A stretch of 64,000 bases of DNA from Clostridia bacterium (GTDB lineage: Bacteria; Bacillota; SHA-98; UBA4971): NCBI GenBank assembly GCA_050261175.1, contig JBLNDA010000059.1:6195-70194 (forward strand), written 5' to 3'. The translations under genes and the position numbers were made by a program. Shown here piece after piece: positions 1-64,000 of the stretch. Position 1 is the stretch's first letter, and the number at the start of each line of letters is the position of its first letter. The notes beneath the pieces were generated by a model. It searched no databases and was not told the DNA's origin. It saw only the letters and a program-made list of their open reading frames with translations.

Positions 1-487
1 CCACGACCAGGGATGAGTCGGTTATCGCGAGGTTCACCCTGTCGTGGATGTCGTGCGCCCGCCTCATCCTCACTCGGGTACGGTGCGCGTCGCTCTTGTC
101 CGCTATGATGAGCGCGGCGGACACGGGACTCACGGGAATGCCTATCTCCTCTTCGTGGTTGGCGATGGCAGTCGTGATGGTACAGATCTCCTCGAGGGGC
201 ATTCCAAGCATGCGGAGCTCAGTGAAAACAATGTTCGCGCCGGTGGGACCATGGTACTTGCGATTGTGCATGTTCCCGATATCGTGTAAATACCCAGAGA
301 TCGCCCCCAGCTCGACAGTCCTGTCATCGTGCCCCAGGCTTCTCAGAATGTAGGCCGTCGTCGTCGCCACGTAGGTCACGTGGCGAAGGCCGTGCTCAGT
401 GTAACCGAGAAGCGACAGGTACTCGTTGGCCTTGCTTATGAGAAAGCGGAAGTTGGGATTGCCCTGAATGTCCTTTAGCGTCAGCAT
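1..487 (-). CDS. HD-domain phosphohydrolase (3' end runs off window; absent from ORF track)
   Basis: Manual translation MLTLKDIQGNPNF...YTEHGLRH...GYLHDIGN...IANHEE...IIADKSD shows the H..HD..H..D motif set; SD AGGGGGAGG upstream of the ATG at 487. Confidence 0.85.
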   Translation of the reverse strand, partial: MLTLKDIQGNPNFRFLISKANEYLSLLGYTEHGLRHVTYVATTTAYILRSLGHDDRTVELGAISGYLHDIGNMHNRKYHGPTGANIVFTELRMLGMPLEEICTITTAIANHEEEIGIPVSPVSAALIIADKSDAHRTRVRMRRAHDIHDRVNLAITDSSLVV

Positions 488-759
488 GATCCTCCCCCCT
501 GACTCGTCCCCCGCTACACCATAATAGCATATTCCTTTCGTTGTGCACACGGCCCAGCTCACGCCAACCGAACCAGGAGTTGGACGGCGCCCGCACTCGC
601 CTTGCCGGAAGAACACCATATGTGGCAGACCTGCCTTCGCATGGAAGGATCTGAAGGATGACAAGCCCGCTCTATCCAGGTATCATGGCTCAGAGGATTG
701 GGACACTCGCAATAGCATTGTTTCCCATCCCACATTCCTTGTGAAAGGGGAGAGTTCCT

Positions 760-1755
760 TTGCATCGTACGGTGAGACACTCGGTCGTTTTGGCAATCGC
801 CCTCGTCGCGGCGCTCGCGCTGCCGGCTATGACATGGGCCGCAGGGCCCGGTGAGGAGCAACCCGGGCTCAACTCGCTCGCCCATCCGTCGTTCAGGGCA
901 GGCCAGAACGGTCAGGTCTACTATCGCGGAACAGCCGCCCCGGCGCCCGCCGAAGTCGCGACCGGTCCGGTGAGCCTCAACTGGCAGGTCTTGTACCAGG
1001 CGCAGCTGCGGGTATACCAGGGGCAGGACGGCTGGAGGCTCGACCCGGTGCAGGTCGCGCGGCAGGAGGGGACGGGTCTCGGACTCGATCCGTCGCAGGA
1101 CGTATACACCCTGATATCCAAGGTTGACGTTCAGAAGGACTCCGGGACCGGTGAAGCCCATGTGCTCGTGGAGCATTCCGGGAGGGCCTACATCGTTCAA
1201 CTCATCCAGCCCTTCGGGCCCGGGCCTGGAATGATCTGGACCATCAACTCCGTGCGCGAGATCACCTCGGCTGATGTGGCGGATCGGATAGCACGCCAGG
1301 CGTGGATCACTTTCCGATACCGCGGCCCCAATGGGCCGGCAATGGCAGCGTGGTGGAACCAGGCTCCGACGAAGCCCGCGGCACCCGTGACATCCGGGCA
1401 GCCGGGGCGCGTGTACTACGTGCAGCCTGGTGACACCCTGTGGGCGATCTCGGTGAAGAACGGTGTCACCCTATACAGGCTCATTCAACTCAACCCGAGC
1501 GTCGACGCGAACGCGCTATGGGTGGGCCAGATCATCATCGTGCAGGCCTCAGACGATGCGTGGACGGCCCCAAGGCCGGGCGGCAGCCCGTCGTCCGGCG
1601 GGACTTCCCAGCGGACGACCCACATCGTCGAGCCGGGAGACACCCTCTGGCAGATCGCGCTGAGGTACGGCGCTTCGGTGCAGGCCATCATGCAGGCGAA
1701 CGGCATCACCGACGCCAATATCCTTTGGGTCGGGCAACAGCTCATAATCCCGTGA
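760..1755 (+). CDS. Secreted protein with two C-terminal LysM domains
   Basis: Signal peptide (..AMTWA); LysM motifs YYVQPGDTLWAIS and HIVEPGDTLWQIA; SD GGGGAG before TTG. Confidence 0.9.
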   Translation: MHRTVRHSVVLAIALVAALALPAMTWAAGPGEEQPGLNSLAHPSFRAGQNGQVYYRGTAAPAPAEVATGPVSLNWQVLYQAQLRVYQGQDGWRLDPVQVARQEGTGLGLDPSQDVYTLISKVDVQKDSGTGEAHVLVEHSGRAYIVQLIQPFGPGPGMIWTINSVREITSADVADRIARQAWITFRYRGPNGPAMAAWWNQAPTKPAAPVTSGQPGRVYYVQPGDTLWAISVKNGVTLYRLIQLNPSVDANALWVGQIIIVQASDDAWTAPRPGGSPSSGGTSQRTTHIVEPGDTLWQIALRYGASVQAIMQANGITDANILWVGQQLIIP

Positions 1756-1784
1756 CGTCGTCGACGTCGTCCGCTCACATGTCG

Positions 1785-1816
1785 GGAGGCCCGGCGCCCA
1801 AAGGCTCCGGGCCTCC
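1785..1816. terminator. Hairpin between the convergent LysM and FMN-binding genes
   Basis: GGAGGCCCGG...CCGGGCCTCC 10-bp inverted repeat; weak U-tract. Confidence 0.55.
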
Positions 1817-2004
1817 AACCTTCATTTCACCATGCCTGACCCGGGATGCTCGGCCCTTCCGGGCACGCGCCTTCCCGGGCCCCATTTTCCGGCTTCAGCT
1901 TCTCGAGCTTCCTTCAGGTCTCCCTTTCCCTCTGCGGGTTCCTCTGGGAGGTTCCAATCCAGGTGCCATGGACCGGTAGGCCCATGAGATACCTGGGTAT
2001 CCAC

Positions 2005-2688
2005 CTAGAGCAGGCCGGCCTGCTCCAGGGCGTTCTCGTACGCGTACAGGTACTCGTGGTAGCTGTGCGTCGCGCCGCTCACAGCATCGATCTTCTTCAG
2101 ATCTGTCTGCGCCTTCACGGCCAGCTCCGGGAAGTTGTCGAAGAAATCCTTCGCGGGCTTCGACTTGTAGTCCGCGCCTTTTGCGGGCATGAGCGTGTCG
2201 TAGTCAGTCTTCTTCGTTATGAACTCGACCTTCGTGACCTTCTTTCCCTGCACGGTCACTGCAAGAAGGGTGTGCCCGTTCACCGGGTTCTTGGCGAGTC
2301 CGTAGAACACGTTGCCTTTGTACTTGCCGCTTGCGATGTCGAGGGCCATCTGGGTCGCCTTCATATACTCGTCACGCGAACTCGTGGCCCCGCTCACGGC
2401 GTCTATCGAGGCCTTCTGGTTCTTGACGACCATGAGGGGATACTCACGGAACAGGGCCTTGGCGGGTTCGTGCTTGTATGTCTGGGGTTTGTCCGGGTTT
2501 ATCATGTTGACGTCGACTATCTTCCCGAACTGAATGACGACCTCGATGACCACGTCACCGTGATCGTTTGGAACATATCCTATGTAGGAACCGTCCTTGT
2601 ACGCCGGCGCCTCGGCTCCGAACACCGCCGAACCGATGAGCGCAACCGCTGCAACCGCCACTGCCAGTAGCACGCAGGCTTTTCTCAC
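2005..2688 (-). CDS. Extracytoplasmic protein with two FMN-binding (flavinylation) domains
   Basis: Signal peptide MRKACVLLAVAVAAVALIGSAVFG; two IDAVSGAT motifs; YKDGSYIG start typical of FMN_bind; GTG start chosen by SD AAAGGAGA. Confidence 0.88.
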   Translation of the reverse strand: MRKACVLLAVAVAAVALIGSAVFGAEAPAYKDGSYIGYVPNDHGDVVIEVVIQFGKIVDVNMINPDKPQTYKHEPAKALFREYPLMVVKNQKASIDAVSGATSSRDEYMKATQMALDIASGKYKGNVFYGLAKNPVNGHTLLAVTVQGKKVTKVEFITKKTDYDTLMPAKGADYKSKPAKDFFDNFPELAVKAQTDLKKIDAVSGATHSYHEYLYAYENALEQAGLL

Positions 2689-2775
2689 TTTCGCTGCATC
2701 TCCTTTCGACTTTGTGAAAATGATACCTTTCACATCCGCCCACACACAGACTCTATCCCCACATCCCCCCCTGGT

Positions 2776-2793
2776 ATGTGCCACATTTCACAA
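2776..2793. promoter_or_regulatory. Putative Rex operator
   Basis: ATGTGCC-ACAT-TTCACAA vs consensus TTGTGAA-N4-TTCACAA; lies downstream of the promoter. Confidence 0.45.
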
Positions 2794-2856
2794 TCTATTC
2801 ATCCTCCCGGGCAGCCTATAGCACAGACATTCCATCCTGGCTAGAGGGCCACTACG

Positions 2857-2885
2857 ATTATACTATGGCATGTCCTGGTCCGCAA
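2857..2885 (-). promoter_or_regulatory. sigA-type promoter of FMN-binding gene
   Basis: TTGCGG-N17-TATAAT. Confidence 0.55.
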
Positions 2886-3120
2886 CGCAGAATTTCGATC
2901 AGGGCCCCTTCGCCGCTGCGCTTGTGTCTGCCGATTGCAGGAGAAAAGCCGGGTGCACGTGGCACCCGGCGAAATCCTGACGATGACCGGAGACTAGCGC
3001 CCGCTGAGTAAGGGTTGAGTAGGGGTGCAGAAATGCTCCCGACTTGAGGCATCATCCCCTCGAAGACCCTGGCGGCCCTCGTTTGTTCAGCAAGCGCTGT
3101 CTTCTCCTCCCTCTCACCTC

Positions 3121-5127
3121 TCACCTGATCACCAGCGTACCCTGGTCGTCCAGGTACGCCTTGACGTCGAAACGAGTTGACTCAAATACGAACGACTCAC
3201 CGCCCACCTGAACCGTCGTGCCCGGATAGACCACGCCAGCCCGGATCTGGCCGCCGGCCTGCACCCTGATGACCGAGGAGCAGGGCCACTGGCCTGGGGT
3301 CCCGACGCTCCCCACCTGGACCCTTCGCGCCGCATAGAGCTCTCCTCCGCGGACGTTGCCCTTCACCCGCACGCCTTCGGCTGCGTGGAGACTGCAGTTG
3401 TAGCATCCCTTCTCAGCAACCAGTATGTCCTCGCCCGACTCCAGCACACTGTTCTGCGCGTACCCCACCACGATTCCCCCGCCAGCGCTTGATGACCTCT
3501 CAATCCAACCGGTCACCGTCTCCGCGCCGGCCCTCAAGGCGCTCACCTCATCCGGGCCGGGAGCATCCATCGAGCCCGAGGCTGATACGCGCTTCGCGAT
3601 CTTCGCCAGCGAACCCGCTGCATCGACGATCTCCGCCGGCAGTTCGATTCCAGCCTCATCCAGCACTTCCCGCACCGAGGCGGCAAGCCTGTCCAGTTCA
3701 CGAAGTCTCGAACCCGAGAGGCGGCCGAGTTCGGAAAGCTGTCCTCGCGCTCCTGCCTGCATACCATCATGATCCGGCGAAGCCTGCACGGCGGACTCCC
3801 AGCGAGCCAGCATATGATCGATGGTCTCGAGAACGGGTCTCAGCCGGCTGGCAAGCCCCGCCACCCCGCCTGCCCGAACGTGTGAGTTGACGACCGATCC
3901 TTTGACCTTCACCGCTCCGCCCGCCCTGATCGTCGCGCCCGCAGCATAGCCGAGGACTGTCACGCCGCCGCTCGCCTCGACGCGCGCGCCCTCGAGCACG
4001 TCGCCTCGCACCACGATGTCGCCGACGAACCGCAGGTGCCCCGAGGCAAGTCCGACATCGCCCTCATGGACCATGACAGGCACAACCTCGACACACGTGT
4101 AGCTGGTCCCGTACGCCACCGGCTTGCCATCCCGCGAGGCGACCACCTTCGTGCCGTCACCGCAAAGCTCGGCCCCCTCCCCCGCCCGGAGCACCGCTTC
4201 TCTCACCTCTCGCGGCGGAATGGTCTCGCCTGTGACGGCGCGTCCCGGCGTGCCTCGAATCGGCGGGTGCAACACAGAAAGGACCTCCCCCGCACGCACG
4301 AACGGGAACCGGTAGCGCTCCCAATAGTCCACCCTGCTTTCGCCCTCTTCCCACACCACTGGGACAGGCTCGAGTTCGACGAGGTGCTCCACAAAGCCGT
4401 CCTTCCCTTCCAACGGGGGAATCCCCTTTGCGACCACACGGCCAAGCCCGTCTGCAGCCAGAACCGCTTCCTCCACAGCCTGCGCGCAGATTCCGACCAC
4501 CACGCCCCTGCTCTCGAGCGCGGCCTGTACGTCCTCCACAGTGATGGTCTTCTCGGAGACCTCCTCCACGAGGATGACAGGGCGAAACACGGTCTGGGGC
4601 TCTTGGTCGACCACGACAGGCCGGGCGATCTTTCGCGGTGTGATCCTGACCTCCGCCGTCAGGCGGTCACGGCCGATAGTGACTTCGACCGCGGCCTGAG
4701 CGGTCTCTCGGGCCTCCGCTTCAATCGTGACCGAATCGCGGCCAGTGACCGTGCGGGGCTCGACGAGCTCATCGCCGTTCACACGAATGGCGATCCCAGG
4801 GACGGGGACGATCGTCGCAGGCTTTCCGCATCCCCTGGGGTCTCGTATTACAATCCTGCCTCCTTTCACCTCCACCGTCCCGTCTTGATCCCCGCCGCCG
4901 CATTGGGGGCCATGCCCGGTGCCTTGAGTAGTCTCATTTCCGCCGACCTTCCCTGTTCTCCATGCCCTGAGCAAGACCTCATGCTTTCCTGAGTCGAATT
5001 GGCCGCCGTCTGTGTTGCGTACGACTTCATACTCCACTTCCGATGGGCTCGCTTGCAGAACCCTCGAGGCCTTCTCAACAGCCTCCTCCACAGTCCCTCC
5101 GCGAACCAGGACGTCATCGGCCGGCAC
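3121..5127 (-). CDS. FapA/DUF342 family protein with N-terminal Jag_N-like domain
   Basis: GGTVEEAVEKA..EVEYEV (Jag_N); VAKGIPPLEGKDG and GDVGLASGHLRFVGDIVVRGDV beta-helix repeats (DUF342). Confidence 0.85.
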   Translation of the reverse strand: MPADDVLVRGGTVEEAVEKASRVLQASPSEVEYEVVRNTDGGQFDSGKHEVLLRAWRTGKVGGNETTQGTGHGPQCGGGDQDGTVEVKGGRIVIRDPRGCGKPATIVPVPGIAIRVNGDELVEPRTVTGRDSVTIEAEARETAQAAVEVTIGRDRLTAEVRITPRKIARPVVVDQEPQTVFRPVILVEEVSEKTITVEDVQAALESRGVVVGICAQAVEEAVLAADGLGRVVAKGIPPLEGKDGFVEHLVELEPVPVVWEEGESRVDYWERYRFPFVRAGEVLSVLHPPIRGTPGRAVTGETIPPREVREAVLRAGEGAELCGDGTKVVASRDGKPVAYGTSYTCVEVVPVMVHEGDVGLASGHLRFVGDIVVRGDVLEGARVEASGGVTVLGYAAGATIRAGGAVKVKGSVVNSHVRAGGVAGLASRLRPVLETIDHMLARWESAVQASPDHDGMQAGARGQLSELGRLSGSRLRELDRLAASVREVLDEAGIELPAEIVDAAGSLAKIAKRVSASGSMDAPGPDEVSALRAGAETVTGWIERSSSAGGGIVVGYAQNSVLESGEDILVAEKGCYNCSLHAAEGVRVKGNVRGGELYAARRVQVGSVGTPGQWPCSSVIRVQAGGQIRAGVVYPGTTVQVGGESFVFESTRFDVKAYLDDQGTLVIR

Positions 5128-5657
5128 GCATCCACCACCTCCTGCTCACTCAGTGTTTCAGTTCAGTCGGAAGTCTCGGACAAGCCCGTTGAACTTTCGA
5201 GGCCCTTCGCTCGACAAAGAGTGCTGGACATTTCCGATGATCACCGCGCCCGGCGTGTGAATGCGCGCCCCGACAGCAGGACCGCGGTCTCCGCGGGAAC
5301 CGCCCTGTCAACGCGCGACGCGCTCACTGTCGCGGACGCCTTGACGTCTCCAAGGCGTGATTCGGCGGCACGGTCCGCGGGAAAGGCGGCGCACGCCGAG
5401 GGCTGCCCGACTCAGGCATTGCCGGCCTAAGGACGCACGAGCCAGCCGGGCATCACACTCTCTTCAGCCGGTAGGCAGCCCTTCGCGAGAGCCGGGGGCG
5501 TCGCTCCACGCTCAATTAGTAAGTTAAACGTTTGTTCTGGCTTTCCTTCATGGGTGCGGCGACGCGCGAGAGCGCGGCGCGGACCCGGGTCGACACAACC
5601 CGGGCCCGCGGTGCGGGGCCTGGAAAACGTCGGCCTTGCGTGCTGGTTCCGCAGAAA

Positions 5658-6101
5658 TCAACGAGAAACCTTGAAGGTCCCGTCGACCTTCACCCCTTGA
5701 AGGGTGTCGGACACTGGGCAGCGCGACTTGATCATGTTGACGAGCTTGCGGATGTTCTCCTCGGGCGAAGCGGACTTGATGTTCATCGTGAACCTGATGT
5801 GCTGAAAGCCCGTCCGCACATCCGCGCGCTTTCCCATGAATCCGTCGGGATCCAGGTCACCCTCGAGATCCACGCGGAAATCGTCGAGTTTCACGCCGCA
5901 CGCCGGCGCGAACGCCACAGCGCATATGGTGATGCAGCCCCCTAGGGCCGAAAGCAGGAGTTCCACGGGGTTCATTGCCTGATCCCCGCCGCCCAGCTCC
6001 TTCGGCTCGTCCATGGCAACCTCGAAGCCACGGACATTCGCTTTGCAGAGAAGCCCTTGTCCCGCGCTGCGCACCGAAGCATGGAAGGTCTCAAGCGCCA
6101 T
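5658..6101 (-). CDS. OsmC/Ohr family protein
   Basis: DEPKELGGGDQAMNPVELLLSALGGC...RCPVSDTL. Confidence 0.9.
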   Translation of the reverse strand: MALETFHASVRSAGQGLLCKANVRGFEVAMDEPKELGGGDQAMNPVELLLSALGGCITICAVAFAPACGVKLDDFRVDLEGDLDPDGFMGKRADVRTGFQHIRFTMNIKSASPEENIRKLVNMIKSRCPVSDTLQGVKVDGTFKVSR

Positions 6102-6147
6102 CGTCGTCGATCCTCCTACCCTACCAGCACATGCTGGGTCTTTTGCA

Positions 6148-6177
6148 TAGTATCTCCCGCCAGCGTCGGGCGTATAG
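6148..6177 (-). promoter_or_regulatory. Putative sigF/sigG promoter of the OsmC gene
   Basis: CTATA-N15-GGAGATACTA vs GYATA-N15-GGnnAnAHTR. Confidence 0.45.
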
Positions 6178-6264
6178 ATTACGCAAAAGATGGTGCTCCG
6201 GCAAGTTCCCGGCGACCGCCCCCGGTCCCGCCGCCAGCTTCCGCGCCGCCCGCTGCAGTCTTCT

Positions 6265-6292
6265 CACGCCGGGCGAAATGGGAGCATATCGT
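6265..6292 (+). promoter_or_regulatory. Putative sigK/sigE promoter
   Basis: CAC-N17-CATATCGT. Confidence 0.4.
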
Positions 6293-6378
6293 ATACTGGA
6301 ACCCCCCTTGCTGCGTCGCAGATTAAGGCGGTGGCTGGGCAATTCGAGGAGGCAAGGCAGGGGCAGGAGGCGCTTCCG

Positions 6379-6744
6379 ATGGAGCCTGAGGTGCCGCGCC
6401 CGAGGGTGCTCCAGATGGTGGTCAAGATCCAGTGGACCGTGGATAACCTTCGGACCCTGGGCGCCGGCAGCATGTACCACCTCGCATACAGGCCGAGCGA
6501 GATCTCGTACGATGTGCTCGTGGACATAAACTCTGGCAAGATCGGCCCTGGCACGCGAGCGGAGGTCATATTCATAGGCGGCCAGCGCCCGGTAAAGGTG
6601 GCGGACGTGGTCATAGAGAACATAGTCGCGTCGAAAGGCTTTCGAAGGTTCGACTTCCGAATCGTGCGGACCCTTCCCGCCGCCGAGAAGTGTACGAGCT
6701 ATACGAACATAGGGATCCTCTGTCTCTACTCACCGACCCGGTGA
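6379..6744 (+). CDS. Hypothetical protein, 121 aa
   Basis: SD CAGGAGG then ATG at 6379; globular-looking sequence MEPEVPRPRVLQMVVKIQW...; fills the gap between minus-strand genes. Confidence 0.7.
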   Translation: MEPEVPRPRVLQMVVKIQWTVDNLRTLGAGSMYHLAYRPSEISYDVLVDINSGKIGPGTRAEVIFIGGQRPVKVADVVIENIVASKGFRRFDFRIVRTLPAAEKCTSYTNIGILCLYSPTR

Positions 6745-6778
6745 CACACGCGAGCCCGACCTGAAGGAGCGCGCCAAG

Positions 6779-7558
6779 CTACCTCGGATCGTCGCGACCA
6801 GGCTCCCCCAGTGCCAGCAGCTCCGAAAGAGGCACCAGCCTGTAGCCCTTCTCACGCAGGCCGTCGATCACACGGGGAAGGGCCTCGTGAATCTGCTTGC
6901 TCGAATCGCTCGCGTGCATGAGGATGATGGCGCCCTTGAAAGCCCCTTTTAGCACCCGATCCACCATGAAGTCAGCCCCCGGATTCTTCCAGTCGAGGGA
7001 ATCCACCGCCCATATCACGGTCTCATATCCGCAGGCCTTCGCGACCTCCACGACCACGTCATCGTAGTCGCCGTTAGGGGGACGGAAGAATGGAGCGACT
7101 CTTCCCGCCGCGTTGAGCAGGTCCTCGTGGGCCGTCCTGATGTTGTCCTCGACCACCGACCGGTCATAGCGGCTGAGGCTGACATGGGCGTCACCGTGGC
7201 TGCCGACTTCGTGGCCTGCCCGCACGATCTCCTGAACGATCTCGGCGTGTCTCTTCGCCCACGGTCCTGAGAGAAAGAACGTGGCTCTCACGTTCTTCTC
7301 GCGGAGGATCCCGAGCACACGCGGCGCGGTCTCGTGCCCCCAGCTGATGTCGAAGGTCAGGGCAAGGGCCGGCTCTTCCGTCTTGACGTAGAAGAGGGGC
7401 ATGGTGGTCTTGGGCAGCACCAGGATGGACTCGGTCACGGGAACATGGCGGTCGATGGCCCATTCCACGCCGCGTCCGGCAAGAAACCCGAGGCCCAACA
7501 CGAGACACGCGGCGCACGCGCCAACGAGGACGACCGCCCGTCTAGTTATCACCAGCAT
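6779..7558 (-). CDS. pdaB: Polysaccharide deacetylase, PdaB-like sporulation protein
   Basis: ALTFDISWG, ATFFLSGPW, HEVGSHG, FRPPNG, DSLDWKNPG, IILMHASD; N-terminal TM helix. Confidence 0.85.
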   Translation of the reverse strand: MLVITRRAVVLVGACAACLVLGLGFLAGRGVEWAIDRHVPVTESILVLPKTTMPLFYVKTEEPALALTFDISWGHETAPRVLGILREKNVRATFFLSGPWAKRHAEIVQEIVRAGHEVGSHGDAHVSLSRYDRSVVEDNIRTAHEDLLNAAGRVAPFFRPPNGDYDDVVVEVAKACGYETVIWAVDSLDWKNPGADFMVDRVLKGAFKGAIILMHASDSSKQIHEALPRVIDGLREKGYRLVPLSELLALGEPGRDDPR

Positions 7559-7610
7559 CTTGCCACCTCCCGGGTCTTTGGATCCGGATGTGAACAATCA
7601 TCTCTGACAA

Positions 7611-7639
7611 ATGGTATGTCGTGGCAAGCTGGCTTATTC
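7611..7639 (-). promoter_or_regulatory. Putative sigE promoter of pdaB
   Basis: GAATAAG-N14-CATACCAT; pdaB is sigE-controlled in B. subtilis. Confidence 0.55.
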
Positions 7640-7971
7640 TGCACGCGCGGGGCGGGCGCCGGGCAGGCAGCGCGCACCCGCGGCGCGCGCGCCGTGTGCG
7701 ACGGGCGACGCGCCGACGCAGAGAGACCGCCGCTTTCGCGGGTCGTCCCCCACCCGCTGCGCCTCCTCGCGGACCGGGTTGTAGCAGGATTTTCGCGACT
7801 CGACCGGAAAGTATTGAGTTGGGACGTATCGCCCGCTGACGGCTGGGCGCCGGTGCGCAGCGCTCCGCGGCGCGACTGCCTTCGCTCGAGGAGCTCCAGA
7901 CTCTCCGGCGCGTGCCCGGACCTGCCTGCAGCGCAGGAAGCCAATCGATGGAGAGGAGAGATGACCGCCCC

Positions 7972-9651
7972 ATGAAACTTGAATTCGTGGGTGCGACCCG
8001 CACCGTGACTGGGTCGTGCCACTACGTCGAAACCGGGGTCACGAAGTTCATCGTAGACTGCGGGATGTTCCAGGGGGACGACGAACTCGAGGAGCTCAAT
8101 CGCGTCCCCTTCCCGTTCGACCCGTCGGGCCTCGACTTCGTCCTCCTGACTCACGCGCACATCGACCACAGCGGCCTCATCCCGCGACTGGTCCGGGAGG
8201 GGTTCAAAGGAAAGGTATACGCCACCGCCGCCACGATCGATCTCTGCAAGATAATGCTCCTGGATAGCGCACACATCCAGGAACTCGAGGCCGGCTGGCA
8301 GCAACGCAAGGCCCGCCGGGCGGGCGAAGTCCCGTTCGAGCCGGTCTATACCGTGGACGACGCGCAGCGAGGCCTTTCGCGCTTCGAGGCCGTTCCTTTC
8401 GGTCAGATGGTGAGGGTGGCCCCGGACGTAGCGGTGAGGTTCCGGCATGCCGGACACATCCTCGGGTCAGCCATAATCGAGGTGTACCTGCGCCGCCCCG
8501 AGTCCGTCGCGGGTCCCATCCCCGTTTCCGCTCCCGCCTCCGCTTCCGCGCCCGCGTTCGCCGCCGGCGAGCTGAAGATCGTCTTCTCGGGAGACCTTGG
8601 CAACGTGAACCAGCCCATTATCAAAGACCCGGAGTTCGTGTCAGATGCCGACTTCCTCGTGGTGGAATCGACCTACGGGAATCGGGTTCACGAGGACCAT
8701 ATGGGCAGCATGGAGAAGCTCCAGAAAGTCATCCACGACACGTGGTCGAGAGGCGGAAACGTCATCATACCAGCCTTCGCCGTGGCGCGCGCCCAAGACG
8801 TCCTGCACGACATCGCCACGCTCGCTTACAAGCAGGAGATCCCACCGGTGAGAGTGTTCATCGACAGCCCCATGGCCGTGTCCGCCACCGAGGTGTTCAG
8901 CGCATATCGAGACGAGTTCGACGTCGAGACCACGGCCCTCATCGAGGCCGGAGGCGACCCGTTCGACTTCCCCGGGCTCCAGTACGTGCAGACCGCCGAG
9001 CAGTCTCGTGCCCTCAACGACATCACCAGCGGCGCCGTGATCATCTCCGCCAGCGGCATGTGCAACTTCGGCCGGATCAAGCACCACTTGAAACACAACC
9101 TCTGGAGACCCGAGTGCACCGTGCTCTTCGTCGGATTCCAAGCCCGAGGCACGCTCGGCCGCCTCCTTCAAGACGGAGCCACGAAGGTCAGGATATTCAA
9201 CGAAGACGTGGCCGTGAAAGCGTCGATAGAATCGATAGACGGATACTCAGCTCATGCTGACCGCGACACCCTGCTCTACTGGGTGAAAAGCCTTCGCAGC
9301 AAGCCCCGGAGGGTCTTCGTAGTGCATGGCGAGGAAGAGTCGGCGCAGGCGTTCGCAGCGACCCTGACGAACGCTCTAGGAGTGTGGGCGGGTGTTCCCC
9401 AAAGAGGGGACAGTCTGGACCTTGTGAGCGGGGAGACGACGGTCACCCCGGGCGGGAGCGCGGAACACGAGCGGGTGCTCTCACTGAAAGCTGCCGGCGA
9501 GGAACTCGACCGCGCGTACGCCGCGCTTCGGAAGGCGCTGGATCAGGGGGGAGCCCTTAGGGACCCGGCGGCCTTCCGGGCGTCGCGTGACGAGATCGCA
9601 AGGCTCGTATCTCTGATGCGGAGTCTCGCCCGGGAGGACCGCACGGCCTGA
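7972..9651 (+). CDS. MBL-fold beta-CASP ribonuclease
   Basis: VTGSCH, DCGMFQG, THAHIDHSG, AGHILGS, ESTYG, SAHAD, VHGE motifs. Confidence 0.92.
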   Translation: MKLEFVGATRTVTGSCHYVETGVTKFIVDCGMFQGDDELEELNRVPFPFDPSGLDFVLLTHAHIDHSGLIPRLVREGFKGKVYATAATIDLCKIMLLDSAHIQELEAGWQQRKARRAGEVPFEPVYTVDDAQRGLSRFEAVPFGQMVRVAPDVAVRFRHAGHILGSAIIEVYLRRPESVAGPIPVSAPASASAPAFAAGELKIVFSGDLGNVNQPIIKDPEFVSDADFLVVESTYGNRVHEDHMGSMEKLQKVIHDTWSRGGNVIIPAFAVARAQDVLHDIATLAYKQEIPPVRVFIDSPMAVSATEVFSAYRDEFDVETTALIEAGGDPFDFPGLQYVQTAEQSRALNDITSGAVIISASGMCNFGRIKHHLKHNLWRPECTVLFVGFQARGTLGRLLQDGATKVRIFNEDVAVKASIESIDGYSAHADRDTLLYWVKSLRSKPRRVFVVHGEEESAQAFAATLTNALGVWAGVPQRGDSLDLVSGETTVTPGGSAEHERVLSLKAAGEELDRAYAALRKALDQGGALRDPAAFRASRDEIARLVSLMRSLAREDRTA

Positions 9652-9746
9652 CTCGTGAAAACAGGGTCGCCGGTGTCGGACGCTTGCCTCCAGCCACCGG
9701 CAACCCGGCGCGCCAGGTGAATCGCGAGGAGACCGGGAACCTAGTT

Positions 9747-11096
9747 CTAGCTGCCTACGCCTATCACGATGCGCGCGATCTCGAAGTACACGATGAGCCC
9801 GATGACGTCAACGACGGTGGTGATGAACGGGCCGGCCATCACTGCCGGGTCCACGCGCAGCCGCTTGGCGGCGAGCGGCAAGAACGCGCCGGCCACATTG
9901 GATATGGTTGTCACGACGAGAAGCGACAGCCCGACGACAAAGGCGATTCGCACGTCGGCCTGCGTGAGATAAGCCCGTACGTAGGCAAAAGCGCCGAGCA
10001 GAAGTCCCAGCACCACCCCGGTGCCACATTCCCTGAGCAGGACCTTCAACCCTTGCCGCAGGTCTATCTCGCCTGTGGCCATGCCGCGGATGACGAGCGT
10101 GGCCGACTGGGTGCCGGTGTTTCCCCCCGTGTCGATGAGCGTGGGTATGAAGAACGCTAGTGCTACCGCGGCCTCGAGGGAAGCCGAGTAGACCTTGAGG
10201 ATGTTGCTGGAGAAGCTCTCTAGAAGGATGAGCAGCGCGAGCCAGCCCACCCGCTTCTTAACGTTGTCCGCAAGGCTCATCCTGAAGTACTCCTCCTCGG
10301 GAGCACCCAGGCCGCCCATTATGTGAATGTCCTCGGTGTCTTCCTCCCGCACGACGTCGAGGATGTCGTCGTGGGTGATGATCCCGACGAGGCGGTCCTC
10401 TCTATCCACCACGGGCACGGCAAGGAACCCGTAGTCCTCGAAGACCCGGGCGACCTCCTCCTGGTCGGTGTCGGTGGAGACCCTCACCACGTCCGGATGC
10501 ATTATCTCCCGGACGAGCCTGTCCCCCGGCGCCAGCATGAGCGTCTTCAGCGAGAGCCCGCCCACAAGCCGCCTGTCCCGGGATATGACGTACAGGTGGT
10601 ATATGGTCTCCTTGTCCGGAGCTGTCTTTCGCACGTGCGCGAGGGCTTCGTCGACCGTCTGATCCTCCTTGAGGTCGACAAAGTCCGTGGTCATGAGGCG
10701 CCCCGCGGACTCCTCTCTGTAGCCCAGGAGCATGTTGGCCACGTGCCGCTCCCTTTCGGACAGGAGCGAGAGGTACTTCTTGACCACCTTGGCCGGCAGT
10801 TCCTCGAACAGCTCAGTCCGGTCGTCCGGGCTCATCTCGTTGAGGAGAGTCGCCACCATGTCTCCGCCCAGGGAGCGCAGCAGGACCTGCTTCTTGTCAA
10901 CGTCCATGAAGTCGAAAACTTCGATGGCGAGGTCCTTGGGAAGAAGCCTGAATACGAACCCAGTGGCTTCCGGGGACAATTCGTCAATGACCCTTGCGAT
11001 ATCAGAAGGATGACACTTCTCGAGGGTCCGCTTGACGCTCATGTAGTCCTTTTCAGTGAGGAGTTCCGCTACCCTCTTCGTGAGTTCAATGGCCAC
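9747..11096 (-). CDS. mgtE: Magnesium transporter MgtE
   Basis: MgtE_N domain, CBS pair, GGNTGTQ, DPAVMAGPFITTVVD; GTG start with SD AAGGAGG. Confidence 0.95.
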   Translation of the reverse strand: MAIELTKRVAELLTEKDYMSVKRTLEKCHPSDIARVIDELSPEATGFVFRLLPKDLAIEVFDFMDVDKKQVLLRSLGGDMVATLLNEMSPDDRTELFEELPAKVVKKYLSLLSERERHVANMLLGYREESAGRLMTTDFVDLKEDQTVDEALAHVRKTAPDKETIYHLYVISRDRRLVGGLSLKTLMLAPGDRLVREIMHPDVVRVSTDTDQEEVARVFEDYGFLAVPVVDREDRLVGIITHDDILDVVREEDTEDIHIMGGLGAPEEEYFRMSLADNVKKRVGWLALLILLESFSSNILKVYSASLEAAVALAFFIPTLIDTGGNTGTQSATLVIRGMATGEIDLRQGLKVLLRECGTGVVLGLLLGAFAYVRAYLTQADVRIAFVVGLSLLVVTTISNVAGAFLPLAAKRLRVDPAVMAGPFITTVVDVIGLIVYFEIARIVIGVGS

Positions 11097-11242
11097 TGGA
11101 ATCCCCTCCTTTGCGGCATCGTTGGTGATTTGCGAGCGGCCTTGCGTGCTGGGCGAGGCGCCCGCTGCGGCTCGGCGCAGCTGCGCGCCGGTGCGGGCGT
11201 GCCGAACGGAGGGTGATGCAAACGCTGGGCATCCCATGCATG

Positions 11243-11281
11243 AAAACGCCCTTGACCCGTCATCCCGACGAGCCAAGGGCG
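11243..11281 (-). terminator. Intrinsic terminator (attenuator) in the mgtE leader
   Basis: CGCCCUUGGCUCGUC-GGGAU-GACGGGUCAAGGGCG-UUUU: 15-bp stem plus U-tract, about 150 nt upstream of mgtE. Confidence 0.75.
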
Positions 11282-11296
11282 CGTGACGTGCCAGGC

Positions 11297-11395
11297 TCAC
11301 CCCGCTCCGGGAAACGACGAAGACGGACATCTCGCACCAGCTGGCGCCGCGTGCGCCGCTCTTTTGCCACTGCTACTCCCCGGGTCAGCGTCCAT
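11297..11395 (-). CDS. Putative mgtE leader peptide (32 aa, MDADPGSSSGKRAAHAAPAGARCPSSSFPGAG)
   Basis: SD AAAGGAG followed by in-frame AUGs; stop codon 15 nt before the terminator stem. Confidence 0.35.
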   Translation of the reverse strand: MDADPGSSSGKRAAHAAPAGARCPSSSFPGAG

Positions 11396-11466
11396 CTTCA
11401 TCATCTCCTTTCCCGGATGCCGACATGAATCGCGATGAATCCTCGCTGGAGATCCCTCCCCGCTTC

Positions 11467-11496
11467 AGCTTACGCTCCTTCGAGACGCCTTGTCAA
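11467..11496 (-). promoter_or_regulatory. sigA promoter of the mgtE leader
   Basis: TTGACA-N18-TAAGCT. Confidence 0.6.
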
Positions 11497-11520
11497 GCCG
11501 GCGGCGGATTCTTCAGCCCC

Positions 11521-12900
11521 TCACAGTCTCGCGAGTTTCCACTTGCCGCCACGGAACCGGAAGGTGATGATCGCGGACCGCACGATCTGGTCGACTGCCA
11601 TTGCAATCCATGCACCCACGAGCTCCATGTGTGAGACAACCGCAAGCACGTATCCCAGCGCGACCCTGAAGCCCCAGATCCCTACGGCCGTGGAGTACAG
11701 CGGCCATTTCGTATCGCCAGCCCCACGTAGCCCGCCCGCGAGGATGAATTGGGTGGACTGGGCCGGCTGCACGAGACCGATTATGCGCAAGACAAGGGCG
11801 GTCTTCGCCACGACTGCGGGATCGTTGGAGTACAGCATGGCAATATACCGGCCGAAGAGGATGAGAATGAATGCCATGAATCCGGAAACAATCACGCCGA
11901 TGCGGCGGGTCTCGAGCGCCCCCTTCTCCGCGAGATCGGGCCTTCGCGCACCGAGACCCTGCCCCACGAGGGTCGTCGCCGCCACAGCGAAGGCCTGACC
12001 CGGCATGAAAGAAAGTCCCAGGATGTTCATGGCGATCTGGTGGGAAGCCACCACGGTCGTTCCGAACCCAGCCACGATTCTGAGGTAAGCAAGCTGGCCG
12101 CCCCGAAGAATGATCTGCTCGATGGCTGCGGGAACGCCTACGTTTACGATGCGCCGGATTAGCGGGATGTCGAGTCGCACAGGCCCTGTGAGGTGCAGAA
12201 CGAACCTGCCGCCTGTCACCGCCCGCAGGATGAGGATGAACGCAACAGCCCTCGATATGCTGGTCGAAAGCGCCGCTCCCGCGACGCCCATCCTCGGGAA
12301 GCCCAGCTTTCCGTATATCAAGAGGTAATTGCCGATGACGTTGAGGATATTGCAGAACGTGTTCACCTTCATCGGCGTCTTCGTGTCGCCCGCTCCCCGC
12401 AGCGCCGCGGCGACGCTCATGGTGAGGAGCATGAAGACGAGACCGGCCGCGACTATCTGCATGTACGCGACGCCCAGGGGGATGACGTCATCCTCCGCAC
12501 CCATCAGCACCATCACGTCGCGTGCGGACACAACCCCCAGCACGCTCACTCCGACTCCCATGACGATCGTGAGCATGTAACTCTGCCTGAGGGCATTGTT
12601 CGCCACCGGCCTCATTCCCGCCCCGATAGCACGGGCGATGACAGCCGTCGTGCCGACGTTGAGGGCCATGAACACCGCTTGTGCGAGAAACATTGGCTGG
12701 TTGGTGAGCCCCACGGCGGCAATGGCTGCGGGGCCTATCCTACCCACCATTATCATGTCCGCCATTCCCACGAGGGTGACGAGGAACATCTCCACGAGGG
12801 CCGGCCCCGCGAGGTCGATCACGCGCCGCCTGATCGCCGGGGCGGCGTCGACCGCGACGAGAGGCGTCATCCGTAGTTCGACTTCTTCCAAATCGCTCAT
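11521..12900 (-). CDS. MATE family efflux transporter
   Basis: Two LRGAGDTK repeats, GVAGAALST, about 12 TM helices. Confidence 0.93.
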   Translation of the reverse strand: MSDLEEVELRMTPLVAVDAAPAIRRRVIDLAGPALVEMFLVTLVGMADMIMVGRIGPAAIAAVGLTNQPMFLAQAVFMALNVGTTAVIARAIGAGMRPVANNALRQSYMLTIVMGVGVSVLGVVSARDVMVLMGAEDDVIPLGVAYMQIVAAGLVFMLLTMSVAAALRGAGDTKTPMKVNTFCNILNVIGNYLLIYGKLGFPRMGVAGAALSTSISRAVAFILILRAVTGGRFVLHLTGPVRLDIPLIRRIVNVGVPAAIEQIILRGGQLAYLRIVAGFGTTVVASHQIAMNILGLSFMPGQAFAVAATTLVGQGLGARRPDLAEKGALETRRIGVIVSGFMAFILILFGRYIAMLYSNDPAVVAKTALVLRIIGLVQPAQSTQFILAGGLRGAGDTKWPLYSTAVGIWGFRVALGYVLAVVSHMELVGAWIAMAVDQIVRSAIITFRFRGGKWKLARL

Positions 12901-12934
12901 TGCAGATTCTCACCTTCATTTGGGGGTGTGCGGG

Positions 12935-13414
12935 TCACGGGCCGGGCTGGTGTGACAGGAGCGAGTACACCCTAGCGAGCAGGTCCCTGAGTGTGGACTG
13001 TTCCTTTTCCGTCATCGCCGCGAGAACGCGGCCGAGGTATCTCCGCCGCCTTTCCCGGACCCTGCCGAGCACCGCCTCTCCGCCACCTGTGATCCTCACG
13101 CGCACGACCCTCCGGTCTTCGTCGTCACGGACACGCTCGGCGAGGCCGGCCCGCTCCATGCGGTCCACGAGGTCTGTGACTGTGCTGCACGTCACGCCCA
13201 GCCGCTCGCTCAGCTCACCCATGGTGAGTTCGGCTCCGTAGAGGACGAGCAGCGCGTGGAACTGGTCCCTCGTGACACCGAGGTCCGCCAGTTCCGCCCT
13301 GCCCTGGGTCCGCATGAGGCGCTCGATCCGCGCGAGCAGCATCTCCACATCGTCGACGTGCGAAGACGAACCGCCCTCGCAGCGGACGCCGGCGTCAGCG
13401 CCAGGAAAATCCAC
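12935..13414 (-). CDS. MarR family transcriptional regulator
   Basis: LTMGELSERLGVTCSTVTDLVDRME..DEDRRVVRVRIT; start chosen by SD GGGAGG. Confidence 0.9.
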   Translation of the reverse strand: MDFPGADAGVRCEGGSSSHVDDVEMLLARIERLMRTQGRAELADLGVTRDQFHALLVLYGAELTMGELSERLGVTCSTVTDLVDRMERAGLAERVRDDEDRRVVRVRITGGGEAVLGRVRERRRRYLGRVLAAMTEKEQSTLRDLLARVYSLLSHQPGP

Positions 13415-13502
13415 TCGTGTCGCCTCCCTTCCTCCACCCGGCACAGGCGGCCGGAGTTCTGAAGCCCATCCTTCGTGTCCCCAATCTTACGTGCTACCAA
13501 AT

Positions 13503-13531
13503 AGTATACCTCGCGCACCTTATCTTGCCAA
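13503..13531 (-). promoter_or_regulatory. sigA promoter of marR-MATE
   Basis: TTGGCA-N17-TATACT. Confidence 0.6.
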
Positions 13532-13580
13532 GACCGCACCAAGGCGATCCTTTCCAGGCGACTTCCTCCAGAACGTGCCA

Positions 13581-13630
13581 TTGACATATCGCGTTCCGCG
13601 GAACTACATTATAGTTAAGCAATTGTTTAA
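13581..13630 (+). promoter_or_regulatory. cadC-cadA promoter with ArsR/SmtB-type operator
   Basis: TTGACA-N18-TACATT followed by the near-palindrome TTAAGCAATTGTTTAA (13615-13630). Confidence 0.65.
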
Positions 13631-13717
13631 TCCAGCGGAACCGTTTCACTGCCAGAGTGCCGGCCGCGTGATCGGCAGGGATTCTGAGCGACCGACGCAT
13701 AGCGAGGGGATGAAAGC

Positions 13718-14068
13718 ATGCCCGCCAACGACGTCTGCGACGTGTTCACGCCTTCGGGCGACAAGGCCGCCGGGCTCAAAGACAGGCTCCTCGAGGTCTC
13801 CGGACTATCCGAGATATTCAAGGCGCTTGGTGACGAGACCCGCACCAAGATCCTTTACCTCCTGTCCCTCGAAGAGCTCTGCGTGTGCAACCTGGCCCAG
13901 ATCCTGGACATCAGCGTTCCCGCCGTGTCGCACCACCTGAGGCTCCTGCGCGCGCTGCGCCTCGTCAAGTACCGGCGTGAAGGCAAGACTGTGTGGTACT
14001 CGCTGGACGACCAGCACATCGTGGACATGATCAGGCAGGCTCAGGAACACTTCGCGGAGAGCAGGTGA
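13718..14068 (+). CDS. cadC: ArsR/SmtB metal-sensing repressor (CadC-like)
   Basis: FKALGDETRTKIL, ELCVCNLA, SHHLRLLR; N-terminal Cys. Confidence 0.85.
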   Translation: MPANDVCDVFTPSGDKAAGLKDRLLEVSGLSEIFKALGDETRTKILYLLSLEELCVCNLAQILDISVPAVSHHLRLLRALRLVKYRREGKTVWYSLDDQHIVDMIRQAQEHFAESR

Positions 14069-14135
14069 CGGCGACCAGTCCGCCGGCCCCAGAAAGGCCC
14101 TGCCCCCATCACCGGAACAAGGAGAGAACGACAGG

Positions 14136-16226
14136 ATGGATACGTCAGACGGGAGATGCAGCACATGCCGCACGCTTGCCGGGCGAGAGGAGCGCGAGGC
14201 CGACCACCTGACCGGTCGCTCGGGCGGCCGTAGGCACGAAGGCGAGCACGCGCGTGAGGGCGAGCGGGCGGAGGAACGCCCGGAGGTGCGCGCGAATGCC
14301 ACCGCGGGCCTCGAGGAAGGCACGGGTGACATGAGAAAACGGCTCGGGACGGCTGTGTGGGCGGGGGCGCTCCTCATCGTAGGACTCCTGACCGAACAGG
14401 CGCTTCACGACAGTGTGTACCGAGTCCTTGAGTACCCCATCTTTCTCTCCGCGTACTTCCTCGTCGGCGGCAAAGTGGTCCGCTCCGCCGTGCAGAACCT
14501 CATACGGGGCGAGCTGTTCGATGAGACTTTCCTCATGACGACAGCGACTCTCGGAGCCATCCTCATCCACCAATTGCCCGAGGCCGTAGCCGTCATGCTC
14601 TTCTATGACGTCGGCGAGCTGGTTAAAGAGGCCGCCGTGGGGCGGTCCCGCCGGGCCATCAGCGCTCTTCTCGACATCCGTCCCGACGTCGCCAACCTCA
14701 AGACCGGTGACAGGCTCGAAACCGTCAGCCCGGAGGACGTCCAGGTCGGCGATGTCGTGCAGGTGAAACCTGGGGAGCGAGTCCCCCTCGACGGCGAGGT
14801 CATCGAAGGGTCGTCTTTCGTCGACGCGTCCGTGCTCACGGGGGAGCCCACCCCCGTGAGGGTGGAGCCCGGCGAGAAGGTGCTTGCAGGCATGGTGAAC
14901 CAGGGAGGCACGTTCGACCTTCGCGTCCAGCGGACGTCGGCTGAGTCCGCGGTATCCAGGATTCTCAACCTCGTGGAGAACGCCGCGGCGCGCAAGGCGC
15001 GCACTGAGCAGATCATGACGAGGTTGGCTCAGTACTACACACCAGCGGTCATGCTGGCGGCGCTCGGGATCGCGCTCGTACCGCCCGTCGTCGTGCCCGG
15101 CGCCGCGCTCGGCACGTGGGTGCATCGAGCTTTGGTGCTCTTGGTCATCTCGTGCCCGTGCGCTCTCGTGATATCGATCCCCTTGGGCTACGTCGGGGGC
15201 ATAGGCGGCGCTTCACGCCACGGTATCCTGGTGAAGGGGGCGAACTCACTCGATGCCCTCACCTCGCTCCACACCGTCGTGTTCGACAAAACCGGGACCC
15301 TCACGAAAGGTGTGTTTCGCGTCACAGGCATATCCGCCCGCAACGGCTACTCTAGGGAAGACGTTCTCGAGCTCGCGGCCCTCGCCGAGACGAACTCCTC
15401 CCATCCGATAGCGAGGTCCATCATGGAAGCGTACGGCCGGCCGGTGCGAGCCAGCTTAGTGCGGGATTACCAGGAGATTTCGGGACACGGTGTGCGGGCT
15501 CTGGTGGACGGAAAGGAGATCATAGCCGGCAATGACAGGCTGATGCACAGGGAAAGGGTCGACCACGACTCGTGCGACCTCGAGGGGACCGTCGTGTACG
15601 TGGCGGTGAACAGGGTGTTCGCAGGGTACATCACCATCTCGGACGAGGTGAGACCGGACGCGGCCGAGGCTGTGGCGGACCTCAGAAGGCTCGGAGTCAA
15701 GAAGGTGATCATGCTCACCGGGGACGATGAGACAGCAGCGAAGGCTGTTGCGGAGCGCGTCGGGATGGACGCGTGCTTCGCCGGGCTGCTCCCAGAGGAG
15801 AAGCTGGCGAAACTCGAGGAGGTCGAGTCCCAAATGCCCGGTCCAAGCCGGCGAAAGCTCGCGTTCGTCGGCGACGGCATCAACGACGCGCCCGTCATCG
15901 CCCGCGCGGACGTGGGTGTCGCCATGGGAGGGCTCGGCAGGGATGCCGCCATCGAAGCCGCCGACGTGGTGATCATGAACGACGAGCCTTCCAGGCTCGT
16001 CGTAGCGGTCTGCATCGCCCGGAGCACCCGCGCGGTGATCCTGCAGAACATCGTGTTTGCCCTGGGGATGAAGGCGGCTTTCATCCTGCTCGGCGCGATC
16101 GGCGTCGCTACCATGTGGGAAGCCGTGTTCGCGGACGTCGGCGTCGCCTTGGCCGCGATAGTGAACTCCACGCGAGTGCTGCGCCGCAACTTTGAGAGCC
16201 GGGGGCTCTCTGCGCCGCGGGGCTGA
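14136..16226 (+). CDS. cadA: Zn/Cd/Pb-translocating P1B-type ATPase
   Basis: TGE, SCPCAL, DKTGTLT, HP, GDGINDAP, EAVFADVG. Confidence 0.92.
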   Translation: MDTSDGRCSTCRTLAGREEREADHLTGRSGGRRHEGEHAREGERAEERPEVRANATAGLEEGTGDMRKRLGTAVWAGALLIVGLLTEQALHDSVYRVLEYPIFLSAYFLVGGKVVRSAVQNLIRGELFDETFLMTTATLGAILIHQLPEAVAVMLFYDVGELVKEAAVGRSRRAISALLDIRPDVANLKTGDRLETVSPEDVQVGDVVQVKPGERVPLDGEVIEGSSFVDASVLTGEPTPVRVEPGEKVLAGMVNQGGTFDLRVQRTSAESAVSRILNLVENAAARKARTEQIMTRLAQYYTPAVMLAALGIALVPPVVVPGAALGTWVHRALVLLVISCPCALVISIPLGYVGGIGGASRHGILVKGANSLDALTSLHTVVFDKTGTLTKGVFRVTGISARNGYSREDVLELAALAETNSSHPIARSIMEAYGRPVRASLVRDYQEISGHGVRALVDGKEIIAGNDRLMHRERVDHDSCDLEGTVVYVAVNRVFAGYITISDEVRPDAAEAVADLRRLGVKKVIMLTGDDETAAKAVAERVGMDACFAGLLPEEKLAKLEEVESQMPGPSRRKLAFVGDGINDAPVIARADVGVAMGGLGRDAAIEAADVVIMNDEPSRLVVAVCIARSTRAVILQNIVFALGMKAAFILLGAIGVATMWEAVFADVGVALAAIVNSTRVLRRNFESRGLSAPRG

Positions 16227-16360
16227 CCCGCGCCATTGCGCCATCGAAGCCCTCGCCTTCGTCCAAAGCCTCCCGCTTGCCCCCTGGATTGGGCCAGGCT
16301 ACAAGAGTCCGGCGTCGCGGGGGATAATAACCGTGACAACGCCACGAGGGGGTGTCTGCG

Positions 16361-17287
16361 TTGAGGAACATCGCTTACGCCGTCATCGGCGCCTTTGTCG
16401 CGCTCGCAGCCATGGTGGCGAGCCCCAGGACCTTCGACAGCATACTGCAGTCAAGGGTGCTTGGAGAGGCTGCCCTTCCGCGCTTCACCGACGGCACGGA
16501 GAAACAGCACAGAACGCCGGAGCCGCAGGACCTCGTGAAACTGTTTCCTGACGTCGTTGTGAGAGAATGGACTCCCGAGACGCCGGCCGTCGCCATAACG
16601 TTCGATGACGGGCCTGACACCACTTTCACCCCGAAGATCCTCGATGTCCTCGCAAAGCACGGCGTGCGCGCTACGTTTTTCCTCATCGGACAGGCCGCGG
16701 AGAAGTACCCGGAGGTGGTCACACGAATCGTCAACGAGGGTCACGCCATCGGAAACCACACGTATTTCCACTCCAACCTCTCGCGCATGGCCCCGTGGCA
16801 AGTGCTCATGGACCTTAGGAAGGCCCAGGAGGTCTTTTCTCGATTGGCGGGCCAGGCGCCGGCGGTCGTGAGGCCGCCTTACGGTGCGCTCGACCCGCCG
16901 GCGGTGGAAGCCATCGGAAGAGAAGGCTTGAAAGTCGTTCTCTGGACCATCGACTCGCTGGACTGGTGGGGCCTCTCAAAAGAGCGGATCTTGAAGAACG
17001 TGCTGCCCGCGCTCAAGAGCGGCGTCATAGTCCTGCACCACTCGTCGGGAGGACCGGAGGAGGACTTGACAGGCACCGTCGAGGCGCTGCCTGAGATAAT
17101 CACGGCCCTTAAGGATCTTGGATATCGCTTCGTGACCATCCCGGAAGTCCTCGAGGAAATCGCGCGGCAGCGCAGGGCTTCCGAAGAAGGCGCGGCCGCA
17201 CCGGCCGAGACTCGAGCGCCAGCCCAATCGCCTGGGTCTTCGGCACGCACGCCCGCGTCGCGTCTCGCCGCCACGGGGAGGCCATAA
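16361..17287 (+). CDS. Polysaccharide deacetylase (CE4), membrane-anchored
   Basis: ITFDDGP, HAIGNHTYFH, RPPYG, DSLDW, VLHHS; N-terminal TM helix. Confidence 0.9.
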   Translation: MRNIAYAVIGAFVALAAMVASPRTFDSILQSRVLGEAALPRFTDGTEKQHRTPEPQDLVKLFPDVVVREWTPETPAVAITFDDGPDTTFTPKILDVLAKHGVRATFFLIGQAAEKYPEVVTRIVNEGHAIGNHTYFHSNLSRMAPWQVLMDLRKAQEVFSRLAGQAPAVVRPPYGALDPPAVEAIGREGLKVVLWTIDSLDWWGLSKERILKNVLPALKSGVIVLHHSSGGPEEDLTGTVEALPEIITALKDLGYRFVTIPEVLEEIARQRRASEEGAAAPAETRAPAQSPGSSARTPASRLAATGRP

Positions 17288-17435
17288 CCCCCGGGCGGGG
17301 GCCACCTCCGGACGGGCCGGCAGACCATGGAGAAACCATCCCGGCCCCCGCGAGGGTCATCAGCACACGGCCTGTGGCGGCACGGCTCCCGCGTCTGCGG
17401 ACGCCGGCAGATGCCATCGATCCATCGATGTGATG

Positions 17436-19025
17436 TCAATGCTCCTCAGGCCCGGAAGGATCCCTGTCCGCCCCTGGAGCGGCCGAGGCCCCCTCATCTC
17501 CCGCTTCTCCTGGTCCTCCCTGCCCGGCGCCACGGTCTTTCCCGAGTTCACCATCGGCCGCCTGCTTCCTGCCGAAAGCAAGCAACTTCTCACGGAGCCG
17601 GCTCGCGCCCGCGATACCAGGGCGGGTCATCTGCTCCGGGCTGAGTATGAGGTTGAGTTCATCCTCAGTCAGGAGGCCAGTCTGCAGAACGAGGTCCCTC
17701 ACGGGTTTGCCTGACGCCAGGGCCTCCTTGGCGATCGCGGAGACCGTGTCATAGCTCAGGTAAGGGTTCAAGGCCGTAAGGATGCCCACGTTGTTCTCGA
17801 CCACTGCGCGACACCGGTCTTCGTTCGCCGTGATCCCCGTGACGCACTTGTTGACGAAAGTGTTCACCGTGTTCCTCAGAATGTCTATCGACTGCAGGAG
17901 GTTGAAAACGAGGACGGGCTCGAAAACGTTGAGTTCGAGCTGCCCGGCCTGCGCTGCCAGCATTATGGTCACGTCGTTCCCGATGATCTGGAACGCCGCC
18001 TGGTTCACGGCTTCAGGGATGACTGGATTCACCTTCCCCGGCATGATGGACGATCCCGGCTGGACGGGCGGAAGGTTGATCTCTTTGAGGCCCGCGAACG
18101 GACCCGACGCCAGCAACCTCAGGTCGTTCGCGATCTTGGAGAGCGTGATGGCGCACATCTTTATGGAGGACGAGACCTCTGTGAAGAGGTCGACGTTCTG
18201 CGTGGCGTCCACGAGGTTCTCTGCAAGCTGAAGCGCGTATCCCGTGATGTTCTCGAGCTCCTCCACGACGAGCCTCATGTACTCAGGGTCAGCGTTCAGG
18301 CCGGTCCCCACCGCCGTCGCGCCCATGTTGATCGCGAGTAACCCGTCGGCGCTCCGGGCGATGCGTTCCAGGTCGCGCTTGACCGCCCCTGCATACGCGC
18401 CGAACTCCTGGCCGAGGGTGATGGGGACGGCGTCCTGCAGGTGCGTGCGCCCCATCTTGATGACGTCCCTGAATTCCTCGGACTTCTCTCTGAGGGCGTG
18501 GACGAGCCTGTTCAGGGTCTTGATCGCCGGATGCACCTGCTGCAGCATGGCGAGCTTCGCCGCGGTCGGAAACACGTCATTCGTGGACTGCGACATGTTC
18601 ACGTGGTTCAATGGGTGGACCATGTCGTACTGGCCTTTCCTGCCTCCCAGGATCTCGATGGCCCGGTTCGCCAGCACTTCGTTGACGTTCATGTTCATGG
18701 AAGTCCCCGCTCCACCCTGGATGGCGTCGACTATGAACTGGTCCCGCAAGCCGCCTGCCACGACCTCGTCGGCGGCCTGCACGATGGCGCGGGCCACATC
18801 CTTCTGAAGGTACCCCATGCGCATGTTGGCAAGGGCAGCCGCTTTCTTGACCATCGCGAAGGACGTCACCAGCGCGGGATGCATCCTGAGACCCGTGATC
18901 TGGAAGTTCTCTGCGCTGCGCAGGGTCTGGATCCCGTAGTACGCGTCATCTGGAACCTCACGTGTTCCGAGCAAGTCTCTTTCAAGGCGCGTCTTCCCCC
19001 GGCTCTGCTGGTCTCTCTCTCCCAT
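17436..19025 (-). CDS. aspA: Aspartate ammonia-lyase
   Basis: YYGIQTLR, QGGAGTS, GRTHLQDA, GSSIMPGKVNP. Confidence 0.92.
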   Translation of the reverse strand: MGERDQQSRGKTRLERDLLGTREVPDDAYYGIQTLRSAENFQITGLRMHPALVTSFAMVKKAAALANMRMGYLQKDVARAIVQAADEVVAGGLRDQFIVDAIQGGAGTSMNMNVNEVLANRAIEILGGRKGQYDMVHPLNHVNMSQSTNDVFPTAAKLAMLQQVHPAIKTLNRLVHALREKSEEFRDVIKMGRTHLQDAVPITLGQEFGAYAGAVKRDLERIARSADGLLAINMGATAVGTGLNADPEYMRLVVEELENITGYALQLAENLVDATQNVDLFTEVSSSIKMCAITLSKIANDLRLLASGPFAGLKEINLPPVQPGSSIMPGKVNPVIPEAVNQAAFQIIGNDVTIMLAAQAGQLELNVFEPVLVFNLLQSIDILRNTVNTFVNKCVTGITANEDRCRAVVENNVGILTALNPYLSYDTVSAIAKEALASGKPVRDLVLQTGLLTEDELNLILSPEQMTRPGIAGASRLREKLLAFGRKQAADGELGKDRGAGQGGPGEAGDEGASAAPGADRDPSGPEEH

Positions 19026-19251
19026 CTGAACACCCCCGTGCGCCGCGCTTTCCGCCGTCGCTCGCCGCCCGGCCGCGCTTCCCTCCCGCCTATCATGGCC
19101 GCGGGGACGCGCCGGGCTTTTCGCGTGTCTCTCTGAATGCGGTTATCGAGGCCACCCCGATTATACGCCATTCGACACGAGAAATGAAGAACGGGTGGGG
19201 CGTTGTCGGCGAGCTCGAGTCCGCAGCGGCCTGCGAAGGCGGCACGCTATG

Positions 19252-19280
19252 GCAGGAATTCCCCTAGCCGCGGAGAATCA
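19252..19280 (+). promoter_or_regulatory. Putative sigH promoter of the GH31 gene
   Basis: GCAGGAATT-N11-GGAGAATCA matches RNAGGAWWW-N11/12-RNNGAAT. Confidence 0.6.
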
Positions 19281-19387
19281 TGGGACTGTTGCGTGTACGG
19301 AGGGTGCGGCGGAGCCGGCCCGAGTCATGAGGGTACGCCTAATCTGTCCCGGCTTTTCCAGCAGCCGGAATGGGAGGCTGACTGAAC

Positions 19388-21901
19388 GTGGCGAAGCGTC
19401 TCGAACTCATCGGTTCTGCACGGACATGCCGAATTGATGCGTGCGGCGCCATCGTGGAAACAGATAGCGCGCGCGTGGAGGTACGGCTCATCGCGAGTGA
19501 TCTCGTGCGAGTGGAAATGGACCCGGTAAGTCCCCAGCGGGCGGGCGCCGGCGCCGAGGCGACCCGCCCGCGGAGATCATACGCTGCTACAAAGCTCTCC
19601 TGGCCCCAGGTGGCGGCGACAATAGAGGATCGCCCCGAAGCCGTATGGCTGCGGACCGACGCGGTCCTGGTGAGAGTTGCGAAGACACCTGTCCGTATCG
19701 ATTTCCTGAGACCGGACGGCACGCCCATCTGCATGGAGAGCCCTAGGTACGGGATGGGATGGCGCGGCACAGGCGCCGGATGCACCAAGATCCTGGACGC
19801 GGCGGACCATTTCTACGGGTTCGGCGAGCGCACCGGGTTCCTCGACAAACGCGGCTCCGCCATGACGCTCTGGAACACCGACGCGAACCCGCACACGCCC
19901 TCCACCGACTCGATGTACGTCTCCATCCCATTTTTCATGAGGATCTCGCGGCAAGGCACCTACGGTGTGTTCCTCGACAGCGCCGCTCGGTGCTTCTTCG
20001 ACATGGGCAAATCCTCGCGTGACGAGTACCTGTTTGCCACGGACGAGAAGACGTTCTGCTTTTACTTCTTCGCCGGGCCGGACGCGAAAGGTGTCTTGAG
20101 ACGGTACACCGAGCTGACTGGCCGTATGAGCCTGCCACCCCTGTGGGCGCTCGGGTACCACCAGTCCCGCTTCAGCTATCACGCTCAGCAGCAGGTTGAG
20201 GAGGTCGCTTCCTGTTTCCGAAGAAGCGGCATCCCCTGCGACGCCATATACCTCGACATCCACTATATGCACGGCTTTCGCGTCTTCACCTTCGATCCGG
20301 AAGAATTCAAGGACGCGCCGGAGCTCATGAAGCGACTCGCCGCTATGGGATTCAAGGTCGTCGCCATAGTCGACCCCGGGGTCAAGGTGGACCCCGACTA
20401 CAAGGTGTACCGGGAAGGTGTGAGCAGGGATTGCTTCGTGAAGCTGCCGGGCGGGAAGGTATTCGTAGCGAGCGTGTGGCCGGGGCCCGTGTCCTTCCCT
20501 GACTTCACCCGCGAGGACGTGCGGACGTGGTGGGCGGTGCAGCACAGGGCGCTCTTCGATGCGGGGGTGCGCGGCATATGGAACGACATGAACGAACCCT
20601 CGTGCTTCGATACTCCGACGAAGACCATGCCTGGGCAAGCGCTGCACGGGGAGCCTGGCGAGGAGGTGCCGCATGCGCAGGTCCACAACGCGTACGCCAA
20701 CTTCATGAGCGAAGCGACTTCTCAGGCATTCCGAGAGCTCTTGCCGGGCGTGCGCCCGTTCGTGATCAGCAGGGCCGGGCACGCCGGGATACAACGCCAC
20801 GCGTGCATCTGGACGGGAGACAACTCGAGCTGGTGGGAGCACCTGATGATGGCGGTGCCCATGTGTCTGAACCTGGGGATGTCCGGTGTGTCGTTCGTGG
20901 GGACCGACGTCGGGGGCTTCTCCGGTGACAGCGATCCCGAGCTTGTGGCAAGATGGACCCAGCTCGGGACGTTCACGCCTTTCTTCCGCAATCACAGCTC
21001 GCTCGGAAGCCGCCCACAGGAACCATACTCGCTGGGTGAGCCGTATACGTCCATATGCCGGGACCACATAAGGCTCAGGTACAGGCTCCTGCCCTACATC
21101 TACACGCTCATGCGCGAGTCGACCCAAGAGGGTATCCCTGCCATGCGCGCCATGGTGTTGGAGTTCCCCGAAGACGACAAGGCCCGCGCCGCCTTCGACC
21201 AGTTCATGCTGGGGCGGGACATCCTCGTCGCCCCCGTGTACCATCCCGGGTCTTCGTGCCGCAAGGTGTACCTGCCTCAAGGTGAATGGGTGGACTTTCA
21301 CACAGGCGAGAAGGTGCGCGGCGGACGGTGCGTCATCGCCGACGCGCCCCTCGAGCGAATCCCCCTCTTCTACCGGGAGGGAGCGATCGTCCCTTATGGC
21401 AGAGAGATGAACTTCGTCGGAGAGGTCCCCCAGGCGCTGGAGCTCGTCGACGTGTACCCCTCGGTCCGCGTTCCGGAGCGCGCGTTCGAGATGTACGTGG
21501 ACGACGGGGAAACCACGGACTACATGTCCGGGGCGTTCGGGTTCGTGGAGATCAGATACGAGCTGACGATGGCGGAGGAAGGACTCCCAGGCCGCCCTGG
21601 CGGGGCGGGACGGGGCTCCGGCAGGGTGTTGCGCGTCGCTGTGAACGCCTGTGACGAGCGTTACCCGTGTACGCTTCCCCTCGGCGTGATCAGGCTTTGG
21701 GGATGCGACACTCCCCCTTCGCACGTCATCCTTGATGCTGAGGCGCTGCCCGAAGCTCGGAACATGTCGGAAGTACTCGGGGGAAAGCGTGGGTACTTCA
21801 CGGATGCGGCCAGACACCACCTGTACGTCGGCGTGCACGGAATCGCCGACGACATGCAACTTAAGGCGGTGTGGCCGGAGGTCCTCCGCGGCGAAGGGTG
21901 A
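19388..21901 (+). CDS. Glycoside hydrolase family 31 (alpha-glucosidase)
   Basis: GIWNDMNEP nucleophile, WTGDN acid/base, DVGGF, FFRNH. Confidence 0.92.
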   Translation: MAKRLELIGSARTCRIDACGAIVETDSARVEVRLIASDLVRVEMDPVSPQRAGAGAEATRPRRSYAATKLSWPQVAATIEDRPEAVWLRTDAVLVRVAKTPVRIDFLRPDGTPICMESPRYGMGWRGTGAGCTKILDAADHFYGFGERTGFLDKRGSAMTLWNTDANPHTPSTDSMYVSIPFFMRISRQGTYGVFLDSAARCFFDMGKSSRDEYLFATDEKTFCFYFFAGPDAKGVLRRYTELTGRMSLPPLWALGYHQSRFSYHAQQQVEEVASCFRRSGIPCDAIYLDIHYMHGFRVFTFDPEEFKDAPELMKRLAAMGFKVVAIVDPGVKVDPDYKVYREGVSRDCFVKLPGGKVFVASVWPGPVSFPDFTREDVRTWWAVQHRALFDAGVRGIWNDMNEPSCFDTPTKTMPGQALHGEPGEEVPHAQVHNAYANFMSEATSQAFRELLPGVRPFVISRAGHAGIQRHACIWTGDNSSWWEHLMMAVPMCLNLGMSGVSFVGTDVGGFSGDSDPELVARWTQLGTFTPFFRNHSSLGSRPQEPYSLGEPYTSICRDHIRLRYRLLPYIYTLMRESTQEGIPAMRAMVLEFPEDDKARAAFDQFMLGRDILVAPVYHPGSSCRKVYLPQGEWVDFHTGEKVRGGRCVIADAPLERIPLFYREGAIVPYGREMNFVGEVPQALELVDVYPSVRVPERAFEMYVDDGETTDYMSGAFGFVEIRYELTMAEEGLPGRPGGAGRGSGRVLRVAVNACDERYPCTLPLGVIRLWGCDTPPSHVILDAEALPEARNMSEVLGGKRGYFTDAARHHLYVGVHGIADDMQLKAVWPEVLRGEG

Positions 21902-22118
21902 GGCCGGCGACGCCGCGGGCGTGCGCCGCGGCACGGCTTTGGCTCACCCGAAACCGGCGAATGGAGAAGCCGGGGAGCGCGAACACCCGTCGCAGATCTC
22001 CCCGGTTCTTCGGTGCAAGCCTTTGCGCCCTTCATGCGGGCGCCCCATTCGCGGTCTCTCGCGGTCCCTCATCCAGTCCCTCGTCCCGCGCCGCCATCTC
22101 ATCCATTGACCGGGCGGT

Positions 22119-22244
22119 TCACGCGTTCATCGGAAAGAGGAAGAATATGAAGAAAAATGGAATGATGATGATAGCAATGATGATGAGGATCCACCACCAG
22201 CTGCCGCCGAACCAACCGGACTTGGGCTTGGTGATCTCTGCCAT
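22119..22244 (-). CDS. Small hydrophobic membrane peptide, 41 aa (MAEITKPKSGWFGGSWWWILIIIAIIIIPFFFIFFLFPMNA)
   Basis: SD GAAGGGGGTGG; single TM helix; below the ORF-track cutoff; CATATGAT -10 element upstream. Confidence 0.75.
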   Translation of the reverse strand: MAEITKPKSGWFGGSWWWILIIIAIIIIPFFFIFFLFPMNA

Positions 22245-22370
22245 ATTGCCACCCCCTTCGGCCTGCCTTCACCGGCGCATCGTGGTCCGCGGATACTCCC
22301 GCAGCCACGATATCATATGTCCAACCTCTGAGGGATGACACTCTATGGGGGAACAACGCCGTCAAACCAT

Positions 22371-22723
22371 TGGTGGAGGCGGCGGGAGTCGAACCCGCAT
22401 CCGAAGAGGCGACTCGAGGAGCTTCTACGAGCGTAGCGTGGGATTTGCGTTCGCCTCCGGGGCGCTCCCGCGCCGGCTCCCCGCGAGGCTATCTCGATGA
22501 TCTTAGCTCACCCCTCCGAGAATTGGGGCAAGAGCGTCCTGGTTTAGATGACGCCCGCACCGGTCTCCCAGGCCAAGCCCGGATTGGACGGCTGCGTTAA
22601 TTACGCAGCGTAAGCGTACTCGTTGTTGGCACTTATCGTGCGTTCCACCGTTTAGCGAGGTGGGCGGGATCTCGGCTCGCTACCCCTGTCGTCACAGCTC
22701 CCCGTCGAAACCGTAACGCCCCC
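22371..22723 (-). ncRNA. ssrA: tmRNA; tag peptide ANNEYAYAA
   Basis: 5' GGGGGCGUUACGGUUUCGAC; 3' T-arm GGUUCGACUCCC..CCUCCACCA; tag reading frame GCC AAC AAC GAG UAC GCU UAC GCU GCG UAA; adjacent to smpB. Confidence 0.97.
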
Positions 22724-22811
22724 ACAAACTTCAAGACCCGTGCTTCAGGATTTTCCAGAGGGTTTTCGAGTTGCCGGTCCGCCGGCGGCTTGCGCCTCCG
22801 TCGCGTCCCCG

Positions 22812-23276
22812 TCACACTCTCTCCACTCTTTCCTTTATGGCGCGGTCCGCCTCTCGCGCGAGATCTCGCTTCGCGACGGCCTCACGCTTGTCATAGAGCT
22901 TCTTGCCTTTCGCGAGGGCCAGCTCAACCTTGGCGAGGCCCCTTCTCAAGTAAACCTTGAGCGGCACGAGCGTGAAGCCGCGCTCTTGAGTCTTGCCCTG
23001 GAGCCTCCGGATCTCCTCCTTGTGAAGGAGAAGCCTTCGCGTGCGGAGGGGCTCATGGTTGAACCTGTTCCCGTGCTCATACGGGCTTATGTTCATGTTA
23101 TAGAGCAGGACCTCGCCGTCCTCCACCCTCGCGAAGCTATCGCGAAGGCTCACCATTCCCCGCCTCACCGATTGGATCTCGGTACCGGTGAGGGCTATCC
23201 CAGCCTCGTACGTCTCATGTATATGATAGTCGTGATACGCCTTGCGATTCGTGGCGACGATCTTCTGCTCTGACAA
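22812..23276 (-). CDS. smpB: SsrA-binding protein
   Basis: [26 protein letters not shown]. Confidence 0.98.
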
Positions 23277-23296
23277 AGCCCCTCACCTGCACGCCA

Positions 23297-23325
23297 ATTA
23301 TACCATGGCGGCAGGTGCCATTCAA
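23297..23325 (-). promoter_or_regulatory. sigA promoter of smpB-ssrA
   Basis: TTGAAT-N17-TATAAT with extended TG. Confidence 0.7.
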
Positions 23326-23355
23326 GCGACACCGGAGGGAGGACGCCATGCACGG

Positions 23356-23910
23356 CTACAGCCCGAGTTCCTCCGCGATTCCCTGCATGGCCGCAAGGCC
23401 TATGCCGACGAATTCTTCGAGCGACAGCCCAAGCTCGGAACAGCTTCTGATCTGGTCCCTATTCGCCCCGCGCGCGAACGACGACTCTTTGAACCTGTTC
23501 ATCACAAAGCCCACGTCGATGGCTGAGAGCTTCTTCTCCGGATGAATGAGCGCGGCCGCGACCAGAAGCCCAGTGAGAGGATCAACGGCGTAGAGGGCTT
23601 TATCCAGGCGGGTCTCGCGAGGAAGCCCGTGGGCTTCGTTGTGCGCCTTGACAGCGCCCACCACGTCATCGGGCAGACCCAGTTTCTCGAGCATCTCGCC
23701 GCCTACGAGGCTGTGCCGGTCGGGGTCGTGCGCCGTCTCGTCGTAGTCGATGTCGTGAAGGAGGCCTGCCAGCGCCCATTTCCCCTCGTCTTCTCCAAAT
23801 CGCTCAGCCAGGGCCTTCATGACGGCCTCTGTCGCGAGCATGTGCTTGATGAGGTTCCTGGTCTTGACGTGCTTCTTCACAAGTTCCAGCGCCTCTTGTC
23901 TGTCCATCAT
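23356..23910 (-). CDS. HDIG-type HD domain protein
   Basis: [40 protein letters not shown]. Confidence 0.88.
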
Positions 23911-23975
23911 CCGGCCATCCCTCTCCTTCCTGAGCCGTCCAAAGTGCGGACCGAAGATCCCTCTCGGCCCCGGAG

Positions 23976-24016
23976 TTGCCGAAGAAGTGCATGGAAACCA
24001 TGCACTTCTTCGGCAA
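23976..24016. repeat. Perfect 19-bp inverted repeat with 3-nt loop
   Basis: TTGCCGAAGAAGTGCATGG-AAA-CCATGCACTTCTTCGGCAA. Confidence 0.9.
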
Positions 24017-24159
24017 ACCCACGTCTTGCTACGTGCGGTGGTTCTCGAAAGGCCCGGCGCGCGCCCGCGAAGGTCAAACCCCTCCAAGACCGCGCGGACC
24101 TTCGTGTCCAAGTGTCATATGGCTGGCACACGGGCGCCCATCGACGCCCGGCCGCAGGC

Positions 24160-26202
24160 TCACCTGATCAAGCCCATGAGGGCCGCGTTCAGTTTGATGA
24201 TGAGCGGAGCGAAGACGAGCGCGACCACGGTCATGAGTTTGAGAAGGATATTCATGGCAGGACCCGCGGTGTCTTTGAACGGATCGCCGACGGTGTCACC
24301 TATGACGGCCGCGGCGTGGACGGGTGTCCCCTTGCCGCCGAGGTTCCCTGCCTCGATGTACTTCTTGGCGTTGTCCCATGCGCCTCCGGCGTTGGCAAGC
24401 TGGATGGCCAGCGGCACACCGGTCGCAAGGGACCCCGCGAGAAGCCCGCCGAGCGTGTCGACACCCAGGACTATCCCGACTGCGAGAGGTATCACGACCG
24501 CCAGGAGACCGGGCACCACCATCTCTCGCAGCGCGCCCGCGGTAGTGATGTCAACGCATTTCGCGTATTCCGCGCGCGCCGTGCCCTCCATGAGGCCGGG
24601 AATCTCCTTGAACTGCCTGCGGACCTCCTCGACAACCTTGAACGCAGCACGCCCGACGGCCTCCATGGCACCGGCACCGAAGATGTAGGGAACCATCGCT
24701 CCGATGAACAGGCCCGCCACCACCCTGGCGTTTAGGAGATCCATGATGGAGAGCTTCACCGCCTGGGCGTACGCGAAGAACAACGCAAGCGCGGTCAGAG
24801 CGGCGGAGCCGATAGCAAATCCCTTCGCTATGGCCGCGGTGGTATTGCCTGCGGCGTCCAGCGAATCAGTGATCTTCCGGACCTCGGGCGGCATGTGCGC
24901 CATCTCGGCGATGCCGCCGGCGTTGTCGGATATCGGCCCGTAGGCGTCCACCGACACGGTCATGCCCGCGATAGAGAGCATCCCGAGGGCCGCCACGGCG
25001 ATTCCGTAGAAGCCCGCCGCCCCGAAAGCCACCAGGATGGCAAGGGCCACGAAGAGCAGCGGGAGCACGGTGCTCCTCATGCTGAGCGCGAACCCCCCGA
25101 TGATGTTCGTGGCGGGCCCCGTGAGGCACGTTTTCGCAAGGTCCGCGACTGACTTGCCAGACGTGTACCTCTCCGCCACCTGCCCGATGACGACGCCCGA
25201 AATGAGGCCAAGGAGCGCCGCCCAGAAGACGCTGAGCTCGCCATAATAGAACTTGCTCAGAAGGAACGCGCCGACGACGACAAGCGCCGCGCTGGCGAAG
25301 GTACCCGTTCGAAGCGCTGCGCCCGGATCTCCGCCCGTCTCGCTCGTCCTCACGAAGAACGTCGCGATTATCGAAGCGATGATCCCGACCGCAGCGAGCC
25401 CCAGAGCGAACATGATGCCTTTGAACTTGGCTTCGGGTGTGGGGAAAGTCGCCACTGCTATCACCATGGCCGATACTATGGAGCCGACGTACGACTCATA
25501 AAGGTCCGCACCCATCCCGGCCACGTCTCCGACGTTGTCACCCACGAGGTCGGCGATGACGGCTGGGTTACGGGGGTCATCCTCAGGAATGCCTTTCTCC
25601 ACCTTGCCCACGAGGTCGGCTCCTACGTCAGCGGCCTTCGTGTAAATGCCCCCACCCACCCTGGCGAAAAGCGCTACGAAGCTTGCACCCATACTGAAGC
25701 CCGCGACGAGTTCGGTGGCTGAGAACGGATCCAGCCCTGGGACCCTAGACAATATGTAATACACAAGGGATAGCGCGAACAACCCGATGCCGACCACGTA
25801 CATCCCCATGACAGCTCCCCCGGGGAACGCCACGCGCAAGGCGTTGTTGAAACCCTTCGTGGCTGCCTGGGCGGTCCTGGCATTGGCCCGCGTAGATATC
25901 TGCATTCCCACGAAACCCGCGGAGATCGATGCGCCCGCTCCAAGCACGAATGCCAGAGCGCTGTACGGGCTAATGCCGACGACGAGGATGACGAAGACTA
26001 TCGCAAGGAACACGAACACCACGGTGTACTCTCGCTTCAGAAACGCCATCGCCCCTTCATGGATGGCGCCCGAGAGCTCCCTCATGGTGGCATTGCCAGG
26101 ATCCTTGGCGAGAACACTCGAGATCAGGTAACCGACGAAAGCCAGGCCAAGGGCCCCCGCAAGCGTTGTGTACAGGATGGACGACGTGGCAATAACCGGC
26201 AT
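24160..26202 (-). CDS. hppA: Membrane cation-translocating pyrophosphatase (K+-dependent type)
   Basis: [35 protein letters not shown]; GNTTAA (Ala) marks the K+-dependent class. Confidence 0.95.
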
Positions 26203-26328
26203 TTTCCCCTCACCTCTCGACGGATTCCATCATCTCTGCCGCACCACACATCTCCGCCGCACCGCGCGCACGCGCCTCGCACTTCAAGGACGAAGAGCCC
26301 CGGCCTTCGCACGGCACGGGGCGCGAGC

Positions 26329-26550
26329 CTACCTCACGACAGTGAGCAGCACCGACGATACGAGGAAGATCACCGCCACGACCGTCGTGACTTTGCTCAA
26401 AAGGTCTTCCCAGCCCTTGTTCTTGGCGAAGAACAACTGCCCGCCGCCGCCTATGGATCCGAGCCCCTCGCCCTTGCTGGACTGCAGAAGCACGACGACG
26501 ATGAGAGCGATGGATACGACGAACTGGAACACTATGAGCGCCGTTCGCAA
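26329..26550 (-). CDS. secG: Preprotein translocase subunit SecG
   Basis: VLLQSSKGEGLGSIGGG, two TM helices; TTG start with SD GGAGG; follows eno. Confidence 0.92.
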   Translation of the reverse strand: MRTALIVFQFVVSIALIVVVLLQSSKGEGLGSIGGGGQLFFAKNKGWEDLLSKVTTVVAVIFLVSSVLLTVVR

Positions 26551-26658
26551 AGCTTGCCACCTCCCATGCCGCTGCCCTACGAAATGCTCCAAACCAGGTT
26601 CCTCTAAGTGAGGGTGCGTTTCTCACCTGGCACTCTCACCCGGCGAGAACCAGAACCC

Positions 26659-26687
26659 ATTTTAGCACACCGCCCGGGAGGTGGCAA
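26659..26687 (-). promoter_or_regulatory. sigA promoter of secG-hppA
   Basis: TTGCCA-N17-TAAAAT with extended TG. Confidence 0.65.
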
Positions 26688-26847
26688 GCGCTCGCCCAAC
26701 CGCCCAACCGCCCAGCCGCTAAACGGCCCGGCCACTCGACCGCCGGGCCTCCTCGCGCCCGCCGCGGCCGTCGGTTCGGGCGCCTCTCCTACCACTCGCG
26801 CCGTGGTCTCGTCAGATCACGCGTCCGTCCGCCCGCCGGCGCGCTGG

Positions 26848-28155
<1,308 letters not shown>

Positions 28156-28175
28156 TCATGTAGCTTGTCCCTGAA

Positions 28176-28928
28176 TCACCTGGACTTAACGATGGCCGCG
28201 AAACTCGCCGCGTCGAGGCTCGCACCACCCACGAGGGCGCCGTCTATGTCCGGCTGCCCGAGGAAGTCAGCGACGTTCTGGGGCTTCACGCTGCCGCCGT
28301 ACTGAATGCGAACCTCTTGCGCGATCCTCTCATTGAACACCTCGGCCACCGACTGCCTGATTAGGTGGATCACCCTGTTCGCCTCGTCCGCCGAGGCGTT
28401 GCGGCCCGTTCCGATGGCCCAAACAGGCTCGTAAGCGATGACGATTCTCTCGGCTCCGTTCGTCTTCACGCCGCTCAAGGCGGCTTTCGTCTGCCGGACG
28501 ACCACCTCTTCGGTTTTGCCGGCGTCGCGCTCCTCAAGGGTCTCGCCCACGCAGATTATGGGGAGCAGGCCGTTCGCCATGGCTGACTTGACTTTCCTGT
28601 TCACGGTCTCGTCCGTCTCGCCAAAGTAGGTCCTGCGCTCGGAATGGCCCAGGATCACATACATGCACCCGAGGCTCCGCAGCATGAGAGGGGATATCTC
28701 GCCTGTGTACGCCCCTTCCTCTTCCCAGTGCATGTTCTGCGCCCCGAGCTCGATGTTGCTGCCGCGGAGCGCCTCTCGCACCGCGTCGAGGGCCGTGAAA
28801 GGAGGACACACCACGACCTCCACGTCTCCCGCGTCGGCAAGCGTCTCCTTGAGATCGCCGACGAGGTCGACCGCCTCATCGCGGGTCTTGTTCATCTTCC
28901 AGTTACCTGCGATTATCCGTCGCCGCAA
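28176..28928 (-). CDS. tpiA: Triosephosphate isomerase
   Basis: AGNWK, GHSERR, AYEPVWAIGTG, YGGSV; TTG start after GGAGGTG. Confidence 0.97.
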   Translation of the reverse strand: MRRRIIAGNWKMNKTRDEAVDLVGDLKETLADAGDVEVVVCPPFTALDAVREALRGSNIELGAQNMHWEEEGAYTGEISPLMLRSLGCMYVILGHSERRTYFGETDETVNRKVKSAMANGLLPIICVGETLEERDAGKTEEVVVRQTKAALSGVKTNGAERIVIAYEPVWAIGTGRNASADEANRVIHLIRQSVAEVFNERIAQEVRIQYGGSVKPQNVADFLGQPDIDGALVGGASLDAASFAAIVKSR

Positions 28929-29073
28929 ACCTTTCACCTCCGCATTCCCATGTGCCCGTTCCGGCCCGCAAGGACGCCCCGCGGATCCCGTATTCCCGGC
29001 CGGTGTTCGGCAGGCCGGCGTTCCGCGTCGGGCATCCCGCCGGCTCACAGACCCCACCCGCCTGCCCTTGCGT

Positions 29074-30261
29074 TCATGCCTTGTCCTTGAGCACCGCCAC
29101 GCCGGGCAACTCCTTGCCCTCGAGGAACTCCAGCGACGCGCCGCCACCCGTGGAGACGTGGGTCACCTTGTCGGCGAAGCCCATCTCTTCGAGGGCAGCC
29201 GCGGAGTCTCCGCCCCCGACTATCGTGACGGCCTTCGACTCGGCGAGGGCTTTCGCGACGCCTCGCGTGCCCTCGGCAAACGGCTTCATCTCGAACACGC
29301 CCATAGGGCCGTTCCACACCACCGTCCTCGCGCCCGCGATCTCCCTGCCGAACTTCGCCACAGTCTCAGGCCCGATGTCAAGCGCCTGCCAGTCCTGTGG
29401 GATCCGGTCCACCGGCACGACCCGGGTCTTCGCGTCCTCGGCGAAGCGGTCGGCGACGACCACGTCGGACGGGAGCATGAACCTCACGCCCCTCGCCTTG
29501 GCTTTCTCCATGAGTTCCTTCGCAAGATCGATCTTGTCGGCTTCCAGAATGGACTGGCCCACCTCGAGGCCCTGGGCCTTGAGGAACGTGTACGCCATTC
29601 CCCCGCCGATCATGAGCGTGTCCACCTTGTCAAGGAGATTGCGCACAACGCCCACCTTGTCCTTGACCTTGGCTCCCCCCAGGATGGCCACGAACGGCCT
29701 TTCAGGGTCGGCGAGAGCCTTCCCCATGACATCGATCTCCTTCTCCATGAGGAAACCCGCGACGGCCGGCAGGAACCTCGCCACACCCGCAGTGGACGCG
29801 TGGGCGCGGTGGGCGGTTCCGAAAGCGTCGTTCACGTAGAGGTCGGCGAGACCGGCGAGAGCTCTCGAGAACCCCTCGTCATTGGCCTCCTCTTCCGCGT
29901 GAAACCTGAGATTCTCTAGGAGCACCACATCCCCGCCGTTCATCGCGGCCACGGAGGCCTCGACCTTGTCGCCCACACACTCATCCAGCTTGCGCACGGG
30001 CTTTCCGAGGAGTTCCGAAAGCCTCCTCGCCACGGGGTCCATCCTGAACTCATCCGCGGGCTTGCCTTTAGGACGCCCGAGGTGGGAGGCAAGGATCACC
30101 TTCGCCCCACGATCGATGAGGTACTTTATAGTCGGGAGAGCCGCCTTGATACGGGTGTCGTCCGTGATCTCGCGGTTCGCGTCCATCGGGACGTTGAAGT
30201 CCACCCTGACGAGCACCCGCTTTCCACTTACATCGACATCTCTAATGGTAGCCTTCGCCAC
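29074..30261 (-). CDS. pgk: Phosphoglycerate kinase
   Basis: [33 protein letters not shown]. Confidence 0.98.
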
Positions 30262-30395
30262 GCTCCGTCACCTCTTCCCGGTTTCCGGGGCCACCTCGGC
30301 GAGAGGCCACGTCAGCCGGCATGGCCGGCTGACGCGGCCCGCTCGTTCGGCGTTCCGGTTTGGTACTGGCGGCTTGGTTCAGCAGCGCCTCGATT

Positions 30396-32461
<2,066 letters not shown>

Positions 32462-32599
32462 GTCGCGCGTCTCGGTCTCTCTCTCCTCGCCGCCTTCGCC
32501 GGTGACTTACCGCGCCGGCTGGGCTGCTTGTATGTTCTTGGCTCGCGCAGCGTCCCAAGGCCCGCAATCCGCCCATGGCAGTCTATGGTAGGACACTGG

Positions 32600-32635
32600 G
32601 ACGGCACACGTCCCGGCGGAGGCACTAATGTCCCA
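32600..32635 (-). promoter_or_regulatory. CggR operator (direct repeat)
   Basis: TGGGAC-N6-GCCT-N4-CGGGAC-N6-CGTC vs B. subtilis CGGGACN6TGTCN4CGGGACN6TGTC; same 20-nt period. Confidence 0.8.
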
Positions 32636-32673
32636 CCAGGGCCAAAATAAAAACTCCCATGATCTCCTATAGT

Positions 32674-32702
32674 TTATTCTCTGCGCGGCGGAAAAATCCT
32701 TC
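32674..32702 (-). promoter_or_regulatory. Putative sigH promoter of the cggR-gap operon
   Basis: GAAGGATTT-N11-AGAGAATAA. Confidence 0.55.
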
Positions 32703-32724
32703 TCCCCGGCACGTCCTATCTCTC

Positions 32725-34230
32725 TCAAAACCTCTTGCGCTGCTTCGAGGCGGGTATCATGTCTTCTTCGCGGTACTTGGCGACGGTGCGGCGGGATATG
32801 AGGATGCCTTGCTCCCTCAGCATGTCAGCGATCGCCTGGTCGCTCAAGGGATCCTTCGGGTCCTCCGCCCCGATGATATCGCGGATCATCCTCTTGATGC
32901 TTTCACTCGAGGCCGAGTCGCCGGCGGCCGTCGGGACCCCGCTCGCGAAGAAGAACCTCATCTCGTACACGCCCCGCGGGGTCTGCACGTACTTGCCGGC
33001 GGTGGCCCTGCTGACCGTGGATTCGTGAACGCCGACCTCGTCCGCGACTTCTTTCAGAGTGAGCGGCCTTAGGTACTTGATGCCCTTGTCGAAGAAATCC
33101 CGCTGGAACCTGACGATGCACTCGGTGACCCTGTAAAGCGTACGCCTCCGCTGCTCGATGCTGCGTATGAGCCACATCGCCGAGCCCAGCTTCGACTTGA
33201 CGAACTCGACCGCACTTGCCTCCTGCTGCGGGCTCTTCAGCATCTCGCGGTAGGCCGGGTTTATCGTGAGACGCGGCGCCGATACGTCGTTCACGACGAC
33301 TACGTAGTCGTCGCCCACCTTCTCCACGGTTACGTCGGGCACTATGTACCCCGCCGACCGGGCTCCGGAGAACTCGCGGCCCGGCTTCGGGTCGAGCGTC
33401 TTGATTATGTCGCACGCCCTCTGGACCGCAGCAACCGGCCTCTGAAGGCGCTGCGCTATCCTGGCGAGCCTCCCGGCGGCCACATCGTCCAGGTGCTCCC
33501 GGATGAGAGTGGACGCGAGGTCTCGCTCATCATCCGGAACGTCAAGCGTATCCAGCTGAATGAGGAGGCATTCTCTGAGGTTCCGAGCGCCCACCCCTGC
33601 AGGCTCGAACCCCTGTATCACACGGAGCACCCGCTCGACCCGGTCGGCGCTTACACCCGCCATGACAGCTATCTCCGAGACCTCCATGCGGAAGTAGCCG
33701 TCATCGTCGATTCCCCCAATGATGAATCCCCCGATCCTCATGTCCTCGTCGTCCAGGGGTGACAGGCGCAACTGAAACATCAGGTACTCCTGGAAGGACT
33801 CCTGGTGCCCCACGTAGGACTCGTATGAGAAATCGGTCTCGTCGCGCTTCTCCCTCGCCGCGACGTACCCAAGGTCGCTCGCGTCGTCGAAGTAGCTCTG
33901 CCAATCGATGTCCGGCCCGTCCCCTTCCGCGCCTCCCGCGCCCTCCGGCGAGCCGCCCGAGGGTTCACCCGCGGGACCCGTACCTTCGTCCCGGGACAGC
34001 GCGTCAGCACGCCGCGCGTCGGCGGCCTCAACGTCACCGTCATCACTGGAGCCTGGGTCGGGCCCGGCCGCATCGGCGAGCTCGAGCACGGGGTTCTCCA
34101 GCATCTCAGTCTCAATGTATTCTTGGAGCTCCATCCAGGGCAACTGGAGGACGGTTATGGCTTGGCGGAGTTCAGGGGTGATGACGAGCTTCTGAACCTG
34201 CTTGAGGCTCATCTCATAACCCATCCTCAT
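32725..34230 (-). CDS. rpoN: RNA polymerase sigma-54 factor
   Basis: ENPVLE, GVGARNLRECL, HESTVSRA, RpoN box SRRTVAKYRE. Confidence 0.96.
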   Translation of the reverse strand: MRMGYEMSLKQVQKLVITPELRQAITVLQLPWMELQEYIETEMLENPVLELADAAGPDPGSSDDGDVEAADARRADALSRDEGTGPAGEPSGGSPEGAGGAEGDGPDIDWQSYFDDASDLGYVAAREKRDETDFSYESYVGHQESFQEYLMFQLRLSPLDDEDMRIGGFIIGGIDDDGYFRMEVSEIAVMAGVSADRVERVLRVIQGFEPAGVGARNLRECLLIQLDTLDVPDDERDLASTLIREHLDDVAAGRLARIAQRLQRPVAAVQRACDIIKTLDPKPGREFSGARSAGYIVPDVTVEKVGDDYVVVVNDVSAPRLTINPAYREMLKSPQQEASAVEFVKSKLGSAMWLIRSIEQRRRTLYRVTECIVRFQRDFFDKGIKYLRPLTLKEVADEVGVHESTVSRATAGKYVQTPRGVYEMRFFFASGVPTAAGDSASSESIKRMIRDIIGAEDPKDPLSDQAIADMLREQGILISRRTVAKYREEDMIPASKQRKRF

Positions 34231-35248
34231 TGCCCCGTTCACCTCCCGTCACTACTAAAGTATTCGCTCCGGGGTCTGGATCTCCTCTGTCTTCCGCTTC
34301 GAGTCGCTGCGCGAGGTCGAGGAGCCTCCTCATGCGGTGGTTGGCTGCAGACTTGGTTATGGGAGGCACCGCCAGCTCGCCAAGATCCTTCAGACTCGCG
34401 CCGGGGTGTTCGAGGCGAAGCCGGGCGATCTCTTGAAGGCCAGGAGGAAGCGAGTCCGTACCAACGCGCGCCACCAGCTCCCTTATGGCCTCTACCTGCG
34501 CAAGCCCGGCGTCGACCGCCTTCGCCACGTTCGCGGTGTCGCAGTTGACCGCGCGGTTGACGTCGCCGCGCATGCCGCGCACCACCCGCACGCTCTCGAG
34601 GGCGATCACAGACGCATGGGCGCCGGTAACCCGGAGGAGCTGGGCCACGTCATCCCCTCCCTTGACGTATACCATGACGCCCCTCCTCCGCTTGGATATC
34701 CTCGCCGCCACCGCGAAAGAAGCGGCAAGACGCACGATGCCTCGCGCGTGCAGCTCTGCGTCTGTCACTATCTCCATGTGATATGCCTGTTCAGGGTTTT
34801 GGACGTAGCCCCGCGCGAGGAACGCTCCCCGCAGGTACGCCCTGCGGCAGCACTGCCTCGACAGTATCCCCCAAGGAACCCCTGGCCTGATGTCACCGCG
34901 CCCGCCGCGGCCCGCCCTCTTGAGGATTACGCCCATCTCGCCCAAGGCCGCGCGCGTCTTCTCGTCCAACGGCAGCGAGACGACGTGGAGATGGCCGGGC
35001 GCGCCCCCTTTGCGCCTCGTGGTCTTCACCGGCGGCCTCAGGTCGAAGAGATCTCGCGCGAGCGACACGATCCTCCTGGCGAGCGCCGCGTTCTCCGTAG
35101 CCATTTCGAAACGCGCGTCGCCTCCATCCCGCCTCCCCCCGGCGAACCGCCCTGTCATGCGGGCGATGGCCGCGAGTTCGGCCAGGACGCAACACCTGCT
35201 CCCCGCTGTGAACCGCGCGAGCTCGTCCTTGGTCATGGCTGAGAACAT
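34214..35248 (-). CDS. whiA: DNA-binding protein WhiA
   Basis: RAYLRGAFLARG, YHMEI, VNRAVNCDTAN, KSAANHRMRRL. Confidence 0.93.
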   Translation of the reverse strand: MFSAMTKDELARFTAGSRCCVLAELAAIARMTGRFAGGRRDGGDARFEMATENAALARRIVSLARDLFDLRPPVKTTRRKGGAPGHLHVVSLPLDEKTRAALGEMGVILKRAGRGGRGDIRPGVPWGILSRQCCRRAYLRGAFLARGYVQNPEQAYHMEIVTDAELHARGIVRLAASFAVAARISKRRRGVMVYVKGGDDVAQLLRVTGAHASVIALESVRVVRGMRGDVNRAVNCDTANVAKAVDAGLAQVEAIRELVARVGTDSLPPGLQEIARLRLEHPGASLKDLGELAVPPITKSAANHRMRRLLDLAQRLEAEDRGDPDPGANTLVVTGGERGNEDGL

Positions 35249-35592
35249 GCCACATCCCACCCGCCTTGATTCTACCACAGCCGCCGGGGACGCGCCTTGG
35301 GAATAATCGAAGCGGCTGCCAGAATAGCTTTACGGTGAGGCCGGTGCGGGCCCGGCCCACGAGCAAGCTCGCGGAGCGCTCTCGCTCCTGCGCGGGTCAT
35401 CAACGCCCGCCCGGAGCGCGTCGACGGCCGGACGCCCCGCAGTCAGGCCTTGAGAGACCGAGGGACGCCGCACCTAGGACGGCCCTCCTTCGCGCCACCG
35501 CACCCGGCGTCACGCGCGGCGCCAAGCGTCGCTGGAAGGCTGGGGCAGGATTGCAAGCCCCCACATCTACAACCACGCGGGAGGCGGATGCC

Positions 35593-36177
35593 ATGGTGAA
35601 CGCTGTATGGCTGTCTTTGATAGCAGCGGGAGTGATTACGGGGCTGCTCACAGGGACGAGCGAGGCGGTGACCCGCGCGGCGCTGGATTCGGCAGGCTCG
35701 GCCGTCACCCTGTGCCTCGGGCTCGTCGGCGCGATGGCCCTGTGGTGCGGCGTCATGAAGATCGCCGAGGAGGCTGGCATCGCCCGTTCGCTGGCCCGGG
35801 TGGTCGCCCCCGCCGCAAGGCTGCTCTTCCCTTCAGTTCCAGCGAGGCACCCGGCCATCGCCGCGGTCGCCATGAGCATCACCGCCAACCTTCTGGGCAT
35901 GGGAAACGCGGCGACGCCCCTCGGGATCAAAGCCATGGAAGAGCTGGCCGCGCTGGCGGGCGACAAGGAAGAAGCAAGCGATGCCATGTGCACCTTCGTC
36001 GCCATGTGCACGGCCGGCATCACGCTGGTCCCGACGACGATCATCGCCGTCAGGGCGCAACTGGGCTCGAGGAGTCCTTCCGAGGTAGTGGCACCGATCG
36101 TCCTGGTGAACTTGCTGGCGACTGCGGTCGCCCTCATCGCCGACAGGTTCTTCAGGCCCGTTTCGCGGTCGAGGTGA
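35593..36177 (+). CDS. spmA: Spore maturation protein A
   Basis: MVNAVW, ANLLGMGNAATPLGIKAMEEL, TLVPTTII. Confidence 0.93.
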   Translation: MVNAVWLSLIAAGVITGLLTGTSEAVTRAALDSAGSAVTLCLGLVGAMALWCGVMKIAEEAGIARSLARVVAPAARLLFPSVPARHPAIAAVAMSITANLLGMGNAATPLGIKAMEELAALAGDKEEASDAMCTFVAMCTAGITLVPTTIIAVRAQLGSRSPSEVVAPIVLVNLLATAVALIADRFFRPVSRSR

Positions 36178-36232
36178 ACCCGGCGGGCGACCGGCCGGCA
36201 GCCTGTCTCAAGTGGCCGAGGGAGGCGATACG

Positions 36233-36778
36233 ATGCTCGTCAAGGCAGTCACAACGGCCTCCAGCGTCATGCTACCCCTTGTGATCCTCGCGATATGCCT
36301 TGTCGGTCGTCTCAAAGGGGTGAAGGTATACGAGACGTTCGTTGAGGGGGCGAGGGAGGGCTTCGCCACGGCGGTCCGCCTAATCCCGTTCCTCGTCGCC
36401 ATGTTCGTCGCCATCGGGATGTTCAGAGCATCGGGCGCCCTCGGCATGGTGACTTCCGCTCTCTCGCCCGTCGCGCGCCTGCTCGGAATGCCCGAAGAGC
36501 TCCTCCCGCTCGCCATCATCCGTCCGCTCTCCGGCAGTGGCGCGCTGGAAGTTACGACCAACCTGGTGAAGACTCACGGCCCGGATTCGGTCATAGGAAG
36601 AATGGCTTCAACGATGCAGGCGAGCTCAGAAACGACACTGTACGTCATCACCGTGTACTTCGGTGCGGTAGGCATCAAAAGGACCCGCCACACGCTCGCG
36701 GCAGGCCTTCTCGCAGACCTCGTAGCGTTCCTGTCCTCGGTCGCGATATGGCGCCTCCTCTTGGGTTTCGCGCCATGA
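36233..36778 (+). CDS. spmB: Spore maturation protein B
   Basis: VYETFVEGAREG, RPLSGSG, SETTLYVITVYFGAVGI. Confidence 0.93.
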   Translation: MLVKAVTTASSVMLPLVILAICLVGRLKGVKVYETFVEGAREGFATAVRLIPFLVAMFVAIGMFRASGALGMVTSALSPVARLLGMPEELLPLAIIRPLSGSGALEVTTNLVKTHGPDSVIGRMASTMQASSETTLYVITVYFGAVGIKRTRHTLAAGLLADLVAFLSSVAIWRLLLGFAP

Positions 36779-36843
36779 GAGCATGCGCGCGATGCGCGCG
36801 GCCGCCGCGGCCGCAGGACGCTCGGGTCGGCGCGTGGCGCGGC

Positions 36844-38190
36844 TCACGGGGCCGCTGCGCGCCTCCCTCCGGCCCCCCGGGCACCCCTGCCGCCCGTGGC
36901 CCTGGCCTCGATCACCAACTTCATGATGGCACGGGCAAGCCGTTCCGGATCGTGCCTGGCATAGTCTGCCGCGGACACCAGGTCTCCCTCTACCACCGAC
37001 ACCCCCAGCGCTTTCAGTTCGTCGCTGTCCACCACCACCGGGTATGCGCCCTCCTGCCGGTACCTTTCGGCGAGCCTGGGCGGTACGTCTCCGGTGTTGA
37101 CCACAACCACGTCCACGATGCCCCCACCGACATGCTCGAAGAGCGCCTTGAGATGGTCCGACGCATCGAACCCGTCTGTCTCACCAGGCTCCGTCATGAC
37201 GTTGCACACGTACACCTTCAGCGCGCTGCTGCGGCGGATCGCCTCCGTGATTTCGGGCACGAGGAGGTTCGGCAGCACGCTGGTGAACAGGCTTCCGGGT
37301 CCAAGCACTATCACCTCCGCGCCGGCTATGGCCTCCACCGCGTCGGGAAGCGCCACGGGGTCTCCGGGCCTCAGGAAGACCCGCCTTATCGGGGCGCCGC
37401 ACGTCGAAAGAGTCGACTCCCCCTCCACGACCACCCCGCCCTCGCACTCCGCCACGAGCACCACGTCCTCGAGCGTGGAAGGCAGGACCCGCCCCCTGAC
37501 CGCCAACACCCGGCTGGACTCCTTGACCGCTTGCTCGAAGTCGCCTGTGATGGCGGACATGGTCGCTATGAAAAGGTTCCCGAACGTGTGCCCTCCCAGA
37601 CCCGTTGGGTCTCCCTCGGGGAACCTGTACTGGAAGAGGCGGGCCATGAGAGGCTCCGAGTCAGCCAGGGCCACCAGGCAGTTGCGGATGTCCCCTGGAG
37701 GCAGAACCCCCATCTCCTTGCGCAGCCTGCCGGAGCTTCCACCATCGTCCGCAACGGTGACTATGGCCGTGACGTTGCTCGTATACGCCTTGATGCCTCG
37801 AAGCAACGTGGAGAGGCCGGTCCCTCCGCCCACAACGACGACCCTGGGACCCCTGCCGAGCTGCCGCTCGCGCTGGACGAGCTCAGCGATGCGATTCTCC
37901 GCGCCTGGCAGGAGCGCCGCCACGATGGATCGGATCACCGCTCCTGCGGACAATACCATGATGGCTGCACCGGAAAGCGCAGCCGCGATGCCGGACGCCG
38001 TCATGAGGCCCTTGTGAAACGGCCCCGGCCGCGGACCGGCGAGCCACGCGAACCAGTGCCGTAGGATTCCGATAGCTGCGCCGTCGAGGATCGTCACGCT
38101 GCCCAGCACCACAAGCGCCGCTCCGAGCGCGAATGCCAGGAGCCACCTCTTGACTCTCATCCCCGGATACAACCACCGGAGCGTTCTCAT
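36844..38190 (-). CDS. yvcK: YvcK/GlmR family (UDP-GlcNAc-binding, CofD-like) with N-terminal TM extension
   Basis: GGGTGLS, VTVADDGGSSG, PPGDIRN, GPGSLFTS, RHDP. Confidence 0.92.
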   Translation of the reverse strand: MRTLRWLYPGMRVKRWLLAFALGAALVVLGSVTILDGAAIGILRHWFAWLAGPRPGPFHKGLMTASGIAAALSGAAIMVLSAGAVIRSIVAALLPGAENRIAELVQRERQLGRGPRVVVVGGGTGLSTLLRGIKAYTSNVTAIVTVADDGGSSGRLRKEMGVLPPGDIRNCLVALADSEPLMARLFQYRFPEGDPTGLGGHTFGNLFIATMSAITGDFEQAVKESSRVLAVRGRVLPSTLEDVVLVAECEGGVVVEGESTLSTCGAPIRRVFLRPGDPVALPDAVEAIAGAEVIVLGPGSLFTSVLPNLLVPEITEAIRRSSALKVYVCNVMTEPGETDGFDASDHLKALFEHVGGGIVDVVVVNTGDVPPRLAERYRQEGAYPVVVDSDELKALGVSVVEGDLVSAADYARHDPERLARAIMKLVIEARATGGRGARGAGGRRAAAP

Positions 38191-39122
38191 GTCTCTATCA
38201 CGTCTCTCATCCCACCGTCATTCGGCTCTCGTTCCGCCACTCTATCATGCACGTCCCTGTCGCGGTACTCCACGGACACGTTGTACCCTCGTTCCCTTAG
38301 GAAACCGGCGAGCCGGTCCGCGACGGCTATGGACCGGTGCCTGCCGCCCGTGCAACCGATGCCCACGACGAGCTGCGTCTTGCCTTCTTTGACGTAGTGA
38401 GGCAGCAGGAATGCCATGAGGTCGAAGAGCTTCTGGAGGAACCTCCGCGTCACTGGCGACTGGAAAACGTACTCGCGCACGGGCTCCGTATCTCCGGTTA
38501 GCTGTCGCAGCGACTCCACGTAGTGCGGGTTCGGCAGGAACCTCACGTCGAAAACGAGGTCCGCATCCATGGGGATCCCGTGCTTGAATCCGAAGGCCAC
38601 GACTATCACGTCGAGCCGCTCTCTCCGGGATTCGCGGGTGAACACGTTCATTATGCGCTCCCGCAACTGCCTTGGGGAGAGGGACGTCGTGTCTATGGTG
38701 CGCGTGGCTCTCCCGCGAATCTCCTCCAACCTGCGGCGCTCGTCCTCTATGCCCTCCAGGACCCCACCGCCTTCGGCCGAAAGAGGATGGCGGCGCCGGG
38801 TCTCCTTGAACCTGCGGACGAGCACCTCGTCGGACGCCTCGAGGAACAGGATCTCGTAGGTAACTCCCATGTCCTCGAGAGCATCGAGGGCCCCGGAGAG
38901 GCTATCGAAGAACTCCCGGCTCCTTATGTCAACCACCAGAGCTATCTTATTTGTCTTGCCGTCGGACTGTGCCACAAGTTCGGCGAACTTGGGAATGAGG
39001 GTGGGCGGAAGGTTATCCACGCAGAAGAAGCCCATGTCCTCGAAAGCTCGAACCGCCTCGCTCTTGCCGGCACCCGAAAGCCCTGTGATGATGATGAACC
39101 GTCCCTCGCCCAAGCCCTCCAT
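38187..39122 (-). CDS. rapZ: RapZ/YvcJ P-loop protein
   Basis: GLSGAGKS, VDNLP, FDVRFLPNP, GCTGGRHRS. Confidence 0.95.
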   Translation of the reverse strand: MEGLGEGRFIIITGLSGAGKSEAVRAFEDMGFFCVDNLPPTLIPKFAELVAQSDGKTNKIALVVDIRSREFFDSLSGALDALEDMGVTYEILFLEASDEVLVRRFKETRRRHPLSAEGGGVLEGIEDERRRLEEIRGRATRTIDTTSLSPRQLRERIMNVFTRESRRERLDVIVVAFGFKHGIPMDADLVFDVRFLPNPHYVESLRQLTGDTEPVREYVFQSPVTRRFLQKLFDLMAFLLPHYVKEGKTQLVVGIGCTGGRHRSIAVADRLAGFLRERGYNVSVEYRDRDVHDRVAEREPNDGGMRDVIET

Positions 39123-39155
39123 CCCCCGGTTTCCCCTTCTGTTTACGCACGCGCG

Positions 39156-39893
39156 CTAAGCGCGCACGTTGATGATCCTCTCCGGGTCGAGGCCCGCGCG
39201 GAGCGCAACTTCCAAGGCACGCCCGAAATCGCCGACTTCCTCAGGGCTGTGGGCGTCGCTGCTTATGCAGAAGGTCGCCCCCTGCCTCGCAGCCGCCTTG
39301 ATGAACTCCGCATCGAGGTGGGCGTGCTTCGCGTTGATCTCCAGGGCCGTCCCAACCCTCGCGCATTCGCGGGCAAGCTCCTCAGTGTCTATGGACACGT
39401 GAAGACCCGGATGGGTCACTACGTCGACTCTGTTCTTTCTTATAGCTTCTATCAGCGACTTCGTGTTGTCAACCCGTGCCCGCTCAGCGAGACGCCGGCT
39501 CCATCTGGCGGCGTAGTTCCGCGCCGAGAGCTTCCACCAGTCTGTCAGGGTGCGTCCGCGCACGACTAGATGGTGGCCGGCAAGCACGATGTCGAGACGC
39601 TTCAGCAAGTCTTCCGGGACGTCGAGCCCGCCGTCGGTGTCGATGACGTTCGCCTCCACGCCCACGAGCACCTTGACCTCGGGGAATTCCTTCCTGCTCC
39701 TCTCGACCTGCTCCACGATGTCATCGAACGTCGCAAGGCTCCTGATGCCCAGACCAAACAGGTTGGCGGGGCCGTGGTCCGTAATGGCCACGGCCTCGAG
39801 GCCCTTCCGGGCTGCGGCCCTCACGTTGTCCAGCACTGTACCCTTGCCGTGGCTGAATCTCGTGTGGGTGTGATAATCAGCGAATATCCTCAT
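39156..39893 (-). CDS. PHP domain phosphoesterase
   Basis: DYHTHT, ITDHG, HPG, SDAH. Confidence 0.9.
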   Translation of the reverse strand: MRIFADYHTHTRFSHGKGTVLDNVRAAARKGLEAVAITDHGPANLFGLGIRSLATFDDIVEQVERSRKEFPEVKVLVGVEANVIDTDGGLDVPEDLLKRLDIVLAGHHLVVRGRTLTDWWKLSARNYAARWSRRLAERARVDNTKSLIEAIRKNRVDVVTHPGLHVSIDTEELARECARVGTALEINAKHAHLDAEFIKAAARQGATFCISSDAHSPEEVGDFGRALEVALRAGLDPERIINVRA

Positions 39894-39899
39894 CAGCAA

Positions 39900-40682
39900 T
39901 CAGTACACCGTGGTCCGCATGCCCGGGCCGGGGACGAACCCCTCCGGCGACGGCTCCAGCTGCGAAGCGGCTTCTTCGTCCACGATTAGCGTGGCGTCCG
40001 GATGAAGCTGCAGCACAGAGCTGGGCACCATCTCCGTCACGGGCCCGTGCACCGTCTGCGCGATGACCGGCGCCTTGGCCTTGCCGCTCGCGAGGAGCAG
40101 GATGGACCTGCTGTTCATTATCGTGCGTATGCCCACCGATATCGCCTGCCTCGGGACGGCGTTCTCGTCGCCCCCGAAGAACCTCGCGTTCGCCTCGATG
40201 GTGCGCTTCGCGAGGAAGAGCGCCCGGGTACGGGACCCGAACTCAGTCCTCGGCTCGTTGAACCCGATGTGGCCGTTTCTTCCAACACCGAGGACGGCGA
40301 GATCTATCCCTCCCGCGTTTCTTATTGCCCGTTCGTATGCCCGGCATTCCTCGCGGACGTCTACGGCGAGACCGTTGGGTATGAAGATGCGGTCCCGCCG
40401 AACGTTCACGTGACCGAAGAACCGAGTATGCATGTAATAGTGAAAGCTTGCGGGATGGTCAGGGGCGAGCCCCAGATACTCATCGAGGTTGAACGTGGTG
40501 ACCGCCGAGAAGTCCAGCCCTTCTTCACGGTGCATCCTGACCAGTTCAGCGTACAGCCCGAATTGAGTCGCACCCGTCGCAAGGCTGAGAACGCTCGCGG
40601 GCTTCCTCCGCACCTGTTCGGCCACGATCTTCGCAGCCTCCCGGCTCATCGTGTCGAAGTCCTGCGTGATAATGACAACCAT
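39900..40682 (-). CDS. nagB: Glucosamine-6-phosphate deaminase
   Basis: LATGAT, NLDEY, GRNGHIGFNEP. Confidence 0.93.
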   Translation of the reverse strand: MVVIITQDFDTMSREAAKIVAEQVRRKPASVLSLATGATQFGLYAELVRMHREEGLDFSAVTTFNLDEYLGLAPDHPASFHYYMHTRFFGHVNVRRDRIFIPNGLAVDVREECRAYERAIRNAGGIDLAVLGVGRNGHIGFNEPRTEFGSRTRALFLAKRTIEANARFFGGDENAVPRQAISVGIRTIMNSRSILLLASGKAKAPVIAQTVHGPVTEMVPSSVLQLHPDATLIVDEEAASQLEPSPEGFVPGPGMRTTVY

Positions 40683-40804
40683 GTACGCACACCCCCAGTA
40701 TCCTTCTCCACCCACGTGCGGCTTCAGGTCTTCAGCACCCCGCATCGCAGGCAGAGGCAACCCGCAATCTGCCAAGAAGCCTGCGTGAACGGGTGGTCTC
40801 AAAT

Positions 40805-41971
40805 TCACATCCAAGCCTGGTGTACCAGCACACCGCGGACAATGGTCGCCCGAACCTCTCCCGATTCGTCAATGAGAACGAGGTCCGCGTCTTTGCCATT
40901 CTCTATGCTGCCCTTACGGTCGTCGACCCCCGCCACCATCGCGGGGACGGACGACGCCATGGCGACAGCTTGAGCCAGCGACACACCCAGATCGTCCATC
41001 GCGCGGCGGACCGCCCTGTCAAGGGTCAGGGCGCTTCCCGCGAGGTTTCCGCTGGGAAGCTTCACGGCGCCGCCTTCATAGGTGACCCGCTGCCCGCCGA
41101 GCTCGTACTCGCCCTCCGGCATGCCCGCCGCCATCGTGGCGTCTGTGACCAGGGCAAGCTTGTCCACGCCTTTGCACTTGTAAAGGACCGCTGCCGCCGC
41201 AGGGTGCAGGTGAAAGCCGTCCAGGATGGCTTCGGCGGTCAAATCGTCGCACGCGAGCACGGCTCCCACCATCCCCGGGCTGCGATGATGGAGCCCGCTC
41301 ATGGCGTTGAAGGCATGAGTGACATGGGTCGCACCGGACCTCACCGCATACATGGCTTCCTCGAACGACGCCAGGGAATGACCGAGGGAAACCCTCACAC
41401 CGCGAGCAACCGCCGCTTCGATGAACTCCCGCGCGCCTTCCAGCTCGGGGGCGACGGTGGTGATCCGCGCAAGCCCGCCCGACTCCTCTATGAGCCTGTC
41501 CAGCTCTGCGACGCTCGGCGGCCGGATCATCTCAAGCGCTTGCGCGCCTCTGCTGTCGGGGTTGATCCACGGCCCTTCCAAGTGCACCCCCAGAACGTCG
41601 GCACCCCCGGTACCGCGCTTGGCGGCGTCCGCCACGGCCCGCACGGCGCCAAGCAGATCCTCGTGGCGCGCGGCCATGGTCGTCGGTATCATGGAGGTCG
41701 TGCCGTGGAGCGCGTGGGCCCGGCACATCGCGGCCACAGCTTCGTATGTTCCCTCCAGCACGTCGTGGCCGCCGCCCCCGTGCACATGGATGTCCACGAA
41801 CCCGGGCACGAGCATGAGACCGCGCGCATCGAACACGTCGTGGCCCGAGGTTGAATACTCCCTGAACTCCCCGTGCGACCCGACCTTCGCGATCTTGCCG
41901 CCGCTGACCACCAGGAAACCCGATACCATTATACCTCGCGGCGTCAGGATATCAGCGTTCTTGATGATCAC
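40805..41971 (-). CDS. nagA: N-acetylglucosamine-6-phosphate deacetylase
   Basis: PGFVDIHVHG, HLEGP, THAFNAM, VTDA, LAGS. Confidence 0.95.
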   Translation of the reverse strand: MIIKNADILTPRGIMVSGFLVVSGGKIAKVGSHGEFREYSTSGHDVFDARGLMLVPGFVDIHVHGGGGHDVLEGTYEAVAAMCRAHALHGTTSMIPTTMAARHEDLLGAVRAVADAAKRGTGGADVLGVHLEGPWINPDSRGAQALEMIRPPSVAELDRLIEESGGLARITTVAPELEGAREFIEAAVARGVRVSLGHSLASFEEAMYAVRSGATHVTHAFNAMSGLHHRSPGMVGAVLACDDLTAEAILDGFHLHPAAAAVLYKCKGVDKLALVTDATMAAGMPEGEYELGGQRVTYEGGAVKLPSGNLAGSALTLDRAVRRAMDDLGVSLAQAVAMASSVPAMVAGVDDRKGSIENGKDADLVLIDESGEVRATIVRGVLVHQAWM

Positions 41972-42023
41972 CTGGGTTCTCTCCTCCGATCATGCACCCA
42001 CGCGGGCCGCCCCTTCTCTCGTA

Positions 42024-43001
42024 TCACGCGGGGCGCAGGAGCGAGTCTTCGATGTTCTCCACAACCCTTCCTGTTACGCGGAAGCCGGCCTCCTGGATTC
42101 CCAGAAGATACGCCCCCACCACAGGCGGAAACCTTGCCTCCACGACCTCGCACACCGGAGCCGCTTTTGCGAGCTCCCGGGCTAGGGCCTTTCTCACGAT
42201 GTCTCCCGCGGCGAACACACCTCCCGAGGTCACGCAGAGCACCGCGTCGTCCTGCATCCCGAGGGCCCTCACCACGCTCGCCGCCGCAAGACCGAGCTCG
42301 GCTCCCGCGCGGCGCAGTATTCGCAGCGCCACGCGGTCGCCCTTGCGGGCTGCTTCACCCACCACCACGGCCAGACCGGCTATGTCCGTTCGCCCCAGGC
42401 CCTTGCGGTACACCAGCTCCACCAGGTCATCCGGCGAGGCCGCCTTGAGATGCTGCAGCACAGCCTCGAAGAGCGCTGTGGGGTCGCCCCGGCCGTCGCT
42501 CGCCCTGACCACCGATAGGAGCGCTTGGCGTCCGATGTCGTATGCGCTGCCCTCGTCGCCCAGGAGGTAGCCCCAGCCGCCCGCCCGGGCCTTCTCTCCC
42601 TTCGAGTTCATGCCGAACGCAATCGAACCCGTGCCGGCTATCACCACCACGCCCGGCTGGCCCAACGTACCCGCGGCAAGCGCTATGACAGCGTCATTCT
42701 CCACCACGACCTTGCCGGCAATGCCTGCTCCCTGTAGAAGGGCCGCCACCTCTTGGCGGTCACCCGGCCTGTCCACGCCTGCGATGCCGGCGAACGCGAC
42801 GTCAAAAGCCTCGTCTCCAGCAGGCAGCAGGTTCCGTGCCCTTCCAATCGCAGCTGAGATCTCGGCCTTCACACCCGCCGGCCCCGAAACCTGGAAGTTA
42901 GCCGGACCCGCCCATGCCCGCGCCAGCACCTCGCCATGGATAGTTCCGACCAGGCAGTCTGTCTTCGTTCCGCCCGCATCTATCGCAATGACGAGCCCCA
43001 T
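42024..43001 (-). CDS. BadF/BadG/BcrA/BcrD-family sugar kinase (GlcNAc/MurNAc kinase-like)
   Basis: IDAGGTKT, ENDA, IAGTGS, GGWGYLLGDEGS. Confidence 0.88.
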   Translation of the reverse strand: MGLVIAIDAGGTKTDCLVGTIHGEVLARAWAGPANFQVSGPAGVKAEISAAIGRARNLLPAGDEAFDVAFAGIAGVDRPGDRQEVAALLQGAGIAGKVVVENDAVIALAAGTLGQPGVVVIAGTGSIAFGMNSKGEKARAGGWGYLLGDEGSAYDIGRQALLSVVRASDGRGDPTALFEAVLQHLKAASPDDLVELVYRKGLGRTDIAGLAVVVGEAARKGDRVALRILRRAGAELGLAAASVVRALGMQDDAVLCVTSGGVFAAGDIVRKALARELAKAAPVCEVVEARFPPVVGAYLLGIQEAGFRVTGRVVENIEDSLLRPA

Positions 43002-43179
43002 GTCGCCCCTCCCAGTCCCAAGCAGCGGCCTCTTGGTTCGTTGCGGCTTGCCACCATCCGGCGGGCCGGCGGTCCCTCCCTCTCCCGGGTCGCGAACCAC
43101 CCCCGGCAGCCGGGAGCGCTTTCGCGAAATGACCGCCGTCCTCGCGTATAGCGCCGTCTCTGTCTCAAATGTCAAAGTG

Positions 43180-44160
43180 TCAAAGGCACGTCTTCCACGT
43201 CTTCCAGAGCGTGTCCCTAACGCCCTGGTCCATCCCGACGCCCGCCAGGTCAAGGGCGAGGAGCACCGCTCCCAGCACGGGCGGGACCTCGAGCATGATG
43301 AACTCGGCCGCCGGGAATTCCACCAGGACACGGGTCTTGAGCGTGGCGGTCATCACGGGGTCGTCGTTTGCGAAGACCCCTCCCGACAGCACGACCTTAA
43401 CCTGTCCGTCGGGCGGGAACAGCTTGCGGAGCGCGGCGAGTATCGCTATGGCAAGCTCGTTCCCCACCTCCCGCAGAATGTCGCACGCCACCTCGTCGCC
43501 GCGGCGCGCGGCTTCGAACACCAAAGGGGCGAGGAACGCCACCTGCGCCCGCTCACCGGATCCAGGGTAGAACCGCTCCACGAGGTCGTCCAGGTTTCGG
43601 AGGTGGAGCTTCTCGCAAAGCATGTCATAGAGGACGGTGGGCTTGCCGCGGCCATCCCGACCGCGCGTCGCCATCCTGACGGCGAGCATGCCGATGTGGC
43701 TCGCGCCGGCGCCGTCCCCGAACATGTACCCGAGCCCCCCGACTTGCACCCGCTTGCCTTCACGGCTGAACCCGATTACGTTCGTGCCGGTGCCGCAGAC
43801 CGCCACCACGCCCACGCCGTCGACCGTGGCGGCCCTGAGCGCTATCGTCGCATCATTCTCCAGGCCCATCCGGGGCGCCGGGTTCATAGCAGCCAAGAAC
43901 TTCTCTATGATTGCGAAGTCTGCGGGGCGGTCGGCCCCCGCCATCCCGAAGAAGGCGGCCTGGAGACGGTCCGCCGTGACGCCCGCGGCGTCGAGCGCGA
44001 GATCGACGGCCTTCTTGACCTGCGCCCTCGCGAGCTCGACTCCCACCGCCTGAAAGTTGCCCGGGCCGGCCTTCCCCGCTCCGACCGCGTGTCCCGCCAT
44101 GTCGCTCACGAGCGCGATGGTCTTCGTGCCCCCCGCGTCGACACCCACCACGTAACTCAT
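43180..44160 (-). CDS. Second BadF-family sugar kinase
   Basis: VDAGGTKT, ENDA, VCGTGTN, GGLGYMFGDGAG. Confidence 0.88.
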   Translation of the reverse strand: MSYVVGVDAGGTKTIALVSDMAGHAVGAGKAGPGNFQAVGVELARAQVKKAVDLALDAAGVTADRLQAAFFGMAGADRPADFAIIEKFLAAMNPAPRMGLENDATIALRAATVDGVGVVAVCGTGTNVIGFSREGKRVQVGGLGYMFGDGAGASHIGMLAVRMATRGRDGRGKPTVLYDMLCEKLHLRNLDDLVERFYPGSGERAQVAFLAPLVFEAARRGDEVACDILREVGNELAIAILAALRKLFPPDGQVKVVLSGGVFANDDPVMTATLKTRVLVEFPAAEFIMLEVPPVLGAVLLALDLAGVGMDQGVRDTLWKTWKTCL

Positions 44161-45653
44161 CGCTCCGCCTCTTCCCTGGCCTGAGCCGCCTCGCCTTGCG
44201 CGCCGCCTCGGGCCCCTCCGCGGGCGAGGGCCGGAGCCAGCGCCTTGTTCCTGAACGGCCCGCCGGCGAGCCTCTGCCAGTACCCGGGTCTGTCGGAGAT
44301 GGCATCATACGAGAACAGCACCACACCCTCGGCCCTGAGGAGCCTCGCGATACCTATCTTCTCGATGCAGCCTTCCGGGTCCTCCAGCATGTTGTAGGCG
44401 CCCACCCCTGCCAGCACACGTCCGCCTCCCCGGCCGCGGGCGGCCTCCACCGCGTCCCGCACGTGCCTGGCAAAGAGGTCCCCATTGGACGTATATACCA
44501 TCGGAACCACAAAGTCAACGATCCCTCGCGAAAGCCAGGTCTTCCAATCCTGAAGTCTGCGCTCGGCCGCGTCGACGGCATCGGGGAATACGGCGCACGA
44601 CACGGCCACGCCGGGTTTCACCCGTTTGACGTCCTCGTACACGCGCCGGACGACCTCGGTAACCTGGTCGCGGCGGAACTCATTCCATTTCGCCACGAGC
44701 TCGCCGTGCAGCGCCTCCCCTTCCTTCCCCGCCCCACCTTGGACCGCCTCGGGACCTCTTGCGAGGTCGAGGGGGTCATACCCCGTGAGGTCGCGGAACG
44801 CACGCCTGGCCGCGTCTCCGTACCCGAACCTCGTGGAAGGATACCTGATGTAATCGAAATGCACCCCGTCGACGTCGTAATTCCGGACGACCTCCATGAA
44901 AACGCCACGGACGTACTCCTTCACACCCTCGATCGCTGGGTCGAGCATGGGGGACACGAGCTCGCCCTCGGCCATCTCTGGGGTGTAGTCGAGCGTCGAA
45001 ACGCCCGCTTCGTCCACGAGCGCCCACTCGGGGTGCCGGGAAAGCACGTGCCCCGGCGGGTACGCCTCGCGGCCGAGCTCCCCTACGGTGAACGCGTTGA
45101 TCCAGGCGTGCACCTGGAGACCGGCCTCGTGAGCCCGCTCGATGCAGAACGCGAGGGGATCGAAACCTTCGTCCACACGCGGCATCCTCGGCACGACGCT
45201 GCTTGTGTAATACGCCTCACCGCGCCCGTTCACCTGCACGAAGAGGGCGTTGAAGTTGCTCTTGGAGGCAATGTCCACCATCTTTTCCACCGAGCCCCTA
45301 GTCGCCATGCTCGTGCGGACCACCCACAAGCCTCTCACCTCGTGACCCGCCACCCACGCCGCGTCCGCCTGAGGCCTCATGAAAAGGCACACCGTCCCTC
45401 CTACGACGAAAATGGCAACAGCCATACAAACCCGGCGATGCTCCGGGCCTGCGGCTGTGAGTCTCGCGAATAGCCTCCTGACGACTGCGATGAAAGCAAA
45501 GAAGGCGTGCAGCCCCGCCTCGGACACAGAGGCAGGCCACCGCCGCCCGGTTGCAGCTTCCTTTCCCACGTCTCGCCTGCCTCCCCCGTCCCCACGCGCG
45601 AGCCTGCCGTCCGCCGGGACGCCGGAGCCGTTCCCAGGCGACATGCGGATCAA
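44157..45653 (-). CDS. Glycosyl hydrolase-like family 10 (GHL10, YddW/DigH-like), membrane-anchored; start uncertain
   Basis: EVRGLWV, FDPLA, VHAW, YDVDGVHFDYIRYP, QDW..W, PMVY. Confidence 0.85.
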   Translation of the reverse strand: MIRMSPGNGSGVPADGRLARGDGGGRRDVGKEAATGRRWPASVSEAGLHAFFAFIAVVRRLFARLTAAGPEHRRVCMAVAIFVVGGTVCLFMRPQADAAWVAGHEVRGLWVVRTSMATRGSVEKMVDIASKSNFNALFVQVNGRGEAYYTSSVVPRMPRVDEGFDPLAFCIERAHEAGLQVHAWINAFTVGELGREAYPPGHVLSRHPEWALVDEAGVSTLDYTPEMAEGELVSPMLDPAIEGVKEYVRGVFMEVVRNYDVDGVHFDYIRYPSTRFGYGDAARRAFRDLTGYDPLDLARGPEAVQGGAGKEGEALHGELVAKWNEFRRDQVTEVVRRVYEDVKRVKPGVAVSCAVFPDAVDAAERRLQDWKTWLSRGIVDFVVPMVYTSNGDLFARHVRDAVEAARGRGGGRVLAGVGAYNMLEDPEGCIEKIGIARLLRAEGVVLFSYDAISDRPGYWQRLAGGPFRNKALAPALARGGARGGAQGEAAQAREEAER

Positions 45654-46396
45654 ACCTCGGGCCTTTCCAGCTCCATGCGGACCTTTCCGCGCGACCGGAG
45701 GAAGTCCCTGATCCGCCCAGCGCTGGTGTTGAGCACGAGGTCCTCCGTGAGGCCGGCACGCTCCACAAGCTCCACTGCGGCCTCGAATACTCCAACCCGC
45801 GATGCGTGATGAGCGTCGCTCCCGATGACCACGGTTACTCCGTACGCGCCCGCGAGCCGGGCGAACCGGTGGCAGTTCTCCCGGCTGTCCAGCCTGACTA
45901 TGGTAAGGGACGAGTTGTTGATCTCAAGGAGCTTGCCCAGACGCTTCGCGGCCTTCACGACCTCCTCGATGTCCACCTGGAAGGCCGGGTTCCCGGGATG
46001 GGCGATGGCGTCCACATGAGGGTTCTCCATGGCGGCTATCATGGCCTTGGTATTCTCCTCGACCGTCCCTCCGTCGTAACCCGTGCCGACGTGAAACCCG
46101 GCGAGCACGAATTCCAACTTCTGCAGGACGCGGTCGGGGAGGTCCAGCTCGCCGCGGGGGCTGACTATGTTCACCTCAACCCCTTTGAGAACCTCCACTC
46201 CAGCGATGGTTGCGGGAATGACTCTCAGGTTGCCGAAGTAGTAGCGGTGCGGCCCGCCAGGGATGTTCGGCCCATGGTCGGTGACGGCTATCATTTCGAG
46301 CCCGGCGTCGCGGGCGGCGCGGGCCATCTCGTCGATGGTGTTGTAGGCGTGTCCGCTTGCAATGGAGTGAGTGTGGAGATCAGCAACGAGCCGCAT
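45650..46396 (-). CDS. PHP phosphatase (YcdX-like)
   Basis: DLHTHSIASGHAYNT, TDHG, HPGN, EINNSS, GSDAH. Confidence 0.9.
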   Translation of the reverse strand: MRLVADLHTHSIASGHAYNTIDEMARAARDAGLEMIAVTDHGPNIPGGPHRYYFGNLRVIPATIAGVEVLKGVEVNIVSPRGELDLPDRVLQKLEFVLAGFHVGTGYDGGTVEENTKAMIAAMENPHVDAIAHPGNPAFQVDIEEVVKAAKRLGKLLEINNSSLTIVRLDSRENCHRFARLAGAYGVTVVIGSDAHHASRVGVFEAAVELVERAGLTEDLVLNTSAGRIRDFLRSRGKVRMELERPEV

Positions 46397-46467
46397 TTCC
46401 GGGTCCTCCCAGGTTATGCCTATTCCAAATGTCGCGGCGCACACTCCAGTGCGCCACGAGAAGCAAT

Positions 46468-48219
46468 TCAACGCTGGGAAGCTGATCCCTGCTTTGCGGC
46501 GAACGCTGACGGATCGATATCCGGGAACACCGCGTCTATCGCCTCGATCTCCTCGAGGTACCTGGTGGTTTCCAGCGTTGCGCTCGGCCGCTCGAGGGCT
46601 TCGAGGAGCCGGGTGAACCTGCACTTGTGCTCGAGGAACCGGCGTGAGGCGTAGTCGGCCGCCTGCTCCGTCGTGACGAGGAACGGCCAGTCGCTGCTCT
46701 GAAGAAGCAACGCCTCGCGCGCAGCCTGACGGACGAGCCGCCCCTCGAGGTCCGGGGAATCCGGGGAGCGACCGGGGAACAGAGGCCCAGCGCAACGGCG
46801 GGTTCGCTGCTCACCGCGGCCTCCGCGATCTCCCGCGTGTCCAAGTGCCGCCGATATCCTCTCCATCTGCGCCTCTGCAGAGTGGATGTCGTCCCACATC
46901 CAGCCTGTGGCCTCGTTGTCCCAGATGTAATGGCCCCCTCCCATCCCCCAGGAGCTTTCCACGAGGTCCACCTCGCCTGCCGGTCGGTGGTTCTCCAGGT
47001 ACCGGGCGGCAGTCGTAAGTTCCACGCTCTCGCTGCGGGCAAGGCCCTCGAGAACACATCTGAGCCAGTCCAGCCCCTCCATCCACCAGTGACCGAAGAG
47101 CTCGACATCGAACGGGGCGACGATGACGCCGTGCTTCCCCGTGTCCCTGTGGAACTCCTCGAGAAGCCGCTCCACAAGGCCGACGAAATGGTCCGCGTGC
47201 TCTTTCGCCCGCCCCAGGGCGGCCTGCGGCTGGTAGATTTCCTTGGAGCCGAGGTCCACCAGTCTGCTGGTGACCTTCCAGTAACGAAAACCGGAAATGG
47301 AATCTCGTTTATGAAATTCCCTGTAGTTGCCATCGCCGGGATAGCCCCATTCGGACGACCACACCTGGAGGGCCGTTCTCTCGTTCCGCCCGAGGACCAG
47401 GAGGCCGCTGCTGGACACCGAGTACGGCAGGTACGTGGTGAACCCCGGTCTGGAAGGAATGTACCTGGGTACGGGTTGTTGTTGAGGAAACCTCGCCCCG
47501 TACATGCCGACAGGCGTCCCGCCCTGGATAGCGTGGGAATCTACGAAGAAATGCTTGATCCCCAAAGCCGTGAGGACCCCATCGATGCCTGCTGCCCCGA
47601 AGGCGGAGCCGGGTGGGCTGGAAGCCGAGTCGCGGGGACGGTACCCACATTCAGGCAACCATATCCCCAAGGGCTTTCTCCCGAAGCAACGTTCGTAGGT
47701 GTCGGACCCTATCTTCACCTGGGCATATACCGACGATTCCCTCGCCAAGAGCGGCAGGTAGGCGTGTGTCGCGGCTCCCGCCACGAGCTCGATGTGGCCT
47801 TGGTCCTGAAGAGAGCGGAAAGCCGCAATGAGGTTGCGCCGGTATCGCTCGTGGAAGCTCGTGCGGACGCGCTGGTACCGGTCCCGGTAGAACTTCGCGA
47901 GATCGCGGAAGCGTCCCTCGCTCTCCGCTTCGAACCTCGCGATATCTCCTTCGGCTGCGGCGATCTTCGTTTCCACGTACTCGTCGAAGCGAAAGAGCAT
48001 GTACGGATCCTGGAGCTGATCGAGCAGCACCGGCGTGAGCCCGACAGTCAGCTTCGCGGGGACGCCGTTTTCCACGAGATCCGAGATGATGTCGAGGAGC
48101 GGGATGTACGTCTCCGCCATCGCCTCGAACACCCATTCCTCGCCGAACGGCCAGACCCCGGCTTTCCTGCAATACGGCAGGTGGCTGTGGAGCACGAATA
48201 CGAACGCGCCTATTGACAC
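46468..48219 (-). CDS. GH57 1,4-alpha-glucan branching enzyme (with DUF1957 C-domain)
   Basis: HSHLP, WLPECGY, APFDVELFGHWW, LQSSDW. Confidence 0.9.
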   Translation of the reverse strand: MSIGAFVFVLHSHLPYCRKAGVWPFGEEWVFEAMAETYIPLLDIISDLVENGVPAKLTVGLTPVLLDQLQDPYMLFRFDEYVETKIAAAEGDIARFEAESEGRFRDLAKFYRDRYQRVRTSFHERYRRNLIAAFRSLQDQGHIELVAGAATHAYLPLLARESSVYAQVKIGSDTYERCFGRKPLGIWLPECGYRPRDSASSPPGSAFGAAGIDGVLTALGIKHFFVDSHAIQGGTPVGMYGARFPQQQPVPRYIPSRPGFTTYLPYSVSSSGLLVLGRNERTALQVWSSEWGYPGDGNYREFHKRDSISGFRYWKVTSRLVDLGSKEIYQPQAALGRAKEHADHFVGLVERLLEEFHRDTGKHGVIVAPFDVELFGHWWMEGLDWLRCVLEGLARSESVELTTAARYLENHRPAGEVDLVESSWGMGGGHYIWDNEATGWMWDDIHSAEAQMERISAALGHAGDRGGRGEQRTRRCAGPLFPGRSPDSPDLEGRLVRQAAREALLLQSSDWPFLVTTEQAADYASRRFLEHKCRFTRLLEALERPSATLETTRYLEEIEAIDAVFPDIDPSAFAAKQGSASQR

Positions 48220-48247
48220 GATGGCCCCTCCTCACTTGCACTTCATT

Positions 48248-48277
48248 TAGTTTGGGCTCCGGGGCGGCGTGGTATTC
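48248..48277 (-). promoter_or_regulatory. Putative sigG promoter of the first GH57 gene
   Basis: GAATA-N18-CAAACTA. Confidence 0.6.
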
Positions 48278-48421
48278 CCAGGCGTGGCGGCAAGTCGTCG
48301 CAGGTCACGGTGGCCGGCGACACGGTTCAGCGCGCGTGCGGCGCGACGCAGCGGGATGGGAGACGGGGCGGAACGAGGGTGCACTCGTTGCCGTTTCTGG
48401 CAAATCCACACAGCGGCCCTC

Positions 48422-48451
48422 GAATAAACGCCCAGGGCTCAAGGGATATTA
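48422..48451 (+). promoter_or_regulatory. Putative sigF/sigG promoter of DUF4912-GH57
   Basis: GAATA-N15-AGGGATATTA. Confidence 0.55.
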
Positions 48452-48531
48452 TTACAGAGATGTGGCGGAGCACATCCTGAAGCTCATTGCCTGACAAGGC
48501 GTTGCGATGCAATGAATGCCGGGAGGTAGCC

Positions 48532-49554
48532 GTGGTGGCGGCGATAGTTGACGAAACGAGATCATCGGGATCATCTGACGGGAACGTGAGCCAATCTGTC
48601 CTTGACGAGGAGATCGGTGGAAAAGCGACCGTTCGCAGCGAAGTGGAAGAAGTTCGTCTCCCGGAGAGCGTGTCAGAACTTCGAATCGTGGAGACGAGAG
48701 ACATCAACCTCGCCGAGGACATTGCCAACGCCGCCACGCACCCCATGTACACAGCCGGGACAGAGATGGAGGAGTACGAGCTTCCCCAAGGCTACGGCAC
48801 CACGAGGCTGGTCCTCATGGTGCGCGATCCCTTCTGGCTCCACGCTTACTGGGAGGTCGCCCAAGACGTGTCGGAGACCGTTACCGCGGCCTTGGGGCCG
48901 GACGGTTGGCGTGTCGCCAGAAAGACCCTTCGCGTGCACGACGTGACTGACGTGGAATTCGACGGAACCAACGCCCATCGCACGTTCGACATCGACATAA
49001 GCGGCGGTGCCAACAACTGGTACATCAACGTGGAGCGCCCGAACAGATCGTACTGCGCCGAGCTGGGCCTCGTGGGCCCCGACGGCCGGTTCGTGCTCCT
49101 TTCCAGATCCAACGTGGTCCGAACGCCTCGCGCCGGCCCGTCCGAGGTCATCGATGAAGAGTGGATGACCATCTCCGCCGTGGAGCGGTACTACCCACAC
49201 CCGGGGCGGCTGCCGTCGTCTCCGGAAATGGTTTCCGCTCGGCTGGAACACATGGCGTTGGAGATGGGGTCGGGTTTCGTCGCAGGTATCTCCAGCCCGG
49301 GGATGGGAGTGGCCGCCCCGGAACGAAAGGCTTTCTGGCTGAACGCCTCGGTCGAGGTAATCGTGCACGGCGCCACGGAACCCGGCTCCACTGTGACAAT
49401 CCAGGGCTCGCCCGTGAAGCTTCGCCCCGACGGCACCTTCTCCGCTAGGTTCCAGCTGCCTGACGGAGAGCAAGTCGTTCCCATTGAAGCCGTGTCCAAG
49501 GACGGTAGCATGAGGCGGTGCGTGACGACGAGACTCACCCGCAGCACCTGGTAG
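48532..49554 (+). CDS. DUF4912 domain protein
   Basis: ELPQGYG..LVLMVRDPFWLHAYWE, NWYI, RSNVVRTP, FWL..EVIVHGATEP..RPDGTF; GTG start with SD GGGAGG. Confidence 0.85.
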   Translation: MVAAIVDETRSSGSSDGNVSQSVLDEEIGGKATVRSEVEEVRLPESVSELRIVETRDINLAEDIANAATHPMYTAGTEMEEYELPQGYGTTRLVLMVRDPFWLHAYWEVAQDVSETVTAALGPDGWRVARKTLRVHDVTDVEFDGTNAHRTFDIDISGGANNWYINVERPNRSYCAELGLVGPDGRFVLLSRSNVVRTPRAGPSEVIDEEWMTISAVERYYPHPGRLPSSPEMVSARLEHMALEMGSGFVAGISSPGMGVAAPERKAFWLNASVEVIVHGATEPGSTVTIQGSPVKLRPDGTFSARFQLPDGEQVVPIEAVSKDGSMRRCVTTRLTRSTW

Positions 49555-49618
49555 GCCCGCCGAATGTACAGAACAGAGTAGACAACGCACAACGTAGACA
49601 GGGAGATGAAACCGGAAC

Positions 49619-51256
49619 ATGGCTCACGAGAAGGGTTACCTCGCGCTTGTCCTGCACGCGCACCTGCCGTACGTGAGGCACCCGGAACATCCTGATTTCC
49701 TCGAGGAGACGTGGCTCTTCGAAGCCATAACCGAGACGTACATCCCGCTCATCAAGGTGTTCCAGGGTCTCGTGCGCGACGGCATCGAATTCCGGATCAC
49801 CATGTCCATCACGCCGCCTCTCGCCTCGATGCTCCTCGATCCGCTCTTGCAAGAGCGGTACCTCCGCCACGTCGGGAAACTCATAGAACTCGCGGAGAAG
49901 GAAGTCGAGCGCACGAGGTGGCTTCCTGGGTTCAACGAGAACGCTAGGATGTACCGGGACCGCTTCTACGAGGCCCGCCACGTTTTCGAGGACGTGTACG
50001 GCCGGAACATCCTCACGGCGTTCAAGGAGCTTGAAGCCCGGGGGCGACTGGAGATCATCACTTCCGGCGCGACTCATGGGTACCTCCCGCTCATGGAGAT
50101 CTGTCGGGAAGCCGTGCGCGCCCAGATAAACGTCGCCGCGGATTTCCACGAGCGGGCCTTTGGGAGGAGGCCGACCGGCTTCTGGCTGCCTGAGTGCGGG
50201 TACAATCCAGGGGACGACTGGTTCCTGAAAGAACACGGCATCAGGTACTTCATCACCGACGCCCACGGCGTGCTCCTCGCCTCGCCTAGGCCCAGGTACG
50301 GGGTCTTCGCGCCCGTGTACTGCGAGTCTGGTGTCGCGGCGTTCGGGCGGGACATGGAATCGTCGAAGCAGGTGTGGAGCGCACGCGAGGGCTACCCGGG
50401 GGACTACGACTACCGCGAATTCTACAGGGACATCGGCTACGATCTGGATTACGACTACATCCGCCCGTACATACATCCGAGCGGCACGAGGATCAACACG
50501 GGAATAAAGTATTACAGGATCACCGGAAAGACCCACGACAAGGAACCCTACAACCGTCAGCGGGCGCTCGAGAAAGCCGCGATTCACGCCGGCAACTTCA
50601 TGTTCAACAGAGAAAAGCAGATAGAGTACCTCGCTTCCGTCATGGACCGCAAGCCCATCGTCGTGGCCCCGTACGACGCTGAGCTCTTCGGCCATTGGTG
50701 GTTCGAGGGGCCGGAATGGCTCGATTTCCTTATAAGGAAGACCGCCTGTGACCAGAAGACCATCGCCCTTACCACTCCCGGCGATTACCTCGGCGTGTAC
50801 AGGCGCAACCAGGTGTCCACTCCATCTCTCTCGAGCTGGGGGTACAAGGGCTACAATGAGGTGTGGCTGGAGGGGTCCAACGACTGGATATACCGGCACC
50901 TGCACAGGGCGGCCGAGAGAATGGTGGAGCTGGCGCGGACCTACCCCGCCGCCGACGGCCTCCTGCGTCGCGCCCTGAACCAGGCGGCGCGGGAGCTTCT
51001 CCTGGCCCAAAGCAGCGACTGGGCGTTCATCATGAAAACCGGCACGATGGTGTCGTACGCAGTGCGCAGGACGAAGGAGCACGTCTGGCGCTTTACCAAG
51101 CTCTACCATGACATACGCAGCGGGGCCATCGACGAACCGTGGCTGGCCGAGATCGAGTACAGGGACAACATCTTCCCTCACATCGATTATCAGGTTTACG
51201 CCGGCGGGGCGCGCACGGCGGCCGCCACCGCCGCAACCGCAGCGGCAGGCGCATGA
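49619..51256 (+). CDS. GH57 1,4-alpha-glucan branching enzyme (second paralog)
   Basis: HAHLP, WLPECGY, APYDAELFGHWWFEG, AQSSDW. Confidence 0.92.
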   Translation: MAHEKGYLALVLHAHLPYVRHPEHPDFLEETWLFEAITETYIPLIKVFQGLVRDGIEFRITMSITPPLASMLLDPLLQERYLRHVGKLIELAEKEVERTRWLPGFNENARMYRDRFYEARHVFEDVYGRNILTAFKELEARGRLEIITSGATHGYLPLMEICREAVRAQINVAADFHERAFGRRPTGFWLPECGYNPGDDWFLKEHGIRYFITDAHGVLLASPRPRYGVFAPVYCESGVAAFGRDMESSKQVWSAREGYPGDYDYREFYRDIGYDLDYDYIRPYIHPSGTRINTGIKYYRITGKTHDKEPYNRQRALEKAAIHAGNFMFNREKQIEYLASVMDRKPIVVAPYDAELFGHWWFEGPEWLDFLIRKTACDQKTIALTTPGDYLGVYRRNQVSTPSLSSWGYKGYNEVWLEGSNDWIYRHLHRAAERMVELARTYPAADGLLRRALNQAARELLLAQSSDWAFIMKTGTMVSYAVRRTKEHVWRFTKLYHDIRSGAIDEPWLAEIEYRDNIFPHIDYQVYAGGARTAAATAATAAAGA

Positions 51257-51284
51257 CCCGTCGAAGCACCTGGGACGGCCGGGG

Positions 51285-53765
51285 TCACGTGGCCCTGATC
51301 TCGTCGATCTTGGCCATGTACATCTCGCGGAGGGTCTCCGCGTCGGCGGGTGTGGAAGCCTCGCTGTACACGTGGAAGAGCGGCTCCTCGGAATCAGGCA
51401 GGATCAGCGCCCAGCCGGTGTCGTGGTATACCTTGATCCCGTCGATCAGCTCCACCTTCTCGCTGCGCACCTGCTCGATGAGCATGCGCATGACCTTGCC
51501 CTTGTCCTCCCACGGGCACTCTACCGTTCGCTTGCTCATGTAGAACCTGGGCACCATGGAGAGCAACGATGAGAGGCGCGCGTTCTCCGCGGCCATGACC
51601 TCGAGGATCTTGGCTAGGGACAATAGCGCGTCGAAGGCCGGCTGGAAGCCGGGAAGCTCCTTCTCTCCGATGAGGATCTTCTCCTCGATCACTTTCTCCA
51701 TGACGGACCTCGGGTTCGTCCGGGTACGAACCACGTGGCCGCGGTAATTCCTCGCCATCTCCTCGATGATCCTCGGCGCAGTCACCGGCACGGCCACGGT
51801 GGCACCCTCCCTGGACTTGAGAATGAGGAGGGACATCAAGGCACAGAACATCTCCTCGGAGACGCCCTTGCCCTGCTCGTCCACGAGTAGGAGCCTCTCG
51901 GCGTTGGCGTCCACGGCTATGCCGAGGTCAGCGCGGCTTGCGACCACGGCTTTCGAGAGGAGCGAGAGAGAGTCGAGCATCTCGTAGTGGTTCCTCGGCC
52001 TGGCGGCAACGGCGTTATCGGGGTTCAGCGCAAGCACGTCGCACCCGAGGGCGTCCAGGAGCGTCGGGAGGAGGAGGGAGAGGTTCCCCGGGTCGAAATC
52101 CACGACCACCTTGAAGCGCCGGGCCCGCACGGTGGCGACGGACACCGCCTTGAGGAGGCCGTCCAGGTACTGTTCGACGACCCGTGTGAGGAAGGCGACC
52201 TCGCCGATGTCCTCCGTATCCACGCGCCGGAAGTCCTCGCTGAAGAAGGCGTTTTCGATCTTGCGTTCCATGGATCTATCGATGTTGATGCCTTGTTCGT
52301 CCAGGAACTCGATGAGCCCGATGTTCGGGTCGTAAGGAGAAAGCCTCACGTGGAGGCCGCCCGCGACACCCAGGGCAGCGACGGCGTGGCGGGTGACGGG
52401 GGTGGTCATACGCCCGATGTCGTACACGTTGGTGCCGCTGGAGAGAAGTCCCGCCGTGATCGCGCGTTTCAGCATCCGCGGAGGCTTGTACGCGTCGGAA
52501 CTCACCACGATCGCCCGCTTTTCGCCGAGACACGCGCCGTACGCGGCGCCCAGTTTCGCCGCAAATTCGGGGGTGAGTTCCACGTTGAGGAGGCCGGACA
52601 CGCCGTACGACCCGAAAAGCCTCCTGGACCACTTCGCGCCCCAGACCAGGCTGGTGGTGATGGTGGTGCCGGCGTCGATGATCTTGTTGGGCCATATCTT
52701 CACGCCTGGCTTGATGATGCTCCGCTCCCCGATGGAGCAATCCGCCCCGACCACGGATCCCTCGAAGAGGGCGGTCTTCGCCTTGATGCTCGCCCTCGAA
52801 CACACTATGGCGCCGCGCAGCTCCGTTTCCTTCCCCACGTAGGAGTTGTTCCAGATTATGCTCCTCTTCACTGACGCCCCCTCATTGAGAAGGTTCTGGT
52901 GGCCGATGGTCGTGCCGTCCCCCACCTCCGCGTTGCGCTTCACGCGACAACAATCACCGATTACGACAGGCGGTATGAGCCGAGCGTTCGGGTGGATCTC
53001 CGCCCCCGCTCCGATGTACACGCCCTTCTCCACTTCCTCGCCGGGTATGTCCACCTTGGCGCGGCCTTCCAAGATGTCGTAGTGGGTTTGGCGGTACTGC
53101 TCGATGGTCCCGATATCGCTCCAGTAGCCGCTCGCGACGTATCCGAAGAGGGGGAGCCTTCTCTTGAGGATGAGCGGGAACAGGTTCTTGGAGAAGTCGA
53201 ACTCCTGCCCGAAGTCTACGAAGCCCAGCACTTCAGGCTCGAGCACGTAGATGCCGGTATTGACCGTATCGCTGAACACTTCGCTCCAGCTCGGCTTCTC
53301 GAGGAAGCGCGCTATGCGCCCATCGTCGTCGGTGATCACGACGCCGTATTCCAACGGAGTCGCCACCCGGGCGAGGACGATCGTGGCTATGGCGCCCTTC
53401 GCCCTGTGAAACTCGAGCGCCTCCGCGAGGTCGAAGTCGGTGAGGGCGTCGCCGCTGATGACGAGGAACGTTGAGTCGAGGTGCTCTTCACACGCCTTGA
53501 CGCTTCCGGCTGTGCCGAGGGGGACGTCCTCCACCGAGTAGTGCATGGTGACCCCGAAAGACTCGCCCGTGCCGAAATGATCTTGGATCACCTCCGGCAT
53601 ATAGTGGAGAGTGGCATAGACGTCCGTGAACCCGTGCTTGCGCAGGAGCCGCACGATGTGCTCGAGGATGGGCCTGCCCACCACCGGCACCATGGGCTTG
53701 GGTCTGTCGCACGTGAGCGGACGAAGGCGCGTGCCCTTTCCGCCTGCCATCACCACGGCTTTCAT
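51285..53765 (-). CDS. Sugar-1-phosphate nucleotidyltransferase / left-handed beta-helix / phosphohexomutase fusion
   Basis: [27 protein letters not shown], hexapeptide repeats, LFGSYGVSG mutase start. Confidence 0.9.
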
Positions 53766-53985
53766 CTCACTCGAACCTCCAGACCAGGCAATGGTGTGAG
53801 CACCCGGCGCAAAGCGCCGGGTCAGAGATTGCTGCTTCGCGCCTTGACAGACAGAATCCGGCCCCTTCGCCCGTCAGGCGTCGCCCGTCAGGCGGGCGCC
53901 CGGATCTCGACATCCCTCGCGCAATCACCGGCAACCCAGCAACTACTGGAAAACGCGCGAGAGCGAACGCACCCTCACTTGGCAC

Positions 53986-55257
53986 TCAGTGCGCACCTTC
54001 CGGCACCCGGTAGCGCGAGTAATCCTGAGGCGCCTCGGCGGCCTGCGCGAACCAGCGCGGACCCGCCACCGCCCATGGGCTCGAGCGGTAGGCGGTGAGC
54101 ACTTCATCGTAGACCGCCATCGTGCTGCCAGCTATTACGTCCCAGTTGAACCTCTCCCGGACCTCTTGACCGGCCGCTTCGCGGATTCGCTCGCGGAGCC
54201 TGTCGTCGCCGAGGAGGGTCAGGATGTTGTCCGCAAGGGAACCGGGATTCGACACCCAGGCCTTCATGCCGGTGATGCCGTGACTCACGACCTCGCCGAG
54301 CCCGCCCGTATCGGACACCACCACGGGCACGCCGCACGCCATGCCCTCGAGCGCGGTGATTCCGAAGGGTTCGTACAGACTGGGCACGACCGCGACGTCG
54401 GCGCATTTGTACAGGCGGTTGCGCGTCTCGTCGTCCACGAAACCGGCGAAATAGATGCGCTGGTATATCCCGAGCGACTGCGCGAGATGCCTGAGGTAGG
54501 AGTCGGCGGGCCCTTTTCCTGCTATGACGAGTTTGGCCTTGTCGTAGTACGCGAGGACCTTCGCAAAGGCCTCGATGAGGACGTGGACGCCCTTTTCGTG
54601 GACAAGCCTGCCGATGAAGAAGATGATCTTCTCGTCGGGCGCCGCCCACCGCGACCGGAACGGGGCAAGGTCCTCGCCCTCAGGAACCTCGAACCTCATG
54701 GGGTCCACCCCGTTCGGGATCACGTGCACCTTGTCAGCGGGGAACTGAAAGACCCACGAGAGCTCGCCGCGCATATACTCGCTGCAGCATATGACGCGCC
54801 ATGCCTCGAAGCCGAGCCACCACTCGACGCTGCTGATGTACCGCTGTAGATCGTTGTGGAGCCCCCAGTTGCGGCCGTACTCGGTCGCGTGAATAGTGGC
54901 GACGAGCGGGAGCCTGAGCGCGTGCTTCAGCGTCTTTGCAGCGTAGGCGGTGACCCAGTCGTGAGCGTGTACGAGGTCGGCCCCTTGAGCTGCTTGGGGA
55001 ATAGCGCGCTCCAGGAGGCTCAAGTTCATCTGCATGACCCATGTGACGAAATCCGGCGGGGACGGGCTGCCGAGGGGCACCCTGAAGACCCTGACACCCG
55101 AATCGTCTCCCACTTCTTCAGCGCCGTCGGCGGCCAAGGTGACGACGTCCGCATGCACGCCCTGCCGCACGAGGGCTTTGGAGAGATCCTGTACGTGGCG
55201 GGCGATCCCCCCGACTACCCTCGGCGGGTACTCCCACGAAAGCATAAGAACACGCAT
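53986..55257 (-). CDS. Glycosyltransferase family 4 (glycogen-synthase-like)
   Basis: SWEYPP..GG, HAHDW, TIHATE, GRLVHEKG, YEPFGITALE. Confidence 0.9.
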   Translation of the reverse strand: MRVLMLSWEYPPRVVGGIARHVQDLSKALVRQGVHADVVTLAADGAEEVGDDSGVRVFRVPLGSPSPPDFVTWVMQMNLSLLERAIPQAAQGADLVHAHDWVTAYAAKTLKHALRLPLVATIHATEYGRNWGLHNDLQRYISSVEWWLGFEAWRVICCSEYMRGELSWVFQFPADKVHVIPNGVDPMRFEVPEGEDLAPFRSRWAAPDEKIIFFIGRLVHEKGVHVLIEAFAKVLAYYDKAKLVIAGKGPADSYLRHLAQSLGIYQRIYFAGFVDDETRNRLYKCADVAVVPSLYEPFGITALEGMACGVPVVVSDTGGLGEVVSHGITGMKAWVSNPGSLADNILTLLGDDRLRERIREAAGQEVRERFNWDVIAGSTMAVYDEVLTAYRSSPWAVAGPRWFAQAAEAPQDYSRYRVPEGAH

Positions 55258-55302
55258 CTCGTCCCCTCCCATTCCTCGCCCTGGGAACGCGTTCCATGCT
55301 CT

Positions 55303-55331
55303 TATGATTCGCGGTTGGACGCAGATTATTC
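55303..55331 (-). promoter_or_regulatory. Possible sigG/sigF promoter of the GT4 operon
   Basis: GAATA-N17-AATCATA (weaker match). Confidence 0.35.
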
Positions 55332-55482
55332 GTGTCGTGGCTCGGCGGCCGCGCTGTCACTCGGGCAAGCCTGGGCCGCTCGGCGCAACAGCCCGCGGCC
55401 GAACGCGATGACCCGCACACGGAGGTCCGCCGGCGTCGCCTCCGGACGGTGGCGGCGAACCTGAAGGAAGACCGCTAATCAC

Positions 55483-56541
55483 CTAATCGCCGTACGCATG
55501 ACACCGGACGAGGCGCCGGGAATCAACTGACACGAGCTCGGGCCGGGAGACGTCACAGCGGGGCCCGCGCAGCTCACACCGGGGAGCGAAACCACAGCCG
55601 GGCCCGAGGGTGGCAAGGTCCGGGACCTCGCCCATGATCGGCGTGAGCGGCTTCCGCTCGCCCAGGCGCGGGATGGAACGCAGGAGCCCCTGCGTATAGG
55701 GGTGCATCGGTTCCTCCAACACCGCGCCGGTGGGCCCCTGCTCCATGATCTGGCCCGCATACATGACCGCCACCTCGCGGCAGAACTCCGCCGCAACCGC
55801 AAGGTCGTGAGTCACCAGCACGATGGCCGTCCCGGTGGCCTCGTTGATCTCGCGCATGAGATCCAGCACCTGGGCTTGAACCGTTACGTCCAGCGCCGTG
55901 GTGGGCTCGTCCGCGAGCAGGATCTTCGGCTTGCACGCAAGCGCTATCGCTATGAGGATGCGCTGCTGCATTCCCCCGCTGAACTGGTGAGGATACTCGA
56001 GGTGCCTGGTCTCGGGCGACGGGATCCCCACCTTTCGCATGAGGTCGGTGACGATTTCGCGCTCCCGCGCTCGACTCACGCGCGCAAGGCTCGCCGGGAA
56101 CCGCGGGAGAAACCCGTGAACCCGAAGGGATTCAGCTATCTGGTCCCCCACCCTGAACGCGGGGTTGAGGGTGGTCATGGGGTCCTGGAACACCATGGCG
56201 ATATCCCTGCCCCGCACCTCCCGCATCGCCCCGGGACCCAGCTTCATGAGGTCCCGGCCCTCGAAAACGACGCTTCCTGCTACGACCCGCCCTGGATGGG
56301 GCACCAATCGCATTATCGAAAGGAGCGTGGCGCTCTTGCCGCAACCTGACTCCCCTACGATGGCAAGCAAGTCCCCTTCTTCGAGCGTCAAGCTTACGCT
56401 CCGCACCGCCTGGACATCGCCCCGGGCGGTGGGGTACACAGTGGACAAGCCGGACACCTGGAGCACAGCGCGGCCGCTCCGGCCGGCAGGCCGAATCTCC
56501 TCGTCTCCCGGCTCGACGCCTGTCGTCTGCAACGCATGCAA
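55483..56541 (-). CDS. Peptide ABC transporter ATPase (OppD/DppD)
   Basis: GESGCGKS, FSGGMQQR, DEPTTALD, HPYT, C-terminal Cys motif. Confidence 0.93.
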   Translation of the reverse strand: MHALQTTGVEPGDEEIRPAGRSGRAVLQVSGLSTVYPTARGDVQAVRSVSLTLEEGDLLAIVGESGCGKSATLLSIMRLVPHPGRVVAGSVVFEGRDLMKLGPGAMREVRGRDIAMVFQDPMTTLNPAFRVGDQIAESLRVHGFLPRFPASLARVSRAREREIVTDLMRKVGIPSPETRHLEYPHQFSGGMQQRILIAIALACKPKILLADEPTTALDVTVQAQVLDLMREINEATGTAIVLVTHDLAVAAEFCREVAVMYAGQIMEQGPTGAVLEEPMHPYTQGLLRSIPRLGERKPLTPIMGEVPDLATLGPGCGFAPRCELRGPRCDVSRPELVSVDSRRLVRCHAYGD

Positions 56542-56547
56542 AGCAGT

Positions 56548-57612
56548 CTACACCTCCTTCAGTCTCGGGTCCAGGATGTCGCGGAGGGCCTCTCCGACGA
56601 GGTTGATGGCAAGGACTAGCACCACCAGCGCGAGCCCGGGCAGGGTCGCAACCCACCATGCGGTGAGCATGTACCGCCGCCCGTCATTCACCATCGACCC
56701 CCAAGCCGGAATGCGCGGCGGTATCCCGAGCCCCAGGAAGCTCAAGGACGACTCCAGCACGATCATGTTGCCCATGCGCAGCGTCCCGAGGACCACTATG
56801 GAGTGCACGATGTTGGGAAGGATCTCCGAACAGATGATGGCCGCATGGGAACGTCCGAGCGCTCTCGCGGCTTCCACGTATTCCTTCGTTTTCTCCGACA
56901 TGACCTCGGCTCTCGCAAGCCGGTAGAATTCCACCCATCCCTTGAAACTCAAGGCCCAGACGAGGTTCCAGAACCCAGGCCCCAGGACGGCCATGGCCCC
57001 AATCACGAAAATGAGGTACGGAAAGGCGAGGAGCAGGTCGGTGAACCTCGAGACGAGCCTGTCGAAAGGCCCCCTGAAATAGCCCGCCACCACTCCCAGG
57101 CCGACCCCGATTATGACAGAGACGGCTATGGTGAGCACCCCCACCAGGATTGAAACCCGGGCGCCGTATATTACCCGAGACAGGATGTCGCGCCCGAGCT
57201 GGTCGGTGCCGAGCGGAAACTCTCCGGTCCAGCTCGGCGGTGTGAGGCGCTGCGTGAGAGACACCTCGTCCGGAGCGTGAGGGGCGACCCATGGCGCGAG
57301 TACGGCGGCAGCAACATACAGCAGGATCACCGCGCCGCCGGCGATCGCGGACGGGTGTGCCGCCATCCGCCGCGCAAAACCCAGGAAGCCCTTGATCGCG
57401 AGGCCGAGCCGCCCGGCGCCCGCCGGGGGCGTGAGAGTCTGCGCCTCCCAGGCCTCGCGGGTTTCTCGACGCTCGCCGCGGGCCACGGCGTCCCAGGAAG
57501 GCAACGCCTGACGCCTTCCGTCCGCGGCTTCCATTCCATCCAGGCATATGGGCGAATCCCGCAAGGCTTTTCCTCCTTCCGCTGGTTCCGCCAGTCCGGA
57601 GTCGCGGCTCAC
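56548..57612 (-). CDS. Peptide ABC transporter permease (OppC/DppC)
   Basis: LGTDQLGRD, EYVEAARALG, LSFLGLG. Confidence 0.93.
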   Translation of the reverse strand: MSRDSGLAEPAEGGKALRDSPICLDGMEAADGRRQALPSWDAVARGERRETREAWEAQTLTPPAGAGRLGLAIKGFLGFARRMAAHPSAIAGGAVILLYVAAAVLAPWVAPHAPDEVSLTQRLTPPSWTGEFPLGTDQLGRDILSRVIYGARVSILVGVLTIAVSVIIGVGLGVVAGYFRGPFDRLVSRFTDLLLAFPYLIFVIGAMAVLGPGFWNLVWALSFKGWVEFYRLARAEVMSEKTKEYVEAARALGRSHAAIICSEILPNIVHSIVVLGTLRMGNMIVLESSLSFLGLGIPPRIPAWGSMVNDGRRYMLTAWWVATLPGLALVVLVLAINLVGEALRDILDPRLKEV

Positions 57613-58631
57613 AGCGTCATCTTCGGGTTGAGATACGTGTAAAGGACGTCCGTCGCCAGGTTCACGACGACGAACGTCAAGGCGTACGCCATCACGGCCG
57701 CCTGCACCAGCGGATAGTCCCTCGAAAAGATGGCGTCGACGACGACGCGCCCGAGGCCCGGCCAGCCGAAGATCGTCTCCACGATCATGTTCCCGCCGAG
57801 GAGCGTGCCGACTTGGAGGCCGACCACCGTGACAGTCGGGATGAGCGCGTTGCGCAGGGCGTGGCGGATGGTGACCGCCCGCTCGGCCACACCTTTCGCC
57901 CTGGCGAACAGAACGTAGTCCGCCCGGAGCACCTCCAACATGCTCGACCGGACGACCCTCGCCACCACCCCGGCCACCCCGGCGCCCAGGGTGGCGGCGG
58001 GGAGGACGAGGTGTTTCAGGGCGTCACACAGCGCGGGGATGTTGCCCGTTAGGATGGCGTCCACCGTCAGTAGGCCCGTGATGGTCTCGGGTTCGAACCC
58101 GTAGGTGATGCGTCCGGAGGTGGGCAGCCACCCCAAGTGAAGCGAGAACACGATTATCCCGAGCAGGCCCAGCCAAAACGCGGGCATCGAGATGCCCAGG
58201 AACGACGCGGCCATGCTTGCCCTGTCGATGACAGACCGCTGCCGGAGAGCGGAGATGACACCTACCGGGAGAGCAACTACAAGGGCGAAAACCAGAGAGT
58301 ACAGAGCGAGCTCTATGGTGGCTGGCAACGCCTCCACGATCACCTCCGCCACCGGGCGTGAGCTTTGAATGGAGTATCCGAGGTCGCCCCGGACGAGCCC
58401 GGCGAGGTACGCCCCGAGCTGCGCGGGGAGGGATTTGTCCAGCCCGAGCTCGGCCCTGAGTGAATCGATGTCCTCCTGCGTCACGCCGCCGGCTTCACCG
58501 ATCATGATGTCGACCGGATCGCCAGGCATGAGCCGCATGAGAATGAACACCGCCACAGCGACACCGAGGGCTATGGGTATCGTCGCGAGCACCCGTTCAA
58601 GAACCTGTACGTGTGTTCTTCGCACATACAT
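57609..58631 (-). CDS. Peptide ABC transporter permease (OppB/DppB); start uncertain
   Basis: MPGDP, GDLGYS, ARAKG, HALRNA, ETIFGWPGLG. Confidence 0.93.
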   Translation of the reverse strand: MYVRRTHVQVLERVLATIPIALGVAVAVFILMRLMPGDPVDIMIGEAGGVTQEDIDSLRAELGLDKSLPAQLGAYLAGLVRGDLGYSIQSSRPVAEVIVEALPATIELALYSLVFALVVALPVGVISALRQRSVIDRASMAASFLGISMPAFWLGLLGIIVFSLHLGWLPTSGRITYGFEPETITGLLTVDAILTGNIPALCDALKHLVLPAATLGAGVAGVVARVVRSSMLEVLRADYVLFARAKGVAERAVTIRHALRNALIPTVTVVGLQVGTLLGGNMIVETIFGWPGLGRVVVDAIFSRDYPLVQAAVMAYALTFVVVNLATDVLYTYLNPKMTL

Positions 58632-58722
58632 CCCCCCACGTTCACCGGCCGCCTCGGCCGGCGATCCTCGTCGCGGCCGGTCCACCCGCCACGCCTGCCG
58701 TGCCGCCCTCGCCGCGCGGTTC

Positions 58723-60306
58723 TCATTTCACGGAATAGCCCGCTTCGCTCAAGAGAGCCTTGGCCTTCTCCGGGTCATACGGATAAGGCTCGAGATCGGG
58801 ATTGAACCCGAATCCGCTGGGCAGGAAGGCGGTGGCGAGGCGCTTCGCCGTGCCTCCGTAGACGGTCTCGAGGATCCCGTCCCAGTTGACCGCGTAGTTC
58901 ATCGCCCTGCGCACCCTGACATCGTTGAAGGGCGGCTTCGCGCAGTTGAGCTCGACGCAGTACACCCGGGTGCCTTCGACGCTCTTCACCTGCACATTCT
59001 TGTCTTTCTTGAGGCTCGCCGCGAGATCAGGCGGCACCTGCTGCGCTATCTGCACTTCGCCCGCTTTGAGCGCGGCGATGCGAACCGTGGGATCGGGCAT
59101 CATCCTGAAGATGACCCGCTTTACCTGTGCCGGCCCCACGGGTGGCAGGTCGGGGGAGCCACCGTAATAGCCGTCGAACCGCTCCATCACGATCTGGTCG
59201 TCGAGCCGGCCTCCAACGAACTTGAACGGACCGCAGCCCACAGGGTTTCTCGCGAATTCCTCGTCGCCCACCTTCTCTATGTAGTCCTTCGGGACCACCT
59301 GCGTCTGCACCAACGCCTGCAGGAAGACGGGGAATGGGCTCGCCAGGGAGAACTTGACCGTGTACTTGTCGACCTTTTCCACCTTCTCCACGGGCCCGAG
59401 GAGTCCCGCCCGGGGGGACGACCGCCCGCCGATAGCGCCTTCTTTCAATATCCGCTCGAACGTGAACACCACGTCATCCGCGTCGAGCTCCTCGCCGTTA
59501 TGGAACTTGACGCCCTTGCGGATCTTGAAAACGTACACGTCGTCCGCGGGCGTCGTCCAGGACTCGGCGATCTCCGGCACGACCCTGCCGTCCCACGTGC
59601 GCGTGACGAGACCATCGAACATGTTGCGAACCACGGTTTCGGTGTCGCGCTCACGGTGCATCGCCGGGTCCAGGGTCACCACCTTGTCGGTTTTCATCCC
59701 CACGACTATGGTGTCGCCGCGCGCGAGCCCGACGTCGTGAAGGTTGATGCGCGAGTCCATCGCCGGCTGCCAGCCTCTCACATCGGCCCTGGCTGCCTCG
59801 ATTTCGCTCAGGTAGTACCCGAAAACCCAGGGCGCGTCGTCATGCAGGATGGACTGTGCCTCATAATAGGCTTTGCGCCTAACCCCCGGATCGACTGTGG
59901 TGAGAGCGGCGTCAATGGCGCGGTCGAACGCTGGATTGCTATAGTGCGAGTAGTTGCCGCGGTCACCAGTGCGCAGCTTGGGCACGGCGAGGTCGAAGGG
60001 ATCGAAGTACGCGCTGCCCCAGTCGGTGAGGTACATCTGCCGCTCGCCCTTGAGAGCACTGTCTTTCAGCGCGCTCCATTCCCAGATCCGCACATCGGCC
60101 TGGACGCCGATGGCTCGAAGGTCGGCAGCGATGGCCTCGGCCTCGTCGGCCCTGTTCGCCTCAGCGTCGATCACGACGGCCAGCGTCTTGCCAGCCGCGT
60201 GGAGCGCCCCGCCGCTCGGAACCCCCGTCGCTAGGAGCGCAAGAACCACGATGGCGGCAGCGATCCAGCAACCCCTCCTACCGTCCAGGCTCCTTCTCAT
60301 TCTCAT
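58723..60306 (-). CDS. Family-5 peptide/nickel ABC solute-binding protein, circularly permuted
   Basis: TLDP, FDGLV, PEIAESW, KFHNG, PVGCGPF, YDPEKAKALL motifs; the usual C-terminal domain is at the N-terminus. Confidence 0.9.
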   Translation of the reverse strand: MRMRRSLDGRRGCWIAAAIVVLALLATGVPSGGALHAAGKTLAVVIDAEANRADEAEAIAADLRAIGVQADVRIWEWSALKDSALKGERQMYLTDWGSAYFDPFDLAVPKLRTGDRGNYSHYSNPAFDRAIDAALTTVDPGVRRKAYYEAQSILHDDAPWVFGYYLSEIEAARADVRGWQPAMDSRINLHDVGLARGDTIVVGMKTDKVVTLDPAMHRERDTETVVRNMFDGLVTRTWDGRVVPEIAESWTTPADDVYVFKIRKGVKFHNGEELDADDVVFTFERILKEGAIGGRSSPRAGLLGPVEKVEKVDKYTVKFSLASPFPVFLQALVQTQVVPKDYIEKVGDEEFARNPVGCGPFKFVGGRLDDQIVMERFDGYYGGSPDLPPVGPAQVKRVIFRMMPDPTVRIAALKAGEVQIAQQVPPDLAASLKKDKNVQVKSVEGTRVYCVELNCAKPPFNDVRVRRAMNYAVNWDGILETVYGGTAKRLATAFLPSGFGFNPDLEPYPYDPEKAKALLSEAGYSVK

Positions 60307-60786
60307 TCCAAACGCCTCCTTTGTGTGTGTGTGTCGTGGAACCCGTCACTTTGCAGATGACGCGAGACCCGGGACGGCTTCCCGCCTCTCGTCTGCGCGG
60401 GCCGCCGCAGGTCCGCGAACTCGCGACGTCTCTTTGGGTTGGGCGCCGGCCCTCTCCAGGGCGGGCCGGGCGGCGTCGCCCTCGTCGCCCTCCAGGTATG
60501 GTGAACCGGCGCGGCGGGCTTACGGCGCGCCTCGCACGGTCCGTGCGCGCCCTTGGTGAGTCTCGCCCGGCTGCGGGCGGGGCGGCTGCCCCCTGCTGGG
60601 AACCGCGGCCGCTGTGGCCGCGACGTTTGAAGCGCCGGATGAGCTCCGGGTGCTCAGTGTCACGCTGGCAGGCTCTCGTGTGCGGGCTCGCTTACTCAGG
60701 CCGGAAACAAGGCATCGCATCCCCGCGGGGCCTGGCGGGAGGAGTGAGAAGGACGGCACGAGACCGGGCCGGGAGGACCACGAGAC

Positions 60787-60816
60787 AACAATTGCCCAGG
60801 GACACCCCTGGGCAAT
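60787..60816 (-). terminator. Riboswitch expression-platform terminator
   Basis: AUUGCCCAGGG-GUGU-CCCUGGGCAAU-UGUU. Confidence 0.75.
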
Positions 60817-60824
60817 GGGAAGGC

Positions 60825-60963
60825 GTCCCCCTTTCGACGCTTACGAGGTTAGCTGACGGGCTCGGACCGAAGGAGATGGCCCTACCTGCGTTTCCTCGCA
60901 GGACTCGCCCCGGATCTCTGGGACTTTGGTTCCCCCGCTCTTCCCGAAGGAAGATTAAGCGGC
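60825..60963 (-). ncRNA. c-di-AMP riboswitch (ydaO/yuaA)
   Basis: CGCUUAAUC..GAGCGGGGGAACCA..GGGGCGAGUC..GUAGGG..CCGAGCCCGUCAGCUAACCUCGUAAGCG consensus. Confidence 0.93.
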
Positions 60964-61022
60964 CGCACGTGGTTCTGCTGCGGCAAAACCGACGCATCTA
61001 TTCTATTGTACCTCTTATGGTT

Positions 61023-61052
61023 ATTTTACCACCTGCGCACCACTTGCGTCAA
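61023..61052 (-). promoter_or_regulatory. sigA promoter of the riboswitch-ABC operon
   Basis: TTGACG-N18-TAAAAT with extended TG. Confidence 0.65.
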
Positions 61053-61088
61053 CCGGCACGACAGAGCGGCCCGCGCCGGGCACCGCGG

Positions 61089-61117
61089 TTGAGGACCTGA
61101 TATGAGTATGATAGACT
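61089..61117 (+). promoter_or_regulatory. Divergent sigA promoter of the OppF-like gene
   Basis: TTGAGG-N17-TAGACT with extended TG. Confidence 0.55.
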
Positions 61118-61304
61118 GACTAGTAGAGAGCTCGGAGCTAAACCCGGATGTCTCGACCTGAAGTGGCGCAGCCGTTCAGTTGCCGAGGACGAGGATTCGG
61201 GCGAGCTGACTTTGTGCCGCCGTAACCGTTGAGCGCCGGTTCGTATCAAGAGCACGGACCGGCCGGACTGAAAAACCTTCGATCGCATTGGGGGGAACGC
61301 GTGT

Positions 61305-62345
61305 ATGACGAGCGGGATGTCCAGCCTCACGCCCCTTGTATCTGTGCGGGACGTGTCGAAGCACTTCGTGCTTCACGAGACGCTCCTCACGCGATACCTG
61401 GCCGGGGCCAAAGACCGCACGGTGAGGGCGGTGGACGGCGTCAGCCTCGACGTGTACCCGGGCGAGACTCTCAGCCTGGTGGGAGAGTCGGGGTGCGGCA
61501 AGAGCACCCTCGGCCGCACGATTGTGGGGTTGTATGAACCCACATCGGGCGAGGTCGTGTTCGACGGGAAGCCCATAACCGGGCCCGGTGCCCTGCCCCG
61601 GGCGAGCGTCAGGCGCCAGGCTCAGATCATCTTCCAGAATCCGTACAGCTCACTCAACCCGCGCCACACGGTAAGGCGGATCCTTGGAGTCGCGCTGGCG
61701 GCGCGCGGGGTGCCTCCGCGCGAGCGCGAGCGCGAAACCGTGGCCTTGCTCCGCAGGGTCGGCCTGGGCGCGGAGCACATGGACAGGTACCCGCACCAGT
61801 TCAGCGGCGGCCAGCGCCAGCGCATCGGCGTGGCCCGGGCGCTCGCCATGCGCCCGAGGTTCGTCGTGGCGGACGAACCCCTTTCGTCGCTGGACGTGTC
61901 GGTGCAGGCCCAAATCATCAATCTTCTGCAGGAGCTCCAGGAGGAGTTCGGGCTCGCGTATCTTTTCATCACCCACGACCTGCGGGTAGTGTACCACATC
62001 AGCCGCAGGGTTGCAGTGATGTACCTCGGTCAGGTCGTCGAGGCGGCTCCCACTGACGAGCTGTTCGAGAACCCGCTGCACCCGTATACGCAGGCGCTTC
62101 TGTCGGCGATCCCCAGCATCGAGCGGCATCGCCGGCGAGGGAGGATCATGCTGGAGGGGACGGTGCCCACGCCCATCGATCCGCCGCAGGGCTGCCGGTT
62201 TCACCCTCGGTGCCCGCGGCGCACGCCGCAGTGCCAAGCGGAAGCTCCAGAACTCCGCCAATTGACTGGCGCGCCGGGGGCGGGCACAGGAACGGGTGCC
62301 ATGCTCACCGGCCATTACGTCCGCTGCCACATCGCGCCAGCCTGA
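61305..62345 (+). CDS. Peptide ABC transporter ATPase (OppF/DppF)
   Basis: AVDGVS, GESGCGKS, FSGGQRQR, LDVSVQAQ, GCRFHPRC. Confidence 0.93.
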   Translation: MTSGMSSLTPLVSVRDVSKHFVLHETLLTRYLAGAKDRTVRAVDGVSLDVYPGETLSLVGESGCGKSTLGRTIVGLYEPTSGEVVFDGKPITGPGALPRASVRRQAQIIFQNPYSSLNPRHTVRRILGVALAARGVPPRERERETVALLRRVGLGAEHMDRYPHQFSGGQRQRIGVARALAMRPRFVVADEPLSSLDVSVQAQIINLLQELQEEFGLAYLFITHDLRVVYHISRRVAVMYLGQVVEAAPTDELFENPLHPYTQALLSAIPSIERHRRRGRIMLEGTVPTPIDPPQGCRFHPRCPRRTPQCQAEAPELRQLTGAPGAGTGTGAMLTGHYVRCHIAPA

Positions 62346-62464
62346 AAGCGGCCTGCGCCGCCTGCGCCCTCCCGGTCCCGGAGCAGCGAAGCGGCGCAGA
62401 ATCGCGTTTTCCTCCACGACCCGGGACGGCTCGGGCTGGTCACCGGCAGCCTAGGTGGCTGGCC

Positions 62465-64000
62465 TCACGCCTCACCCACGTTCCTGCCAAGCACGCTCAA
62501 GCCGCGCCACAGGCTGTAAGCCAGGAACCCCGCCGCGCTCGCAAAGGCCGCTCCGGTCTTGGCCGTGCCGGTCTGCTCATCTATGGTCTCGCACGCAAAC
62601 CCGAAATCCATGGGCGCGGAGGTCAGGAGGTCAACCGCGTCCCTCAGAGCACAGAGGTCACAAAGCCCGGTCGCGTCACACGCAGAGACCTCGGCCAGGA
62701 TGGAATTGGCCGCCGCCAGAGGCCACGGGTGCGGCGAGTGGGCCGAACACGGGGCTGCGAAACGCCCCTCGATGAAATAAGGGTTGTGACGCGAGCGTAT
62801 CCAGCGCCGGGTATTAGCCAGGATGGCCGCCCCGTCTCCGTCGGGGAGGTAGCCATAATATCCTACCAGCTCGAGACTTCCCGGAGGGTTGTCATAGAGC
62901 TCGACCCCAGTGCGCCGCAACCCTGCGCGTTCGCCCCCGCTTTCGCCATCGTCCTCAACACCGGACGCGTCTTCGCGCTCTCCGTCCGGCAGGACGGCCC
63001 GCCTATCGCGGCGGCTGGCGTCTTCGCCGGCGGCGCCACCCTCTCCGGGTGCGGCTCCCCGCCCGCCGACGGGGCCTGCAGCCGGGCGGATGCCCCGCGC
63101 CACGCCGGGCGCCAGGCCGACCGACCACGCGTACATCGGTCCGAAGGGGCCATCCACCACGCAATGGCGGCGGATAGCCTCGCCGACGGCCTCCGCCGCG
63201 TCCCGCAGCCGGCGGGCCTCTTCTCTGAGTCCATCGCGCGTGCACGGGTCGCGAAACGAAAGACCGCCGCCGTGAATGCCATCGCGGTCATCCATGCAGT
63301 CGGCGCCACGAGCAGCGCCGGTGCCCAAGTCAGCGCCGGGACCGAAGCCGGGGCCGCGGTCAAGACCGGCGCCCGCCCCGCTTCCGGCGAGGCGGTCCAG
63401 CGCGTCGGCCGCAACCTGCCATGCCTTCCTGACGAGCACGTTGTCGTACGTGAGGAACGGGAATTCGACTTGGTCGTCGGAGGGGTCGAGGAAGGTTCCG
63501 CACAAGACGGGGCTACCGTCGCGTGATCGGAGAGCCCACTTGTCGATCTCGGCGAGGACGCGCCTCATGCCCTCCAGCACCTGCGGCACCTCGAGGATGT
63601 CGAAGTCGCAAGTCCAGTCGAGGTACGTCCCGAGGCCCACAAGGAAAGCCGCCGCCTCGTCCAGCTCGAACCCTGGATAGAGCGAGCGCCCGTCCATGTA
63701 CTGGGCGTGGTCTCCGGCATGCATGGTCCCCACCGACAGCGAGTAGAGCAACACCTCACGCGCCCTCACGCGGTCGATGAGCACCAGTCCGGGGAGAGCC
63801 CAGAGGAGCACGTCTCTAGCCCAAAACGCTGCGCTCACGTAGTAGCGCGGGCTCCGTGACGTGATCGCCACGACCTCCTCCGAGTCCAGGGTCCTCCCAG
63901 TCGCGAAGAACCGGCAGAAGAAGAGGTTCCTGTTGAGAACGGACTCCTCTTTCCCGCCGCGCTTGCCGGGCACCGGAACGCGACGCTCTGCGAGCCACGC
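62465..64000 (-). CDS. (alpha/alpha)6 glycoside hydrolase, GH125-like (5' end beyond window)
   Basis: AFWARD, FELDE, DPSDD, FACET; frame open to the window edge. Confidence 0.65.
   Translation of the reverse strand, partial: AWLAERRVPVPGKRGGKEESVLNRNLFFCRFFATGRTLDSEEVVAITSRSPRYYVSAAFWARDVLLWALPGLVLIDRVRAREVLLYSLSVGTMHAGDHAQYMDGRSLYPGFELDEAAAFLVGLGTYLDWTCDFDILEVPQVLEGMRRVLAEIDKWALRSRDGSPVLCGTFLDPSDDQVEFPFLTYDNVLVRKAWQVAADALDRLAGSGAGAGLDRGPGFGPGADLGTGAARGADCMDDRDGIHGGGLSFRDPCTRDGLREEARRLRDAAEAVGEAIRRHCVVDGPFGPMYAWSVGLAPGVARGIRPAAGPVGGRGAAPGEGGAAGEDASRRDRRAVLPDGEREDASGVEDDGESGGERAGLRRTGVELYDNPPGSLELVGYYGYLPDGDGAAILANTRRWIRSRHNPYFIEGRFAAPCSAHSPHPWPLAAANSILAEVSACDATGLCDLCALRDAVDLLTSAPMDFGFACETIDEQTGTAKTGAAFASAAGFLAYSLWRGLSVLGRNVGEA

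Follow-up and report, generated by a model that had tools for sequence, protein, structure and literature searches.

In the present study, we analyzed a 64,000-nt stretch of DNA from an uncultured, spore-forming Clostridia bacterium (hereafter, the window), in which the first-pass annotation had described five clustered genes in three transcription units. The gene families were confirmed by Pfam and NCBIfam searches, and the layout was supported (Table 1). The full cluster was syntenic in genera g1 and g3 and in families f2 and f3. For the DUF4912 gene, the GTG at 48532, with a GGGAGG ribosome site ahead of it, was the likelier start.

Table 1. Genes, putative promoters, and a conserved block at the locus (window coordinates).
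Feature	Position	Strand	Assignment or sequence
BadF/BcrAD-type ATPase (N-acetylglucosamine-kinase-like)	43180-44160	-	Pfam BcrAD_BadFG, 136 bits
GHL10 (glycosyl-hydrolase-like 10) protein	44157-45653	-	Pfam GHL10, 145.7 bits
YcdX/PRK09248-type PHP-domain phosphoesterase	45650-46396	-	NF006702, 302.6 bits (cut-off 264)
GH57A	46468-48219	-	Pfam Glyco_hydro_57 and BE_C
Putative GH57A-unit promoter, sigma-G type	48248-48277	-	GAATA-N18-CAAACTA
Conserved block	48391-48413	+	CCGTTTCTGGCAAATCCACACAG, directly upstream of the DUF4912 -35 box
Putative DUF4912-GH57B-unit promoter, sigma-F type	48422-48451	+	GAATA-N15-AGGGATATTA
DUF4912 gene	48487-49554 (ORF); likelier start 48532	+	Pfam, 138 bits (cut-off 29.4)
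GH57B	49619-51256	+	GH57 enzyme, AmyC type (loop-less)
Fusion gene	51285-53765	-	Pfam NTP_transferase, LbH, PGM/PMM I-III
GT4 retaining glycosyltransferase	53986-55272	-	Pfam Glycos_transf_1, Glyco_transf_4, partial Glyco_transf_5
Putative GT4-fusion-unit promoter, sigma-G type	55303-55331	-	GAATA-N17-AATCATA

The ATG of the PHP gene (46396) is preceded by GGGAGG and lies 71 nt past the GH57A stop, and the two genes are probably co-transcribed. Since GHL10 and the BadF/NagK-like ATPase follow, the GH57A unit probably comprises more than one gene. Of 16 relatives' loci with a GH57A orthologue and enough room, 15 had PHP next after GH57A. GHL10 is peripheral to the unit; it followed PHP in the loci of genus g1 and was missing from those of the sister genus g3. 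The ATPase ORF overlaps the end of the GHL10 ORF by 4 nt, and its homologue followed GHL10 in 8/8 genus loci. With 112 bits to NCBIfam NagK_SO3507, under the cut-off of 370, it may be a sugar kinase, encoded last in the unit.

According to the alignments, GH57A belongs to the loop-bearing 'true' glycogen-branching type. Its nearest solved relatives were the branching enzymes of Pyrococcus horikoshii (5wu7, 452 bits), Thermococcus kodakarensis (3n8t, 443 bits), and Thermus thermophilus (3p0b, 401 bits), with which it shares the catalytic motifs (WLPEC and D-ELFGHWW), the beta5-6 stretch, the loop Tyr, and BE_C. It differs from them in a 37-residue insertion ahead of the C-terminal helices and in a loop about 10 residues longer, and it is a candidate branching enzyme. 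This loop exceeds by about 10 residues the 17-22 residues given as the optimum in the part of PMC9291813 drawn on here. GH57B aligned over its full length with Thermotoga maritima AmyC (2b5d, 562 bits), which represents the loop-less class that accounts for most GH57 'glycogen branching enzymes'. Aligned to 5wu7, it had deletions at both the beta5-6 site and the flexible-loop site and kept the catalytic motifs, which assigns it to the loop-less AmyC type as judged by homology. In the portions of the sources used, AmyC was studied alone (PMC6616209), and AmyC-type enzymes were strongly hydrolytic and only weakly branching in vitro (PMC6616209; PMC9291813). Unlike AmyC, GH57B has a DUF4912 gene and a forespore-type promoter ahead of it, and its predicted partner is DUF4912; a DUF4912 match exists also in the T. 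maritima control genome.

The DUF4912 protein consists of a disordered acidic N-terminus, a DUF4912 beta-sandwich core, a linker, and a C-terminal beta-sandwich with a weak Pfam Glucodextran_B match. In the AlphaFold2 model, the confident domains spanned residues 85-205 and 270-340 (pLDDT ~90), and Foldseek matched them to FN3/Ig-like folds only. The proposal that DUF4912 acts as a GH57 partner was strengthened by both gene order and structure prediction. GH57B followed DUF4912 in 29/30 relatives' loci, the 30th ending at a contig edge, and in 68 of the 76 public loci with room. The model of GH57B with DUF4912 residues 70-340 scored 0.91, while the best of three controls scored 0.01; contact agreement between runs was at least 39% and partner pLDDT at least 72. 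In our benchmark, 58/80 solved complexes and 2/110 mismatched pairs reached the mark that this model passed, counts that hold only roughly for this pair because its alignments were self-made. No solved sequence relative of DUF4912 was found, so the model had no complex to recall. The predicted interface involved the invariant residues of DUF4912 and, on GH57B, residues 197 and 215-230, which are its deletion sites.

The N-terminal half of the fusion protein was nearest to the solved UTP--glucose-1-phosphate uridylyltransferase 8x7s (230.7 bits) and the C-terminal half to the phosphogluco/phosphomannomutases 9du5 and 1wqa; no NCBIfam model scored above cut-off for the fusion. GT4, a candidate glucan or oligoglucan synthase by sequence, scored under the cut-offs of all named NCBIfam families, its best model being glgA_Coryne (177.9 bits; cut-off 302.4). 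Its nearest solved relatives were MshA (115 bits), GlgM (108 bits), and Pyrococcus abyssi GlgA (86 bits). MshA and GlgM do not make polymers.

A GAATA-led motif ahead of each unit had been reported, and all three were present at the positions listed in Table 1; that of DUF4912 can also be read as GAATA-N18-GATATTA. Sigma types were assigned by the usual consensus letters of sigma factors F, G, E, K, and H. We searched the source genome, a 2.78-Mb metagenome-assembled genome (86% complete), for the loose motif G.ATA-N17/18-.A...TA. It was observed that 110 matches occurred on both strands, and that 23 of 2141 crude gene calls, made with a GC3-based ORF picker, carried the motif within 200 nt upstream. 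Three of these 23 were the units of the cluster, whose motifs are more than chance. The loose motif is nevertheless unspecific: the other 20 bearers included 15 annotated genes, of which just three were recognisable sporulation genes (spoIVB, a member of the YtfJ family, and one with a Germane domain), and it also preceded rpoB, dnaG, secA, priA, tsaE, and rpsG. A scan for sigma-70-type sites returned none in the three intergenic regions and three elsewhere in 43000-56000, against 1.7 expected. One metatranscriptome contained part of the window, as six short low-depth contigs without ends.

In all three intergenic regions, the -35 and -10 boxes formed conserved islands across relatives. On the GH57A side of its spacer, GAATA and.A.ACTA were the sole conserved islands in 9/9 genus genomes; the sister genus carried GAATA-N18-TACACTA (5/5 loci), and two distant loci that were read (L144 and L173) carried GGATA-N17-AACAATA. 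The GH57A spacers of f2 and L104 contained no recognisable motif. The DUF4912 promoter was kept in 9/9 genus genomes, appeared as GTATA-N15-AG[GA]GATATTA in the sister genus (6/6 loci), and took the form [AT]CATA-N18-AATACTA in two other families of the class (4/4 loci). The block CCGTTTCTGGCAAATCCACACAG, possibly a regulator site, was almost invariant in 9/9 genus genomes and was not seen in the sister genus. Ahead of GT4, G[A/G/C]ATA-N17-AATCATA was present in 8/9 genus genomes despite a differing upstream neighbour gene, the block being lost in G002, and the promoter was found in two of three readable sister-genus loci. More distant forms were GCATA-N18-GATCATA in f2 (2/2 loci), GCATA-N17-AATTATA or AAACATA in L173, L184, and L179, and GCATA-N18-CATGCTA in L150. 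Although the spacers turn over, the boxes persist beyond the genus, being kept in the sister genus, in families elsewhere in the class, and in clusters with no more than 43-50% identity. Among 80 public loci, 33/35 Bacillota-titled ones (3.5 expected from shuffles) had the motif in the 500 nt ahead of DUF4912, as did 2/45 others (4.9 expected). The sigG gene was present in 5/5 sampled genomes of the Bacillota-titled group and in 0/5 of the other group.

The same layout was found at forespore promoters of the source genome. Five SASP genes carried [G/A/T]CAT.-N17/18 followed by GAGACTA, AACACTA, AATCATA (twice), or TACACTA. Their -35 boxes thus read.CAT. rather than GAATA, and the -10 box of the GT4 promoter is identical to that of two of them. 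In B. subtilis and C. difficile, sigma G controls the SASP genes and their expression is limited to the forespore, according to the part of PMC3789829 drawn on here. The spoIVB promoter read GCATA-N17-CAGGGTA, 50 nt upstream, and the sigG promoter read GAATA-N15-GGCAATACT, a layout shared with the DUF4912 promoter. Judged on these SASP, spoIVB, and sigG examples, forespore-regulon promoters (sspA, spoIVB, sigG) have the same -35/-10 layout as the cluster. SigG scored above cut-off in the source genome and sigG was found in 22/22 class genomes. One SigF-like gene lay behind spoIIAA/AB-like ORFs, SigE and SigK were present, and a second SigB/F/G-family gene was not found in the source genome. 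Collectively, the forespore-type architecture claimed at the outset was borne out as conserved across genera, restricted among DUF4912 loci to those titled Bacillota, and similar to the genome's own forespore promoters. The portions of the literature surveyed did not single out any alpha-glucan enzyme as part of the forespore regulon.

The cluster had further been proposed to act instead of glgABC as a self-contained route. The first part stood for two genes, as GH13 glgB and glgC above cut-off were each found in 0/19 class genomes searched; it failed for GT5 glgA, which was above the curated cut-off in the source genome and in 19/19 class genomes. 'Self-contained' found no support, since the genome also contains a paralogous GT4-GH57-fusion operon. 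This operon was without the forespore-type motif and carried instead a conserved GGAAGGATAC-N12-(T)GTCGAAC block, whose TGTCGAA we take to be Spo0A-box-like. GH57B, fusion, and GT4 occurred together in 16/80 public loci, all Bacillota- or Firmicutes-titled; across Bacillota, DUF4912-GH57B often occurred without GT4 and fusion.

Based on these results, we lean, with somewhat better than even confidence, towards an alpha-glucan (glycogen-type) enzyme module that is conserved in endospore-forming Bacillota and whose three units are most likely read by forespore sigma factors. The mutase/nucleotidyltransferase fusion would convert hexose phosphate to hexose-1-phosphate, and this to an NDP-sugar, probably UDP- or ADP-glucose, from which GT4 would extend an alpha-glucan or oligoglucan. 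The loop-bearing GH57A would introduce alpha-1,6 branches, and the loop-less GH57B would act as a heterocomplex with DUF4912, which is predicted to dock where the GH57B class lacks the flexible loop and beta5-6 strands. The promoter types suggest early forespore expression of DUF4912-GH57B (sigma F) and late forespore expression of GH57A-PHP and GT4-fusion (sigma G). GT5 GlgA and the paralogous operon, which lie elsewhere in the genome, would presumably act in vegetative or pre-divisional cells. In this scheme, we infer the sigma factors that read the promoters, the sugar specificity, the polymeric nature of the product, and its placement within the spore.

The presence of GT5 GlgA means that the GH57 enzymes could simply branch and trim its glucan in growing or stationary cells, with boxes that are dual-use or read by another sigma factor and nothing forespore-specific. 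With GT5 glgA in 19/19 and GH13 glgB in 0/19 of the class genomes searched, GH57 must indeed supply branching for any glycogen; the DUF4912-GH57B pair also occurs widely in phyla that do not sporulate, among them Omnitrophota and Planctomycetota, and the loose motif precedes housekeeping genes too. We nevertheless regard such an ordinary glycogen cluster as quite improbable. The DUF4912-upstream motif is confined to Bacillota-titled loci (33/35 against 2/45), the three units retain their boxes at N17/18 or N15 despite changing spacer sequences, no sigma-70-like site occurs in these spacers, no SigB gene able to read the GGG-rich -10 was found, and the paralogous operon has a different conserved block.

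Forespore expression might also serve to remodel or mobilise glucan that the pre-divisional cell passed on, or to equip the spore with enzymes for germination, with no new spore store. The largely hydrolytic activity of AmyC-type enzymes in the reports drawn on here (PMC6616209; PMC9291813), the early sigma-F-type promoter of DUF4912-GH57B together with its frequent separation from GT4 and fusion, and the TGTCGAA block of the paralogous operon, which would fit glucan synthesis at sporulation onset, are consistent with this. In the source lineage, however, the complete NDP-sugar-forming fusion and GT4 also stand behind forespore-type promoters, an arrangement that argues for synthesis within that compartment, and we rate this reading as rather unlikely. 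Similarly doubtful is that the product of GT4 and fusion is a small glucoside or a short oligoglucan, such as a maltose-1-phosphate-type intermediate or protective solute, on which the GH57 enzymes act. The low glgA_Coryne score of GT4, the ranking of MshA and GlgM above archaeal GlgA, and the conserved PHP phosphoesterase favour a small product, as does the possible maltose-1-phosphate synthase role of GT4 'GlgA' homologues described in the consulted part of the review PMC11046441, where GT4 roles within glycogen clusters are said to need clarification. Against it stand the two tightly linked GH57 branching-type enzymes with intact catalytic motifs and the absence of an MGLP-type methyl- or acyltransferase next to the cluster.

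In mycobacteria, Rv3031 (GH57) and Rv3032 (GT4) take part in methylglucose lipopolysaccharide (MGLP) synthesis. The cluster likewise pairs GH57 with GT4, a likeness at the level of family, but contains no methyltransferase or acyltransferase in or beside it. The glycogen operon glgBCDAP of Bacillus subtilis, under mother-cell sigma E, also ties glycogen-type metabolism to sporulation. It uses GH13, GT5, and GlgC/D, whereas the cluster uses GH57, GT4, and the fusion, and its compartment is the mother cell, whereas that predicted for the cluster is the forespore. The three cluster promoters resemble those read only within the developing spore, a sign that some spore-formers may build or remodel a sugar polymer in the spore itself.

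Pfam and NCBIfam agreed on the five genes that the first-pass annotation had assigned to a putative alpha-glucan cluster, and its three GAATA-led motifs lay exactly where it had placed them. The window, with a G+C content of 63%, lay on contig C59 of a MAG of 2.78 Mb in 133 contigs that was 86% complete.

Features of the putative alpha-glucan cluster (window positions)
Feature	Position	Strand	Description
GH57A	46468-48219	-	Glyco_hydro_57 + BE_C (Pfam/NCBIfam)
GH57A promoter	48248-48277	-	GAATA-led motif
Block CCGTTTCTGGCAAATCCACACAG	48391-48413		23 nt, directly upstream of the DUF4912 -35 box
DUF4912-GH57B promoter	48422-48451	+	GAATA-led motif
DUF4912 ORF	48487-49554	+	Pfam/NCBIfam
GH57B	49619-51256	+	Pfam/NCBIfam
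Fusion	51285-53765	-	NTP_transferase + left-handed beta-helix + PGM/PMM I-III (Pfam/NCBIfam)
GT4	53986-55272	-	Pfam/NCBIfam
GT4-fusion promoter	55303-55331	-	GAATA-led motif

The promoter form of sigma F is GYATA-N15-GG..A.A.T., and that of sigma G is G.AT.-N17/18-CA...TA. With the consensus taken from these forms, the cluster promoters were found to combine a G.ATA -35 box with.A...TA at N17/18 or GG..A.A.T at N15, like members of the forespore regulon in the same genome. Five SASP genes carried GCATT-N18-GAGACTA, ACATA-N17-AACACTA, ACATA-N18-AATCATA, TCATA-N17-AATCATA and ACATG-N17-TACACTA, respectively; spoIVB carried GCATA-N17-CAGGGTA, 50 nt upstream, and sigG carried GAATA-N15-GGCAATACT. 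In B. subtilis and C. difficile, expression of SASP genes depends on sigma G and is confined to the forespore (PMC3789829). The -10 box of the GT4 promoter was identical to that of two SASP genes, and the GH57A promoter had the.A.ACTA form seen in the three other SASP genes. The DUF4912 promoter shared its register with the sigG promoter and also with GTATA-N15-GG[C/T]AATATTA, which stood before DUF4912 in many other Bacillota. On comparative evidence, the reading of the cluster promoters as probable forespore promoters is well supported.

Other sigma factors were considered as readers of these sites. A consensus scan revealed no sigma-70-type site in the three cluster spacers. For the DUF4912 promoter, a sigma H reading was rejected because no AGGA box stood at the right distance, and a sigma B reading was rejected because no SigB gene was found; a search for a second SigB/F/G-family gene in the genome able to read the GG-rich -10 box was likewise negative. 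The region upstream of sigK showed no clear sigma-E or sigma-K box and was dropped as a mother-cell comparator. By genotype, the organism is a spore-former: it encoded SigG (508 bits, over the curated cut-off), SigE, SigK and one SigF-like protein, the last behind spoIIAA/AB-like ORFs, together with the five SASP genes, spoIVB and two Spo0A matches. Two separate genes contained a full Spo0A C-terminal domain, at G000:C20:69183-69494 (140 bits; G000 is the genome of the window), adjoining spoIVB, and at G000:C51:7207-7521 (106 bits). Among the best 80 of 414 relatives in public records, the closest were titled Bacillota or Firmicutes MAGs.

Conservation of the promoter motifs across relatives, which the first-pass annotation had proposed as a check, was observed for at least some of the units at every distance compared, from the genus and the sister genus to further families and clusters only 43-50% identical. 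The genus comparison covered nine genomes, with DUF4912 proteins 75-89% identical to that of the window. The spacer between GH57A and DUF4912 ranged from 227 to 474 nt in the genus and was unalignable apart from the boxes, of which GAATA...(.A.ACTA) was kept on the GH57A side and CTCGAATAA...GCAAGGGATATTATTACAGAGA on the DUF4912 side. In the GT4 spacer, G[A/G/C]ATA-N17-AATCATA was kept in eight of the nine genomes despite a differing upstream neighbour gene. In one genus member (G002, contig C43, locus L089), the region upstream of GT4 had been replaced and the conserved promoter block lost, with the coding genes intact. The sister genus, with about 60% protein identity and a much lower G+C content, carried GAATA-N18-TACACTA before GH57A (5/5 loci), GTATA-N15-AG[GA]GATATTA before DUF4912 (6/6) and GAATA-N17-AATC[A/C]TA before GT4 (2/3 readable loci). 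Two further families of the class had [A/T]CATA-N18-AATACTA before DUF4912 at all four loci and no recognisable motif in their GH57A spacers; GCATA-N18-GATCATA preceded GT4 at both loci of the family f2. Among the 43-50% identical clusters, G.ATA-N17/18-.A...TA stood before DUF4912 in L144, L173, L179, L184 and L150, before GH57A in L144 and L173, and before GT4 in L173, L184, L179 and L150. The boxes and their spacing persisted while the spacer sequence turned over, as expected where a single sigma factor reads a promoter. The 23-nt block CCGTTTCTGGCAAATCCACACAG was nearly invariant in 9/9 genomes of the genus but missing from the sister genus, and is possibly a regulator site.

The loose motif G.ATA-N17/18-.A...TA matched 110 times genome-wide. 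Of 2141 crude gene calls, 23 had a match in the 200 nt upstream, and three of these were the units of the cluster. The motif was not a clean regulon predictor. Among the 15 annotated genes with the motif outside the cluster, the only sporulation-type ones were spoIVB and the YtfJ-family and Germane-domain genes, and housekeeping genes (rpoB, dnaG, secA, priA, tsaE and rpsG) carried it too. Genome-wide regexes were rejected as a regulon predictor, as the sporulation-type genes they returned outside the cluster were only spoIVB, YtfJ, Germane-domain and YetF/DUF421 genes. Because these results were mixed, our case rests on conservation and not on motif counts alone. The best sigma-G-type matches of the genome, GAATA-N18-CATACTA and GAATA-N18-CACACTA, stood back to back between divergent YetF/DUF421 and polyprenyl synthetase genes (G000:C92:21767-23994), and a YflT-domain gene (G000:C20:55142-55699) lay behind GAATA-N18-CAAACTA, the same boxes as those of the GH57A promoter. 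An RNA run (X1, share 0.09) yielded six contigs of 174-266 nt at a depth of 2-6.5 on GH57A, DUF4912, GH57B and the fusion; it was set aside as evidence of expression or habitat, since it gave neither starts nor strand and might reflect DNA carry-over.

The DUF4912 promoter motif was taxonomically restricted. From the 414 DUF4912 relatives in the species-representative genome collection, we kept the best 80 loci and divided them on the basis of record titles alone. Within 500 nt upstream of DUF4912, the loose motif occurred at 33 of the 35 loci titled Bacillota, Firmicutes or Aneurinibacillus, against 3.5 expected from mononucleotide shuffles, and at 2 of the 45 other loci, against 4.9 expected; both of the latter spacers had 34-35% G+C. 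L117 and L123, the Bacillota-titled loci without a match, were [A/T]CATA variants, which the pattern excludes by demanding G at the first position. The sigG gene was present in 5/5 sampled genomes of the Bacillota-titled group, in 0/5 of the other group and in 22/22 genomes of the class.

Alignment of GH57A to 5wu7 and 3n8t indicated that the catalytic Glu in WLPEC and the catalytic Asp in D-ELFGHWW were kept (giwlpecgyrp, apfdvelfghww). PMC9291813 describes true GH57 branching enzymes as having beta5-6 strands and a flexible loop tipped by a Tyr, the optimal loop length being 17-22 residues. In GH57A, the beta5-6 region aligned, as did the Tyr of the loop (mYGa versus vYGe), with a loop about 10 residues above that optimum. 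These features suggested that GH57A is of the loop-bearing "true" glycogen branching type, a predicted alpha-1,6 brancher. GH57B was closely similar over its whole length to AmyC of T. maritima (2b5d, 562 bits), and its gaps against 5wu7, at residues 201-202 and around 228, corresponded to the beta5-6 and loop sites; on this alignment it is an AmyC-type, loop-less GH57. Both proteins fell under the NCBIfam equivalog cut-offs, with 536.6 (GH57A) and 341.6 (GH57B) versus 1000 bits for branch_enz_Thcocales and 501.8 and 315.6 versus 920 bits for branchenz_Thermus.

The nucleotidyltransferase half of the fusion was nearest, among solved structures, to a UTP--glucose-1-phosphate uridylyltransferase (230.7 bits), and the mutase half to archaeal-type phosphogluco/phosphomannomutases. 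The fusion is not confined to spore-formers, since a locus of a candidate division WOR-1 record outside Bacillota (L174) carried DUF4912, GH57B and the fusion on one strand. GT4 scored under every curated NCBIfam cut-off, the best being TIGR02149 glgA_Coryne of the GT4 glycogen synthase/GlgM family (177.9 versus 302.4 bits); its nearest solved relatives were MshA, GlgM and a sucrose-phosphate-synthase-like protein, with archaeal GlgA further off. We infer from its neighbours that GT4 would make alpha-1,4-glucan. The 220-nt spacer between GT4 and the fusion was dropped as a fourth promoter; its length in the genus ranged between 33 and 270 nt, and we therefore treated the two genes as one unit. 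Past GH57A, a PHP phosphoesterase gene followed after 71 nt (ATG at 46396; 302.6 bits versus the PRK09248/YcdX-type cut-off of 264), with GHL10 next and a BadF/NagK-like ATPase after it; on its other side, the cluster was flanked by an Opp-type ABC transporter. These neighbours set the cluster apart from the mycobacterial MGLP locus (Rv3030-Rv3037c type), and no methyltransferase or acyltransferase was found beside its GH57 and GT4 genes. Taken together, a pathway from sugar phosphate to NDP-sugar, glucan and branches is plausible from the gene content, the GT4 step being the weakest.

The DUF4912 protein matched PF16258 with 138.1 bits (gathering cut-off 29.4). It probably starts at GTG 48532, behind GGGAGG; the residues before this codon were not conserved in the sister genus. 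The gene lay 5' of a same-strand GH57B-type gene at 29 of 30 relatives' loci, the thirtieth ending at a contig edge, and at 68 of the 76 public loci with room among the best 80 of 414 relatives. Of the eight public exceptions, one was a Margulisiibacteriota locus, two were titled Alcaligenaceae and five were of Planctomycetota type. The AlphaFold2 model (mean pLDDT 65) contained two domains at about 90, both beta-sandwiches, with disordered linkers. Foldseek returned only generic FN3/Ig-like sandwiches, the ESM Atlas search only other DUF4912 clusters, and the PDB sequence search no solved relative, so the assignment of a function from the fold was dropped. In a literature search judged by titles and abstract openings, the papers mentioning DUF4912 did not concern this protein, and the Petrotoga paper contained no text on gene neighbours.

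Prediction of a DUF4912-GH57 complex, another check named in the first-pass annotation, gave a positive result for GH57B. The model of GH57B with DUF4912 residues 70-340 scored 0.91, the best of three controls scored 0.01, at least 39% of contacts agreed between runs, and the partner pLDDT was at least 72. The 0.91 mark was reached by 58/80 solved complexes and 2/110 mismatched pairs, a calibration that is rough here because our own alignments were used. The modelling supports binding of DUF4912 to GH57B. The predicted interface involved the invariant DUF4912 residues R98, D99, P100, Y106, S193, N194, P199, S204, D208 and W211, and GH57B residues 197 and 215-230, the sites at which the beta5-6 strands and most of the loop are missing in enzymes of the AmyC type. 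As the interface coincides with these deletions, DUF4912 may act as a lid supplied in trans to the loop-less GH57B. The predicted complex bears on a GH57 question left open in PMC9291813, which states that 92% of about 2500 GH57 branching-enzyme sequences are without the flexible loop and beta5-6 strands, that those assayed showed low or no branching, being nearly inactive alone, and that their in vivo role is unknown. The lack of such a trans lid, if the proposal is right, would explain the poor activity of this 92% of catalogued "branching enzymes" when assayed alone.

The first-pass annotation had described the cluster as standing in place of glgABC, which held for glgB and glgC and failed for glgA. 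A GT5 glgA on contig C68 scored 573 bits, over the cut-off, and the gene was present in 19/19 class genomes; the cluster does not stand in for glgA. A GalT-like/DUF4921 gene lay directly before this glgA and a pyruvate-formate-lyase-like glycyl-radical enzyme gene after it (G000:C68:7903-10527), and no glgC or glgB lay beside it. The remainder of the classical GlgC-GlgA-GlgB pathway was not found: the best genome matches were 68 bits for GH13 glgB (cut-off 464) and 125 bits for glgC (cut-off 425), and none of the 19 class genomes had either gene over the cut-off. This left GH57 as the sole branching family observed, with the fusions as the only candidate source of NDP-glucose.

Sporulation-linked glycogen metabolism is known from the mother cell or the pre-divisional cell, as in the sigma-E-controlled glg operon of B. 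subtilis and in clostridial granulose. A literature search found no description of this type of cluster. Model organisms would have missed it, since the GH13 glgB and glgC searches matched in the B. subtilis control genome. We regard the cluster as a known type of system in a new regulatory form, with a predicted, unstudied enzyme-partner pair. If the reading is true, the biology of the spore compartment would gain a carbohydrate polymer from a conserved alpha-glucan module with forespore-type promoters; the polymer could fuel germination as an energy reserve, protect the spore by forming a glass, or reflect the use of inherited glucan. It is a tentative proposal, which we hold to be rather improbable in this general form, that many non-model endospore-forming Bacillota build or remodel branched alpha-glucan in the developing spore through forespore-specific isozymes, with DUF4912 as the trans lid of a loop-less GH57.

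A paralogous operon was found elsewhere in the genome (G000:C37:2846-9030), the GT4, GH57A-type and fusion genes of which were 48%, 40% and 44% identical to those of the cluster, respectively; it contained neither DUF4912 nor GH57B. Its upstream region carried no forespore-type motif. In seven genus genomes, this region kept the block GGAAGGATAC-N12-(T)GTCGAAC, which resembles a Spo0A box and a sigma-H layout, and, further upstream, TATTGTTTACTACATCGA. Separate control of two isozyme sets would be consistent with one serving the pre-divisional cell and the other the forespore.
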